Origin: Podospora anserina | Taxonomy: Eukaryota | Direction of reading: 5' to 3' | Length of the DNA stretch: 64,000 bases | NCBI GenBank assembly: GCA_017654855.1 | Contig: CM030336.1 | Location: 1,364,001 to 1,428,000 of the forward strand | Shown: positions 1-64,000 of the stretch, in pieces | Position numbering within the stretch: position 1 is the first letter of the stretch | Layout: each line of letters begins with the position of its first letter | Position numbers and translations under genes: made by a program | The notes under the pieces: model-generated | Told to the model about the DNA's origin: nothing | Seen by the model: the letters and a program-made list of their open reading frames with translations, nothing else | Database searches by the model: none

Positions 1-466
1 AAAGGTTGCCCTCCTCGTCAATCTCACCGCCATGGCCCCTGCCTCAACCTATCCCTCTTTTTTTGGCGACGGCCGTTGCCCCCATCGCAAACCCGCCGTT
101 GGTTACTGCCACGCTCGAGTCTTATCGAAACTCGAGAGGCCCGGGCTTTCCCGTCTTACCGTGGCGGAAGACATACGCGAGAGTCTGGCTGAGGTTGGTG
201 ATCACCTTGCCCTCAAACCAGACTGTCACCTCACCGGTCACCGGTTACGTGTCTGCTGCAAGCCTGGCTTTGATCTCTTTGAGAGTGCTGTCATCGCGTA
301 TGTCTTCGTATTCACCCTCGCCCACACCCTCCTTGGAGTTCTTCTTTACTGCATACATTGCGGTGGTCAGCAAGACATAGAAATAAGCTGAAGGGCTGAC
401 AGGGATGAGGCATCACATACCGGGACGGTATCTGTACACCACTGTGATCTTGGTGAAGCGAGGCAT
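1..466 (-). pseudogene. Ubiquitin-like-fold protein with a Gly-rich tail, disrupted; runs off the left edge of the window
   Basis: ATG at 466 and a GTATGT...GCTGAC...CAG intron (420-349). The spliced frame reads MPRFTKITVVYRYRPVKK...DDSTLKEIKARLAADT*PVTGEVTVWFEGKVITNLSQTL...FR*DSSVAVTNGGFAMGATAVAKKRGIG*GRGHGG, with in-frame stops at 247-245, 124-122 and 46-44. The ubiquitin-like call rests on the 'STLKEIK..L..V.FEGK.I...QTL' pattern, judged by eye. Confidence 0.55.
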
Positions 467-559
467 CTTTGCTGATGTTTTGTTGGTTGTGCGCTTTGGT
501 TCTAGACTTGTGGACGGTTGTTGTTAGATCCAGAAAGCTGGTTCTTGATGCTCCTGTTC

Positions 560-897
560 TACCAAAGTGGTCGTGGAAGAGTTACGGAGATGCACACGGA
601 GCTGGGGCACGTGCTGGAGATGCGCGCGGCGGGGATGCCCGGGTCTCGGTCGGACAAAAACCACAAGGAGGCGTGAACACAGGCCAAGACCACCCCCCCG
701 CGCACCAAGACAACCAACGCGACAACTAATGCAGCCCTGGAGATCCAAAAAACATCGACATAGAGAAGCAACTGGAAGGAATCGGTCAACTGGGACTGAA
801 AGGAGGAGACGCCCGGGGCGGAGATGCCCGTGGCGACAATCACGCTCAGGGAGGAAACGCCTATGGCGGAGACGCAGTTGGACATCGACTAGCTTAG
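560..897 (+). pseudogene. 5'-truncated gene fragment with GGDARGGDA repeats
   Basis: One frame reads GDAHGAGARAGDARGGDARVS...DNQRDN*(TAA 727-729)CSPGDPKNIDIEKQLEGIGQLGLKGGDARGGDARGDNHAQGGNAYGGDAVGHRLA*(TAG 895-897). No credible start codon. Confidence 0.45.
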
Positions 898-1291
898 GCA
901 ATGCGTGGAGAACTACCTACACCAAACCACGAGGCTACATCATGCCTGCGACTCGAACCACAAATTCTCTTTGGCTGTGTTCTGGTCAGAGACTGCCTGC
1001 CCTAGATGGTAGAGAAAAGTCGGGCACCGCACAAAGCAGAGGCGAGGGGTCGGGCAATTAGATTGAGTATTGTTTTCGTGTTTGACGGAGTAGTCGTTGT
1101 GGGGATGGAGAGTGGAGAGCCTTGAGTGTCTTCTCTGACCAAATGGTACCATTGCACTCAGATTCCAACAGCCTTTCACATGACTTCAGGCTCCTTTCTC
1201 AATTTTCATGATCATTGGGGTGGGTTTCTGTCCCTACCTCTGAGTACCTACGGTACCTAGGTACGTGGTTGACAGGTAAGTCTACCTTGGC

Positions 1292-2897
<1,606 letters not shown>

Positions 2898-3564
2898 TTG
2901 CCTAGGGATAGTGGCCATGGAAGTCTGCGAACTGCCCCTGTTAGTGTTATGCTGTTCAGTTCAGTTGGCCTTGGGTGTACATGAAAGGATAGAGTTGAGC
3001 CTGTCGTCTTGAACTCACGTAAAATGTTAGGTAGTTATCGTTGGCCACGGGGTTTGGCGAGAATTGGAACAGCAGTTTTCACATCAGGTAAGGTTGCCAG
3101 AACCTGCATGGCGACTACCTAGTACTGCAAGTCCAAATTCTTTGTTTTTTTATGTCTGCCGCTTGGGTGGTGAACTAAGGTAGGTAGGCACCTATCCCTT
3201 GATGTTCAATGGTACGGATGAATAAAATGCGCTTGGAAGGGTATTGGGAAACCTGAAGGTTTATTTTTGACACGTCTCGAGCTTCTGATAGGTAGGATTT
3301 GGCATGGTTTGGAGTCGATGAAGGCAAGGTAGCATAGAAGCTTTGCCTCGTGGTTGGAGAGTAATTCCTAACATTTGTAAAACTAGGTAGCGTAACCCCT
3401 GATCCTTAATGAGCGTATATTCGTGATATCTAAGTCCATTCCCATCCTAATGACCCGTTCCATAGTATCCTCAAAGGAAATCCATAACCCCTCCCAATAT
3501 TCCATCCGCATTATATGAAATCATCATTCATCAACCCCTTCCACACCCAAAATCACCCCGGCCT

Positions 3565-4067
3565 CTAATTCCCAGTATAAGGGTTGACCCAGGGTCTGCA
3601 CTTATTCGCAGCACAGAATCCATTGCAGCAAGGTCCCACATACTGCCCATTGCGATAGCAGTCTCCATACACAGGCAAGCAGAAGCCCTGGCACCTCACG
3701 CTCTTGATCGGCTGCGGCGGGCCGACAAACAGCTGGTTCAGGCCTCCAGAGGAGATACCCTGCTGCAGGGCCTTCTCGCCGTCGGTGTAGAAAGTGCAGA
3801 AGCCGGAGATGTAGTAAGACGATTCGATGATGGAGATGGAGAGGACGTTGTCTATCGTCATGTTAGTGGGAACAGGTGTTGGTGGAGAGGAGGGAGGAAC
3901 ATACTGGTGAAAACCTCCGAACCATCAGCAGGCAAGGTCAAGGAATACTCCGCCGGACCACCCTTGAACTTGATAGAGACAGTCTGAACGTCGCGCTCCT
4001 CGATGACGGGGATTGCGGTAGCAGAGGCCAGCCCGACGGCGGCGAGGAGAAGGGTGAGATACTTCAT
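3565..4067 (-). CDS. Small secreted Cys-rich protein with a C-terminal knottin-like (ICK) module
   Basis: Signal peptide MKYLTLLLAAVGLASA and propeptide ending EER. Intron 3904-3852 (GTATGT..CTAAC..TAG) joins ORFs 3858-4112 and 3565-3861 in frame. C-terminus CLPVYGDCYRNGQYVGPCCNGFCAANKC. Confidence 0.88.
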
Positions 4068-4173
4068 GATTTTGTGTATGCTCAAGTGAGATAGATGTTG
4101 TAATCGTTGCAAGAGATGTTGTGATCTGGTCTATCAAGCTTTTGTATCTTCAAGTCGGGAGACAACACCTCCC

Positions 4174-4179
4174 TTTATA
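4174..4179 (-). promoter_or_regulatory. Putative TATA box of the secreted Cys-rich gene
   Basis: TATAAA on the minus strand about 110 bp upstream of ATG 4067. Confidence 0.5.
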
Positions 4180-5434
4180 CTTTTAGTTTCACCCTCTCTC
4201 TTGATAGTAACGCGCTCCATCGGGTGACGTGACTCCATCTACTTCCATCATCGATCCCACTTCCACCCGACCAACCCGAAGATATCCCTCACCCGGCATC
4301 CCAAACTGAGAATGCCTCCCATCACTCTACCGCCTGTGCAAAAATGTCACCTTCACTCAAATCGATAGTTCAGCTCAACACGATGTCACCTCTTCGGTTA
4401 GCCTCCCAGCAAAAGTGAATGCGACCCGGGAACAAAAAACGTGGAATACGAGGCAGTGCGTCAATCCCTGGCTTGGCATTGGTGGAGCTAGTCACACAAC
4501 CTCTCCCCATCACCTCAGCTGACCACGTGCATCCTTCTCTCTACTCGGTCCCAGAGCTTCAATCGTGTGTTGTGAACTGCTCGTTTCTCGTAATGCCTTC
4601 GGACTAGTCCTAGTCAGACCATGGGTGCTGTTGTCAAGGGTCCGATCTGGGTTTGGTGCGATGGTTAGTTATTTTCGGTGACATCAACATGGAGATCAAC
4701 CAATCGCGAATTTTTCAAACAGGCCTGATAGTTTTAAACCTGCGCCCTCCCGGCCCGTCATCAAAAAAATATTATCCACTCACCAGCCCTATCACTGCAT
4801 CAAAGGCGTTCTGTACCACCTCTCATGTCTCTCCGTGCCAAGGAAGCAAACAAATGAAACCCCAAAGAACAATATCAAGGACTATATTCTCCGGCAGGCA
4901 CAGCATGTGTTAACACGACAGATGTCAGCCCAGAAACAAGCTACCTGCAGACCGGCTGCATGAGGTCCCGTCGATCATCAATATCCCCGCTGTGGGTTTG
5001 GCATAGTGTAGCTCTATACGAAGAGACCCATTTATACCATTGGTCAACCCACCAGTAGCGTGGCTTTGGTAAGACGGCGTATTCTCTCTCCAGAATCCCC
5101 ATACCCCAGATATCTAGCTCTCGGATTTCGGGTCGTCGGTATAGGCAGGGAATGCTTATTGTTGAGTGTTATTCGTCGACGGATATTGGTTGTGTTGTCA
5201 GACTTCGGTAACCGAGTAGATGATCGAGATCAGGTGGCCATCCTTTGTTTTTACCGCGATAGCCGAATGCAGGATTTCCGAGACTCGAGCTGTTGTGATA
5301 TCATCTAGCCTGTGAGAGTCAGTGAGTGGGGATCAGGTCAGGAAAATTGAATGTCTAAAGAAACAATGGATTGTAGCATAAACCAAACAGGGGTATTAAC
5401 GACAGCAAACATTCCAACTGGCAACTGCCCATCT

Positions 5435-8400
5435 CTAGATCCTCATTTTCGTCCCCCACACAAGCCCGACAAATGCCAAAATCCTGTAGATCGTCCCAAT
5501 ACCCACCAAAATCCCCATATTCTGCCACAGCCCATCCAGACGAAACCCTGTCATGAACGCCGCTGATTCAATGTCGTAGAGATACCCCAATGGTGACACA
5601 AGCTGCCCAAAATAAATCTCCGCCAGCCACACGCCCGGACTCATCCTCCACAACCACTCCATTTTCCTATAACACCTCAGTCAACATGTGAAACACAACA
5701 CCACCTCAATGAGAAAAAGACTCACCAGTTTCGCACACTGCTCAACGGCGGCGCTGCTCCGCTCAAAATGCCCACAATCAACGCAATCATCGTTGCAAAC
5801 AGCGGTGCGTCCTCCCTCTTGACCACCATACTAATCACACTCGCCAGTCCAAAAATGCAATAGAAATACCACAAATTCGCGGCAAAGCCCAATCCCCATC
5901 CCATGATAGGTGTGCTCAACAACCACAACGGCACCGTAAAGTGTATGCACGCCACCGTCATTCTCGGCAAAACAGACACACTCTTCGCCATGAAATACGC
6001 CAGCCTCGAGTGCCCCGCCTCCGCCTCTCTCCTGTGCAACAGCATCTCCTCGGAAAACACCCGCACCCCCGGAGCGGCTGAGACAAGACCTATAGCAATG
6101 GCTGTCAACAACGCCATCTCGGGGGCTGACTTGAAGTCTGATGCAGTCGAAAGAATCTCATAGGGCCGGTGGTAAAGTCCCATGAACAACACACCATTCT
6201 TCGCATTCTCTGCCAGACCCAACAGAAACCCAGCAAGGGCGGCAAGCCCAACTTCAAACCAAAAAACGGACAGGTTGCGGTATTGCTGAAGAAACGCGCG
6301 GGATAGACATAGGGTGAACTGCTTGAGCCGTGAGGCTCCGCGTTTCTTGAGGAGTCGGCCAAGGGGTGCCTTGCTTGCGTTGAAATTCCCGACAGCCAGA
6401 ACTGAAGCACTGCTTTGACGGAGCTTTGACTTTGCAGTGGCCAAGTTGACAGTAAAGGGTGACACAGGTCTTACCACCGAGACACGAGTATTCCTCCGCT
6501 CATTGTCGTCGTCTCCCGCAGTCGACGAACCACTCTCAGGGCTACCAGGCCGCGACACCTCCATCGTGGGCACCACCGGACTCTGAATCTCCTTCCGGCA
6601 CGCAACCCAGTTAGCAATCAAAGCATCCTTTGAGATATCCCCAGACGTCTTGTACGCCCTTCCATTCCCAGTGATGATATCCGTCACCACATCACCATAG
6701 TTGGCATGTTTCGGAAAGATGTAACCAAACTTCTCAAAGAAGGGCTGAACACCCGACTCTGGCCCTTCGTAGAGCTGCTGGCCATTGGCGAGTAAAATCA
6801 AGTCATCCAACATTTCAAAGATCTCCATTCTTGGCTGATGGATGATGGCAATCACAGAAATGCCAAGTCTCGCAATAGCCTTGAGGGTGCGCATTATGGA
6901 GCTTGCTGACGTGGCGTCAAGACCAGATGTTGGCTCATCCAGAAATATCGCCATTGGTGCTGCGGCAAGTTCCATACCAATGCTGACACGCTTCCGCTGA
7001 CCACCGCTGATGACAGGCTTTCCAACACTGCCAACCAGAGAGTCCCGGACATGGGAGAGCTCAAGGCAGTCAATGACCGCGGTAACATGGTTCTCAATTT
7101 CTTGGGAAGTCCAAGTGCGAGGAAGGCGTATCCGTGCAGAGTGCATAATGTTCTCCCGCACTGTCAGGTCGGGAAGAACGATGTCGTCTTGGGGGACATA
7201 GCCGATCAGCTTCTTGTACCGCGCCAGCTTCCCAGGTACTCCGTTGACCTCCACCTTGCCGTGAGTGTACTCAATCTTGCCCATCAAGACATTGACAAAT
7301 GTTGATTTCCCTGCTCCAGAACCGCCCATGACCGCAGTGAGTGTACCGCTTCGGATGGAGCCAGTGATATCCTGCAGAATTGGGCGACTGGTTCCTTTTG
7401 GCTGAAACGCAAGCTGAGAATAACCGAATGATAGACCGATATCAGAAGCATCAGTTGCCTTGCGCATCGAGTCGATGAAGGCCCTAATCTGGGGCGGAAG
7501 GCTCTTCTCCAGGTCTTCTCCTTGTGGGCTCATAATTCCCTCCGGGTTTCGATACGACCGGACAGGCATGGTCAAGGCTTCTTGAAAGCCAGCCCAAACA
7601 TCTCCCCTACCAGGCGGTGGATGACTGCCCACAGCTCGCATCTCATGGTCCATATCATCTGACCTCTCACCCTCCTCTGATATCCTTTTGTACTTGCGCC
7701 GGGTTACTGCCCTCGCTAACCCAACCACTGTCGACTCCGGCTTCTTCGACAAGCTGCTGTGATGAACCTGGGCGCTCGATGAAAGACGACTGCGGAACCG
7801 GAGGATGATGATTCCAATGATAATAAAAATGTCGAGAGCAATCAAGACCCCAAGAGGGATGAAGTATCGTTCGTACGAGGAGCCCTCAGGGCAAAGACTG
7901 CCAGCAGCACAGGGGGTGGGTGTCGCTGCTCCAGGCTGGCAATAGTGGCCGGCTGGGCAGCTAAAGGTAGTCTTGCCACCTGGAGGGCAGTAATTCCCAG
8001 CTTGACAGATGATGGGCTCGAACGGCCCCATCCCAATGTTCGTCCCATCGATAGCGCATGCGTGGTAACCCAATCGAGCCATCTGGCATTCGGCAAATGG
8101 GGGACAAAACTGCGGCAATGAGTTGACGGTATTGTTTTGGCCTGTTCGAAGTGAAGTTAGCGAGCTAGCAACTCGATCCCATACTAGCGGGGAAACGGAC
8201 ACTGAAAGCCAGGAAGACATCCCCTCGTCTTCCAGTCGTCCACATCCTGCAACCTCAAGGGTACTGCGCCAGGTCTCCAACATGGGGCTGCGTCCACTGG
8301 AGCTTCGTTTCTGTCTCGCTGCTCTACGGCACGGTAGTATGATGTCGAGAATGAGGTTCGATTTTCTCCCGTGCAGGCTTGGTCCCAAACACCCAAGCCA

Positions 8401-8936
8401 TCCGTTCCAGGGACCAAAGACGAGGATTCGTGATCCCATCGAAAAGGGTGTTCTCTCAGCGGGGGGTTCGATCCATCGTTCATTGGTAGTTCTAGAACTT
8501 GGCGGGCATCTTTTCCATCGTTGTTGATGGGCTTGAACCACTTTCCCGTGGTGAAGTCGATATCAGCTACCGTTTGGTTCCCCGAGCATCGCCAGAGAAG
8601 ACTCCCCGCCTTGTCCTCTGATATGGCTGGATCCGGCTCGCGTCGACAAAGACATGCTTCAGTGTCAAGAAAAGTGGGCCCTAATGGTGGGTGAAGTGGT
8701 AGAAAAGGAATCTGAAGGTCATTGGAGATATCTCTTTCAGGACCCCCAGCCCATTTGGCCTTGGGAAAAGCAGTAGCTGACGGATCAAATAGTGGACGGA
8801 CCCGAATAGAGGGTGTGTGGGTGTTATGACCGCCACTTGTGCTCGCGTCAAACAACGGCCGTACATGGATCCTCTGTGTGTGTGTTGGACTGGTCTTGGA
8901 TGGATTGGCGTCTGATGATCGAGTTCGAGTCGCCAT
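5435..8936 (-). CDS. ABCG-type half transporter with a Cys-rich N-terminal extracellular region
   Basis: Walker A GGSGAGKS, signature ISGGQRKRVSIG, Walker B IFLDEPTSGLD, IIHQP, then TM helices. CQAGNYCP/CPAGHYCQPG/CAAGSLCP repeats precede a TM segment. Introns at about 8200-8143 and 5725-5667. Start codon uncertain. Confidence 0.92.
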
Positions 8937-10200
8937 TTCGGTGTCTGCATGGGGCGTATAGACGATGTCTAGCACTGGGAAAGGGTGCTGTCGTGTACGA
9001 CGGAGGGAAACCACCGGACTTTAATCATCTCGGACCGCGTGTCGTCGGATCACCGCGTGTCGTCGGATTCCCAGAGCCAAGACGCAGGGAGGTGGGTAGG
9101 GGTAGGGGTAGAAACTTTCCGGCAACTTGACCCGATGCTTGATCAACCTGGATGCTATTCCTGAGCTATTCACAGTGGTATGAGCCACATTATGCTTAGT
9201 GCCTTAGTTGCCGAGCCGAGTGGCACAATTCTGGGCAATGCTGGTTTGGACGGCATTTTTGTTTGCGGATTCGCGACAGCAAGGGTCATGTAGGTGAGCG
9301 TAGTCCGAGATGATGGCATGCGCATTCCGAGCTTTGGGGGGCTTGTGAGATAACCTCGAGGATTTTGGCGTGTCAGCTTGCAGATCAAGGGACTTTGTAA
9401 TTCTTCCTGGCATATTAAGGAGGGTTGGGTGCTTAATCGAGGCATTGCTGTCACCTTTCAATTGGCGGTCTGTTGAATATTGATGTCAAAAGAAGGAGTT
9501 TGTCGAAGCCTGGAACGCCAAGCCGACCCAAAAGCTGACCAGTGGGGCGCCAAGCTTTACAGGGCTGTCGGGTGTGGCTTCCATTGAGGCTTAAAGTTGA
9601 ACCGCGCCTTTTTCCCATGGTATGGAGTAATGAGTTTGCCCATTCGCTGCAACAAGATATTCGGGGATGGACCTCATTCATAACATCACATAGCCTGCCG
9701 AATTTGTCTCTTTTGTTCATGTCAGCGGACCAATCGTGGGTGGGACGAAGTTCCTGGAACTAAACAACCAGAGACCCAGTTTAAAGCTGCTGTTTGTTGC
9801 CTATTCCAGGTGAAGGGTCTGATCTTTCAAGGAAACAGAAGATTGATATTTGATAACCCGGAAAGTAAGTATATTGGATAGCTGTGCTGAAACTAGGCCA
9901 TTTCAGAGCTACAAAAAAAACCGGAATATTTGCCGGCACTTGAATCCTATCATTTTCACATGCTGCAGGTTTTAAAGACATAAGACAAAACAACATATAA
10001 TTTTTAAGAATGGAAGCCAAGATCTTGTAGTCATCCCCGGGTGTAGAAGAGAGTGGAACTAAAGACAAAGCATAATTGAGGACCAAAATCTAGATTTGTT
10101 AAACTTAATGCTCCCTGTTGAACCGATCTTGCGGATGCATTTGTCAATATTGTATCTTGGGAATAGTCTCCGCACCACCATAACAGCCAATCAAAAACCA

Positions 10201-10271
10201 GCATCAGTGGTTTAGTGGTAAAATCCATCGTTGCCATCGATGGGCCCCGTGTTCGATTCACGGCTGATGCA
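10201..10271 (+). tRNA. tRNA-Gly (GCC), intronless
   Basis: GCATCAG acceptor stem pairs with CTGATGC. D-loop AGTGGTA, anticodon arm CATCG-TTGCCAT-CGATG, T-loop GTTCGATTC, followed by T-runs (Pol III terminator). Confidence 0.96.
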
Positions 10272-10847
10272 TCCCTTTTCCCATTTTTCTCTCTCTCCTT
10301 TTTTCTTCCTTTTTTTCCAGAAAAGCAACCTTCTCACTGCAAGGTGACATCGGCCATTTTTCCTCCTCAACTGAGGCTGTCTAAGACTCAAAACACAAAT
10401 GTCGCAGCATTCAGTCTTTCAACCTTCGAAGACCTGTGAAAATGCGACCTCTTGGCACCTGCTCGTCGCTCTCAGGGACTCTTTCACCACCAGCAGAGAG
10501 CAACGCCAGATAGAAACTTGGTTAAAGCGAGCTCTGTCCCCGCAAGTCAGCCACAGTAAATTTCACCATCTCGACTCCAATTGGCGAAATGCTTTGAGCC
10601 CTTGGGAGCCCCGAGCCTGAGAAGCGACTCTACTGTCGGTAAGCACCTGTGCCATGGATGGCACCGACATTTATGTTACCTTGGGTGGATAGGGGCTACT
10701 TTGTTTGGTTGGGCCAAGACAAATGGATCCATGTTTTGGTAGAGCTATGATGACTGCAATTTTTGGGAGTGTTGTTCTCCAGTTTCTTCAAGCCATCCAA
10801 CACACCTTACCGACATGAGCGCCTAATGCATACTTGAAGAAATCAGA

Positions 10848-13315
10848 ATGGCGCAACATTACGAACAGGTTTAGTCCCCGTTGGACCACAACGAGCAGGG
10901 CTTCCGACCACTCGCCTACGACAGCTTCAAATCAGGGAACTCAACACCAGACAGTCAGCAATATCAAGTCCTCCACCAAAGCGGGTCAACATTACCATCA
11001 AAACAAGGAGATCAGGCCGGCGCACGTCTGGCTCACAATAGCCCAAACCCACAAGTGACTCCGTTCTCTGAGAAGGACGTTCCGGATGATGTCTATAGAA
11101 CTGAACTACTTGACCACAAAGGCATCCGGGTTGTTAGGAGACCATGGTGCCACTCTCTGTTGACATGGCGGGCCTTTTTCACAGTGGCAGTCCATCTAAT
11201 ACCTGCCACTCCTACGAGCTTTCTGGTACCTCTCAACTTCAAGCCAGTATTCTGGTTCGGCTATGATCTCAGTTCGGGATCTGCTCCCCACCTTCTTCTC
11301 TGCATGCTTCAGCTGGCATCAAAGTTCCACGAACTGTTGGTCGTCGCCTCAATTGCGGCCATTACCTACACAGCGTTTACACGAAGACTCAACAGATCAG
11401 GGATCCCACGCGGTCTCGCCATCGATAGCTACCCTGTGGGCGACATCGCATACACCTTCAGTTCGCCATTCAAAAAGCCTAGTTGACCAAGTCCAGCTGT
11501 TTTCTGGCTCTGCTGCTATTTTTTAAGATGATTCTAGCTGTGCTGACTGGTCCTGCCTCCGCCATTCTGCTTATTCCCATTAAGGACTAGTTCTCCTCCC
11601 CAAAGCTTTTGGTAACGTTCAAGGCCCAGTATCATCCGATCGTCCCGGCGATGGAACCTGGCCATCTGTCATAGGTGGTCTGGAGACTACTCCATTTCTT
11701 AACAATTGCCAAGATGACAACTGGGCCATGGCGTATTGGTGCCCAAGCGCGGGCCATCAAGAACTCTGAAGCTGGGTGAGGAACTGGCAGCACACGGGGT
11801 TATCAGACATCATTGCTGTCGTCAACCCGGTTGATTTGACTCGTCGTCAAGTCAAAATCAACACCCTCTGAGATTCGGACCTTGACCTCAACATCACCTA
11901 CAACTCGACAGTTGCCACGACAGTCTCAATGCCAACACTGCGAACCTTCACCCGTTTTCTCAACTACATCAACGCCGTATCGATCGCGGCACAGGAAGAA
12001 CTCGCCTCCAAGACGTCGGGGCTATCTCACACGCGGAAGCTTTCAGGATACAAGCATCACCTGAGGCAACAGACCTACTCCAGCCCTTTGTCTAAATTTA
12101 CCAGGTACTGCGTCAGGGCAAACGCGACGAACTCTCCGAGAACAAAACACTCATTTCAACAACCACCCCAAAGCCATCCAATGCTTCGATGATCAAGACT
12201 GCAGAGCAACGCTAGTGGCAGCACAAAATTTCAAGACACCCCTCCCTCAACAAGGCGATGTCTTTGTCAAGATTCAGGCACCTAACATCATCAAAAAAGA
12301 GACACACCCAGTCCTTGTCTCTGCTGGGTAGCGTTCCACCTTACTTCAACCAAACCGAAAATAAAATCAAGCAAGCTGTTCTCGCGTGCACAGTGATGGC
12401 TCATTGGGTGCCCGCCTCCCCGGTTAGAGTCTCCCTCAACGAGAGCGAGTTCATCGAGGAGTTGCGTCAATACAACAGCCCTGATGATGTTGTGGAGGGC
12501 ACAGCAAAGAGGATCAAGATCACGGCTGGGTGGTTACCTTTTCTTAATAGGGTGATGGGAGCCGAGATAGAGAACCCGCACGAGACTGGCAGGACACATA
12601 CGCGTATTGATAAGCTGGTTAATTTGGGGATGAAGAATACTTCTTTTGGGGATGGGCCTGGGGCGGGGAATTCCGGGCCGGGGTTGGATTTTGACAAGAT
12701 AGGGGATTTTGAACCAACTGAAGACTTTGGACTGTTCAGCAGCAGGGCGCTTTTTGAGAAGGTTTTCAGCGGTGTGTTTGTGGATGGGCTTGCGAGGATG
12801 CAGTCACATGGGCATAGCCAATTGACGATTGCGTCAAACGAGACAGCGACTGTCATGACACATTTGGATGTGCAATCTGGCCCTTTGGCGGGGAATATGG
12901 TTGTTGATTGGTCTAGTGGCAGGGGCGTCACGAGATTGGGGGAACATATGGAGTTTTATGATTTCACCTGGGAGCGGGTGGAAAGTTATCTCAAGTTTCC
13001 TCTTGAGGCCCAGAAGTATGGGTATGGGTTCGGGAAGCCAACGGAGGGTATGAAATTCGCTTTGGGGGTAATGCTGACTTAGTTGGATGTTCTGTTGGTG
13101 TATGTTGGGTTGGTCCTTCCCCGTTTTTGCTTGGAAGAGGGAGTGGCAGAAGGATCAATGTCACTTGGCGAGACTTGCATGATTTGCTGGCTCTAACTTG
13201 GAAGTCGGAGACGTATGTTACTGTGGCAGGGAAGCCGGGGGATATGATAAAATGGGATGTTCCCACTGCAGAGACTGCAGAGGAGTGTGTTGTGAGGGAG
13301 AGTTTGAGCTGGTGA
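10848..13315 (+). pseudogene. Decayed fungal multi-pass membrane protein of unknown function
   Basis: ATG 10848 followed by an in-frame TAG at codon 9. Fragments 10881-11486 (LQLASKFHELLVVASI), about 11530-11800 (LAVLTGPASAILLIP*, YWCPSAG) and 12258-13082 (ACTVMAHWVPA, FVDGLAR, YGYGF) are broken by stops and frameshifts. Confidence 0.7.
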
Positions 13316-15705
13316 ATCGGAGAGGGACTGGGAAGGAGATACTGAGACAGGAATACTTCTTAGTCTCGGGTCTCATAGACAAATACCGTGGGTAGAAAGC
13401 ATCAATATCAAAAGTAATCCAGGTGACTGTTAGTAACATGTAAACTCGTTGTGCTCAGCCCCCGTCAAGATGGTGTGGGCAAGCTGCCCTTTCTGCAGAA
13501 GTCTCAGACGATCCCATGAGGTGTCACATGTCAAGGTCGAAGACAGCTTCGGATACCTAGGTAATTTTCTCTTGGGCTGTTGGCACCAACGCCACTGCTC
13601 CCCAAAAGCTCGTCCTTCCAACCCCATGCCTCTCAGGACAAGGCCAAGTGAAGACACCGATATTCATCACATGGACACTGTCCCGCAACATCCGACATGG
13701 CACCATCTGTCTGGATCACATCCAGTAGATCAAAGGCAGCCAATTGCGCTTATCTCGTTACCTAATTGGGTCCTGCTCAAGGTAGATTGCTTCCCAACAG
13801 GGCCATGTTTGACCGTAACTTCACCAAAAGCAACGCCTGGAATCAATATTGGCAAAGAAGGCTGGCTCGACAACCTTCCAAAAGTAGATGTAGATGGTGT
13901 GAGCTCTTTATGCATTCTTACCAACTTATTGTTGTTCAGTCAACTCTAGGTGGCGCTATAATTGGCAAAAGGTTTAGAAGTTCCACGCCTGAGGTCCTGC
14001 TGTACAACCCAGGGAGGCTTAGAATGGCTGTGTGTTGTGGTCGAACCTCTGCTGTGCCACGCAGAGCTGTGGACGCTTACTGTGTTCTCGACCCATTGGA
14101 ACCCGATTGGCTGGGTCATGCCGGATTTAGTATGTGGTTTCATGAGATCCATCACCGGTGTCCATACCGGTAACCACCCGGCAGTCGCGATCCGAAACAT
14201 GTGGCGTTATATTCTCCCTTGGCATACGGCTTCCAAGCATGCAGAAAGGGATCAATAGATCGATCTTGATGCCGACCTCCGATCCTCTTCACCATGGGCT
14301 TTTGGGCATCATCGGCGCTTGCCCAGCTTGTGTAGGAGAAGCAATGAACCTCTACGGCTGTGCTAGCACACAAGAGGGATAGCTGCGCGGATCAAGCTTT
14401 GCGGAAGGAAGGCAAGCGGGAGGCCACCGGCCCTTCCCGGCCACAGTCGGAGTTATTGATATTGACCTACCAGTTCACCATGTTCAATAGAGTTTAGCTC
14501 CGGGTGATTTGAACCCTTTGCTTTCTGGGGTACCCTGTCTCGCCTGTCAAAGATCTGCTGGCGGTGGATGGTACTGCCGATCACTACTGGTAAGGGCATG
14601 ACGACCTGGTGCTGGAACAGCTGACTCGGGAACGCTGTGTTTGGGCTAGCGCCATCTCGCAAGCTTTTTTAGCCTCAAGATCTGCGATGTCAAATGTGGG
14701 AAGGGATCGTTGCACTGCAGATGCCACATCGCGTTTTTACTGAAGAAGCGTGGATTGGCACTATTGGGTATTGGGGCTTGATTTGTCTATCCACTCGCGG
14801 CCTTGCGATCTCTTGCCGAGTCGGCCCTGTTACGGGTATGCCTTGTCCCCTGCCAGTTCATCAGAAAATCATCTGAGCTTATACCAACGTCGGTGAGTTG
14901 CTGGAATGAATGCTCTTGCCCTGTAACCTGGAAGCATGACACCAGGCATGAAAATGGGATCCCAAGCAAAGGCACCATGTTTCAACTGTTTGGATTGCCT
15001 GGGCGCGGTATCTGAGCCGGCCTGTGTCTCAATTTTAGCAGAAATGGGAAGTGAATTCGATTGCCAGGCCAGACACTGCAATGGCTGCAGGGGAGAGACT
15101 GGGAGGGTGAGAAGCCATGATCGCCGCAGGAGGTATGCTTTCGTGAACAGTCACGATTTGTAACGTTGTAAAAAATGAAGGCTTTGCGCCGCCAAACGCG
15201 GCGACATGAGGTAGCCTGTAAGTAATTCGCAAATCCTGACTCGGCTTAGGAGGATCTAGGGGTTCCACAGCGATCTCATTGGGCCTCGCTCACCGCGATG
15301 CTATGGCATTTGAATCATTGTCATCTCAACAGAGTAACCCGTCTGAGTCTAACTCAAGATCCTCGGCATTCCTCCCATGTGCCTCCATTGAAAACCCTGT
15401 CCGTGACTCATGCCAGGAACACCCTGTTGCTGATCGTCGCGAAGCTTGGCCTTGAGGATCACTGGATAGAGCTCTGCGCGGCAACTGCGCTTTCCAGGCT
15501 TTCCACGACAGAGCCTCGCTGGAAGTCGGTGACTTGGTGACAGATGAACGCGAGATTGGCCTATAAGAGGCCCTCTCATCCTCCAGGTTCATCCAGACAT
15601 CTTCTCCATCACTCATCACAGCTCTTCATCCAACAGCCCACCCACATTCAACCACTTAACCCGACACCTTTCCATCCTTCATAAGCTCACTTCACAACCG
15701 CCAAA

Positions 15706-16449
15706 ATGGTCTCTTTCCGCAACATCATCGCTGGCACTATTGCCCTTGCTGCCCCCGCCATGGCTGCTCTCACCTCCACCCAGATTGCCGATACGCTCAG
15801 GACCTTGACAGCCAAGTCCCAGGCTCTCCAGGCTCCCGCTCAGCAGATCACCATCATCAACGGCCCTCTCATCGTCGTTGGCCTTGGCCCTTTCCCTGTT
15901 TGTCCCCTTACATGCCTACCCTCCAAGTGACAGGCTATTAATTCCTCCGCCAGCAAATCATCCAAGGTTTCACTGAGATCATCACCATCACCACTACCGC
16001 CGTCCCTCAGATTGTTGCCACCCCTAGATTCGAGCTCGACGCCGACCGGAAGACCGTCGCCGACGCCTTCCGCGAGTTTGTCCGCGTCCACCAGGTGCTT
16101 CTCAACATCTTGATCGGAAAGGCTGGCCTCTTCCAGACCGTCCCCATCATTGGACAGCCAGTTGCCGCCGTCCTTCGCCAGCTCGAGTCTGTTGTTGATG
16201 TGAGCCTTTTCTACCCCTAAGCATGACTGAACTTGAACGCTGACCAGACAGTCTGCTGCTTTTGCCCTCATCAATGTCGTCGCTGGCACCAACGATGTCC
16301 CCAATCAGGCCAACTCTCTCGGCAACACCATTGACATTGCCATCAAGAGCTACGAGGGTCTCCAGGTTACCAAGCGTGAGAATGCCATTCCCGCTGCTGC
16401 CATCAAGGCCGCCCCCATCGGCCGCCGCGCTCAGATGATCGCTGCCTAA
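15706..16449 (+). CDS. Secreted UVI-1-like protein
   Basis: Signal peptide; introns about 15898-15952 and 16200-16251. Motifs NGPLIVVGLGPFP and FVRVHQVLLNILIGKAGLF..VPIIGQPVAAVLRQLESVVD. TATA-like TATAAG at about 15562. Confidence 0.85.
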
Positions 16450-17131
16450 GTTGGTGGCTGGCGGGCTTTGGTCTAGAGAGAAGATACGAATGATGCTGGA
16501 CACGATGCTATGGAGGATAATGGGATGGGGGAAAAGTTGTGAGTTGGACAAGCGGTACCTAGTTAGCGCTGAATTTACATGCTTTGCTTTTGTTTTCACT
16601 TACTACATCACATTTCTGCACCCTTTGTGACAAGTTGTCAATCGTGTCTTTACAGGCTCTGGTTGCCACCATTGGGCTGGCTGCTGCATCATCACAACTG
16701 TTTAAAGAAGGAAGGCGCTGTGACTCTGTCAATAAGCAATTCAGGGGTTCAGGGGCTGTCATGGTGACAAAGAAGATGGTCTGTGCACACCCACTGCGGA
16801 TTTGTCAGATTTTCAACTCTGGAACATACTACATACATACGTCAAAGAAGTGGGATGAAGAGACAATAATTTTGCTGATTTGGCCATGTGCTGAAACCCA
16901 ATCAAGCCCGACAATCTGGTCCGAGTTGTTGATCAGCCCGTGTAATTGGCTGCCGGGTAACACCGGTGATGTCACAAACCTGGCTGCTGGGTCAAGGCTT
17001 GGCAATTTGGGGCACAGGCGCAGTTGCATCATAGCTGTCGATCAGCAACATAAAATAACCAGCGACCCTCTCCATCAGTGAGACAATGTTTTCATCCACA
17101 TACTATACATAGCATCGTTATACCGGCTACC

Positions 17132-18718
17132 ATGAAGCCATTCCCAGAAGCTCCCGGGGGCCACACCCCTAAGACCTTCCCCTTCAACCTCCTCCGATGG
17201 CGATTCCTCCCCATCTTCCTCGGCCTAAGCTACATCCTCTACTGCAAACTCACCTCCCAACCCATCTTCGCCCACCCACTCCCCCAACACACTGGCCCCT
17301 ACGCCGTCGGCGCAATCGATATCGAATCCCCCGTTATGCCCGTGCGCACCATCGACACAGCACGATTCAAGGCAACTTCCACCTCCGCCTTCGACCTCCA
17401 AACCGTCCTCTTCACCGTTTACTACCCCACCACCTACGCCGCCGCCAAAGCCTCAACTGTCAAACGCCACCCTTGGATCCCACGACCACTTTACCTCCGT
17501 GCTCAGGGTTACGCCAAGGCGGCGCACATCAGCAACCGGCTTGTCAATAAAATCTTCGAGATTGCACTCAAGACGCTGGCCGGGAGCATCACCATCCCCG
17601 CTGCGGTTGACGCCCCGCTAAGCGACACCGCGACGAGATACTCCCAGTTTGCGACTTCATGGGACAAGGCAGAAACACAGGAGCAGGTGCTGGAGAATGC
17701 ACAGGTGGGAGGTCACCCGGTTATCATCTTTTCTCATGGGACTGTATCCAGTAGGACGGATTACTCCCATTATGCTGGGGAGCTCGCGGCGAGGGGGTAT
17801 GTGGTTGTTATGCTTGAGCATCGAGATGGGTCTTGCCCGGGGAGTATGATCAAGCGGAAGGGACTGCCGAAGGAGAAGAGGCTCATTTTCGATGAGAGTG
17901 AGGTTGAGACTGCTGATGGGAGGGAGATTAGCGTGGAGGACTTCCACAAGGCGCAGCTCAGCTTTCGGGAGGCGGAGATTGAAGAGGCGGTTAGGGTTAT
18001 GAAGTTGATTAATATGGGGCGAGGCGCGGATGTGTATGAGTTGAACCCCAGAGGCGAGGGGGTGGATCTTGTTAACTGGGCCGGGCGGTTGAACACAGAT
18101 GAGATGATCGTTGCTGGACATAGTTATGGAGCGACTGGGGCCATGCAAGCTTTACGTGGAGGGCCGACGTCAATGAGGCCGTTCAAGGGCGCTATCATCC
18201 TTGACCCTGGGAAGCAAAGCGGTCCGTTGAACAGAGATATCAACGTCCCCATGCTTGTGGTGCACAGCAATTCTTGGAGCAGCAAGACGAGCATCTTTTA
18301 TGGAAGGGCGCACTTTGACACGGTGAAGGAGATCGTGGAGGAGAATAATGAGAGGGGAAATCCGACTTGGTTTATGACTTCTCTGGGCACCTCGCATCCC
18401 AGTGTGACGGACGCGCCGTTATTGGAGCCTTGGATTCTGAGCTTCACGACTGGGGCAACAATTGATGTTTATCAGGGGTTGAGACAGTATGTACATGTTG
18501 CGGAGGACTTCTTGGCGTTTTTGGGTGATGGAAAGGCAAGGGGGTTGCTGGCTGAGAGGGCTGAGTTTCCTCAGTACGACGCTGGTTCTGGGTTGGGGAT
18601 GTGGCAGCCTGGTCAGGGTGATAACCAGCAGGCTTGGGAGGAGAAGGGGGAGTGGTGGGATTGGAGGAGCTACTGGCAGATTCATGTGTCTCCTGCGGGA
18701 AATGGTGACAAGAACTGA
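17132..18718 (+). CDS. Platelet-activating factor acetylhydrolase-like alpha/beta hydrolase (PAF-AH II family)
   Basis: GPYAVG, PVIIFSHG..SSRTDYS, LAARGYVVVMLEHRDGS, nucleophile motif GHSYG, LDP, and an N-terminal TM segment. Uninterrupted ORF. Confidence 0.92.
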   Translation: MKPFPEAPGGHTPKTFPFNLLRWRFLPIFLGLSYILYCKLTSQPIFAHPLPQHTGPYAVGAIDIESPVMPVRTIDTARFKATSTSAFDLQTVLFTVYYPTTYAAAKASTVKRHPWIPRPLYLRAQGYAKAAHISNRLVNKIFEIALKTLAGSITIPAAVDAPLSDTATRYSQFATSWDKAETQEQVLENAQVGGHPVIIFSHGTVSSRTDYSHYAGELAARGYVVVMLEHRDGSCPGSMIKRKGLPKEKRLIFDESEVETADGREISVEDFHKAQLSFREAEIEEAVRVMKLINMGRGADVYELNPRGEGVDLVNWAGRLNTDEMIVAGHSYGATGAMQALRGGPTSMRPFKGAIILDPGKQSGPLNRDINVPMLVVHSNSWSSKTSIFYGRAHFDTVKEIVEENNERGNPTWFMTSLGTSHPSVTDAPLLEPWILSFTTGATIDVYQGLRQYVHVAEDFLAFLGDGKARGLLAERAEFPQYDAGSGLGMWQPGQGDNQQAWEEKGEWWDWRSYWQIHVSPAGNGDKN

Positions 18719-18890
18719 GGCAGTAGTGATCTGCCTTAACTTTTAGATCATTGTTTTCAGCAGGAGAGTTATCGGTGTCAGGCATGTCCATGATTAATGA
18801 ATAAATAACGACAAGACTTTTCACACCTCTGGATTACACCATGATATTTCTCGCCTCTACCGGCACTCAGCTGCTCGCAGCAATATCTAT

Positions 18891-19479
18891 TCAGCGGTTG
18901 TAATATGTCATGTGCCCAACAGTCCAACCCCACCACGGGTGGAAGGGGCTCACTACACCCTCAACAAGACAGTAATTCTCTTCTGGCTGTTGCTTGATGC
19001 TGTTCCACGGAGGCCTTGAATTTCAATCTGGATAAAAGCTACATATCTTGCCCAGGAGGTCCGGTTCACGGTACCCCGAAACCTCGACAACACACATCAT
19101 GCTCAACAAATTTCCAATGTTAATCCCAGAAGGCCATGCTTCAGATCCCCCGCGTAGACTGAAATCTTGGCTTTCGACTTCCCTTCATCATCCTTCACAT
19201 CCCAAATGCGCTTCCAACGATAGGCAGGCTCCATAGTCTTTGCTTGACGTCCGATGGTCCCATAGGTGCTTGTTCCAGGTTATGCATTGTTGATTGATAG
19301 ATTTCCCTCTCGTGCATATGAAATCCCCCGCTCTGCTCATCGAGCACGTGGTGAATATCTGGCGCCGGGATGGTGATGAATCCGAGGAATGTTCCCGGAT
19401 AATTGCTGGGCTGCGCCTCTCCATACGGCGAGATTGCTTGTTGGTGCACACGAAGTGCAAGATAACAGGGTGTGGGCAT
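18891..19479 (-). pseudogene. Unknown-family paralogue 1 (FLGFI / GY..PD..GKI / WW.W)
   Basis: MPTPCYLALRVHQ...GTFLGFITIPAPDIHHVL, then after disruptions CVVEVSGYREPDLLGKICSFYPD*...NYCLVEGVVSPFHPWWGWTVGHMTYYNR*. Confidence 0.6.
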
Positions 19480-19948
19480 CTTGTTATACCAGTATCTTTG
19501 AGCATGGCTAATGTTTCCGTACTAGAGTGGAGGTTGAGCATGCTTTCCCAGATATTCAGATATGAACAACTACCGGCTTACCTTTGATATGTCGATGATT
19601 GTTAAAATGACTTTTTGCCTTCGTCATGTCACTTCATTGATGATTCAGTCTCAGTCATCTAAAGCATCTCCTGAGTGCTAACCCTGCAGTCCCATGTCTG
19701 TATCATGAGGGTTGCCATTAAACTTGAATATTTCCCGAACTCACTAACCTCGTTATATTCGATACCTATGGAGTCACGGAGTAATATTGACTTTGGATTA
19801 TCGAGATCGCCATTCATACCACGCTCCAAATGGCGCTGTGATACATGTATTTGTCTAAGGCTGGTACCTTGTTGTTACCGGCTTGAATAAATACGATGAT
19901 GGTACCATAACCTCCTCTAACTACCATTGAATTACGTCCATCCTCGAT

Positions 19949-20640
19949 TCAAATCCCAAGGTATTCCACACCCCCAAAGTTAAAACTCCACCACCTCCAC
20001 AACTGATCCTCGCTCTTCACCCCTTGAACCAAAGACCAGGATGTCCTCCCACTCCCATCATACGGCGTCCTCACCCAAGTCGCCACATAGTTATATATCT
20101 TACCCCCCTCATCTTTATCAAAATACCCATTCACCTCCACCACCGCCGCCCAAGGCACACCTCATCAAGCGAACTGGTCGCCAGCCTGTCCTCCTGATCC
20201 GAGTACATCTTTATCTCCCCTGCCCATCTGTACGCCTAATTTCAAATCGGCCAGACGCGTTTACACACCAGGGAGGGGTGAACGTCGTTGGCGAACTTGT
20301 CCCATTTGTCAGGGACAAAATCACCGGGGCCGTAGATTCTGGAGAGGTGCTTGAGGATGTGCTCGGGCTAGAGGACGAAGCCCTGCTCGATGAGACGGTG
20401 GAAGCTTGTTGCGCGGATGATGATGAAGCCGAGGAACCCGGTGGCTGCGGGGCGGGCGTCGTTGCGGTGGAGGCGGATGATGAATTTGGCTGGGAATTCG
20501 GTGCGGCCTGGGAGGGCAAAGATGTCGGTTCGGGGCCGGGGTTTTTCCTGGGCTCGGTCGGAGAAGATTGAAGAGGGGGAGGAGGCGGGGTCGGGGTTGA
20601 GATAGGGTAGAAGGGTTGTGGGTGTTGCTGAGATGGGATG
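19949..20640 (-). pseudogene. Unknown-family paralogue 2
   Basis: KFIIRLHRND..ATGFLGFIIIRATSFHRLIEQGFVL*(20370-20368)PEHILKHLSRIYGPG, and later AVVEVNGYFDKDEGGKIYNY...SLVQGVKSEDQLWRWWSFNFGGVEY. The 5' limit is approximate. Confidence 0.6.
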
Positions 20641-21702
20641 CTTTTGACTACTTGTTAAGTCAAGATAGGTAGCCTGTGTCCCTGCTGAAGCGAAAGGTAG
20701 GTACCCATGGGCTACGTAACTCTGGAGTGTTGATAAGAGATGAGAGCTTGACTCGTTGAAAGTGACTGATCTAACTTAGCATGTTCTGCGAGCGATCCAT
20801 CTCACCCGTCTGTGTGGGTCTAGCTAAAGGTGGACCTGAGGAGCACCAGACTGGTTGCTTGGCACAGGAATGTCAAAAGATCGATTCAGACGTCCTGTGT
20901 CTTATACCGTGGTAATGATTGGGCTTAGCTTGTGATATACCAATAGAGCTTGGATCAATACCTTTATTGCTAAGACTATATCTATAGAGAGCATAGATGA
21001 TGTTGTTAGAAAGTGTGAAGATGCGACCCTACCTCACCTCACTCACCTTTCTGACTTCAGCCCTGGTAACAGTGGCGAAGACCTTGGCCTACGGCCTTCC
21101 CCTGATACAATTAACGTTTCAAGATACTCTTATTTAAGGATACTATGTGTGGGAGAGCTCAGGACTCGGCTTTCGGCCTTATTGTCTTTATTTTGGTACT
21201 CCACCCGCGTCGTCTGGCCGCCCAGATGATGGTTCCGTGAGGAGTTATCTTGGTTGATGGATCACTGGAAACCGCCGCCATTGGACATTACCGCCCCCAC
21301 CGCCCGTGAGTTCCCTTCCAACGGCTCGCCAGGCGGTATGCTTCCAATCTCGCGCCATCTTATCTCATCACCCACCTCACCTGACGATGCCTAGATTTCA
21401 ATCTTATCTCATGGAAAAAAGCGGCAAATTTTCCCCCAATACGGCCACGCAAGCACAGCCCTTCCCCCGCCTTACTCATCTGCGACTTGTCTTTTCCAGA
21501 GTTCTGCGTACCGGCCACTGTGCTTCTCTTCACCACATTTCCCATCGCACTGTTCCTCGAGGAGCGTATCACGCTGTGTATGCCGCATCGCGTATCTTAG
21601 GTATGTTCCTTTCTTAGGATTCCCTTCTCCCTTCCGCTCGCACTCTGGAATCATTCGCATACTAACCGACATTACCGACTACAGTTCAACCCATCCCACA
21701 TC

Positions 21703-23301
21703 ATGGACAGCCTCCCATCTCGACTTGATTCTCTGCGTCCAAAGATTGTGGAGCTGATGCGCATTGGTGGCACGCCTGGCCTCTCACTTGGTGCCATGCA
21801 CCAGGGCACCCAAGTGTACTTCGCCAGCTACGGCTACCGTGATGTCGAGTAACGATTGTTTCCAAACGACGAGACGATTCTTCCCGTTTGCTCTCTGACC
21901 AAGGCTGTTACCTCTGCGGACCTGGGAATCGTGGTCGATAAAAAGAAAGCGAGATGGAACACGCTGGTCAAGGACGCGCTGCCTCCGCCGGACATCCAAG
22001 ACAAACCCATCAGGACCAGATGACCATCGCCGATCTTCTCTGCCACCGATCGGCCATGGCTTGGGGTGACAATATGCTCATCGGCACTGACAGCAACATC
22101 CTCGTCAGCAGCGCAGGCTCGATGAAATATCTCAACAGTCAGACACGACTTCTGCCATTCCGCGGTCAGTTTGCCTACAACAATCTAGCGTACGAGCTCG
22201 TTGACAAAGTTATCGAGTCTCTCAGCAAAGAGTCGTTCATCGAATTTATCCAGAGTCGCATCTTTGACCGTTGGGCATGACGCGCACCTACTTCAAGACA
22301 CCGCCATCTGACCTCGACAATGTCGGAAAGTGCTACAATGCTCTGGACGACGAGACCTCCGCACCCATCACCTGTGTCAGATTGGGAGACGACGGCTCGG
22401 CGGCCCCCATGCGGGCATGCGGCCCTGCGTCAAAGACCTGATGAAGCTGTGCAAAGCGTTCATCAAAGCATTCGACCAACAAATTTCCACCGGAGAGACA
22501 TCTACCGAAGGACTACCGCGGAAGCAGATCGCGAATCTGATGTCAGCAAAGATCTTCATGGACCAGCCATCAAGAAATGAGGCCTCATATGGCTTTGGCT
22601 GGGCCCGCGTTCAGCCTCCCGGAAGAATGGGTCAGATTGGCACCAATCCCCATTTGATGCCTGAGGGGATGCCCGTTGTCGGCAAAGGAGTACCGTCCCG
22701 TTTGGTTATTTTCCACCAAGGAAGCATGCCTGGCACATTGGCTCTCAACATGCTTGTTCCGGACACGGAAAGCGCCATCGTCATCACACCCAACGCACTG
22801 GCTTTCAACGACGTCCCTGACTGGGTTGGGCAGCTGCTGCTGGAGGAGTTTCTCGAGGTTCCGACCCACAAACGCAACGATTACATCGCGGCAGCCAAGA
22901 TTTCAGCAGCTACAAATCTCCGGTGGTACCCTGATCTCGTTGAGGAGCTTGAGTGAACACGGATGAGCGGGCCATTGTCGCGGAATCTGAGTGCTTATGC
23001 CGGGACGTACTGGGATAAGCTTAATATCGTCAAGGTTGTTGTTACCGTGGAGGAAGCCCATCTCTACTGGTCTCTTCAGGACCTCAAGACCGAGAAAGTT
23101 CGACTCACTCACTATGAGGATGACGTATTCACTTGGGTCCAGCCATGCAACGAGTTATCACGGCGTGAACGATGGGTTGGTACGGACCAAGGGCCGAGCT
23201 TCTGGAAGGTGGAGTTTAAGGTTGGGCCAGATGGCAATCCTGATCGTCTGTACTAGTTCCATGACAATTATGTTCCAGTAGACGAGTACAAGAAAGAGTA
23301 A
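21703..23301 (+). pseudogene. Beta-lactamase/serine-hydrolase family pseudogene
   Basis: MDSLPSRLDSLRPKIVELMRIGGTPGLSLG..YGYRDVE*RLFPNDETILPVCSLTKA (SxxK), DLLCHRS, FAYNNLAY (YxN), HQGSMPG and AYAGTYW. Several stops and frameshifts. Confidence 0.88.
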
Positions 23302-24504
23302 CGTGTGGCCATTGTAGCTAGGATGAAGTGCGATGAGTTTGCAAAGGAAGTTTAGGGGGAGTCTTTATATGTCGTTTGTCAGACAATATGGTTTGTCAGG
23401 CAATATCACAAGTTCGATTCCATGCTCCAAATCAACTGCTGGATCCCATCTACCTACCTACCGACCTACCTATATACCTGTACACAAGACGTGTTGTTGG
23501 GGAGAGAGTTGTTCGTAAGGGTTAGGGTTTACCGACCCGACACTCAGCACAGTCCAGACCGTGCATCTGAGTGGACTGTAGTACCGTGGCAGGCCACAGT
23601 GATCCGTGTAATTCTAGCATCGCGAAGGACAGTCGCAGCAAGGTCAACTGTGAGCCAATGGAGGAAGCGTCGAATGTTGTTTTGATGTCGGTTCGAGAGA
23701 CAACACAATCGGAGATTTTTGGTTGGCCGTTGAACTTCAGCAGCCGCCCGGCCTGGTGGGGCATGCAAGTCCCCGTCAGTCGTGCGACATCGGCCTTCCG
23801 ATTGGCTGGGTTCAGCGCCTACAGAATGCCGCCAATGTCTTGGGTCAAAAAATAGCAATCGAATTCCAAGAGCCTCACTCGATCGCCTTGTTTCTTTTCC
23901 CATGTTGTGCAATTGGAGCTTAGGCGCCAATAGACGCGCTTGTTTCAAGCCGAAATGAATCATCCGTTGCCATGGATCAACGTCGGATCAAGATGGCTGG
24001 CGAACAGAACGGAGACACATAAGATGTCGAGCTGCCTCGACGGGGCTCGCTGCTTGGAGCTTCTGTTCAGCAACACAAGCACAACACACACGTCTTTTCC
24101 TTGGGTTTTGTTTCCCTTTTTTCCTTTTTCTTAGGGTCTCTTTTTTCCTATCTTTCCTTTGTGATTATCTACAGGTTTTTAACTTGGGTATTTCCTTGGG
24201 TCTTCGGTTTTCCTTGACTGCTCGATCACCGCCAGTCACCACCAGCACATCCACATCTATTCGACATTTCTTGGCAGTTGACCTGTCCCGATATCTTCCC
24301 CAAAACTTCACGCATCCAGCCGTGAAGTAACGAAACCCTGTCCCACGGTCTTATTACCAGTTGCCCAACATTCCCGTGACTACTTCCTTCCCGCCTCCCC
24401 CGACGGCGCCGTTTCCAAAATCCAAGTTTCCTCTCAGAACCGCCACCAAGGAGAGACCTTCGCTTGAGCTGGTTACCGAGTTCTACAACGCCGGGCCTAA
24501 CAAG

Positions 24505-25133
24505 ATGCGGTTCCAAGCGCCGCAGCTCGGCGCCTTGGGCGTCACCTTTACTGTCATGAGGGCATCACAGTTTGCGTGCCTCATTTCTGTCATTGGTCTT
24601 TGTGCCAACTTCATCAACGAGATTGCCACAGCCGAGCACAGTCCCCCATCAGAGCTTGTCGGTGCTTTGACAGTGGTATGTTGTCCCATTTCTCGACCAC
24701 TGCATCATATACTGACCTCAAACAGGCCGTCACAGCCATAATCTATGTGATCATCACATACATCTTGTACTACGACAACATGCTCTCGATGCTGACCACT
24801 GCTGGTCTCGACAGCCTCCTCCTCGTTGCCTCCATCGTCGTAGCTTCCTTGATTGGAAAGCCCCTTTCCATGCTCAACTGCGCTGCTCTCCCGTCCTCAG
24901 AATGGTCTGCCGGCCTGTTTTCGTCCGCACCTTCCCCAATCAAGTCGATCATCACCAAGACCGTTTCCTACATCAGCTTCGTTTTGCTTGACCAGACAAC
25001 CTGCTACCAAATCAAGGCTGTGTGGGGATTGTGCATCACCATCTGCCTGCTCTTCGCCTTTTCCACACTGGCCTGCCTCGGCCTCTGGCAACGCATCCGT
25101 CGCGAGACCAAGAACAAGGATATTGAGGGTTAG
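24505..25133 (+). CDS. MARVEL-like four-TM membrane protein
   Basis: MRFQAPQLGALGVTFTVMRASQFACLISVIGLCANFI; intron 24676-24725; GKPLSMLNC..L and TCYQIKAVWGLCI; ends KDIEG*(TAG 25131-25133). Confidence 0.88.
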
Positions 25134-25934
25134 GGGCGCGCGGGCACCTACGGAGGAGTGCGTGGTGTTGGGAAAGCATGGGAGTCGGACGTGTCTCTTG
25201 GCACAAAGTCAATGGCTTCCACCAATTCCTACTACCCAAGCTTCCCCCCTCCTCCGCTGGTGCCCATCCGCGACCGCGGAAACAGCCGTGCTCCCCCTGC
25301 GGCTTTGCTTTCTGTTGGAAATAATAACGCCCTCGGTTTGTCAATCACTCAGCCGAGATACAGCTGTGAATCGGACGCATCTTCCATCAATAGCGTTTTC
25401 ACTGGCGGCAGTCCCCCGACCAAAGGGCTGCGCCCACCGCCCAGGCTACACATGCGAGCGCCAGCCAAGACAATGCCGACGATCCCAGGGTCTCCCACTG
25501 ATGAGAAGGAGGGACAATATCAGGGCCTCTCCCCCCTGGCGTCTCGGGTCCCAGTGCTTACCTTGACAATCCCGAACACACAAGCAACAGTCACGTCTTC
25601 CAGTAACGACAAAATCCCCGAAGAACACAAACGGGTCCCAACTCGCCTTCCCTGTTCTCCTTTGTCGCCTATTAGAGGCTTCATGGCCGCTCGGCGCAAC
25701 CGCAGGTCCGGCGGTGTGCCCGTCCCACCTCCCATCGTGGTCCCTTCGCCTCCAGGCAGGAGCTCTCGCTTCAAGGAGCAAACGAGTCCCAGTCCGGCGC
25801 TGGAGACGGTGATTTTCAGCCCGCCCCCTATTCCTAGTGCTCCCAAGAAGAGGAAGACGGTCTGGGAAGGATGGTGGGATATCGGACTGTTGGAGAGGAT
25901 GAACACCATCAAGAGAAAGGCGCTCCCTAAATAG
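25134..25934 (+). CDS. Pro/Ser-rich in-frame extension behind the MARVEL-like stop (or a separate ORF)
   Basis: Stop-free frame from 25134 to TAG 25932-25934, same frame as the upstream gene. Ends KKRKTVWEGWWDIGLLERMNTIKRKALPK. Confidence 0.6.
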   Translation, partial: GRAGTYGGVRGVGKAWESDVSLGTKSMASTNSYYPSFPPPPLVPIRDRGNSRAPPAALLSVGNNNALGLSITQPRYSCESDASSINSVFTGGSPPTKGLRPPPRLHMRAPAKTMPTIPGSPTDEKEGQYQGLSPLASRVPVLTLTIPNTQATVTSSSNDKIPEEHKRVPTRLPCSPLSPIRGFMAARRNRRSGGVPVPPPIVVPSPPGRSSRFKEQTSPSPALETVIFSPPPIPSAPKKRKTVWEGWWDIGLLERMNTIKRKALPK

Positions 25935-26214
25935 ATGAACGATGATGGACGTAATGGATGATGTAGAATGAGCCTTGGTTAGGCCGGTAATCATTCGGGA
26001 TTGGAGCATAATTTTTGGGTATGGGAAAACTGGGACAGGATCATCTATCTCCCTTTGGAAGGTTGAGATATAAAATATATGAAATATGCAGAAGATAATA
26101 CAGATGGTTATTCAACACGACACTCACGGGGACTTTGTGCGGGGTCTTGATCGTAAAGCTTTTACATCTCATTGAGTGGCCTTTCTCGGAGACACAGTTG
26201 CGATTCACACCTAC

Positions 26215-26790
26215 CTACATATCTAGGTGCCTACCTAATGCTGGATCTTTCCCAGTGTACAAGTTCCCTCTTATCTTCCAGCTCCACCACCGTCTAAACG
26301 GCCCGGCAACGTAATCTCTCAAGCAGAAGTCGCGGTTGGTCGACATATCCGAGCGTGACTTGACAGTGTACCCATAGATCTTCCCCGTGAAGTCTGGCTG
26401 CACATAAGCCACCACATCCCGGACACGTACTGTGGTGAGCATGTCAAAGCCGTGGATTTGGAACAGTTCCTGCTCCGCCTTGCGATATTGCCGGATTTCA
26501 CCGGTTCAATCCTGACCGTGGAGCGACCAGGTTCTTTTCCACTTGTTTCTGGTGTCAACCTCGAGAGCGAGCCGATCAACGTTATCTGTTCCGGTTTCGT
26601 AGATTGCTGACGTGTTGAGAACAATATTGTAGTCTGCAAAGCTGAAACCTCTCTGGAGGGTGGTGGCGAAGTCAGGGGTGCGGAGGATGATGAAGCCGAG
26701 GTTGTCTCTGGAGGCTGCGTGGTTTTGTGTAATCGGAAGACGCAGACGGCGGGGGTTGGTAATGCGGGAGTGGTCGGGTAGAAAGGGCAT
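26215..26790 (-). pseudogene. Unknown-family paralogue 3 (single internal TGA)
   Basis: ORFs 26506-26790 and 26215-26442 share a frame and are separated by one TGA (26508-26506): RLRLPITQN..DNLGFIILRTPDF..LQRGF..SAIYETG...VVAYVQPDFTGKIYGY...FCLRDYVAGPFRRWWSWKIRGNLY. Confidence 0.65.
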
Positions 26791-27330
26791 AGACGTTCAT
26801 TTCCTGTCTGGACAGACAATCACGAATAGTGTTTTACAAATTTCTAGAAGGGTATGGTTGAGACCTCGTTCCTTTAACGGATTCCTGCGGTGTTGCCTAA
26901 AACGTAAAAGATCCGTAGGATTAGGTTGGTGGATAGAAGAGGGAACAATAGACTTCATTCTTCATTGTCGCCTATACAATGACCTTGACAGTAGTTGTCT
27001 CCGATGACTACGGGAATAGGTGACAAGCATGATACTAGCGTCATCTTTTGGCTCAGACTTGCAAACATGTGGCCTTCTGCCTCATTCAATCCAAGCTGAT
27101 ATAGAATATAGTCCAAGCCTTCTCTATCCATTACATTATCTGAAGCTTAGACTATCTCTACTCAAAGCTGAGAGTACCGAGGATAGCAGGCTCTGAATAT
27201 TTCTTACTCACTAATACCTAAGGTAAATAGATGCATATTATAACCAATAAATATAGTCTTCCGCCTAATTCTTATCCAAGCGTGTGTAGAGCAAAGTCCA
27301 GGCCTCTTCGATTCATCTAACTAACACATA

Positions 27331-27470
27331 AAGCTTAGACTATGTCTATCTGAAGCTTAGAGTATGTCTATCTAGAGCTTAGACTATCTCTACTTAAAGC
27401 TTAGACCATCTCTATCCAAACTCTAGATTACCTCTATTTAAAGCCTAGACTATCTCTATCTAAAGCTGAG
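27331..27470. repeat. 22-bp minisatellite, about 6.4 copies (consensus AAGCTTAGACTATCTCTATCTA)
   Basis: Units start at 27331, 27353, 27375, 27397, 27419, 27441 and 27463 (partial). A further copy lies at 27143. Confidence 0.85.
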
Positions 27471-28030
27471 ATTGTTAAGGGGCAAATGCTCAGACTCCTT
27501 CCTGTTCACTTACACTTGGCTACCTATGTTAAATGCATGTAAGTCATAACCGTCTATTTTCGTCCATTTTGTAGACAGGTGCATGATTTCATTGAGGGTC
27601 ATCAAGCCAAAGTGAAAGTTAGACCTCACATCATTAATCGTTCACTCAACTGCTAGCCTACCTCGAACAATCAGATGCCACGGGGACCGCTGCTCCGATA
27701 TCTCCTTTAGATCCCACTTTTCGAGCCAACCGTTCTTGGCCCAAAGCTCGTAAATCGAATAAATAAAGTAAATCACCAGGTTCTACAGCCCCAACTTGAA
27801 GCGATATAAAGTGCTGCTGACGGTGTGCGTCACAGTGGAGGATTCGAGATGCATCAGCAATATAAATTCCCCGCAAATCGACTTCCCGTCCCGAAAAATA
27901 TCATTTCCATCGTGGCTGAGTCTTTACTGTTCCCAGGGAAAAACTGTCGATATAAAACCATACCCCATCACCTCCTTTTCTGACCGTTAGTACGCTCACC
28001 CCATGATAACCCTCCCCTTCCACACCCACA

Positions 28031-29626
28031 ATGCCTCTCCTCTCCATCTTCCTCCTCCCCCTCCTCCTCCCTTCATCCCTCGCCCAAAAGAAAGGCAACC
28101 TCAGCCTCGAAACCCACCCCCCCTTCCAATGGGCACAATGCACCTCCCCTACCAACTGCACAACAATCAACTCATCCCTCGTCCTCGACGCCAACTGGCG
28201 CTGGGTCCACGACGACAAGTATCGCAACTGCGCGGAGCAAAACCCAGACGGCACCCAGTGGTGGAACCCCGCCGTTTGCGACCTAGGTGATGAAAGTCCG
28301 GCATCAACTAACAATTGCACCTCAAAGTGCCTTCTCGAAGGAGCCGGGGACTATCGTTGGAGCTATGGCATCACTACCACCAACGCCACCCTGATGCAGA
28401 AGCTGGTGACGAGGATCGAGTTCGCTACCAATTATGGTTCAAGGCTTTTCTTGCTGGAGAAGATGGATAGATACCAGACTTTTGTGCTGTTGGGGAATGA
28501 GCTTAGTTTTGAGGTGGATTTGTCGACTGTTGGGTGTGGGGTTAATGCTGCGTTGGGGTTTGTGGCTATGGATGCTGATGGGGGGGTGGAGAGGCATAAG
28601 CCGTGGAATGAGGCTGGGGCGGAGTATGGGACTGGGTATTGTGACGGCTGGTGTCAGGATAGGCAGAGATTTGTTGGGGGGAGGGCCGCGACGAATAAAC
28701 AGGGGGCGCGGGGGTACCAGTGGCAGAGTGATGGGGCTTGTTGTCCCGAGTTTGCGGTTTGGTGAGCTGTTGAGATGTCTTGAGAGTGGATAAGGCTGAT
28801 GACGTTGCAGGAACTCGAACGCTCATTCATACTCGATGTCTTCGCATATTTGTGAGAATGATGATTATGAACCATGCCCTGGACCTTGGTGCGACCCGAC
28901 ATATTATGATCCTGACGAGAGGGGCGTTCCACCAAAGTGTGCCAGGAAAGGGTGCGAGTACAACCCGTATAGGATGGGGGCGAAGGAATTTTATGGGAAG
29001 GGGAAGCTGGTCGATACCACAAGGAAATTCACGTGAGTGTTATGCTTCAGACCCGCGCTATGTCTTGCTGACAAGGCCTCAGTGTTGTGACTCGTTGGGA
29101 AGAAGACCGTCAGTATCAGTTCTTTATCCAAGATGGGAAAAGGATTGATGTCCCAGCTCCAACGTGGGATGGGCTCCCAAAGCAAAGCGGCTTAAGTAAG
29201 GAAATGTGTGATGTACAGGCCAACGTCTTTATGGAGCAAGACATCTGGGCGGTGCATAATGGCTGGCCGACACACCAAAGGCAGGTGTTGAGCCGGCCCA
29301 TGGTGTTGGTGACATCGATTGATGCGGCTGATGTGAGTGTATATTCTGGTGCTGTGAGATGTTTTGCCGCTAATAATCTGGTGGAAGTGGTATACGTGGA
29401 ACACCTGGCTTGACTCATCCAAGATACCCCCTTATGATGACCGGGATCCTGGTGTTGAGCGTGGACCCTGTCCATGGGAGGATAATGAACCCTTGATTGC
29501 TCGAGCAAGCAATGGTCAAGCGTAAGTCTCATTTGTGAATGGTGAAGAAAGAATCTGACATGATACAGAAAGGTTGTGTGGTCCAACATCAGATTTGGGC
29601 CTATTGGGTCAACAGTTGAATTTTGA
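28031..29626 (+). CDS. Secreted glycoside hydrolase family 7 protein with a non-canonical catalytic motif; no CBM1
   Basis: Signal peptide, ETHP, VLDANWRWVH, GNELSFEVDLSTVGCGVNAAL.FVAMDADGG, AGAEYGTGYCD, GCEYNPYRMG, VDTTRKFT and WSNIRFGPIGST. First intron 28762-28810, with further introns near 29033, 29333 and 29522. TATAAAA at 27951. Confidence 0.92.
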
Positions 29627-31523
29627 GGCAACATTATCTACATTTATTTCAGCTTAGTGGTCTTGAAAGCTGTGTACCTTAGAAATCGTTAGTAATGTAT
29701 CCCCAAAATATAAGATAATAAATTGATAACCTCAAGTGACTTCTGAAATTCCTTGAAGCACAAATTTATACGTGCACTTTATCATGTAGATCGTCAGCGG
29801 TGGCTGGCATCAGCGTGCAAAGTGTGATGGGTTTGCCAAAATGCCATGTTATACGTGTATTTTAGAAGACTTTGCTAGTGCCAACCATCCTTTTCAGCAT
29901 ACCTTATATCCTGTCATACTTGATGAAAAAAGGTACCTATTGCCAGCCGTCCTGAATCTTCCACGTTTGCACCATTTTTGCTAACACCTGCAGCACAATG
30001 GCAAGCCATGCACCACCTGCACTGCACAGTGGATGTGTGATGAGGCTATTCAGAGTTTCTTCCACTGGCACAAGGATAGACAACAATAAGTTAGAGCAGG
30101 CGAAATGTTTTCTTCCACGGCCTAGCATTGGACAGCCAGCACTATCTACCTATCAACACCGTCATGGCACCGCCTGGCAGCCCCGTCTGCCACCCTGCCG
30201 CTCCGTTATGCACGAAGAAGAGATGAAAAGAAAGAGAATAAGCCAATAACCGGATTCTGGTGCCCACAGAGTTCTAAGAATTTCCCGGAAAACATTTTGA
30301 GAACCTGGCCACTTCGCCCAAAAATAAGGAATGCCTGTAAAGCCACGAAGGGCATAAGTGATCCCCAAGTTGGTCAAACAATAGTAAAGATATACGCGAG
30401 AAGTTCTAGCCCCTATAGGTAATACCTAATGTTATTATCCGCTTATAGAAATCTCCGGGTCACGGAACGTATATAGGATCTCACGATAACCTATAGCGCC
30501 GCCGTCCCTGGCGGAACGTCACCTAGGACACAATAGCCGCTGACTACTCAACCCGAAATGTGCTGCCAAGATGATTACATGTATTCCCCCACGTCGGTGC
30601 GAATGACAGATGCTAAGTAGGGGATTTGCCTGTGCACTAAGAACCTCCTATGATTCCGATCGCCAGGGCCTTCCTTCACAATCTAGCGGGATTCGTTTTG
30701 TTAGTGAAAACAGGCAAACCAGCCAAAACACCTCCTTTACGCTAACAAAACGAACCCTGGCATATTGTAGCTAATACCGAACAAGAAACGCGTAAGAGTT
30801 TCGCCTTACACATCCTATTTTACTGTAGGATTTAGCGGCTTAGCAGTATCACTGACCCCTCAAAAGATGGAATTCACTAGAGCCAATAATAGCGCTTTTA
30901 CGTCCGCCAGAATAAGGACAAAGCTCTGGTCCATACAGATCAAGCCGGCCGCAGCGGAAAAATTGCTCCGAGGACAGCTGGCACGGATACGTTGGAACAG
31001 ATACTATGTCCCGAACATGCCGGAACAACGTCTCGTATTCTAGAGCGCGCGGCCTGGGGTAGCACCGAGACGCCCACGCCCATCTAGTCCGGCATCTCAC
31101 CTAGCTGCAAAGCATTCCACCACCTCCAGACCTCAAGAACTCTTGGGCAGGGTACAAGCATCCGTCCGCCTTAGGATTCATTGGGTAGGAAGTCTTACGA
31201 CCGAGGTCAGCCTGGAACGAAGCTGCATGCTTCTGCGTGCTTTTTGACAGCAATTATCGGGGAAAAGCCGCTCCAATAGCTCAAACCCACTTTGCCCATT
31301 TTGAGCCAGATTTGAATATGTTTTTCTTGGACCAGCTGAATGAATTGGTGTCTCGAGGGGAGCTTGCCAAGTTGCAGTGTGCCGAACGGTTAGCCATGCG
31401 GCGAGCAAGTGGATATAAGAGTTAGAATATCTCACCGAAGAGTGCAAGTCGCTCAACCTTCGGCTCTAACGGGCAAGTACTCCTTGAATCTCAGTTCCTA
31501 CCGGACAGCGGGCCCCTCTCACC

Positions 31524-33255
31524 ATGGCCCAAGTGAAAATGGCTCCCCAACACGCCCTCCGTGTAGGTTCCACGCCCGCTCCCGGTAGCCTGGATCGGGA
31601 TGAGGCATCTGACCTGGTGAATCGGCTGTGACAACGGTTTAGGCACTCATCACTTCAAAGATGACATCAAGCGCCTCGACGAAGAAAGCTCCAAGCAACG
31701 GACAGCCGCGACCTGAACGAGGATCGAAACTAGGATACAAGCGTGTGGTTGAAGTGTAAGTACCAACGTAATAACTACAAACCGAAACCTTACCGCGTGA
31801 TAGTTGGGACGATGAAGCGCGTAAGTATAAGATTACCGAATCGTTAGACTCAGAATCTAGCGAACTGGACTAATACGTATTTGTTGTCCGGGACAGAATC
31901 GGTAAGTTTCTCCCATGCTTTTCTATAGCTACTAACCAGCATTCCAGAGAGGAACACCCTGGAAATAACCTCTTTTATCGACATCAAGTCCCCATTCCTA
32001 CGAGATATCCTGCGTGATGTCTGGAGAGATATGCGTTGTGTCTCCCTGGCTGATGCTACCCCTTCGGTATGGCTTACATTCACACTTTGAAACTTTTGTT
32101 CTAACTCAGACTGGTTGAACGTCACATTCTCTTCCATATCCGTGAGGAGCTGGAGTGGCGCTACAAACATCTCGCAGACAATCCCCAGGCCGCTGAAGCC
32201 CTTAGGGTCTTGCTGGAATACGTCAAGACTACCAACGGCCCGATCCAGCAGCACCTTGACGAGCTTCTCGAGAGAAAGGAGATTACCTATGACCTGCTGT
32301 GGGCCCTTTTCCGACCGAACACAGGCTTATGCTACCTGCCGTGGCACTGGTGCACCGAGATGCGTCATTTACAATCACTGCGAGGAGATGAAGAGACGAG
32401 CCGGTTCGAGATATCTCCACGTTAGTACCCGTTTCCTGAACAGTGATGGAAGGGTACTTGGGGAAACCACCGTGTGTATCGAAATTGACATCTTCCGGGG
32501 GGCTAAGCGGATCGAGCTTCTCTCGGTATATCCTCTCGAGTACCACCCCGAACCAGACACAACCAGGAGACAGCTTATTGAATGCGGCCGCAAGTACGTC
32601 TCCTTGATGGGTATCCATCATCGGCAGTATGACAGCACGGTATTCTACATTGATGATGAAGGCGAAATCGTCCGTTGGTATATTTAGGGTAGGATCATAG
32701 TGGATGCCATCTGTTTCCAGGAGAACAAACCCAACTATCCCTGTCCGCGAGTTCAAAAAGTGCGACCAAAGTACTCGTTTTGAGGCAGGGCGCCATGATC
32801 AAGCTTGAAAACCTTGATCCGGATCAGCTGACGGAGAATGAGTCTCTCATCTGCGCTCCAACTGTCTTAGATTTTTACTTAAAGACCAAGATATTCCGTT
32901 CGTTCCCCTTCCCAAGGTGATGGAAATCTGCTAGTATGTCGCAGTTGATCTCGCCGTCACTAATATTAGCAGTGTTGAGTGGAGCGAAGCTTACTTTGAT
33001 AACGTGAAGATCCCCGAGGCGCAAAAGCTGCCGATTCGGGCTCTGACGGAGACATACCAGAAACGGGCGCCTGAGGACGGCTTTAAGGATTTCGTACAAG
33101 GGGAAGGCCGCGGAATCAACTTCCTACTTCAGTTTGTAGTCTTAACCCTCTTGGAAGAGCTATTTCTAATAAGTAACAATAGTGGACCTCCAGGTGTTGC
33201 GAAGACACTGACCGCAGAGGTGTTGGCAGAGTCCTCTCGAATTCCATTCTATATT
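31524..33255 (+). pseudogene. Fungal AAA+ ATPase pseudogene, truncated at the transposon
   Basis: ITYDLLWALFRPN, FRGAKRI..L.VYPLEYH, GR.IVD, GEGRGINFLL and Walker A GPPGVAKTLTAE. Multiple stops and frameshifts. The sequence stops in an intron at the TA where the Fot1-like element begins. The 5' end is approximate. Confidence 0.85.
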
Positions 33256-33272
33256 GTAAGTATCTCCGTATA

Positions 33273-35842
33273 ACGTGTATGATAAGCGAGCCGAACAGAC
33301 AAGCGAGCCGAACACTTTCCACCACCCCACTACAACTATCTTCAATTATACAACCACAATACTAGGAAACCACAATAATTGAACCAGAAACAGATGAATC
33401 AGATGATTCTGCAGCCTCCTCGTAGGTGCGTATATTATGGCCTAGCTTACCGCATACGCTATAGCACTGAATCTTCGGACGAGACCCCCTTATACCACCA
33501 CTACTTTATTAATCTTCCTGGATTACCTACTTACCTATAGCCTTCTGATCTAATAGATCCTGTGCCTCTTATATAGTAAATAACCCTCTAAGCCGCACAC
33601 GTGTTTTTTTAGTTTTCCGGCGCTTACTTAATGCCTCGTTAGCTTTACGGAGTATAATATTCTCTATACGAAGGAGAGCTACCTAATATATTATAATTAT
33701 TATACTTTTAGTAAGTTAGTTTATAGTAATTAATATTAAAGTCGGAAAATTATTTTAATAATTAATAATACGAATCTTAATGAACGTTAATTATAAGTTA
33801 GCTTTTTAAGGGTTATATAGTATTTAAAAGACTTAAAGTTATATAATACCGGGCCGTAAATTTAAAAGTATTAATATACGAAACTTTATATTTAATTTAA
33901 AAAATATTTTCTTTAAATCGTACGATATAAAACTAATATCTGTAAAACTATTTTATATATATATTTTTTTTATTATAAAAGCGAAAAGAGTTTTATAAAA
34001 AGTATAAAGGAATTCGAACTTATTTATATAATTAATATATATATATATTAAATCCTTAATTTAATAACCGTATATTTATTTTAGTAATTTAAAATAATTA
34101 ATATTATATAATTAAAGGAAGTAAAAGGAGTATAAAAGTATATAAAATATAATAATATTATTTTATTAATTATAATATATAAATTCGGTTAAGTAATAAT
34201 TTTTATAATTATCGAAAATTAATAATTTATATTTATTTTTTATATAGAATATTATATAATAATTAAAATATTTAATTTGATTTAAGTTTATTATATTAAT
34301 AATTTAATTATTATTAATAATTATAATATATTAAATAAATAATAAATTATATTTAATATATTAATTAATAAAATAATATTATATAATTAAAATAAAAAAA
34401 AAATAATTTAATCGAGAATATTAATTCCCTATATTACTATTTCTTATTCGCGGTTATTAAACTAAATTAATTTCGCTTTTATTATAATTATTAAAAATTA
34501 TAATTATTATATCCGTAAAAATAATATTTATTATAAATTTAATTTTATTAAAATTATAAATATTATTATTTATAATACTATATTTAACTTTAATATTTTA
34601 TGTTAAAATGCAGCATTTATTCATGGATTTTACAGCACTTGTTTATGGAATTCTGCGCCCACATTGCTCCCAACAGCTCCCCCACTCGCGTTCCCAACGG
34701 CTCGCCCACAGCGGCTCGCCCTCAAGCTCTCAACGGCTCGCCCATAGAGGCTCGAGCGCTTTCAAGCTCCCAGGATTCCTCACCGGACCTCCGAGCAACA
34801 AGACCGTGGCATAAGAAGCCTCATAAGCAATACAAGTATCTTATCGGCCACGAGATTAAGCTACGAGAAGCTTTATAAGTAATACAAGCGTTTTATTAAC
34901 AAGCTTATTACTTTATAACTTTACCGAACCAGAAATCTAAGCTACTAGGGTTACCGAGTAATACGGAGCGATAAGGATAATAAAGAAGTTTAGGTGCTTA
35001 TAAAGAGCTCTCTTCTAATCGCAATAGTTTTCCTACTTCTTCCTTTCTTTAAAAAAACAATAAGTTAAGTTAATTAAATAGATTAATTATTTATAGTACT
35101 TTATATAAAACTATAATATTTTAATATACTTTTCTTTATATTTATAGGAAGTTCTTATTATACTTTTTTCCTTCGATAACCACGTTATCGTATTTAATAG
35201 TATAGTCTGAGACTCGCTAAGACCTTAGGTAATTGCTTCCCCTTCCTGAGACCTCTGTGGTATAGAGCTTTTAACGACCTTATTCCAATAGGTTATTTTA
35301 ACATTTTATATAAAAATAAATTATTCGCTAATAACCTTTAAATCCTTATATTTAACCCTTTAATAATTATATTTATACGTAAAACGTATCTGAAGTTCTA
35401 ATTAACGTTTAAAAAAATTATAAATTTATTATATATTAATAGGAAGCGCGTTGTATTTATATAGTAATTAATTAGTTATATCTTTTATATACGAAAGCCG
35501 AGGATAAAATACGTATATATATAACTTAATAATATATTAAATAATTATTTTCTTTTTTAAATCGGTAAGTTTACGTAAGTTAATTAGTATATTACGTTAT
35601 ATAAGCCAACTAACGCGTCGGTTATAGAGAGTTATAATTAGTACGTTATAAAGCTTAGTTACGCGTTAAAGACTAAGATTTAGGTCGTTTTTAATAGTTT
35701 CGAGGGCTAAAATAATTCGAGATTCGGTTAGAAGTAAATTTATAGCGAATTAGTAGTAAAGTTAATAAAAGAAGTCGGAGGGTTGCGCTGCGTTGAAAAG
35801 TGTTCGGCTCGCTTATCTGTTCGGCTCGCTTATCACGCACGT
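33273..35842 (-). mobile_element. RIP-inactivated Fot1/pogo-like (Tc1/mariner superfamily) DNA transposon
   Basis: About 46-bp TIRs: ACGTGTATGATAAGCGAGCCGAACAGACAAGCGAGCCGAACACTTT (33273-33318) and its inverse ending at 35842, each flanked by TA. Minus-strand transposase relics: ESRIILALE..(HTH), IYNFNK (YNFDE), ILLYSFYFL*LYNINYF (MPPHSSHLLQPLDVGCF), LRKANEALSKRR and the zinc knuckle CYSVCGKLGHN. About 1.86 kb without the nested insert. Confidence 0.93.
34601..35303. mobile_element. Solo LTR (703 bp) nested in the Fot1-like transposase
   Basis: Begins TGTTAAAAT and ends ATTTTAACA (TG..CA with 9-bp inverted termini). Flanked by a 5-bp TSD TTTTA (34596-34600 and 35304-35308). The transposase relic resumes on both sides. 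Confidence 0.85.
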
Positions 35843-36163
35843 TACCCTGCAATTGTGTAATAGATTATGAAAGTTATACTATATTATATGACGTAGTTTA
35901 CACTGGAGATTATGCTGTATTTGCTTTTATTTATATAAACAGTTATTTTGTCTATACTAGGTATTATGCTACTTAGAGAGTTAATTATACATTTTAAGGT
36001 TCACACACTTAGTTTATTAGAAGTATGTTATGTCTCTTATCATTAACACACACACTTTCTAAGCACCTATAAATATCTCGAATCTTTAAAGCTACTTTTA
36101 TATACCTAATCTTCTTTACTACCGCCTTTAAACTACTTATCTAAGCATTTTAAAGTACCAGTC

Positions 36164-36547
36164 TGTGACGAACCCCTGTACAGAACCTCTGAAAGGGATA
36201 CTAGTTGAAGGTAATTTCTAATAATTAGTTCGGTGCAGTTAAATAGTATATAATAAAATATTTTAATATAAATACTAAATACCGTAAATATAAATTTAAA
36301 TTATATATTATAGAACTATTTGTTTATATTAGTTAGTTCCTCCGTATATATAGACCTTATATTAAGCCTAATACTATTTTAGATCGATTAACTCGATTAT
36401 CGATCCTATCGATACTATCCCTTTTGGAATTAACTTTTTTAAATCGATCCTCGATCCTAATAATCTTACTCTAATTAATTTTCGCTCCTATATTAATAAT
36501 TAGTTCGTAGTATACCTCGCGCCTTACTAAAGTATTAAACTATAATA
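36164..36547 (-). repeat. 3' LTR of the Gypsy element
   Basis: Direct repeat of 42959-43342, differing mainly by transitions. Confidence 0.93.
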
Positions 36548-39500
36548 CAACGTTCCCCCTTTTAGGCCGAAGTCCCGTCGGCTTAACCTATTTTTTTACG
36601 TTTATTAACGTTTATAAATTCTTTCTTTTTTTCTTTATTTATTATACTTTATTATATTTAATTACGTAAATAAAACGCGACCCGATATTAAACTTTCGTA
36701 CTCGAAAACTATAAATTATAATAAATTATTTATTATTATTTTACGGTTTATTATTATTATAAAATATATTTATTTTTTTTACGAAAAGCGTAGCTTTTCC
36801 TATAAGATTTCTCTTTCCGTTTCCGATCGTTATATTTCCTATATATAATATAATTAATCTTTCTATAACGTTTATAGGTTATCCGTTTAATAATTCCGTA
36901 AAGTTATTTTTTAATATAATTAATTAAAGACGGAAATAGTAAAGGCCGAGTCCTAACGTACGGCTTTAAATTAAAAAATTAATTACTTACGTTTATAAAA
37001 ACGAATATAGTTTAAATAAATAATTATAGCTATCTTTTATAGCTTTAATAGTATAAAAAAGCTAGAGCGTATTAAGTAGGAGGAAGTTGCGCTAGCTATA
37101 TAGTTTGTTTCGCCGCTTAGCGACGCTCCTCTTCCTCTTCCTTTAGCCCCCGCCTCTCTAGATCCCCGGGGCCGTCTTACAGTAAAGTCTTTTAATATCC
37201 TACCTTCCGACTTTTCTTTCTTAAGTCCTACCTTAGGTTTCGATTAATTATTTAACTTCTCTTTAGATCCGGGTGTAGCCGGTCTTTCCTTTTTAGCCGC
37301 CTAAAATACTACCATCGGCGCGTTTTTCCCTCCTTAAAATAATTAAAATACGTAATATTACTTATATTTAATCCCCTTTATACTTTTTAACCTTATAGTA
37401 TAGTATATAGTATATCGGCTATTACGTTAAAAGCGTAGGTTCGATTTTTACCGAAGTTCTTTTATATTTAAGTTTATAAATATCTTTCTGTAATTTAAAT
37501 ATAAATCTTTTTATTATTTAAATTTTAATCGGTCCGGGTATTATTAATAAAATATTTTTTATTTATTTAAGTAATTAAAATATATTTTTAGTTTTTATAA
37601 ATTATTTATAATTAAATATTTTAATTAACTTTTATTAAACCGTAAATTTAATATTTTTTTTATATTATACTTTTTTTTTTATCCTTCGCTATTACTTATA
37701 TATTAATTTTATTTATTAGTAATATAAGTTTTAAAAGTAAAATATAAAAAGTATATAACCGTAAACGTATTATATTAAATAAGTTTAGTTTAAATATTAT
37801 TTCCGATATTTTTTTTTTAATTTTAAACGGGCTTACTTTCCTATAGTCTAGCTTTTTATTAAATCTTTTAATACGTAAATTATATATAGAAAGGAATATT
37901 ATATTTCCCCTTTTAAAGTAAGGTCCTTTAAACTTTTTAATATTATAGTATTTCCGTATCCTTTCCTTTATAAACTTTAGTTTTTATTTAAATTTATTAT
38001 AAAATATATATAATTTATTTACTTTAACCCTAGCCTTAGGTACTTTAACGTTAGGTCCCTACCGTAAATTTATTTTATATTTAAAGTTTATAAAAAACAG
38101 TATAACTTTAATCGTTTTAATTAATAATATATTATATATTAATTATACTATAAGTAATAATTTAATTTAATTATTTTACTCGAAATTAATATAATTCTAT
38201 AGGTACTATTTTACGATTTAATTAAGTTATTCCGTTTAACCGTCCGTTTAAAAATAATAAACCGATAATACTTTACTTATTATCCCGAGTTTCGTTATTA
38301 ACGTTCTTTAAAATTTTAATATAAATTTAATATTATAATCTATAATAAACTTTTTTAATTATATATATATTAATATAATATACCGTAGTATTATATTTAT
38401 TAATTACTTTACTAACTAAGTTTCTTTATAAAATAAAAAATATATTTACTTAATAAGCCTATCGATTACCGTTAATATATTATTATACTTAATACCGGTT
38501 ATTATATTTATAAAGTTTATATTTCGTAACCCTCGTTTTTTTATATATATAATATAATTAAATAATTTTTTTAACGTTATCCTTAATCTTTAATTAATTA
38601 AAATACTATTTAATCTTTTTTATAATCTTTATAATACTTATATATCCTCCGAATTTCGACCCGTAAATATTTATTACTAATACTATTTTATTACTTAACT
38701 TTATATATATTCGATTTTTATATTATAATCTTCTTTAATTATTTTTTTAAATATTTTATAACTTTAACTTTTCCTATTAATATTATTTTATAATATTACT
38801 ACTTAACTTCCTTTAATATTTATTAAAAATAATCTTTTTATAATATATTATATAATACTTTATTTACGGCTATAATAAGTATTTAAAAGTATCGTTTAGC
38901 GCTTCCTTAAATAATAATAATAACTCTTTAGGTATATCCTTATAGTAATCGATACGCTTATTAAATATATTTACTTTAGTATTTTCCGAACCCTTTTTAT
39001 AATTAATTTAAAAATTAAATTTCGAAAAAAACTTTAATTATCGCGTCTACTATATATTAAAGACCTTCGTAATAGTAAAATATTATAGGTTTTTATAATC
39101 TATATAGATTTATACTTCGTAATTAATATTATTAAAGTAAAACCTTTATTCCTCGAACGCTTCGATAATAACGAATAGCTTTTTATTATAAATTAAATAG
39201 TTTTAATATACCCCTTTTAGCTTTTTCAAAAAAAAAGTTATTAAATATAATTTTTTATTATTATTTTACTATCCCAATTATCTACTAATCATATAGTTTA
39301 ATATATTTGCCTCGACCTTAAACGGTCGATTAAAATTTAGTAATTTAAATACTAAATCTTTTAAAATAGTTTCTTTTAGCTCCTAAAAAGCTTATTCCTT
39401 TTCTTATCCCTACCGGAACTCTATATCCTTTTTAATTAAATAATTAAGTAATTACGCGATACTTATATATTTACGGATAAATATCTAGTAAAAGTTTATA

Positions 39501-42500
39501 AACCTTAAAAGTTTTTTAATATATATTTATAATTATAATATAAATTAATTTTTAATTACTATAATTTTTTTAAATTTTATACAAACTTTACTTAATAATA
39601 TTAAATATTTTAAATATATTATTTTTTATACATAAAACTTACTTTTTTCCTTATTAATTAAAAGTTTAATTCTGTATAGCGCGTTAAATATTTTTTATAT
39701 ATATCGTTTATATTTTTTTAAAATATATAAATAAATAAAAATATTATTAAAATAATATATTATTATTTTATTAAAGTATTTCCGGATCGTATAATTAATA
39801 AAAGATTAAAATATTATAGGTATATTAATTAATTTAAATAATATTATGAAATATTTAAAATAATTATAAAGTATATAAAACGTTATTTTTTATTTATCCC
39901 TTTCTTTAATTTATATATAAACGTACCCGATAAGTATATTTAAATATATAAAATATTATACCTTTATTAATTAATTTTATTATTTAATTAATAATAATTT
40001 ATATATAATCGTAAATTATTATTTTTCTTCGGTATAAAAAATACGGAGTATCCTATTAACGATATAGATTCCCTAATATATCCTTTTTTTAAATTCTCGT
40101 TTAAATATTTTTATAATTCCTTACTTTATTTATTATTAATATAATAAACTTTAAATAACCGTAATTTAATTTTTTTTTTAATTTAATTTTATAGTTTTAC
40201 GGTCCTCGCTCTAAAAGTCCCTCTAAATACTTAACCGTAAAAGCTAAATATCCTTAATATTTTATTAGTACTATTTTTTTTTTTTTTATATAATTATAAT
40301 AAATATATTTATTAACCTTTAATATCTTTATTAATATTATTAATTTTATTTCTTTAATTTTATTATTTATATTAATAAAGTATATTATTATTTCTTAAAC
40401 TCTTTACGGTAGTACCGTAGAGGGTATTTATCTTATACTTTACTCTATATATATACTTAATTTTCTATTATTAATTAAATACTTTTAAAGTTTTTTTAAT
40501 TATATATAACTACTATCCCTCTAATTAATATTTAAATTATAATTTTTATATTATAATTACTTTAAAATTATATTTTTCGAGGGTCTTATATTTATAATAT
40601 TAAATATAATTAAAATTATTTTTTTTTTAACTATAATATTTAAAAATATATTTTTCTATAAACTTTTTACGTCGGAAATAGTTTTTATATAACGATCTAT
40701 TCCTTTTTTTTTTTTATAGTATACGAGTTTAGTATACGAATTATAATAAAATTAAATTCGTTTTTATATCGCTATTTATTAATATTATTACTTAAATATT
40801 TTTCTAATATATTATAATGTAGAGGCGTTTATTTTTTTTACTTCCTTTTTATATAATAACGATTTTATTAACGAGTACCGGGTCGTTATTCTATATCTTT
40901 ACTTTACGCCGATATTTCCGAAAATACTATTTATAATCTATTAAAGATTACCGGCCCCCGCGAAAAGCCGTAAATCGTTTCTTAAATAATTATATCGTTT
41001 AAAAATATTTTTTTACGCCAGGTTATTTAATAATATAAAGTTTTTTAATTATACCCGTTTAACTTCCTTCTATTTTCTGTCTTTTACGTATTTAATATTT
41101 TCCTGTATATATATTTAATAATAGTTCTTTTATTTAATTATTTACTAAAATACTTTTATTTAATAATATTGTTTAACCTTTTTTTATAAATATAATATAT
41201 AATTTAGATTTAGGTATTAATTTAATATTATTTTTTTTAAAAAATATATATTATTATTTATATTTTAATTATTTACGTATTTAATATAGTATTTTATATA
41301 TTTTAATACGAATTTACGTATTAATTAATAACCGTATAGCGATTTACTTTAATAATACTTTATATATCTGTATATAATATATTAGAATTAAAATATTTTC
41401 CGATATTCCGGATATTTAAAATAAAATTATATTATATTTTTTTTATAAAGTATATATTATATAAATATAAATATATTTTTTAATAATTTTACGATTTTAA
41501 TATTAATAACCTTTTTACTTTTTTAATATTTTTTTTAATATTTATATATAAATTTTATAAATAATAATATTTTTTACGAAATAACTATCCTACGTTTACC
41601 GTATTACTTTTTTAATATTATTTATATAGTAAATCCTTTTTACTATATAACGTTATTATCTTTAACGACTTCCGTAACGATTTCTATAGTAATTTATACT
41701 AATCGATTTTAAAATATTAATATTTAAAAGTCTTTTTCTTTATACTCCGCCTTTAGCTTTTTTATTACTTTCCGTAGCTCTTAGAACTCTACTTTTTTTT
41801 ATTCGGCGTATTAATTAAAATCTTTCTCGAAATTTATTACTTTACTTTATTAATACCCGATAGTTATAACTTTTATAACCCTCGGTTCCTTTAATATAAT
41901 AATTATTATAATAAATTTTTTTTTTATTTAAGTTACTTAGGTACCCGGTAATTCTTTTTAAAGTATTTTATTTTACTATAATTAAAATATTTATAGTTAT
42001 CTTTATTTTAGCCTTAATTTTACGGCTTTTATTATTATATAGTATCGATATTTATAAATCCTAAGTATATAGTACCGGAGTAATTAGTAATTAAGTATTA
42101 TTATTTACGTTTATCGTTAGAGTAGTAATTTCTGTAATAACCCCGATTATTATAATTTTTCTTTTCCGTATAATATTAAAATTATTTATTATCGATCCGT
42201 ATAGCTATAATAATATATTTATTAATAATATTAGGCCTCTCTTCCCTATATAACTCGTCTTTTACTTTTTCTTTAAAATTATTTTAAAAAATTTATATTA
42301 ATTTTTTATCGTTAATTTTATTATATAGATTATTAATTTTAAATTAAATAATATATTTTATTACCGAACGTATTTACTATAGGTTTGTAAATCTTTTTTA
42401 TACGTATTTATTTTTATTATATTCTTTAAATACTTTTTTAAACTTTATTTCGAAGGCTCGATAACTCCGAAAATATTAAATAATAATTTCTTTTTAATCC

Positions 42501-42958
42501 TCCGCTATTACTTTATAATAATCGTTAAAAATAAATTTAAATTAAATAAAAATTTTATTTTTAAACCGGGTAATTACGTATATTATTTTCGACTTCTTTA
42601 TATTAAATTATTTCGGGTAATAATAAAAGTAAATTTTAAACTAAATTAAAAAACCTTTAAACTTTACCTTTCCGCTTTTATAGCGGTCCGATACTAGAAA
42701 TTTAGTTACGTACGTGGGCCTAGCCGCCGAGAGAGTAAGAACCTACTCCCTAATTTACTAAGCTTCGGCTTTAAATTCTTTAACGCGATTAATAAGTTAT
42801 TAAGCTATAGTAATTTTAGATTTAGCGTTTACCGTAAAAAGTCCTTCGATAGTTAGGTTAAGCGGGACGTTTCCTATTTAAACGTTTTCGGATTAAATTA
42901 TAATAATAAAAAAACGCTTTTAATTTATTTATAATAGAATTAAAATAAATATATAACG

Positions 42959-43342
42959 TATAACGAACCCCTATATAGAACCTCTAAAAGGGATATTAGT
43001 TAAAGGTAACTTCTAATAATTAATTCGGTGTAGTTAAATAGTATATAATAAAATATCTTAATATAAATACTAAATACCGTAAATATAAGCTTAAATTATA
43101 TATTACGGAACTATTTATTTATACTAGCTAGTTCCTCCGTATATATAGACCCTGTGCCAAGCCTAGCACTGTCCTGGATCGATTGACTCGACCATCGATC
43201 CTATCGATACTGTCCCTTTTGGGATTGACTCTTCTGGATCGATCCTCGATCCTAATGATCCTGCTCTAATTGGTCCTCGCTCCTGTACTAATAATTGGCC
43301 CGTGGTGCGCCCCGCGCCCCACCAAAGTGTCAAGCCGTGACA
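42959..43342 (-). repeat. 5' LTR of the Gypsy element
   Basis: Direct repeat of 36164-36547. Confidence 0.93.
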
Positions 43343-43369
43343 CAGTCCCAGCTCCAAGAGTCTGTTCTA

Positions 43370-44050
43370 AGACTCGATTCTAGCATTAAATCTAGAAATC
43401 CGAGCTTTATACTCACTGGATATATAATAATCTTAGCTTTTACAGTTAGTGATAAAACTTAATCCAAGGTTTAAATCCAGAAATCTCAGCTTATTGTTGA
43501 CTTTAGATCTAGTAATCTAAACTTTCACAGTCTATTTAAAAGACGATTCTAGGTAGCTTTAAATCCAGAAACTCCAGCCTTCATTCCCTACTCAAAGGAA
43601 AATCTGTGAGAGGCAACGAACGTGAGGGCAAACTGGTGAAATTAGTGATGCATGGAAATAAAGGAAGTAAAAGGCAATTGGCCCAGCCCAAAGGTAAAGA
43701 AGACCTATGAGCAAGACAGTGGGCTAGTGTCGACGCTCAAGAATCTCTTTGACTTTGTGCTTTAGCTTTACACACTACGCAGCGCTACAAATACGCGATT
43801 CTAGCACTAGCTTTATATATCTTAATTAAGCCATTAGTCTGAACACTTGAAGGTGCTTATCCCAGCTAATACTGACTTTTGACCTAGTAATTTAAGCTTC
43901 ACAGTCTATTTTAAAACCAAACCCCATCCTTGAATCGAAAGGTCCTAGCATTTAGTCTTTGCTTAAGCCAAAGTCTCTTTAACTTTATACTTAAGTTTTC
44001 CAGACCACCTAGCTCCAAAGATATATAGTTCTAGCACTAGCTTTGGATAT
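43370..44050. repeat. Degenerate AT-rich direct repeats
   Basis: Recurring AAATC(C/T)AGAAA..CAGCTT. CTAGTAAT..AA.CTT.CACAGTCTATTT occurs at about 43509 and 43884, and TCTCTTT.ACTTT...TTCTAGCACTAGCTTT at about 43744 and 43974. Confidence 0.6.
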
Positions 44051-44055
44051 ATTAG

Positions 44056-45822
44056 TTAAAACATAGCATCCCCCTTTTCGTAAAACCCAAACGGCACCGG
44101 ACTCCTCGCCCACCTCGGCTGCACTTCCTCCCTGATTCCCCCCCCTTCAAACCGCACCACAGGCCTCAAAATACCCAACCCCCTCCCCCCAAACGCACTC
44201 TCCCTCCATCGTTCCCACCACTCCCCCTCCTCCCTCAAATACCCTCTCATCACCCCATCCCCTTCCCACCCCTCCCACGTCATCCTCAACAATTCCAACA
44301 CATGATTCTCCCCCCTCATCACTCCCCAGTTAAACCTCTCCTTGCATCTCTCCACCACATGCCGAGGATACAAACCCACCTCCTTATCCAAAAAAAACGT
44401 ATCAACTCTAACCAAACTCCCCCTCACAATCCAGCTCTTCCCCTCTCTCGCCCGATTCAACAACCCCATCATCGCCCCTACAGCACAGACAAGCCCACAA
44501 GTCATATCGCTAACCGGCAAACTAGGCAAGACCGGCTCCCCATCAGCCAACTCGTAACCCCTCCCCATGACGTACGCCACACCAGAAGCACAATCAGCCA
44601 TCTGCTGCCACCCGGGCCTACTAGCATACACCCCAGCAGGACCGAAGCAATTCTCCGTCACGTACACCACTCCCTTGTTCCGTTTGACAGCCATGGACAG
44701 GATATCGTGTTGGGAAAGACCGTATTTATCTAACGCACTGGGACGGAACCCCTGAATAAAAACATCCGCTTCGGCTAACGACTCCTGAAGCTTATCCCTG
44801 TCGGTGGGATCTCGAAGATCAAGGCAGGTGGTGATCTTGCCGGCTGTGAGACTGAGCTGAAGAACAGACATATCCGGCAGATGGGGGGCGTTGATTTTGA
44901 TGACTGTTGCCCCTAACGACGCAAGGATGGAGGAGGCTACCGGGGCGGCGATGATGCGGGCTAGCTCGAGGACTTTTACCCCTGACAGGGGAAGGGGGTT
45001 GGTCGTGTTGAGAGCTGGGAAGGGGGTAGGTGGTAAGGGGACGGAGTGGGAGGGTGGGGGGATGATATCGATTAGCGGGTGCTTAGCCAGGGACTTTCCC
45101 ATCGAGGTGGCGGACCAAGAGGCAGGAGTATGGCACTTTGTCCCGCAGTGACCGGCCGAGAGATTAAGGCACTCCATTTCGGCGGGTGACATCTTTGTTG
45201 TTTTCTTGCGGAGGTAAGCCGCTGCCTCGTCGACGGTTGTGATCGATGCTTCAGGAAAGGGGTCAATGCCGAGGTTACGAAGCATGGGTTCTGGATTGAG
45301 GGATCCATGGAGGCTATACCACTGCCCAGGTATCTTGGTGGGATAGATACCCGTTGCTCTCAGCTTGAGCAGGGGGTTTAAATTGGGATCAAGACCTCTT
45401 TGTTGCCAATCCGGAACCAGCTCACCGAACCTCTTCTTATCTCGAATCAAGGATATAATCGGCTCGTGGTCGAGGTAAACCGCCGCCACACCTCCAAGCC
45501 AGAGGGCTGTATGTGTTGTGTTGATGACCACCTTCCTGGTAGGACTAGGCAACCCTCGGAGCGTTAGAATCTCATCGGCCAAGATACCGGTCATGGCATG
45601 GAGTGCTGCTGCAACAGGCGTAGACTTGACAGGGCCCGGGATCACAGGCTCGGCCTCGCCTTCAAACATAACTTTTGACAGGACGCCCTCATTGTCTGTG
45701 AAGCCGGGGGTTTGTGCTGCCAAGACCCGGAGTATTCGGTGCGCATCCGTCAGTATCGGGACAAGTTCTCGGTCGGTAAGGGTCCCGGGGCCGTAGACGT
45801 CTGGAAGCCTTGGTTCTGCCAT
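44056..45822 (-). CDS. CoA-transferase family III (CaiB/BaiF) protein
   Basis: 588-aa ORF with PLSGVKVLELARIIAAP, LASLGATVI, ADVFIQGFRP, RPGWQQMADCASG and PSLPVSDMTCG. Confidence 0.93.
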   Translation of the reverse strand: MAEPRLPDVYGPGTLTDRELVPILTDAHRILRVLAAQTPGFTDNEGVLSKVMFEGEAEPVIPGPVKSTPVAAALHAMTGILADEILTLRGLPSPTRKVVINTTHTALWLGGVAAVYLDHEPIISLIRDKKRFGELVPDWQQRGLDPNLNPLLKLRATGIYPTKIPGQWYSLHGSLNPEPMLRNLGIDPFPEASITTVDEAAAYLRKKTTKMSPAEMECLNLSAGHCGTKCHTPASWSATSMGKSLAKHPLIDIIPPPSHSVPLPPTPFPALNTTNPLPLSGVKVLELARIIAAPVASSILASLGATVIKINAPHLPDMSVLQLSLTAGKITTCLDLRDPTDRDKLQESLAEADVFIQGFRPSALDKYGLSQHDILSMAVKRNKGVVYVTENCFGPAGVYASRPGWQQMADCASGVAYVMGRGYELADGEPVLPSLPVSDMTCGLVCAVGAMMGLLNRAREGKSWIVRGSLVRVDTFFLDKEVGLYPRHVVERCKERFNWGVMRGENHVLELLRMTWEGWEGDGVMRGYLREEGEWWERWRESAFGGRGLGILRPVVRFEGGGIREEVQPRWARSPVPFGFYEKGDAMF

Positions 45823-48800
45823 TCTGTATGTTAGCGCTCAAGATACAGTCTTACAGATGCGATGGTATTCTTGCTTGATCATCCTTACCCTGTAAGAGCA
45901 GTTATTCTTGAGTGTCTGTGTTTCGGCGCTAGACACTACAATAGCCGAGCAATCCGGTTGATATGAATAGCCTGAAGTACTGATAACCGTCATGAAGATA
46001 GATCAGAAAAGACAGAAACCAACATCTATACCAGGTAGTCAATAGAAACTCCGACCCGTCAGCTCAAGTTTTATGTACTGATGCTGCATTTGTGACAATG
46101 CGGCCAAGTAAACATGGTCGACCTTCATTGGACAAGTCTACCTAGGATCAACACTATACAGACAACCACCAGAATCGATGTGAAGGACCGCTGGTCAAAT
46201 GTGTGAGAGCTGCGGACAGAAGAAATGCTCGGGAGAGAGTTCACCCGGTCGGAAAAGCCCCGTCATCCAGGGCTCCATCGTGGTACAAATCCCCAGAGAG
46301 CAAGATGAAGGGGCACAGTCTTCGAACTGAAGGCGTCCGACCTACCTGACGTCACAAGACCCTTCTCAAGGCCGTGATACGGTACACGCCTCATGCCAGA
46401 GGGGCGAAATTCTCCCGATCTGACGAGCTGCCCGGCCTGAGGTGTTTCCGAGGCGTCATGTCTCGACTTGATGTAGGACAAGATGTGCTAAAACCACTCG
46501 ATCTGGACATTCAGCTCCCAATGCGATCATGGCAAACTCAAGCCGGCTTCCTGATACCATTGCTGAGGCGATGGCAGGGGGCTCGATGAGGCAAGCATTC
46601 CATATGACTCTTGGCGTAGAACACCAGGACCCTGAAACCCTGGATGGGGTCGTGGTTACGCAGGGACAATGGTGGGCATTGTGAGCACCATAGACCCTTC
46701 AAGAAGAACAAAAAATAGATATTAAGGCGCACTCGCGCCAACGAATCTGGTGGGACAGCCTACCACGCCTGTGCCACGGGGTCCTGTAGGCGAAATACGC
46801 CTATGAATTCTCTAGCGACCGTTTAGTTCCCACTCTCTGGACATGAAGAGACAGGGGCATGGGCAGCCAAATCCACTACCACCGTAGTTCGGCCGTTGTG
46901 GCTGTCAGCAGGAGTCCAGGTCACCACTAGCATCTGGTGGACGTCAACCCCCTTGCTTAGATGCTGCTGTGCTCCCAATGGAGCCCCACAGAGGCTGCAA
47001 TTTCCGTTGGCGGAGCATAGTCTCCTTGGCCATCGTGACGCGGTTGCGGTGGTCGTAATGCAGGATGTGTTCATCTCTTGGTGTCGAAAACGATTGACAT
47101 TATGAAGCCACCGGCCAAGTGCACTATTGCCTCGTAAATTGCCATTCGCTCTGACTAGACCGCCAACAGGACAGATGACTGCGGTGATCGGTCAGGGTTG
47201 TCTTCATGCCAAGAGATATAGCATCCAGTTTGAGCAGCTTGAAGGATCGTGATGCCTCTTGGCAGCGGCGATGCGCCCAGTGGATGATGAGTTGTCGAAG
47301 GCCAAAAGGGATGGCTGCGCTCACACCGGGATGAGGCACAAAGGGGCTGGCCACCCAGTGATACCACCTTATCTTTCCAACAGACCCAAAACGAGCAGAA
47401 GGCGTACCTCCTCATGAGACATCCCACGAAGGACACAGGCATCGCGGAATGCCAAGCGTCTTGATCAACAGTTGTAACCGCTTGGCAGGTTCAAATGCCG
47501 GTAGATAAGGCTTGGCACCAACATCACCATTGTATGTAACATTTGACCAGTTCTGCTGATGTGTTGACGTGGGAATGACGGTGTGCAAGAGACGTTGCAG
47601 TAGTTGGAGGGACCAAAGGTGCGCCATCGGAGACGGTTCCTGCAGGGCCAGCGCCGTGGACGGCGGGAAGGCAGAAGAATAAGGCCGGCCGATGCAGACG
47701 CAGACGGGCGCGCGACCGTCGGACGGCAAGGCAAGGCAAGGCTCGGGCAGGACGGGTACCGATGGGCACGTTGGATCGGGTCATACGTGCCTATGGCGGC
47801 ATCGGTGGAATCTGATGTGGAAGTGGGTGGCAGCGGGTGGCCTTCGCACGACGGGACGACGGGCTTGGCAGCGGATTGTGTCTGAGGATTTGAGTGAGAC
47901 TGTGAGAGTCTAGGCTACTGATGTGTCTGTGGTTGTGAGCCTCGCCAAGGCCTCCGTGTTGCGCAAAATGATAGCAGCCCATGCCCGGCAGCAGCGAAAT
48001 TCGGTGTCGCAAACTGAGAGATTGCATGTTCGGGGCTGGGACATGCGGACAGGAGACAGGTGCCAAGCTGCCATAACGCGCGGACTGGTCGTGATGCAGC
48101 ATGTTGTGGAAGATCGATGATGCTCCGCCCGGGCTGGTTGCGTACGTTGAATGAAGCAATCTTGAAGCGGTGGGATATTGATGTTGGCAGTGGATAGGCC
48201 ATGGGATGGTTCAAGGCCTTGGTGGGTGGCTGTTAAGCAGCAAGCCACAAACGGGTCTTGGGGGGTAACGCGTGGCGCTTAACCGAATCGGGCCGCCATC
48301 AGATGCCAAGGGAGATCTTCATCGAGGATGAACAGCTTGGCAAGGCCTTGGCATATACGCCAAGACTGGTGTTGTCACGGCAAGCCATCCTCTTGTCGGA
48401 CTTCGTTGACCGTGGAGCAGCAAAGTCTGGTCCAGGAAAAAGCTTGGGTTCATGGCCGGGAATCTGCTGAACGGAAGGTTCCGTCGTGCAACGGACTGCA
48501 CATGCGGTGACCGCCTCATGCAACACTGCCAGTACACTACCTAGGTCCTAGCTCTGTTCTCTGTTCAGCGTGTCCTCCTCTCCAGGCCTTTGGCACTCGC
48601 CATGTGCTGCGTCTGACGTCTTTGTCAGCTGCGAATGGATCATAGACGCCACCAGAGAAGCACAGTAGAAGCATGAGCATCAGCAGAAGCAGCAGCTTGT
48701 GTCGGGAATTTCACGCCCAATCTGATCGACATTGCGACCACTTTTTTATCCATCGGTAAATGGACGCCAAGGCCTAGACTCAATGTGGGGGAGGTACGTA

Positions 48801-49191
48801 CTGAACTGCCACTTGACGATTGCATATAAGACTTCCTCAAGCCCTGCCCCTGCCCTATCTCAACTGTCCAGAATCTCACTGCCATTTCAAGCTTCGTTCA
48901 AATATCCCTCATCCCTCAACCCATGACCCATCCCTTCACCCATCATCCATCAATCACTCATCTTGTCTCTTGCTGCCTGTACACCACCCTCCATCAGCCG
49001 CCGACTGTAGTGTCACCCTTATTCCCAGAGTCTTGAACCAACCAGGCCTGCGGCATTTTCACTGCACCCGAACCACCAACCTGGACTGTCTCACGAATCC
49101 TGAACACCCTCTTTTACAAAATCCCCGCCAGACAGTCCTCCACAACTGTTTTTTTGCAATCCGTATTTCTCATACAACAGCAAACTTCACC

Positions 49192-49602
49192 ATGGGCTCC
49201 GCCATATCCAGATGCAACTCCAACTCTAGGAGCAACAGCCACGGCCACGGCACTGGCCCAGGAATCTCTGAGATGGGCCAGAAGATTTTCGAGAGACAGC
49301 CAAATTGGCTCACCCCACCGTCCAAATGGCGCTCTCACCACTGCTCCCACCAGCCAGTGCGCTATCGCACCCCCACCCCATACCCCAAGGACGACAGGAA
49401 ACGCTGCGACTATACGCTTCTCCACGAAAAGAACATGATCATCGAGACGCCAGTTGCGGACCATATTGAAGTCAAGAAACCCTCCCAGAAGCACCCGGCC
49501 ATGGTGCACTCGCGCCACGGACAACAGTTGCCCCCCAACAGCACCCTCACTATTACCTGGGAAAGCCACCCCCGTCTGAACCGCTTTGAGCGTGCCTCGT
49601 GA
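49192..49602 (+). CDS. Small hypothetical protein with a possible N-myristoylation start (MGSAIS)
   Basis: Good start context (CACCATGG), C/A-rich leader and TATA-like CATATAAG at about 48823. 136 aa, no recognisable domain. Confidence 0.45.
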   Translation: MGSAISRCNSNSRSNSHGHGTGPGISEMGQKIFERQPNWLTPPSKWRSHHCSHQPVRYRTPTPYPKDDRKRCDYTLLHEKNMIIETPVADHIEVKKPSQKHPAMVHSRHGQQLPPNSTLTITWESHPRLNRFERAS

Positions 49603-51005
49603 GCATGCGCAGGCATACAGACAGCAAGTACTACCACGGGCCCAGGCAGCCGAGCCAAGATGGGACACTCAGGAAACAAGCAACGCGAACCGAACACAGA
49701 AGCTGCAAATTGTCGAAGCCAAGACGGACCAGCTTCGGGCAATAGGAAGCACTTGCCGGCAAGCAGCCAGACGACATGTCAGTAAGCTTGGGGAAAACCT
49801 CACGCCAAGACGTCTTGTTTGATATTAGGCAGATTAAGCACTTCCGCTGATGCCCGTTGCTGTCAGTCGCTGCCCTCCTTCACTGGCGCTTGGCGCTTGG
49901 CGCAACATCATCCCGCCCTTGGCTGCATGGCGTCGACTGGGGAAAGGAAGAAAGAAGGAAGCATGCCGCTAGGAGCAAGCCACAGGAACAGGGAGGATGA
50001 AACAAGAGGGTGTGCGGGGCCAAAAGGGAAAGGAAAGCGGCAGTGGCTTTATTGGCGGTTTCTCCCCTGTATGACGTTCACTTGAACTTCTCTCCTTGGT
50101 TCTGCAGTGTTTTGATTAGGACCAGAGCCCACATGTCAGGATGATCGCTTGCAAGAAGCTACCAGGGTTTGGTCAGAGATGGTGATAGGGGTAGCGATGC
50201 TCATCATGTATGGCAGTGGCCTTCTATTTATTAGGTACTATAGCATCACACCGGCGACTGCATTTCAGCAAGTCTTTGCACCCAAATATTGCTATTAATT
50301 CAAATGAAATCTGCAGTTTTCCTCCCTCAGGCCATTTTGACTGTTCCCCAAATATCCTCTGCTGCTTACTGTTGGCCTCTGGCAGCTACGTAGAATAAAC
50401 TCGGAGTCTGCTCCAGGTTTGAGTAGTCGGAACTCACTGAACATGCATAACTCGGGTGACACAGCCAATGAACAAAGACGCGCCTAGATATAACCACCGG
50501 GATTTAACTGGCCGGCCGGCGCTTAACCGCAACTACCGTATAGCAGTAAGCATAAAGGTGAGCGCTATGATGTGTTGAGCGTGAGTTCTAGATCCGCCCT
50601 GTCGTCGGGTCGGGGGCTTCGATGGAGATTTGGACGTTATCTAACCTTTATGTGGCGCCTGTAGCTTGGGGGACGGTTTGTATCTGCAGAGGAAGGAGTG
50701 TTTGAAGTTTAAAATTGTGGGTGGGACTGCCCTAACATCAAATGCCACAAAGCGAAGCCAAAAACACACTACCATCTTTGTACGCCTTTCCTTTTCTTTG
50801 CCACCAAATAAGCTAACGTAGCCATCACCCTGGCCGTACCCCGTCCATAAAAATGAAAGGGCTGTTTCTGCGGCTTTGCAAGCTTTGGAAACGAGCCTGC
50901 GGGCCGCTCTCAAATAATATGCCCAAGGGTCGACAGCCAATTCAAGAATTGATGGGTACAGAATCTAAGGAAACTCCTTCCTGTAATTGCTTTCCCGTGT
51001 TGCAC

Positions 51006-53021
51006 TCAAACTAAACAGAAGTCTTGTACTGCCACTCCCTTCTCTTTCAGGTGCTGCATACTTATTTCATATCTCAACTCGCCACCCGAACTTGTGAAAG
51101 TATCAACGGCTTCAAGGCCGAGCCCTAATCTTTCGATCCTTGGATCCTTGATAACGACCTCTCCTGTCCGTTCATTCAAGATGGACAGGCTACCTCGATT
51201 GCTCTCGTTGAATGCATACACCTGCCGCTGATAACTTTCGAGTGGTCCTAAAAATGGCTCGCCAGCCATGATACCATGCATGAAGGCGTCTCCAACAAGT
51301 TGATAGAACTCACGATGCCTGTTTTTTTCTGTTGCACGCAAGATTAGAGGGGTGTCTGTCCCGAGGAAAAGACATACGATGTCTCCTGGCTGTGTTGCCT
51401 TGGGTCCAAGCCCAAATCTGCCATCAGATGTCATGAAGTACTGGCGTCCTTGAACCCAGGTCGTCATGTGTTTTCCTAGGAGTACCAAGTTTGGGTCCTC
51501 CTTGTTCTCCTCACGAAAATCCTCAGATGTGGTCAGAACTTTGCGCAGCATGTCCGTCACGTCAGACAAAGGCAGGTAGTAGTTTTCCGGTGGGATAAAC
51601 GTCTCTCGAAAGCGGCCTGCACTGACTGCCCGGCTCATGCTTTCTAGGAGAATTGGCTGTTGCACAGCCGTCACCTTGGCGAAAACATCCCTGAAGAGCT
51701 TTCGAAAGCTGGCCAGCGTGGCAAAAGGAGTGGTAGTGTCGTCTGGCAGGGCCGTAACCGTGATTTCCGCGCACTGGACACCAACCATAGAGAGAAATGT
51801 CCCCTCCAGAGACGAATCCGTGACAACCGCAAGAAAAGTCTCTCCCCCAGAGCACGGCAGTCCATACATATTCCTCTCCATCTCATAAGACCAATCCGGA
51901 GTCCAGCTCGGCCACCACTTTGACCCCCCTTCCTCGTCTTTAACCCCCGCATGCGCCAAAATATCCCCCTTCCTAGTCGCCTGGATATACTTCAACACCA
52001 CATCCCCATACACCTCGGCAACAGAAGCAGTATAATCCGGCCTCACAACCTCCGCAGCACCCCCCTCCCTCTCAAACCCACTCAGCAGCCTCAACAGTGC
52101 ATAAACCCTATCTCTTGGATCCTTGCACTTCATCTCCTCGCAGTACGTCCGCATTTCTGTCAGGTTGATAGGGAATCTAGGCCTGCACATCGCAACCACC
52201 AGCCAAGCCCTATCAGTCCGGCACAGCTTCGCCATCGGGCTAGACCCTTCAGAGTTCTTGACGTTGGTGCAGTAGACCGCATTGCGGAGGTCGAGGCGGG
52301 AGATGGTGGAATGGCCAGCTTGGAATGTTGCGTTGTTTGCTAGTGCTTGCTCTTGTAAGACCCAGAGTCGTTCAAACCAAGACCGGTTGAGTAATGCTTC
52401 GACGGCGTTGGCGTCGCGGGGGGTGTAATGCCCGTCGTCAGGAAAGGGGGTGTCAATGTCGGCGAGTGAGGGGTCGCGGGCGTTGGGGGTGGGTGTCATG
52501 GATTGCATGTTCCAGTCAACGGTGACTTGGGAGCCGATGTCTCGGAGGATATTCAGTGCGTGGTTGCTATCGTCTGCTTCGGGGCCGAGCCAGATGACGA
52601 CGTGGGCTGCTTTTTCGTAGACGTCGCCCATGAAACTGACTTGGTGGCCTTTTTCGGTCCAGTCGTTTTGGTTGATGCAGATGGCGTCGATCCAGATTGT
52701 GCGCGGGCTCGAGGGCAGACGGAGGTGTCTGAGCGCGGTGGCAAGGTTTTGGGTGACGAGCATTGTGTTGTGTTTTGTTGAGCCGTCAGCGTCGATCGTG
52801 ATCATGGCGATTGGAGCCGGGTCGGCTTCGGAGCCCCATACATAGGACAGAGCTTCGTAGGGTGTGATAGCTTCATCCTGAATGTCGATGCAGGCTGGTT
52901 GATTCGTAAACGATAGGCAGATCGGGGCTGTCTTGTCTTCGCTCGGGTGGATAGACAAGAGCCGGATGAGCTTGGCTGGAGGGGGGGGAAGGGGTCGGTA
53001 TTGAAAGCTTGTCGGCACCAT
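51006..53021 (-). CDS. HET-domain protein (HET-6-like heterokaryon incompatibility family)
   Basis: IRLL, YEALSYVWG, VTQNLATALRHLR, IWIDAICINQND..EKGHQVSFMGDVY..A..V.IWLG, WFERLWVLQE, DPRDRVYALL, PSWTPDW, GDIVCLFLG..TPLILR and LVGDAFMHGIM. Confidence 0.95.
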   Translation of the reverse strand: MVPTSFQYRPLPPPPAKLIRLLSIHPSEDKTAPICLSFTNQPACIDIQDEAITPYEALSYVWGSEADPAPIAMITIDADGSTKHNTMLVTQNLATALRHLRLPSSPRTIWIDAICINQNDWTEKGHQVSFMGDVYEKAAHVVIWLGPEADDSNHALNILRDIGSQVTVDWNMQSMTPTPNARDPSLADIDTPFPDDGHYTPRDANAVEALLNRSWFERLWVLQEQALANNATFQAGHSTISRLDLRNAVYCTNVKNSEGSSPMAKLCRTDRAWLVVAMCRPRFPINLTEMRTYCEEMKCKDPRDRVYALLRLLSGFEREGGAAEVVRPDYTASVAEVYGDVVLKYIQATRKGDILAHAGVKDEEGGSKWWPSWTPDWSYEMERNMYGLPCSGGETFLAVVTDSSLEGTFLSMVGVQCAEITVTALPDDTTTPFATLASFRKLFRDVFAKVTAVQQPILLESMSRAVSAGRFRETFIPPENYYLPLSDVTDMLRKVLTTSEDFREENKEDPNLVLLGKHMTTWVQGRQYFMTSDGRFGLGPKATQPGDIVCLFLGTDTPLILRATEKNRHREFYQLVGDAFMHGIMAGEPFLGPLESYQRQVYAFNESNRGSLSILNERTGEVVIKDPRIERLGLGLEAVDTFTSSGGELRYEISMQHLKEKGVAVQDFCLV

Positions 53022-53563
53022 CTTGTGACAAAATTTGACAGTAGGGAACTGATTGTCAGTGGAAGTCTTAGAGATCAAGTAGATCTGTATGAATCTGATC
53101 CAATGTGGTTCTCGAAAAGTGTGGATTAGCACATCAACCCTCAAACTGCCAAAAAAAGCGCAAATGAGAGAAAGCCTTCGGCACTGACACCTCACCGCCG
53201 CCTTCTGGAAGCTCATTGGTCGAAAATGCGGGGCTTTGAGATATCATGCATTCCTCTGGCCCGATTAGAGGTGTTTGGTATTGGCAGACTGTTGGTTTGT
53301 GGTGCGGTTTCAGTTTCATCTGTGTCGATGCCAAGAGTCTACGTGGATGATAAGTCGTGCACGCACACCAAAAATGGACTCACAAATCGAATATTCAAAC
53401 TGGGATAGAGATATATATTGAACCGAGAAGAATACAAGGTAGGTAGTTTAAGCCAAAGGGCCGTGATTCATACTAACACTATTGGCCACAGTAACCATTG
53501 ATCGTGCTGCGAGAAGTGGTGTCCAGGGCTAGGTGAACTCGAACGGCGTAACATTTCCTTGAT

Positions 53564-54552
53564 TTAGTATGGAATTCTGTTCCCGTCCCACTTGATGAGG
53601 GTTCCGTTGTCCTGGGGCGTAATGTCCTTGAATACCCTCATCAAGCCAGCAATACAGGTTGTCATATCGTCAACCCCATCCCACCCTGTGAGCCGGGTCG
53701 AGATGAACCCAGGCTCGACATTCACCATCGTCAGCTTTCGTCCTTCCTTTTCCCACTCACGTGCCATGGTGACAGTGCCTTGGTTGAGAGCCGTCTTCGC
53801 CATACGGTAGGCCATGCATGTACCAAAAGAGTTCTCTTTTGTCTTGTTAATGCCAGCTTGCCTCATTAAACGGGGCAACGAAAGGATGAGCAAAGATGAT
53901 TTGGCTATGAGAAATGACATTGAGGGCATAACAAGATGATATATGGAGATGAGTAGGGCTTCCATCCTATCATGGGGAAAGAAAGTGATATGGCAGGATC
54001 TTGAGAGTTTACTCACTTGAAACTGAGCCAAAGGCGGAGGAGATATTGACTATCTTTGTGTTATCGCCAAGCTCCAAGCTCGGGAGGAAGTGCCCGATGG
54101 TAAGGATAGGGCCAACAGCCATTACGCGGAACTTCTCCACCATCATCTCCCCTGTTTGCTCCTGCCATGGCTTTGGATGAGGCGAGAGGCCACCAACGTT
54201 GATGAGGAGGTCAAGAGGTCGATCGGCACCGTATAGAGCCGCTGCTCGAGAGATGGTGGCTTCATCAAGATAATCTAGCTCCAAGAGTCTCACACCTGCT
54301 TTCTCAAGCTCCACAACCGTCGGATCCTTTTCTGTGCGTGTTTTGGGCCGAACGGTAGCCGTAACGTCCCATGACTCCTCAACAAATGCCTTCAGGAGAT
54401 TGTTTCCGATCCCGCGGTTTGCCCCTGCAGCTCTTGGTGTCAGTGGCGTCGACGCGTGGTTATCAGAGTGTTGATTGGCGAATATCAGTTTCAATTCTGG
54501 GTTGCACGGGGTACCAGCACTTACCCACGATAAGAACAGTCTTCCTCCTCAT
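53564..54552 (-). CDS. Short-chain dehydrogenase/reductase (CsgA-like)
   Basis: MRRKTVLIV|GANRGIG (intron 54524-54425), NISSAFGS, a second intron at about 54015-53837, YRMAK (YxxxK), EPGFIST and WDG...PY. Confidence 0.9.
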
Positions 54553-55973
54553 GCTTCCAAGTTGCCTGAAGGCTCGGACAGCGTTGGTGAGCAGCTGGGA
54601 GAGGCTTGTATAAAGCTTAGACTCTGTCCATCAATTGCTCGGATAGTTTTTATGGATGAATAGAGCCGTACTTGGTAAAGACGAGATAGTGAAATAGGAA
54701 GAGAAATATAATGTGCTTCATTATGAGCCTGATGAAGGTCGAGGAAGTCCCCGAAATTTACCATGACTGCATTGTAGATGTGTAAAGAATCAGGTTAGGA
54801 ACGTACCAGCTTGATGCAGATGAAAGATAGGCGTCGAGCACCATCCCAAAATGAAGCTTGGGGCCGTGAACTTGATAGGCCTATATGTCTTGTTCAGGGT
54901 TTTGTTGACTTTTAAGATAGGGGTTATCAATTTCGGTGGTGGGAGGTATGTCGCAAATATGTGAGAAGATATGAACGCTGAAACTCACTCTCGAGTTCTC
55001 TGATTCAAGTCAGGTGATACCTAGTGTGACCTGCCGTCACCCGTTTTGGCATGGACGCCACTGACAGCCAATCATTCCTGCTCGGTGAGTTGGGTTTTCA
55101 ACTGACTGTTACCTGAAAGTGGGCAGCTATGCAGAAACACTAGGCCTTGTCCCGGGCCTCAATATCTTAGAGCACAAGTTAGGTAGCACCTTTCACAATT
55201 GGTGCCGAGTCACTGCAGGTCTATGGGTCGAACCGTTATGAGTTTGGATGACCTGATGACACCTAGAGGCAGCCCGGTGTTTCCTAAGCTTGGGTGACGA
55301 ACTTCCGCCAAGAGTGGTACTGTGGGCACTGCACCCTGGTGCACTCTTTCAGGGCACCGCATGGGGGGTGCCTGCAAGGCTCAGAGGACTTCGACCTACT
55401 CTTCAGGTGCACGCCCCCGGGCATGAGATGTGGTTCACACCCCTCCATCAACTTTCGTAGGTACTCTCCATCATTGGCGCTCAGCCAGCCAATATCGATT
55501 GCACCCCAAAGAAATTTCATTTTTGTACCCCAACCGCCCGCCCCTACACACCATCACAAACACAAGCCTGGAATAAAACGCGGTGAGGCTGCGTTGAGGG
55601 CAGAACTCACCTCAATTCCTCCCCACCTCTAGGGTCTTTAAGGCTCTCTCTCGGCACGTGTGTCTCATCGACAGGCGTACTGAAAGTTCCATTCCCAATC
55701 CTTTCAAATGATTCGGCATGGCACATCACAGCATATCTCCAGGAACTGGTTATTGACACTTACGTAACGTTCAGGCTGCATACCTATCTATGCAAGTCAA
55801 ATGCTGACGGAAGCCCAAAGAGCCTTGTTAATTATTCTAAGCCTCATCTCTAGCATTAAATATGAGGCCGTCCCCGTCTTGGTAGCACGAGTTTCTCGAC
55901 TTGTCTTTGGTTTGATCGATTTCATCAGTTTCCCCGGATATGTTACTTTTTTCCGGCGACAAAGCCTCCAATC

Positions 55974-58024
55974 ATGGAGATGTCAGATGTTTCAACCCAA
56001 CCTTCTCCAGGAGGTCCAGGTTCCATTGTGTCTAACCCAGGTATGTTTTGTTACCCAGACTCGGGTACCTAGGTACTTTATTTGATTGACCGCTGGTAGT
56101 AGCGAAGTACTGACGTCTTAAACTTTTCCAAAAGGCTCTAGACCAAAACGTCAATTTGCTGATCAGATCCGCTCATTTGCTGACAGAACCCCAGAGGGTT
56201 ATCTCGTCCCCGGTAGACATTTTGGCCCATTGAGCGAACTTTTGGACACCTATCCGCAACAGAATGGGCCCAATACAGGCACTGGTCAAATTTCTGCATC
56301 ATCGCCATCTCTAAGCCAAGGACCCGGGAACCTCCATGTGGCTTTCACACCGATCTACTTGGTTCACCCAGAAAACGACTCCGTTTCCAACCCGTTTCAT
56401 CACGTTGCGATCAATATCCGTGACGAGTTGGACCAAATATTGTCACAGCGCCAAAATCTCGGGCCAAACTCCAATCTACTCGTGTTTCTTCATGGCTGGC
56501 AATCGCCAACTTCGCTCCGACTACTTGGGACGTACTGCGGACTCGACCCCGAGATGTTTCGGTGTCACCTCAGCTTCCTCGCTTCCACCAAGCTCTTTGA
56601 CCAACCGCCACTCCCTTCCCAACAATTATCCATCTGGAGAATCCGGACCGTGACGATCTGCGAATTCAGACTACCCGGGGACGCACTTGACGCTGAAGAG
56701 CTTGAACGTCGACGGCAGAGTGCTCAGCGGGATGTCCAGAGGTACCTTCAGAGACTTGGATCCACGACGGACGAGGGAACACCAATTATACGCCACTATT
56801 CTGTGATAGACAGCACGACGTCGGTTCTTGAACAGGATATTTCTTTTTGTGTCAGCAAAAAGGATGACGGTTGGATCGGTAAGTCAATCAACTCGATACC
56901 ATTTCTACAGGATCTTGTCTGAGAAGACTGCTACTGCCTATAGTATAGGCTGTGCCTTGTGCTGTAATGTTCGAGCTTATTGCTGATAGGGTTTATTTCA
57001 AGGAACTATCTGGACGGACAGCGGCTTTCCACTTGAGTGTGATAAGGCGCTCGTCCAACGCACGGAATCTGCCAATGGGCAGGCGGAACGACAAGAGAGT
57101 TACGTACCTCTTGTTCTACACAGACCGAAGATAGCAATCTCACCACCCGAGTTACCCGCTTCCCCTCCTCCGGCGACTAGCAGCCAGCCCCATACTCCGT
57201 TCTATCGAGCGACCTTACCACCTTATCCGAATTTCTTTTACTTGGCCAGTCAATATGGGTCATCGTTGGACCCAAACCTCGCTCGGCGTGATGCATTGTA
57301 TGCATTCAGCGAACTGATATCAATGGCAGCAAGTTCAGAACACCAGCTCCTGAATTTACTGAAGTATCACATCGATATCGCGCTTCACCGGTTTCAGGGC
57401 ATTGAGAATTGGTCGCTAGCGCACTTGAAGCATCTAACCACCCTAGTCGAGCGTGCCATCGACGAGAGCAAACGGGTTGTTTATCTTCTCGAAAATGAAG
57501 GGTATACCCAGTGGCCCAGCGCTCATAAAGACCGAGCCGCTGTAATCAGGGCCGGATCTAACCTTCGTAGCGGGGGCAGTGGTGGCATCGGCAACGGTCC
57601 CTCGGAGAGCAGGAACCCAATAGACATGCACGATACCCGCGAGAGAACTCGAAAGTTGCTGTTGGATGACTACCGGTCCATATTACACCGAGCACAGTCC
57701 ATAAAGAAAGCAGTCGATAGCGGGATGGCAGTTATCACAACAGAGATCAGGATGCAAGAGGCAAGAAGGTCGACCGAGCAGGCCCATAAAATCGGACGTA
57801 TCACGGTGCTCGCCTACTTCTTTTTGCCGTTGTCTTTCGTTACATCGATTTATGGTATGAACTTCATTGAGTTCAAAGACGACAACATGTGGAAGGGAAT
57901 TGCTGCATACGTGGGAACGACAGTGGGAATCTTGATTCCTTCTATGGTTTTGTGCTTCTGGAAAGCAGCCTGGTCAAGAGGTTCACAGAGGGATGAGAGT
58001 GGACGGGAAGGCGGCCAAAGTTGA
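55974..58024 (+). CDS. Protein with a C-terminal CorA-like two-TM domain
   Basis: Three exons splice in frame (introns about 56041-56134 and 56879-57002). LDPEMFRCHL, PPLPS, a long helical region, then ITVLAYFFLPLSFVTSIYGMNF (GMN motif) and a second TM. Confidence 0.88.
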
Positions 58025-58765
58025 GCATCTGAAGACTTAGCATAACATGCGTTCAGTCTATATATTATAGAAACTGAAGGGAAGTCTGGCGTCCTATGGG
58101 CTCGATAACTAGTGTTACGGAATAATGTATAGAGAAGCAACTGGCTGGGCCACTCTACCTGTAGATGCTATATTCAGGCTCACTGCAGCGTTCGCGTTCC
58201 ATGTTCGTATCATTGTCGATGTTACCCCTCCACCCTGAGCAGGTCACAAAAGAGAGTGTTCATACTTTTCTCTGGGAGTCTACAAGGTCAATAATGGTAC
58301 GACAAGCATCTGGAAGCTCGGATCTTCAAGTATCCTCATGGATCATATCTCCACAAAGGTAAAGCTAGAGTCAGGTGGTGAGAAGGCGAAGATGAAGGAG
58401 CATGCTATCACAATATTTGCATCGATGGAAGGTAGATGCACTTTACGAAAGGCTACATTTGGGATGAAGGGCTACTCAACTACAAACCACGAGGATTGAT
58501 GGCAAGCGAAATGACGAGATCCGAAGTTTTATGAATGATGCGCTATAGAAAAAGAATTATGGAAAAAAATGTAGTAAACATACAGAAACATATGCTTGTC
58601 ACTAAAAGCAACCAAGATATGGGTGCCATAAAGCTGAACGTGCCCCACAACATTGACAATCTGTGACCTAATAAACAAGAAAGTCGGGGTTCTGCACTTG
58701 CCTGAAGCACCTTTGATCGGTACCTCTGTCGTCTCATCATGAATAATCTGTTCATCTGTCAAATC

Positions 58766-61700
58766 CTATCTCCAAATTAAAGGCACGACAGAGAGCAACT
58801 GTTCCTCGGTCAGTCCGATCACATCTTCGATCCCGGACACATCTTTGTATAAATCCATAGACTCTCTGAGCGACAGTTCAGATGCCTCTGTATCCCCCAT
58901 GGCCTTTTGTAATTTTCCTTGGCGAAACAATGCCAGTGCCAGCTGTGCCCGGTAACAGCTATGTGCCCGGTAACCGTTCACTGCTGCCTCCAAGTAAAGG
59001 CTAGGTAAGGTAGTAATATGCAGAAGTTAGCCCAAGACTTTGAAAGAAAGAAATCCTCGGTCTCGGACCAGAACAATGTACAAAGGCCGTGATTTACCTA
59101 CCTCGCCGTTTCATATTGTATTTTCTCCATGTGGTAGCTCCCAAGAATGCTGCACATATGCGCAACGTAGTGTGACTTGCTTCCAACAGTCTTTCTGAAA
59201 TTCTGAAGGGCCTCGAAGCAATTGTCGAAGGCCTCATCCAATAAGCCCTGTTTTCTCTTCACAAAGGCAAGGCACCGGTGTACGATCCCTAGTCTGATGG
59301 GGGTAACATGTCATGTTAGTCAGCTGGTTGGATATCGAACAACCCGTTGATGATGACATGCACGTCGGTGGGTTCAAACACTGAAGAGGTGGGAGGCAGA
59401 AACTAACTGAAACAGATGTCCTTCGGAGGAGTGTGTAGTCCAGTAGTCCAAAGCAAGCTGAAGTCGATGCATGGCTTTGTCATAATCTCCCTTGGCTGCT
59501 AGCGCAAAGGCCTGGTGGCTACTTGCAAATGTCGGGAAATCGGAACCGTTCTTGTACGCCTCGGTCACCTCTGTCATATCGATACCAATTTGGGCGTTAT
59601 GAATTGCGTCGTCGTACTGGCCTGCCAGCATCTGGATGTGAGCCAACTCGCCGTGTGCCATTGCCATGCGAGCCTCCCCCAGCACTGTTCCATCGCGGAG
59701 TTTCACCCGAAGTTCATAGTGCTCCCAGGCGTACTTGAGGTTCTGCTGTATGCTCTCATTAACCTCTGCTTCAACTACTGAAAGAGAGAACAATGTGTCT
59801 GCGCGGATATCAGTCATGACCCTGTTAGGCTCGGATTGAGAAGAGGAAGCGAGAGACGCATCGGAGAGGCGCAGGACATGCAACAGCAGAGGCTTTGCTT
59901 GCTCAAAATCATTACGCTCTCGAAGGTACCTGTAAACAGTCATTGTTAGTAAGCCTATGACGCAGCGAGTGGAGGAACATGAAGATCTACTAACCAGCCG
60001 GCAAACAGCAGGAGTCTGGCTAAGTTATGATGAGCTTCGGGAGACTCGATCTCGGCCGAGTAATGGTCAAAGAACCCCTTCAGCTTGATGATATGTGGCA
60101 AAAGGTCCTCGGATGCTTCCCATGTCGCGGTATCGTGGTCAAACTGAAGGAAGGCGGTAGGCCATCCGCTGAGGACGAGAAACGCCGCGAATTCGAGCAT
60201 CTGCAACATCCGAGGCCGTTTCATTTGGGATCTCACTACGTCTTGAACAAGACGGTGCACTGTCAATCTTCCATCATCCCTGTTCCTTCTGATCAGTGAG
60301 ATCTGTGACAGATCTGAACGTGCCTCATCAAAATCAAATTCGTCCATCGGGTACTCTTCTGGCAACACTTGTGTGGGTGGAAACGGCGGTCTGATCAGCG
60401 ATTCCCTGATCGAGTCCGGATTAAGGAATGAGAGAACCTGGAGAACTGACCGACTGTTTGAAGATAACCCTTCAAGTGCCCAGACGGTGAAGATTGAATG
60501 CTTGTACTGTGCACCACGAGACCTCAACGCACGATCGTTTGCAAGCTTCTCCACGGAATATCGGTCATAGAAAGCTACGAATTCAGGCAGTGATTTGTCG
60601 CGTTTTGTGATGAAAGCAGCGATCTGTGTGATGGCTAGCGGCAATCCACCAAGTCGTTCAGCAATATCCAGCGATGCTTGTACATTTTGTGGCAACGTGT
60701 GATCGATCCCAGGGGTCAGTTGTCGAAGCAGATCGGCAGCTTCTTCCCTTTCAAATGGTTCCAGGTCTAGCGTTAGCCTGCCGACCTGGGCCTCCAAGTT
60801 TCTGCTTGTCAGCAAGATGGATCCATCTGGATTGTCTGGCCAATAATCTTCGAGTAACGAGAGGTCGTCAGCATTGTTGAATATGAGCAACCAGCTTGCT
60901 TTCTTGTTAGACGTGTCCTCCGCACCATCGTCCCCTTCAGTTGGCGCCGTCGCATCCTTGGGTCTGGCCTTCGGTCGCTTGGTAGGGTTGTTAAGCCACT
61001 CGCGGGCGATATTTCGGCTAACCACCCGGTCTTGACCGGTATTGGCACCGAGGTAGGTTGCGAAAAGCTCAAAGCCTTCTGATAGCTGTGTTGCTTCTTC
61101 TGCTTCAACCCAGATCACGGCATCGAAGTAGTGCTGTCGTGAAAATGCAAACTCACGCGCAAGCTCAGTTTTTCCTACTCCCCCCATTCCACGTATCGCC
61201 AACTCTCGGCGTGGCTCTCTGTTGAGTTCACATTTCGATTCCTTTCGAGGAACCAACACGGTCTCCATGTAGTCTAGGAGCTTTTGACGTCCAGTAAATT
61301 GAACGTTACGGTCAGATGGTTTGAGCGTCGTATAAGGTGCCTGTAAAGAAAGAGGGCATGACTCAAGGTCTGAGAGCACATTGATTTCTTCCCGCGAACG
61401 TCCGACCTGCAGATATAGGTCTCCCCGTGTTCCGGGTGGTGGTTCGTGGCTGAATTGATCGGCATCAGTTGGATCAATGATATCCCATGCCTCGTCTGAG
61501 CCCTCCGACAACACATCATGAATGCTTTCCTGCCGAATACTAGCACAATCGTTGCCTGATGGGGGGGTTTGCGCAGATGAGGTGGTTGAATTCTTTCTCG
61601 ACGCCCACCGCAACGCCTTGGTAATCATCCGTTTGATAGCGTCAACAAGCATAATGTCGTTATTGGCACAGCCCAAAAGCCCAAAGTGATCTGCGTTCAG

Positions 61701-62686
61701 GCGAATCAGGTTCTCGTGCCGTACAGAGATCTCGGCAAACTGTGCGTCAACGAGCTACACAGGGAGAATGAAGGGAACCGATTAGCTGACATGAACACAA
61801 CGCCTACATGGGTAAATGGGAGGGCTTACGATAGTCTTCCTCCAAGTTAACCCTTTTTGTAACCTGGTTGGCAATGTTTCGTATGCTGTAATGACTGAAA
61901 CGTCTCGAAGTCTTTCCTGGAAGTTTTCTGACACTGTGGCAACCTGGGCGTTTTTCAACTCAGCTTTGATGTATTGAAGTCGTGACAGCTCTTTGACTGT
62001 GTGGCGTAGAGTGAGTGTGAGATTCTCCCAGAGATCACGGTTCGCAAATGTAGGGTGTGGAGTACCAAAGAGGACGGTTCCCTGGTGAAGCTCTCGTAGG
62101 TTTTGGCAAGCTGGAGATTGGTCGCCGTGGTAGATTATGGACAGAGCCTGCAATAAAATTAGTACCTACTTATCTTGCTAGGTTGTGACTAGAAACCGGA
62201 TGAAAACATGAAATCTGTTACCTCTTTCACCAAAATGCCCCCAAGACCATAAGAAAAGACCACGAGCGATGAGCCAATCGATGATGACTCTACGATTGGT
62301 GACACTATTATCTGTTCTAATATTAGCACCTGCTTCAATCAAGAGAGAACACGCGATTGATGCCAACCTCAGATTTCAACACCTCAACCAATGTCTTCGC
62401 TTGGGCTCTGACTGACTCCCACACTGATTCCTCTTCACTAAGAGAACCCAAATGATATTCAAACCCCAATGCATGGGCCTTCCCGTTGGAAGGACAACGA
62501 ATGAAAGACCTTAACTGCTTCCAGGAGGATTTCAACGTCTTTTCGGGTTCCTTCACACACAGGTCTGGGACAAACAAGAGACTTGTAGCAGGTTAGCGCC
62601 CAATCTACAGTGCGGTATGCATACCACCAAGATGGCCCAAACAAAATGCCAAAGCATTCCATTTGGCTGCCAAGTGCTGACGCCAT
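58766..62686 (-). CDS. Fungal NLR: alpha/beta-hydrolase (SesB-like) + NB-ARC + TPR repeats
   Basis: Multi-exon gene. N-terminus LLFVPDL, FEY, FSYGLGGILVKE|AL, LFGTPH, YETLPT, NADH. NB-ARC FTGR, GMGGVGKTELA, WLLIFNNADD, ILLTSR, LGGLPLAITQ, VHRLVQ. C-terminal TPR-like helices. Confidence 0.9.
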
Positions 62687-64000
62687 ACTCGCAGGGACCT
62701 TACTAGATCAACGCGGACGCGGCAGTCGTCTGTTTGTTTTGGTCGCTGTCGAAGGATAATTTGCGAAGTTGGGATCTGGGAGGAGGTTTGCTCCGAAATG
62801 TGAGCTGCCGCATGATCACCTACCCCTACACCGACCTCGCAACAAATAAGCCGACCAGCCCGGCTATTCCGATTGAATCAAGTCGGAGCTTGGAAATTCC
62901 GTGAAGTTGCCGTGCACAATGAGGCACGTTCCGTCTGAGCGACAACTCCCGCACAACGTGTCGAAAGATTTCATGAAGCATTCACCCCAGTATGAGGAGA
63001 CAGGGAGATAACAGGTAAAATGGTGTCGCTCCCAAGGCTTCGACGCCATGTTGGTTGTTACCCCCAGGGAGGCCCAAGTGTATTTCTACCCAGGAATGTC
63101 TTGGTGGGACTGCATCTTACCAAGTACCTAGGATGCGACGTTTCTGTGTATATCTTCCTCGAATCAAACATTTGGGGATCGGCCAAGCCTTGCACATTCC
63201 GTGTCACCATTTAATCAAGCGCAGATGAGGCCAGTTCCGACTTTGATAAATCTACACCACGTCTAGTGATCGGTTCGCCTATCTGTGGCGCTCTTAGTCT
63301 CATGCATGTGTACAGCCGTGGCCCGGACCGGTGAAAAAATGGGCCAATCATTTCTCGACCGGCGAAGAAAACCAGCCAATGGCCCTCTGCTCTGTGGGGG
63401 AACACTTCAGAGGCACTCAACTCCACATTCTCTGTCAAGCCGTATGGCACATTCCATGACGCACTGTATTGCACCCTCTGCAATACGACATCTGCAACTT
63501 TCTATATTTCGAATTCTACCGCTAAGCTCATCATGAACACAAAATGACAATTTTGAGGTAATTTATTTGGATGGGCGGTGCGAAATGGCGGCAAGTGGAA
63601 GATAGGTACCTTACCTACCTTGAGAGCCCCAAGATGTTGTCCACTGTGAGCCTTGCCATGATTGACTGTCCAAGTGAACAGGAGGTCAGGTTCTAGGCCA
63701 AGGCAGGGCATGCGCAATTGCTTTGAGGGGAAAAGCGCATTTTTGGTTTGTTGAGCCTCGCTGCGGCCCATTTCACAGAATCGACGACATGAGCATGCCG
63801 TGAAACGAGGAATTTGTTGGCATATAAACAGCCAATCTGACAACATGCTTTTTTTTTGGGTCGAGTTCACTCAACAAACAGAATACCTAAGCCTGCTCAC
63901 CAGCATCTACCTCGATTCTTACAATGAGGGATAGCCTCAAGTTTCTTTGTGAACTCCCAATCTACCAGGAGGAACAGCCTTACCAGCTTGTGGGCTATCC

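What the first reader, a model, noticed from the sequence alone, without database searches (positions are those of the whole stretch)
24505..25934. A single UAG separates a MARVEL-like membrane protein from a 266-codon in-frame extension: candidate stop-loss RNA editing or readthrough
Seen: the spliced 4-TM ORF ends ...GAT ATT GAG GGT TAG and continues GGG CGC GCG GGC ACC TAC GGA GGA GTG in the same frame, with no stop for 801 nt. The extension is Pro/Ser-rich and ends in a motif-like KKRKTVWEGWWDIGLLER. There is no room for a separate promoter before its first ATG (25212), and neither part shows other decay. Established: Sordariomycetes such as Fusarium and Neurospora perform sexual-stage A-to-I mRNA editing that favours U at -1 and can turn UAG into UGG (Trp). 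Inference: the gene may make a short vegetative isoform and a long, tail-bearing isoform in fruiting bodies.
Basis: partly seen in the sequence, partly recalled or inferred. Interest (0 to 1): 0.75.

Follow-up and report, generated by a model that had tools for sequence, protein, structure and literature searches.

The report
Conserved stop splits MARVEL-tail gene
A Podospora membrane-protein gene carries one UAG stop that many related fungi keep at the same place in front of a conserved 266-codon tail, which fits the known fungal habit of editing UAG to UGG during sexual development, though the edit itself is not shown here.

Summary
The gene runs ATG 24505, 50-nt intron 24676-24725, TAG 25131-25133, then 266 open in-frame codons to a second TAG at 25932-25934. 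The MARVEL part is 99% identical to Podospora anserina PODANS_5_12780.

This is not a strain-specific nonsense mutation. Of 288 related proteins fetched, 100 end just after the same "KDIEG" peptide. All 49 fused MARVEL+tail gene models skip either the peptide block before the stop or the block after it, and none keeps both. In several species no Met lies between the stop and conserved tail motifs. So ribosomes most likely enter the tail through the stop.

The best mechanism is sexual-stage A-to-I editing (UAG to UGG, Trp), which is documented for hundreds of genes in Sordariomycetes. The site reads UU[A]GGGG, the preferred base at all six flanking positions, a context shared by 27 of 1347 TAGs in the window. 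It does not sit in a predicted hairpin loop.

No RNA data or orthologue DNA could be reached, so neither the edit nor the stop-codon identity elsewhere is shown. Translational readthrough remains a rival.

Verdict: a probable new member of a known kind. Interest is moderate.

The parts
24331..24504 (+). In-frame open stretch upstream of the ATG. It encodes a conserved peptide (…FPPPPTAPFPKSKFPLRTATKERPSLELVTEF…) and may be an N-terminal extension, but it contains no ATG.
   Evidence: The translation is. The same peptide is annotated as coding in the Neurospora, Chaetomium and Mycothermus models, and the P. anserina protein P0209 starts 5'-partial inside it. GC3 is 0.638 here against 0.409 further upstream. 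No upstream ATG exon with good splice signals was found, but near-cognate codons lie at 24361, 24370 and 24376.
24505..24675 (+). Exon 1 of the MARVEL-like protein (57 codons, containing TM1).
   Evidence: It is collinear with P0209.
24676..24725 (+). A 50-nt intron (GTATGT … TACTGAC … ACAG).
   Evidence: Removing it gives a 192-aa ORF that matches the orthologues.
24726..25130 (+). Exon 2 of the MARVEL-like protein (135 codons, TM2-TM4, ending …KNKDIEG).
   Evidence: It is 99% identical to PODANS_5_12780.
25131..25133 (+). The in-frame TAG stop. The candidate edited adenosine is at 25132.
   Evidence: The context is UU[A]GGGG. The stop position is conserved: 100 of 288 relatives end here.
25134..25931 (+). 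A 266-codon in-frame tail. It is Pro/Ser-rich, predicted to be disordered, and carries conserved short motifs.
   Evidence: The orthologue's tail has pLDDT of about 40-45.
25134..25157 (+). The conserved peptide block directly after the stop (GRAGTYGG; family pattern G-[RCY]-A-G).
   Evidence: The block is present in 18 fused orthologue models, all of which lack the KDIE block.
25242..25271 (+). The conserved FPPPPLVPIR motif of the tail.
25845..25898 (+). The conserved C-terminal motif KKRKTVWEGWWDIGLLER.
   Evidence: R416, T418, G422, W423, W424, L426 and L428 are invariant in 39 orthologues. Short helices are predicted at the matching place.
25932..25934 (+). The final stop (TAG) of the long reading frame. 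An AT-richer stretch follows it.

Best explanation
The locus is one gene of a Podospora species, the orthologue of P. anserina PODANS_5_12780, and it encodes two nested products. Normal decoding stops at UAG 25131-25133 and gives a 192-aa four-helix MARVEL-like membrane protein. During sexual development, the Sordariomycete mRNA-editing deaminase (Tad2-Tad3 with Ame1) would convert A25132 to inosine. The codon then reads UGG (Trp), and the ribosome continues for 266 more codons. The result is a 459-aa isoform with a long disordered cytosolic tail that carries conserved proline- and serine-rich motifs and a terminal KKRKTVWEGWWDIGLLER helix.

What is shown: the anatomy; the conservation of the stop position; the conservation of peptide blocks on both sides of the stop; the lack of a conserved internal AUG; and the optimal sequence context for editing.

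[quoted passage not shown] My guess, which no call tests, is that the tail recruits partners or binds membrane at the MARVEL protein's site.
For: 1. Lineage. Exon 2 is 99% identical to Podospora anserina PODANS_5_12780. That species belongs to Sordariales, Sordariomycetes. One paper calls A-to-I mRNA editing 'a common feature in Sordariomycetes' (PMC11087585, passages).

2. Stop position conserved. Of 288 family proteins fetched, 100 end 0-3 residues after a K[DE][IVFLM][EK] motif, mostly …KDIEG. Among the short homologues P0209-P0286 the count is 72 of 78. These include Sordariales, Xylariales/Amphisphaeriales and Glomerellales.

3. Models avoid the stop. Of the 49 fused MARVEL+tail models, 16 keep the pre-stop block, 18 keep the post-stop G[RCY]AG block, 15 keep neither and 0 keep both. 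Two models for the two N. tetrasperma strains FGSC 2508 and FGSC 2509 skip opposite sides. Teichert 2018 describes exactly this artefact: introns annotated to avoid an edited stop and keep conserved downstream sequence (PMC6160140, passage).

4. Split models are neighbours. Thermocarpiscus VTK56DRAFT_2977 (MARVEL) and _2976 (tail) lie on one 55,726-bp contig.

5. The tail is under protein-level constraint. Tail-only hits reach E 1e-44 to 1e-31. Seven residues of the C-terminal motif are invariant in 39 sequences.

6. No conserved internal start. Both blocks were found in 12 sequences, and 7 of them have no Met between the post-stop block and the conserved FPPPP block. These include Cercophora, two Neurospora, Sordaria, Thermothelomyces and Hypomontagnella.

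7. Site context. UU[A]GGGG has the preferred base at -2, -1, +1, +2, +3 and +4 as defined in PMC9600606 (passages). Only 27 of 1347 TAG trinucleotides in the window share this.

8. Precedent. There are 403 stop-loss genes in F. graminearum (PMC13123824, section and Dataset S1). Fifteen stop-loss extensions in S. macrospora have peptide evidence, including wc-1 with +131 aa (PMC6794485, passages).

9. No usable intron. There are 28 in-frame GT..AG pairs across the TAG. The best donor matches 2 of 4 consensus positions, and none has a CTRAY branch site.
Against: No RNA data were available, so the A>G change itself is not shown. None of the papers I read reports editing in Podospora: the term had 0 occurrences in PMC11087585, and the search found no Podospora editing study.

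Orthologue DNA could not be fetched. The conserved stop could therefore be TAA or TGA in some species, which editing could not rescue.

The adenosine is not in a predicted hairpin loop. Only 56 of 3000 Boltzmann samples place it there, and local folds are no more stable than shuffles (z = 1.11, 0.00 and 0.84). Over 62% of known sites lie in hairpin loops. The same paper does say that sites with all six preferred bases depend less on hairpins.

NEUTE1DRAFT_123780 is absent from the data file (Data Set S2) that holds the 15 peptide-supported stop-loss genes of S. macrospora.

Stop-loss tails described so far are mostly poorly conserved, unlike this one.

The block counts rest on my own regular expressions and on gene models of unknown quality.
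Confidence: 0.6

Rival explanations
1. Programmed translational readthrough. A fraction of ribosomes decode the UAG with a near-cognate tRNA at all stages, giving a low constant level of the long isoform without any change in the RNA.
For: All the comparative evidence for passage through the stop fits readthrough equally well: the conserved stop position, the conserved blocks on both sides, and the lack of a conserved internal AUG. The sequence after the stop is G+C-rich, and a small hairpin is predicted 12-30 nt downstream.
Against: Folds around the stop are no more stable than shuffles (z = 1.11, 0.00 and 0.84). UAG-G is not one of the readthrough contexts I recall, such as UGA-CUA in fungal peroxisomal isoforms or UAG-CAAUUA in tobamoviruses; this is recalled and not checked in any call. 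In this class of fungi, UAG editing is documented for hundreds of genes. The site's six-position context is the one preferred for editing.
Confidence: 0.13
2. Two separate genes. The UAG is the ordinary end of a 192-aa MARVEL protein. The tail is made on its own, from its own transcript or an internal start, as several genome annotations have it.
For: Many annotations list MARVEL-only models. Fourteen or more list tail-only models, for example Cladorrhinum PSN332, Podospora fimiseda, Thermocarpiscus, Canariomyces and Achaetomium. The window has an in-frame ATG at 25212. Some relatives have an ATG about 10 codons after the stop (MKHKESWETD…).
Against: The two ORFs stay adjacent, and in the window they share a frame with 0 nt between them. 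The peptide directly after the stop (G[RCY]AG…) and the PWESD.SLGTKS and FPPPP blocks are conserved. In 7 of 12 sequences they lie upstream of any Met. Only 78 nt separate the TAG from ATG 25212, and that stretch looks like coding sequence, not a promoter. Sporothrix relatives are annotated as continuous MARVEL+tail proteins.
Confidence: 0.13
3. Alternative splicing removes the stop, so that a minor mRNA joins the MARVEL part to the tail.
For: Forty-nine annotated orthologue models do exactly this, with varied introns. GTTAGG at 25129 has the G at +5 that is typical of donor sites.
Against: In the window, 28 in-frame GT..AG pairs of 40-400 nt span the TAG. The best donors match 2 of 4 consensus positions, and none has a CTRAY branch site 5-45 nt from its 3' end. 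The orthologue 'introns' differ from model to model. Each removes a peptide block that is conserved elsewhere. Some would be only about 33-39 nt long, as inferred from the 11-13 residues missing in the Neurospora and Cercophora models.
Confidence: 0.04

Closest known systems
Stop-loss A-to-I editing of FgDBF2 in Fusarium graminearum (PMC13123824; abstract and sections 13 and 15 read)
   Same: Both have a canonical UAG stop in a Sordariomycete gene followed by an in-frame disordered extension. In both, the stop is conserved across the class. The proposed outcome is also the same: a stage-specific longer isoform.
   Different: The DBF2 tail is short and poorly conserved in sequence, and it acts as a degron. 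Its stop lies in a hairpin loop in 82% of species. Here the tail is 266 codons with strongly conserved motifs, and no hairpin loop is predicted. Editing is demonstrated for DBF2 and only inferred here.
white collar 1 stop-loss editing in Sordaria macrospora (PMC6794485; passages read)
   Same: Both are Sordariales genes with a long C-terminal extension (131 aa for wc-1) that adds sequence with its own features.
   Different: The wc-1 extension has peptide-level proof. This gene is not in the data file (Data Set S2) that lists that paper's 15 stop-loss cases, as searched by the N. tetrasperma id.
PUK1-like premature-stop-correction (PSC) editing (PMC4817773 search listing; PMC11156358 and PMC6160140 passages)
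   Same: In both, an in-frame UAG lies inside conserved coding sequence, and gene predictors hide it under spurious introns. Full-length protein needs UAG to UGG.
   Different: PSC genes are treated as needing the edit to be functional at all. Here the short product is a complete four-helix domain and is probably functional on its own.
rfk-1 of the Neurospora Sk-2 spore killer (bioRxiv 10.1101/2020.12.30.424869; abstract in the search listing only)
   Same: Both have an early UAG and a late stop, with the two protein variants decided by editing.
   Different: rfk-1 is a lineage-specific meiotic-drive gene, not a gene widely conserved across the class.
MARVEL domain family (Pfam PF01284)
   Same: Both have four transmembrane helices. 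UniRef labels many relatives 'MARVEL domain-containing', and the precomputed Pfam field shows PF01284 on 3 relatives.
   Different: Scores here are below Pfam's cut-off: 14.8-24.4 bits against 32.8.

Membership tests
Fungal A-to-I stop-loss / premature-stop-correction editing site | The host belongs to a lineage with sexual-stage mRNA editing (Sordariomycetes; Tad2-Tad3-Ame1). | tested here: met
   There is 99% identity to P. anserina PODANS_5_12780, a member of Sordariales, Sordariomycetes. Editing is called common in the class. No paper I read shows it in Podospora itself.
Fungal A-to-I stop-loss / premature-stop-correction editing site | The stop is UAG, so the edit gives UGG, with U at -1. 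| tested here: met
   TAG lies at 25131-25133. The rule is stated in PMC11156358.
Fungal A-to-I stop-loss / premature-stop-correction editing site | Preferred bases at -2 (C/U), +1 (A/G), +2 (G), +3 (A/G) and +4 (A/G). | tested here: met
   The site reads UU[A]GGGG. Only 27 of 1347 TAGs in the window match all six positions. The preferences come from PMC9600606.
Fungal A-to-I stop-loss / premature-stop-correction editing site | The edited adenosine lies in a predicted hairpin loop (over 62% of known sites). | tested here: not met
   Only 56 of 3000 sampled structures place it in a hairpin loop, and it is unpaired in 2984 of 3000. Fold z-scores are 1.11, 0.00 and 0.84. This is a preference, not a requirement.
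Fungal A-to-I stop-loss / premature-stop-correction editing site | A>G mismatch in sexual-stage RNA and not in vegetative RNA. | not testable with these tools
   No RNA-seq access was available. Liu et al. 2017 (N. crassa) is not held.
Fungal A-to-I stop-loss / premature-stop-correction editing site | The stop is kept as TAG in orthologues. | not testable with these tools
   Only the position of the stop is seen, through protein ends. No fungal DNA collection is offered.
Fungal A-to-I stop-loss / premature-stop-correction editing site | An in-frame ORF follows the stop and is translated. | tested here: met
   There are 266 open codons, and 4 of 2000 shuffles stay open. Protein-level conservation reaches E 1e-44. 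Translation is inferred from this conservation.
MARVEL domain (PF01284) | Pfam score at or above the gathering cut-off (32.8 bits). | tested here: not met
   P0209 scores 14.8 bits, P0223 24.4 bits and P0010 22.7 bits. The window's pieces gave no hit.
MARVEL domain (PF01284) | A four-transmembrane-helix architecture. | tested here: met
   The AlphaFold2 model of the Cercophora orthologue has helices at 10-42, 49-73, 79-105 and 149-189, with pLDDT 70-84. It is a model of an orthologue, not of the window protein.
Programmed stop-codon readthrough | A stimulatory stop context or a stable downstream RNA structure. | tested here: inconclusive
   No fold is more stable than shuffles. The known context motifs are recalled from memory and were not scanned against a curated list.

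The most novel reading that the evidence does not exclude
The UAG is an anciently fixed, selected switch. In three subclasses of Sordariomycetes the stop has been kept at one position rather than hard-wired to TGG, in front of a motif-rich 266-codon tail. The same gene therefore makes a bare MARVEL membrane protein in hyphae and a tailed form only when the editing machinery is on. This would be an unusually deep and sequence-constrained case of adaptive stop-codon editing. It would also be a functional module, unlike the generic degron tails described so far.
Probability: 0.35. Interest if true: 0.65.

Novelty: new member of a known kind. Interest (0 to 1): 0.5.

Why it matters
Stop-codon editing in fungi is established, but few cases have a known purpose. 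The extensions studied so far are short, poorly conserved destabilising tails.

This gene would differ in two ways. Its stop position is kept across Sordariales, Xylariales/Amphisphaeriales and Glomerellales. Its tail is long and constrained at specific motifs. That argues for selection on both isoforms, and it gives a clean test case in a tractable model fungus by comparing uneditable TAA, hard-wired TGG and wild-type alleles.

There is also a practical point. At least 49 database gene models of this family contain invented introns, and many others split one gene into two.

Tried and rejected
- **Cluster members.** The orthologue could therefore not be looked up in published editing tables.
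- **Liu et al. 2017.** The N. crassa editing atlas is not held under either its PMC id or its DOI.
- **S. macrospora proteogenomics supplements (PMC6794485).** There were no hits for junction or tail peptides or for NEUTE1DRAFT_123780. One scanned PDF among the files was not searchable.
- **F. graminearum Dataset S1 (PMC13123824).** I read part 1 of 3. It lists gene ids without sequences, and I had no Fusarium orthologue id, so no match could be made.
- **Paper search for the gene.** A search for Pa_5_12780 found 0 papers. A search for MARVEL + A-to-I + perithecia found 1 irrelevant paper.
- **Function of the tail.** Pfam gave no family for it. The ESM Atlas gave nothing at 0.9 or above.
- **Other ORFs over the tail.** The antisense ORF 25449-26111 and the +1 frame ORF 24853-25563 had no Pfam hits. 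The homology of the + strand frame makes them by-products.
- **Splicing over the stop.** Rejected on weak signals.
- **Strain-specific nonsense mutation.** Rejected because the stop position is conserved.
- **Upstream ATG-bearing exon for the conserved 5' peptide.** None with acceptable splice signals was found.
- **Xylaria arbuscula model (…KDVEGW|PVALGT…).** It shows a W after KDVEG. I could not tell whether this is a hard-wired TGG or a splice artefact.
- **Collections not searched.** The genome-contig collection was not scanned because it holds only bacteria and archaea.
Full report
**1. What is in the sequence**

- The ORF starts at ATG 24505.
- A 50-nt intron with canonical signals (GTATGT … TACTGAC … ACAG) lies at 24676-24725.
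- Exon 2 runs from 24726 to 25130 and ends …AAG GAT ATT GAG GGT.
- TAG follows at 25131-25133.
- The same frame then stays open for 266 codons (25134-25931) and ends at a second TAG (25932-25934).
- The spliced short product is 192 aa. Read through with Trp, the long product would be 459 aa.

The splice junction is confirmed by collinearity with the Podospora anserina protein P0209.

The open tail is not a chance ORF.
- Only 4 of 2000 dinucleotide-preserving shuffles stay open.
- Only 10 of 5917 stop-to-stop intervals in the whole window are this long.
- Third-position G+C is 0.628 in the tail against 0.393 just downstream.

**2. Whose gene it is**

Exon 2 is 99% identical to 'uncharacterized protein PODANS_5_12780, partial [Podospora anserina S mat+]'. 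That species belongs to Sordariales, Sordariomycetes. The window therefore comes from P. anserina or a very close relative.

Many relatives are labelled 'MARVEL domain-containing' by UniRef. My own Pfam scans gave only sub-threshold MARVEL matches of 14.8, 24.4 and 22.7 bits against a cut-off of 32.8. The window's separate pieces gave nothing.

I ran an AlphaFold2 model of the Cercophora orthologue, built on a 39-sequence alignment.
- It has four long helices (10-42, 49-73, 79-105, 149-189; pLDDT 70-84).
- The tail has pLDDT of about 40-45 and looks disordered.
- Short helices appear at the conserved C-terminal motif.

The neighbours are ordinary: a GH7 glycoside hydrolase at 28010-28762 and a PAF-acetylhydrolase-like hydrolase at 17054-18715.

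**3. The stop is conserved and the tail is a real coding sequence**

Three word-indexed searches and one exhaustive search returned 288 family proteins in all.
- 66 hits.
- 161 hits at E ≤ 0.001, of which 150 were listed.
- 83 hits.
- 7 hits.

I sorted them with my own regular expressions.

| Class | Proteins |
|---|---|
| End 0-3 residues after K[DE][IVFLM][EK] (nearly always …KDIEG) | 100 |
| Tail motif GWW[DE][LI]GL but no TM4 motif | 37 |
| Fused MARVEL+tail models | 49 |
| MARVEL part with another ending (includes contig-edge fragments, ORFs running into an intron and more distant paralogues) | 59 |
| Other fragments | 43 |

Among the short homologues P0209-P0286 alone, 72 of 78 end at the KDIEG-like motif.

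The species that end there span three subclasses.
- Sordariales: Podospora, Apiosordaria, Chaetomium, Thermothelomyces, Lasiosphaeria.
- Xylariales/Amphisphaeriales: Hypoxylon, Annulohypoxylon, Apiospora.
- Glomerellales: several Colletotrichum.

The tail is conserved at protein level.
- Tail-only models and ORFs hit the query at E 9.6e-44 to 7.6e-31.
- In a 39-sequence alignment, seven positions of the terminal motif are invariant (R416, T418, G422, W423, W424, L426 and L428, Cercophora numbering). Blocks such as FPPPP.AP, IP.EHK and PRSPLSP recur.

**4. Evidence that ribosomes pass the stop**

Two short peptide blocks flank the stop: …KDIEG before it and G-[RCY]-A-G… directly after it. In the window they read KDIEG * GRAGTYGG.

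The 49 fused gene models split as follows.

| Which block the model keeps | Models |
|---|---|
| Pre-stop KDIE block only | 16 |
| Post-stop G[RCY]AG block only | 18 |
| Neither | 15 |
| Both | 0 |

The models for the two Neurospora tetrasperma strains show the cause. One (FGSC 2508) reads …SRETVVVGSRKDIEE|SDVSLYG…. The other (FGSC 2509) reads …SRETV|GRAGAGWGVREKNYYLYGSESESDVSLYG…. Each invents a different intron to avoid what lies between the blocks.

The same species can also appear with a stop-terminated model and a fused model. Colletotrichum higginsianum does so as P0264 and P0028.

Split models are neighbours. Thermocarpiscus VTK56DRAFT_2977 and _2976 lie on one 55,726-bp contig.

Teichert (2018) describes exactly this artefact. 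[quoted passage not shown]

An internal AUG cannot make the whole conserved tail. My patterns found both the post-stop block and the FPPPP block in 12 sequences, and 7 of them have no Met between the two. Those include Cercophora, two Neurospora, Sordaria, Thermothelomyces and Hypomontagnella. Three of the 12 pattern matches (P0028, P0060, P0080) look doubtful.

In the window itself, 26 conserved codons lie between the TAG and the first ATG at 25212.

**5. Which bypass mechanism**

*Splicing is unlikely.* Of 28 in-frame GT..AG pairs of 40-400 nt that span the TAG, the best donors match 2 of 4 consensus positions. None has a CTRAY branch site at a usable distance.

[quoted passage not shown] It strongly prefers U at -1 and frequently converts UAG to UGG (PMC11156358, abstract and sections).

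It has been reported for:
- 403 stop-loss genes in F. graminearum (PMC13123824, section 15 and Dataset S1 part 1);
- 47 stop-loss sites in S. macrospora protoperithecia (PMC5381528, passages);
- 15 extensions with peptide evidence, including wc-1 with +131 aa (PMC6794485, passages).

The preferred bases are C/U at -2, U at -1, A/G at +1, G at +2 and A/G at +3 and +4 (PMC9600606, passages). The site here reads UU[A]GGGG and meets all six. Only 27 of 1347 TAG trinucleotides in the window (2.0%) do so.

*Points against editing.*
- The adenosine is not in a predicted hairpin loop: 56 of 3000 Boltzmann samples place it in one, although it is unpaired in 2984 of them.
- Local folds are no more stable than shuffles (z = 1.11, 0.00 and 0.84).
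- PMC9600606 reports that sites with all six preferred bases are less often in hairpins, so this weakens the case only mildly.

*Ribosomal readthrough stays open.* It explains the comparative data equally well. It has no positive signal of its own here.

**6. What could not be done**

- No RNA-seq could be reached, and no fungal DNA collection is offered. The A>G change and the codon identity of the conserved stop (TAG versus TAA or TGA) are therefore both untested.
- The N. crassa editing atlas is not held.
- The N. tetrasperma id is not in the data file that lists the 15 peptide-supported S. macrospora stop-loss cases.
- Searches for Pa_5_12780 and for MARVEL with A-to-I and perithecia found nothing on this gene. 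I found no report of it in these two full-text searches.

**7. Other lineages**

Sporothrix (named) has annotated continuous MARVEL+tail proteins of 561-740 aa. They carry the GWWDLGLL motif but neither junction block. Whether these are true uninterrupted ORFs cannot be told from proteins alone. One Xylaria arbuscula model reads …KDVEGW|PVALGT…, and I could not resolve it.

**8. Verdict**

A conserved stop that is passed by translation is well supported. Editing as the means is likely (about 0.6) but not shown.

The phenomenon is known, so this is a new member of a known kind. It is made more interesting by the depth of conservation and by a long, motif-constrained tail, which contrasts with the short, poorly conserved degron tails described for other stop-loss genes.

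Noticed in passing
window 24331-24504 (+): The frame of the ATG at 24505 is open for 58 codons upstream and contains no ATG. It encodes a peptide (…FPPPPTAPFPKSKFPLRTATKERPSLELVTEF…) that is conserved and annotated as N-terminal coding sequence in the Neurospora, Chaetomium and Mycothermus models. The P. anserina RefSeq protein starts 5'-partial inside it, and the Cladorrhinum PSN259 model has no Met at the usual start. GC3 is 0.638. No upstream ATG exon with good splice signals was found. Near-cognate codons lie at TTG 24361, ATT 24370 and GTG 24376. This may be a non-AUG start or a missed exon.
   Followed up: partly
window 24388-24402 and 25242-25256 (+): The same FPPPP motif, followed by x-A/V-P, occurs in the conserved upstream peptide and again early in the tail. 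Both predicted cytosolic ends of the long isoform would therefore carry it. I recall FPPPP as a proline-rich ligand motif, but this was not tested here.
   Followed up: no
relatives P0125, P0127, P0129, P0133, P0134, P0149, P0154 and others: Many contig-derived ORFs of relatives break off as …LSIALW followed by unrelated residues. This suggests an intron inside TM4 in those species where the window gene has none.
   Followed up: no
relatives P0131, P0139, P0287-P0290 (Sporothrix): Sporothrix species have annotated continuous MARVEL+tail proteins (561-740 aa). They carry the GWWDLGLL end motif but lack the KDIEG and GRAG junction blocks. They may be a lineage without the internal stop.
   Followed up: partly
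window 28010-28762 (+), 17054-18715 (+), 22312-22953 (+): The neighbouring ORFs are a glycoside hydrolase family 7 fragment (E 2.7e-64), a PAF-acetylhydrolase-like hydrolase (E 4.4e-38) and a sub-threshold beta-lactamase-like stretch (23.5 bits against a cut-off of 27).
   Followed up: no
window 23955-23981 (+): A short ORF starts MNHPLPWIN. It matches the first exon (MNHPSPGIN) that the Apiosordaria backusii model splices onto …FPLRTASK. In the window the donor there would be GTCGGA, which is a poor match. It may be a upstream ORF or an annotation guess.
   Followed up: no
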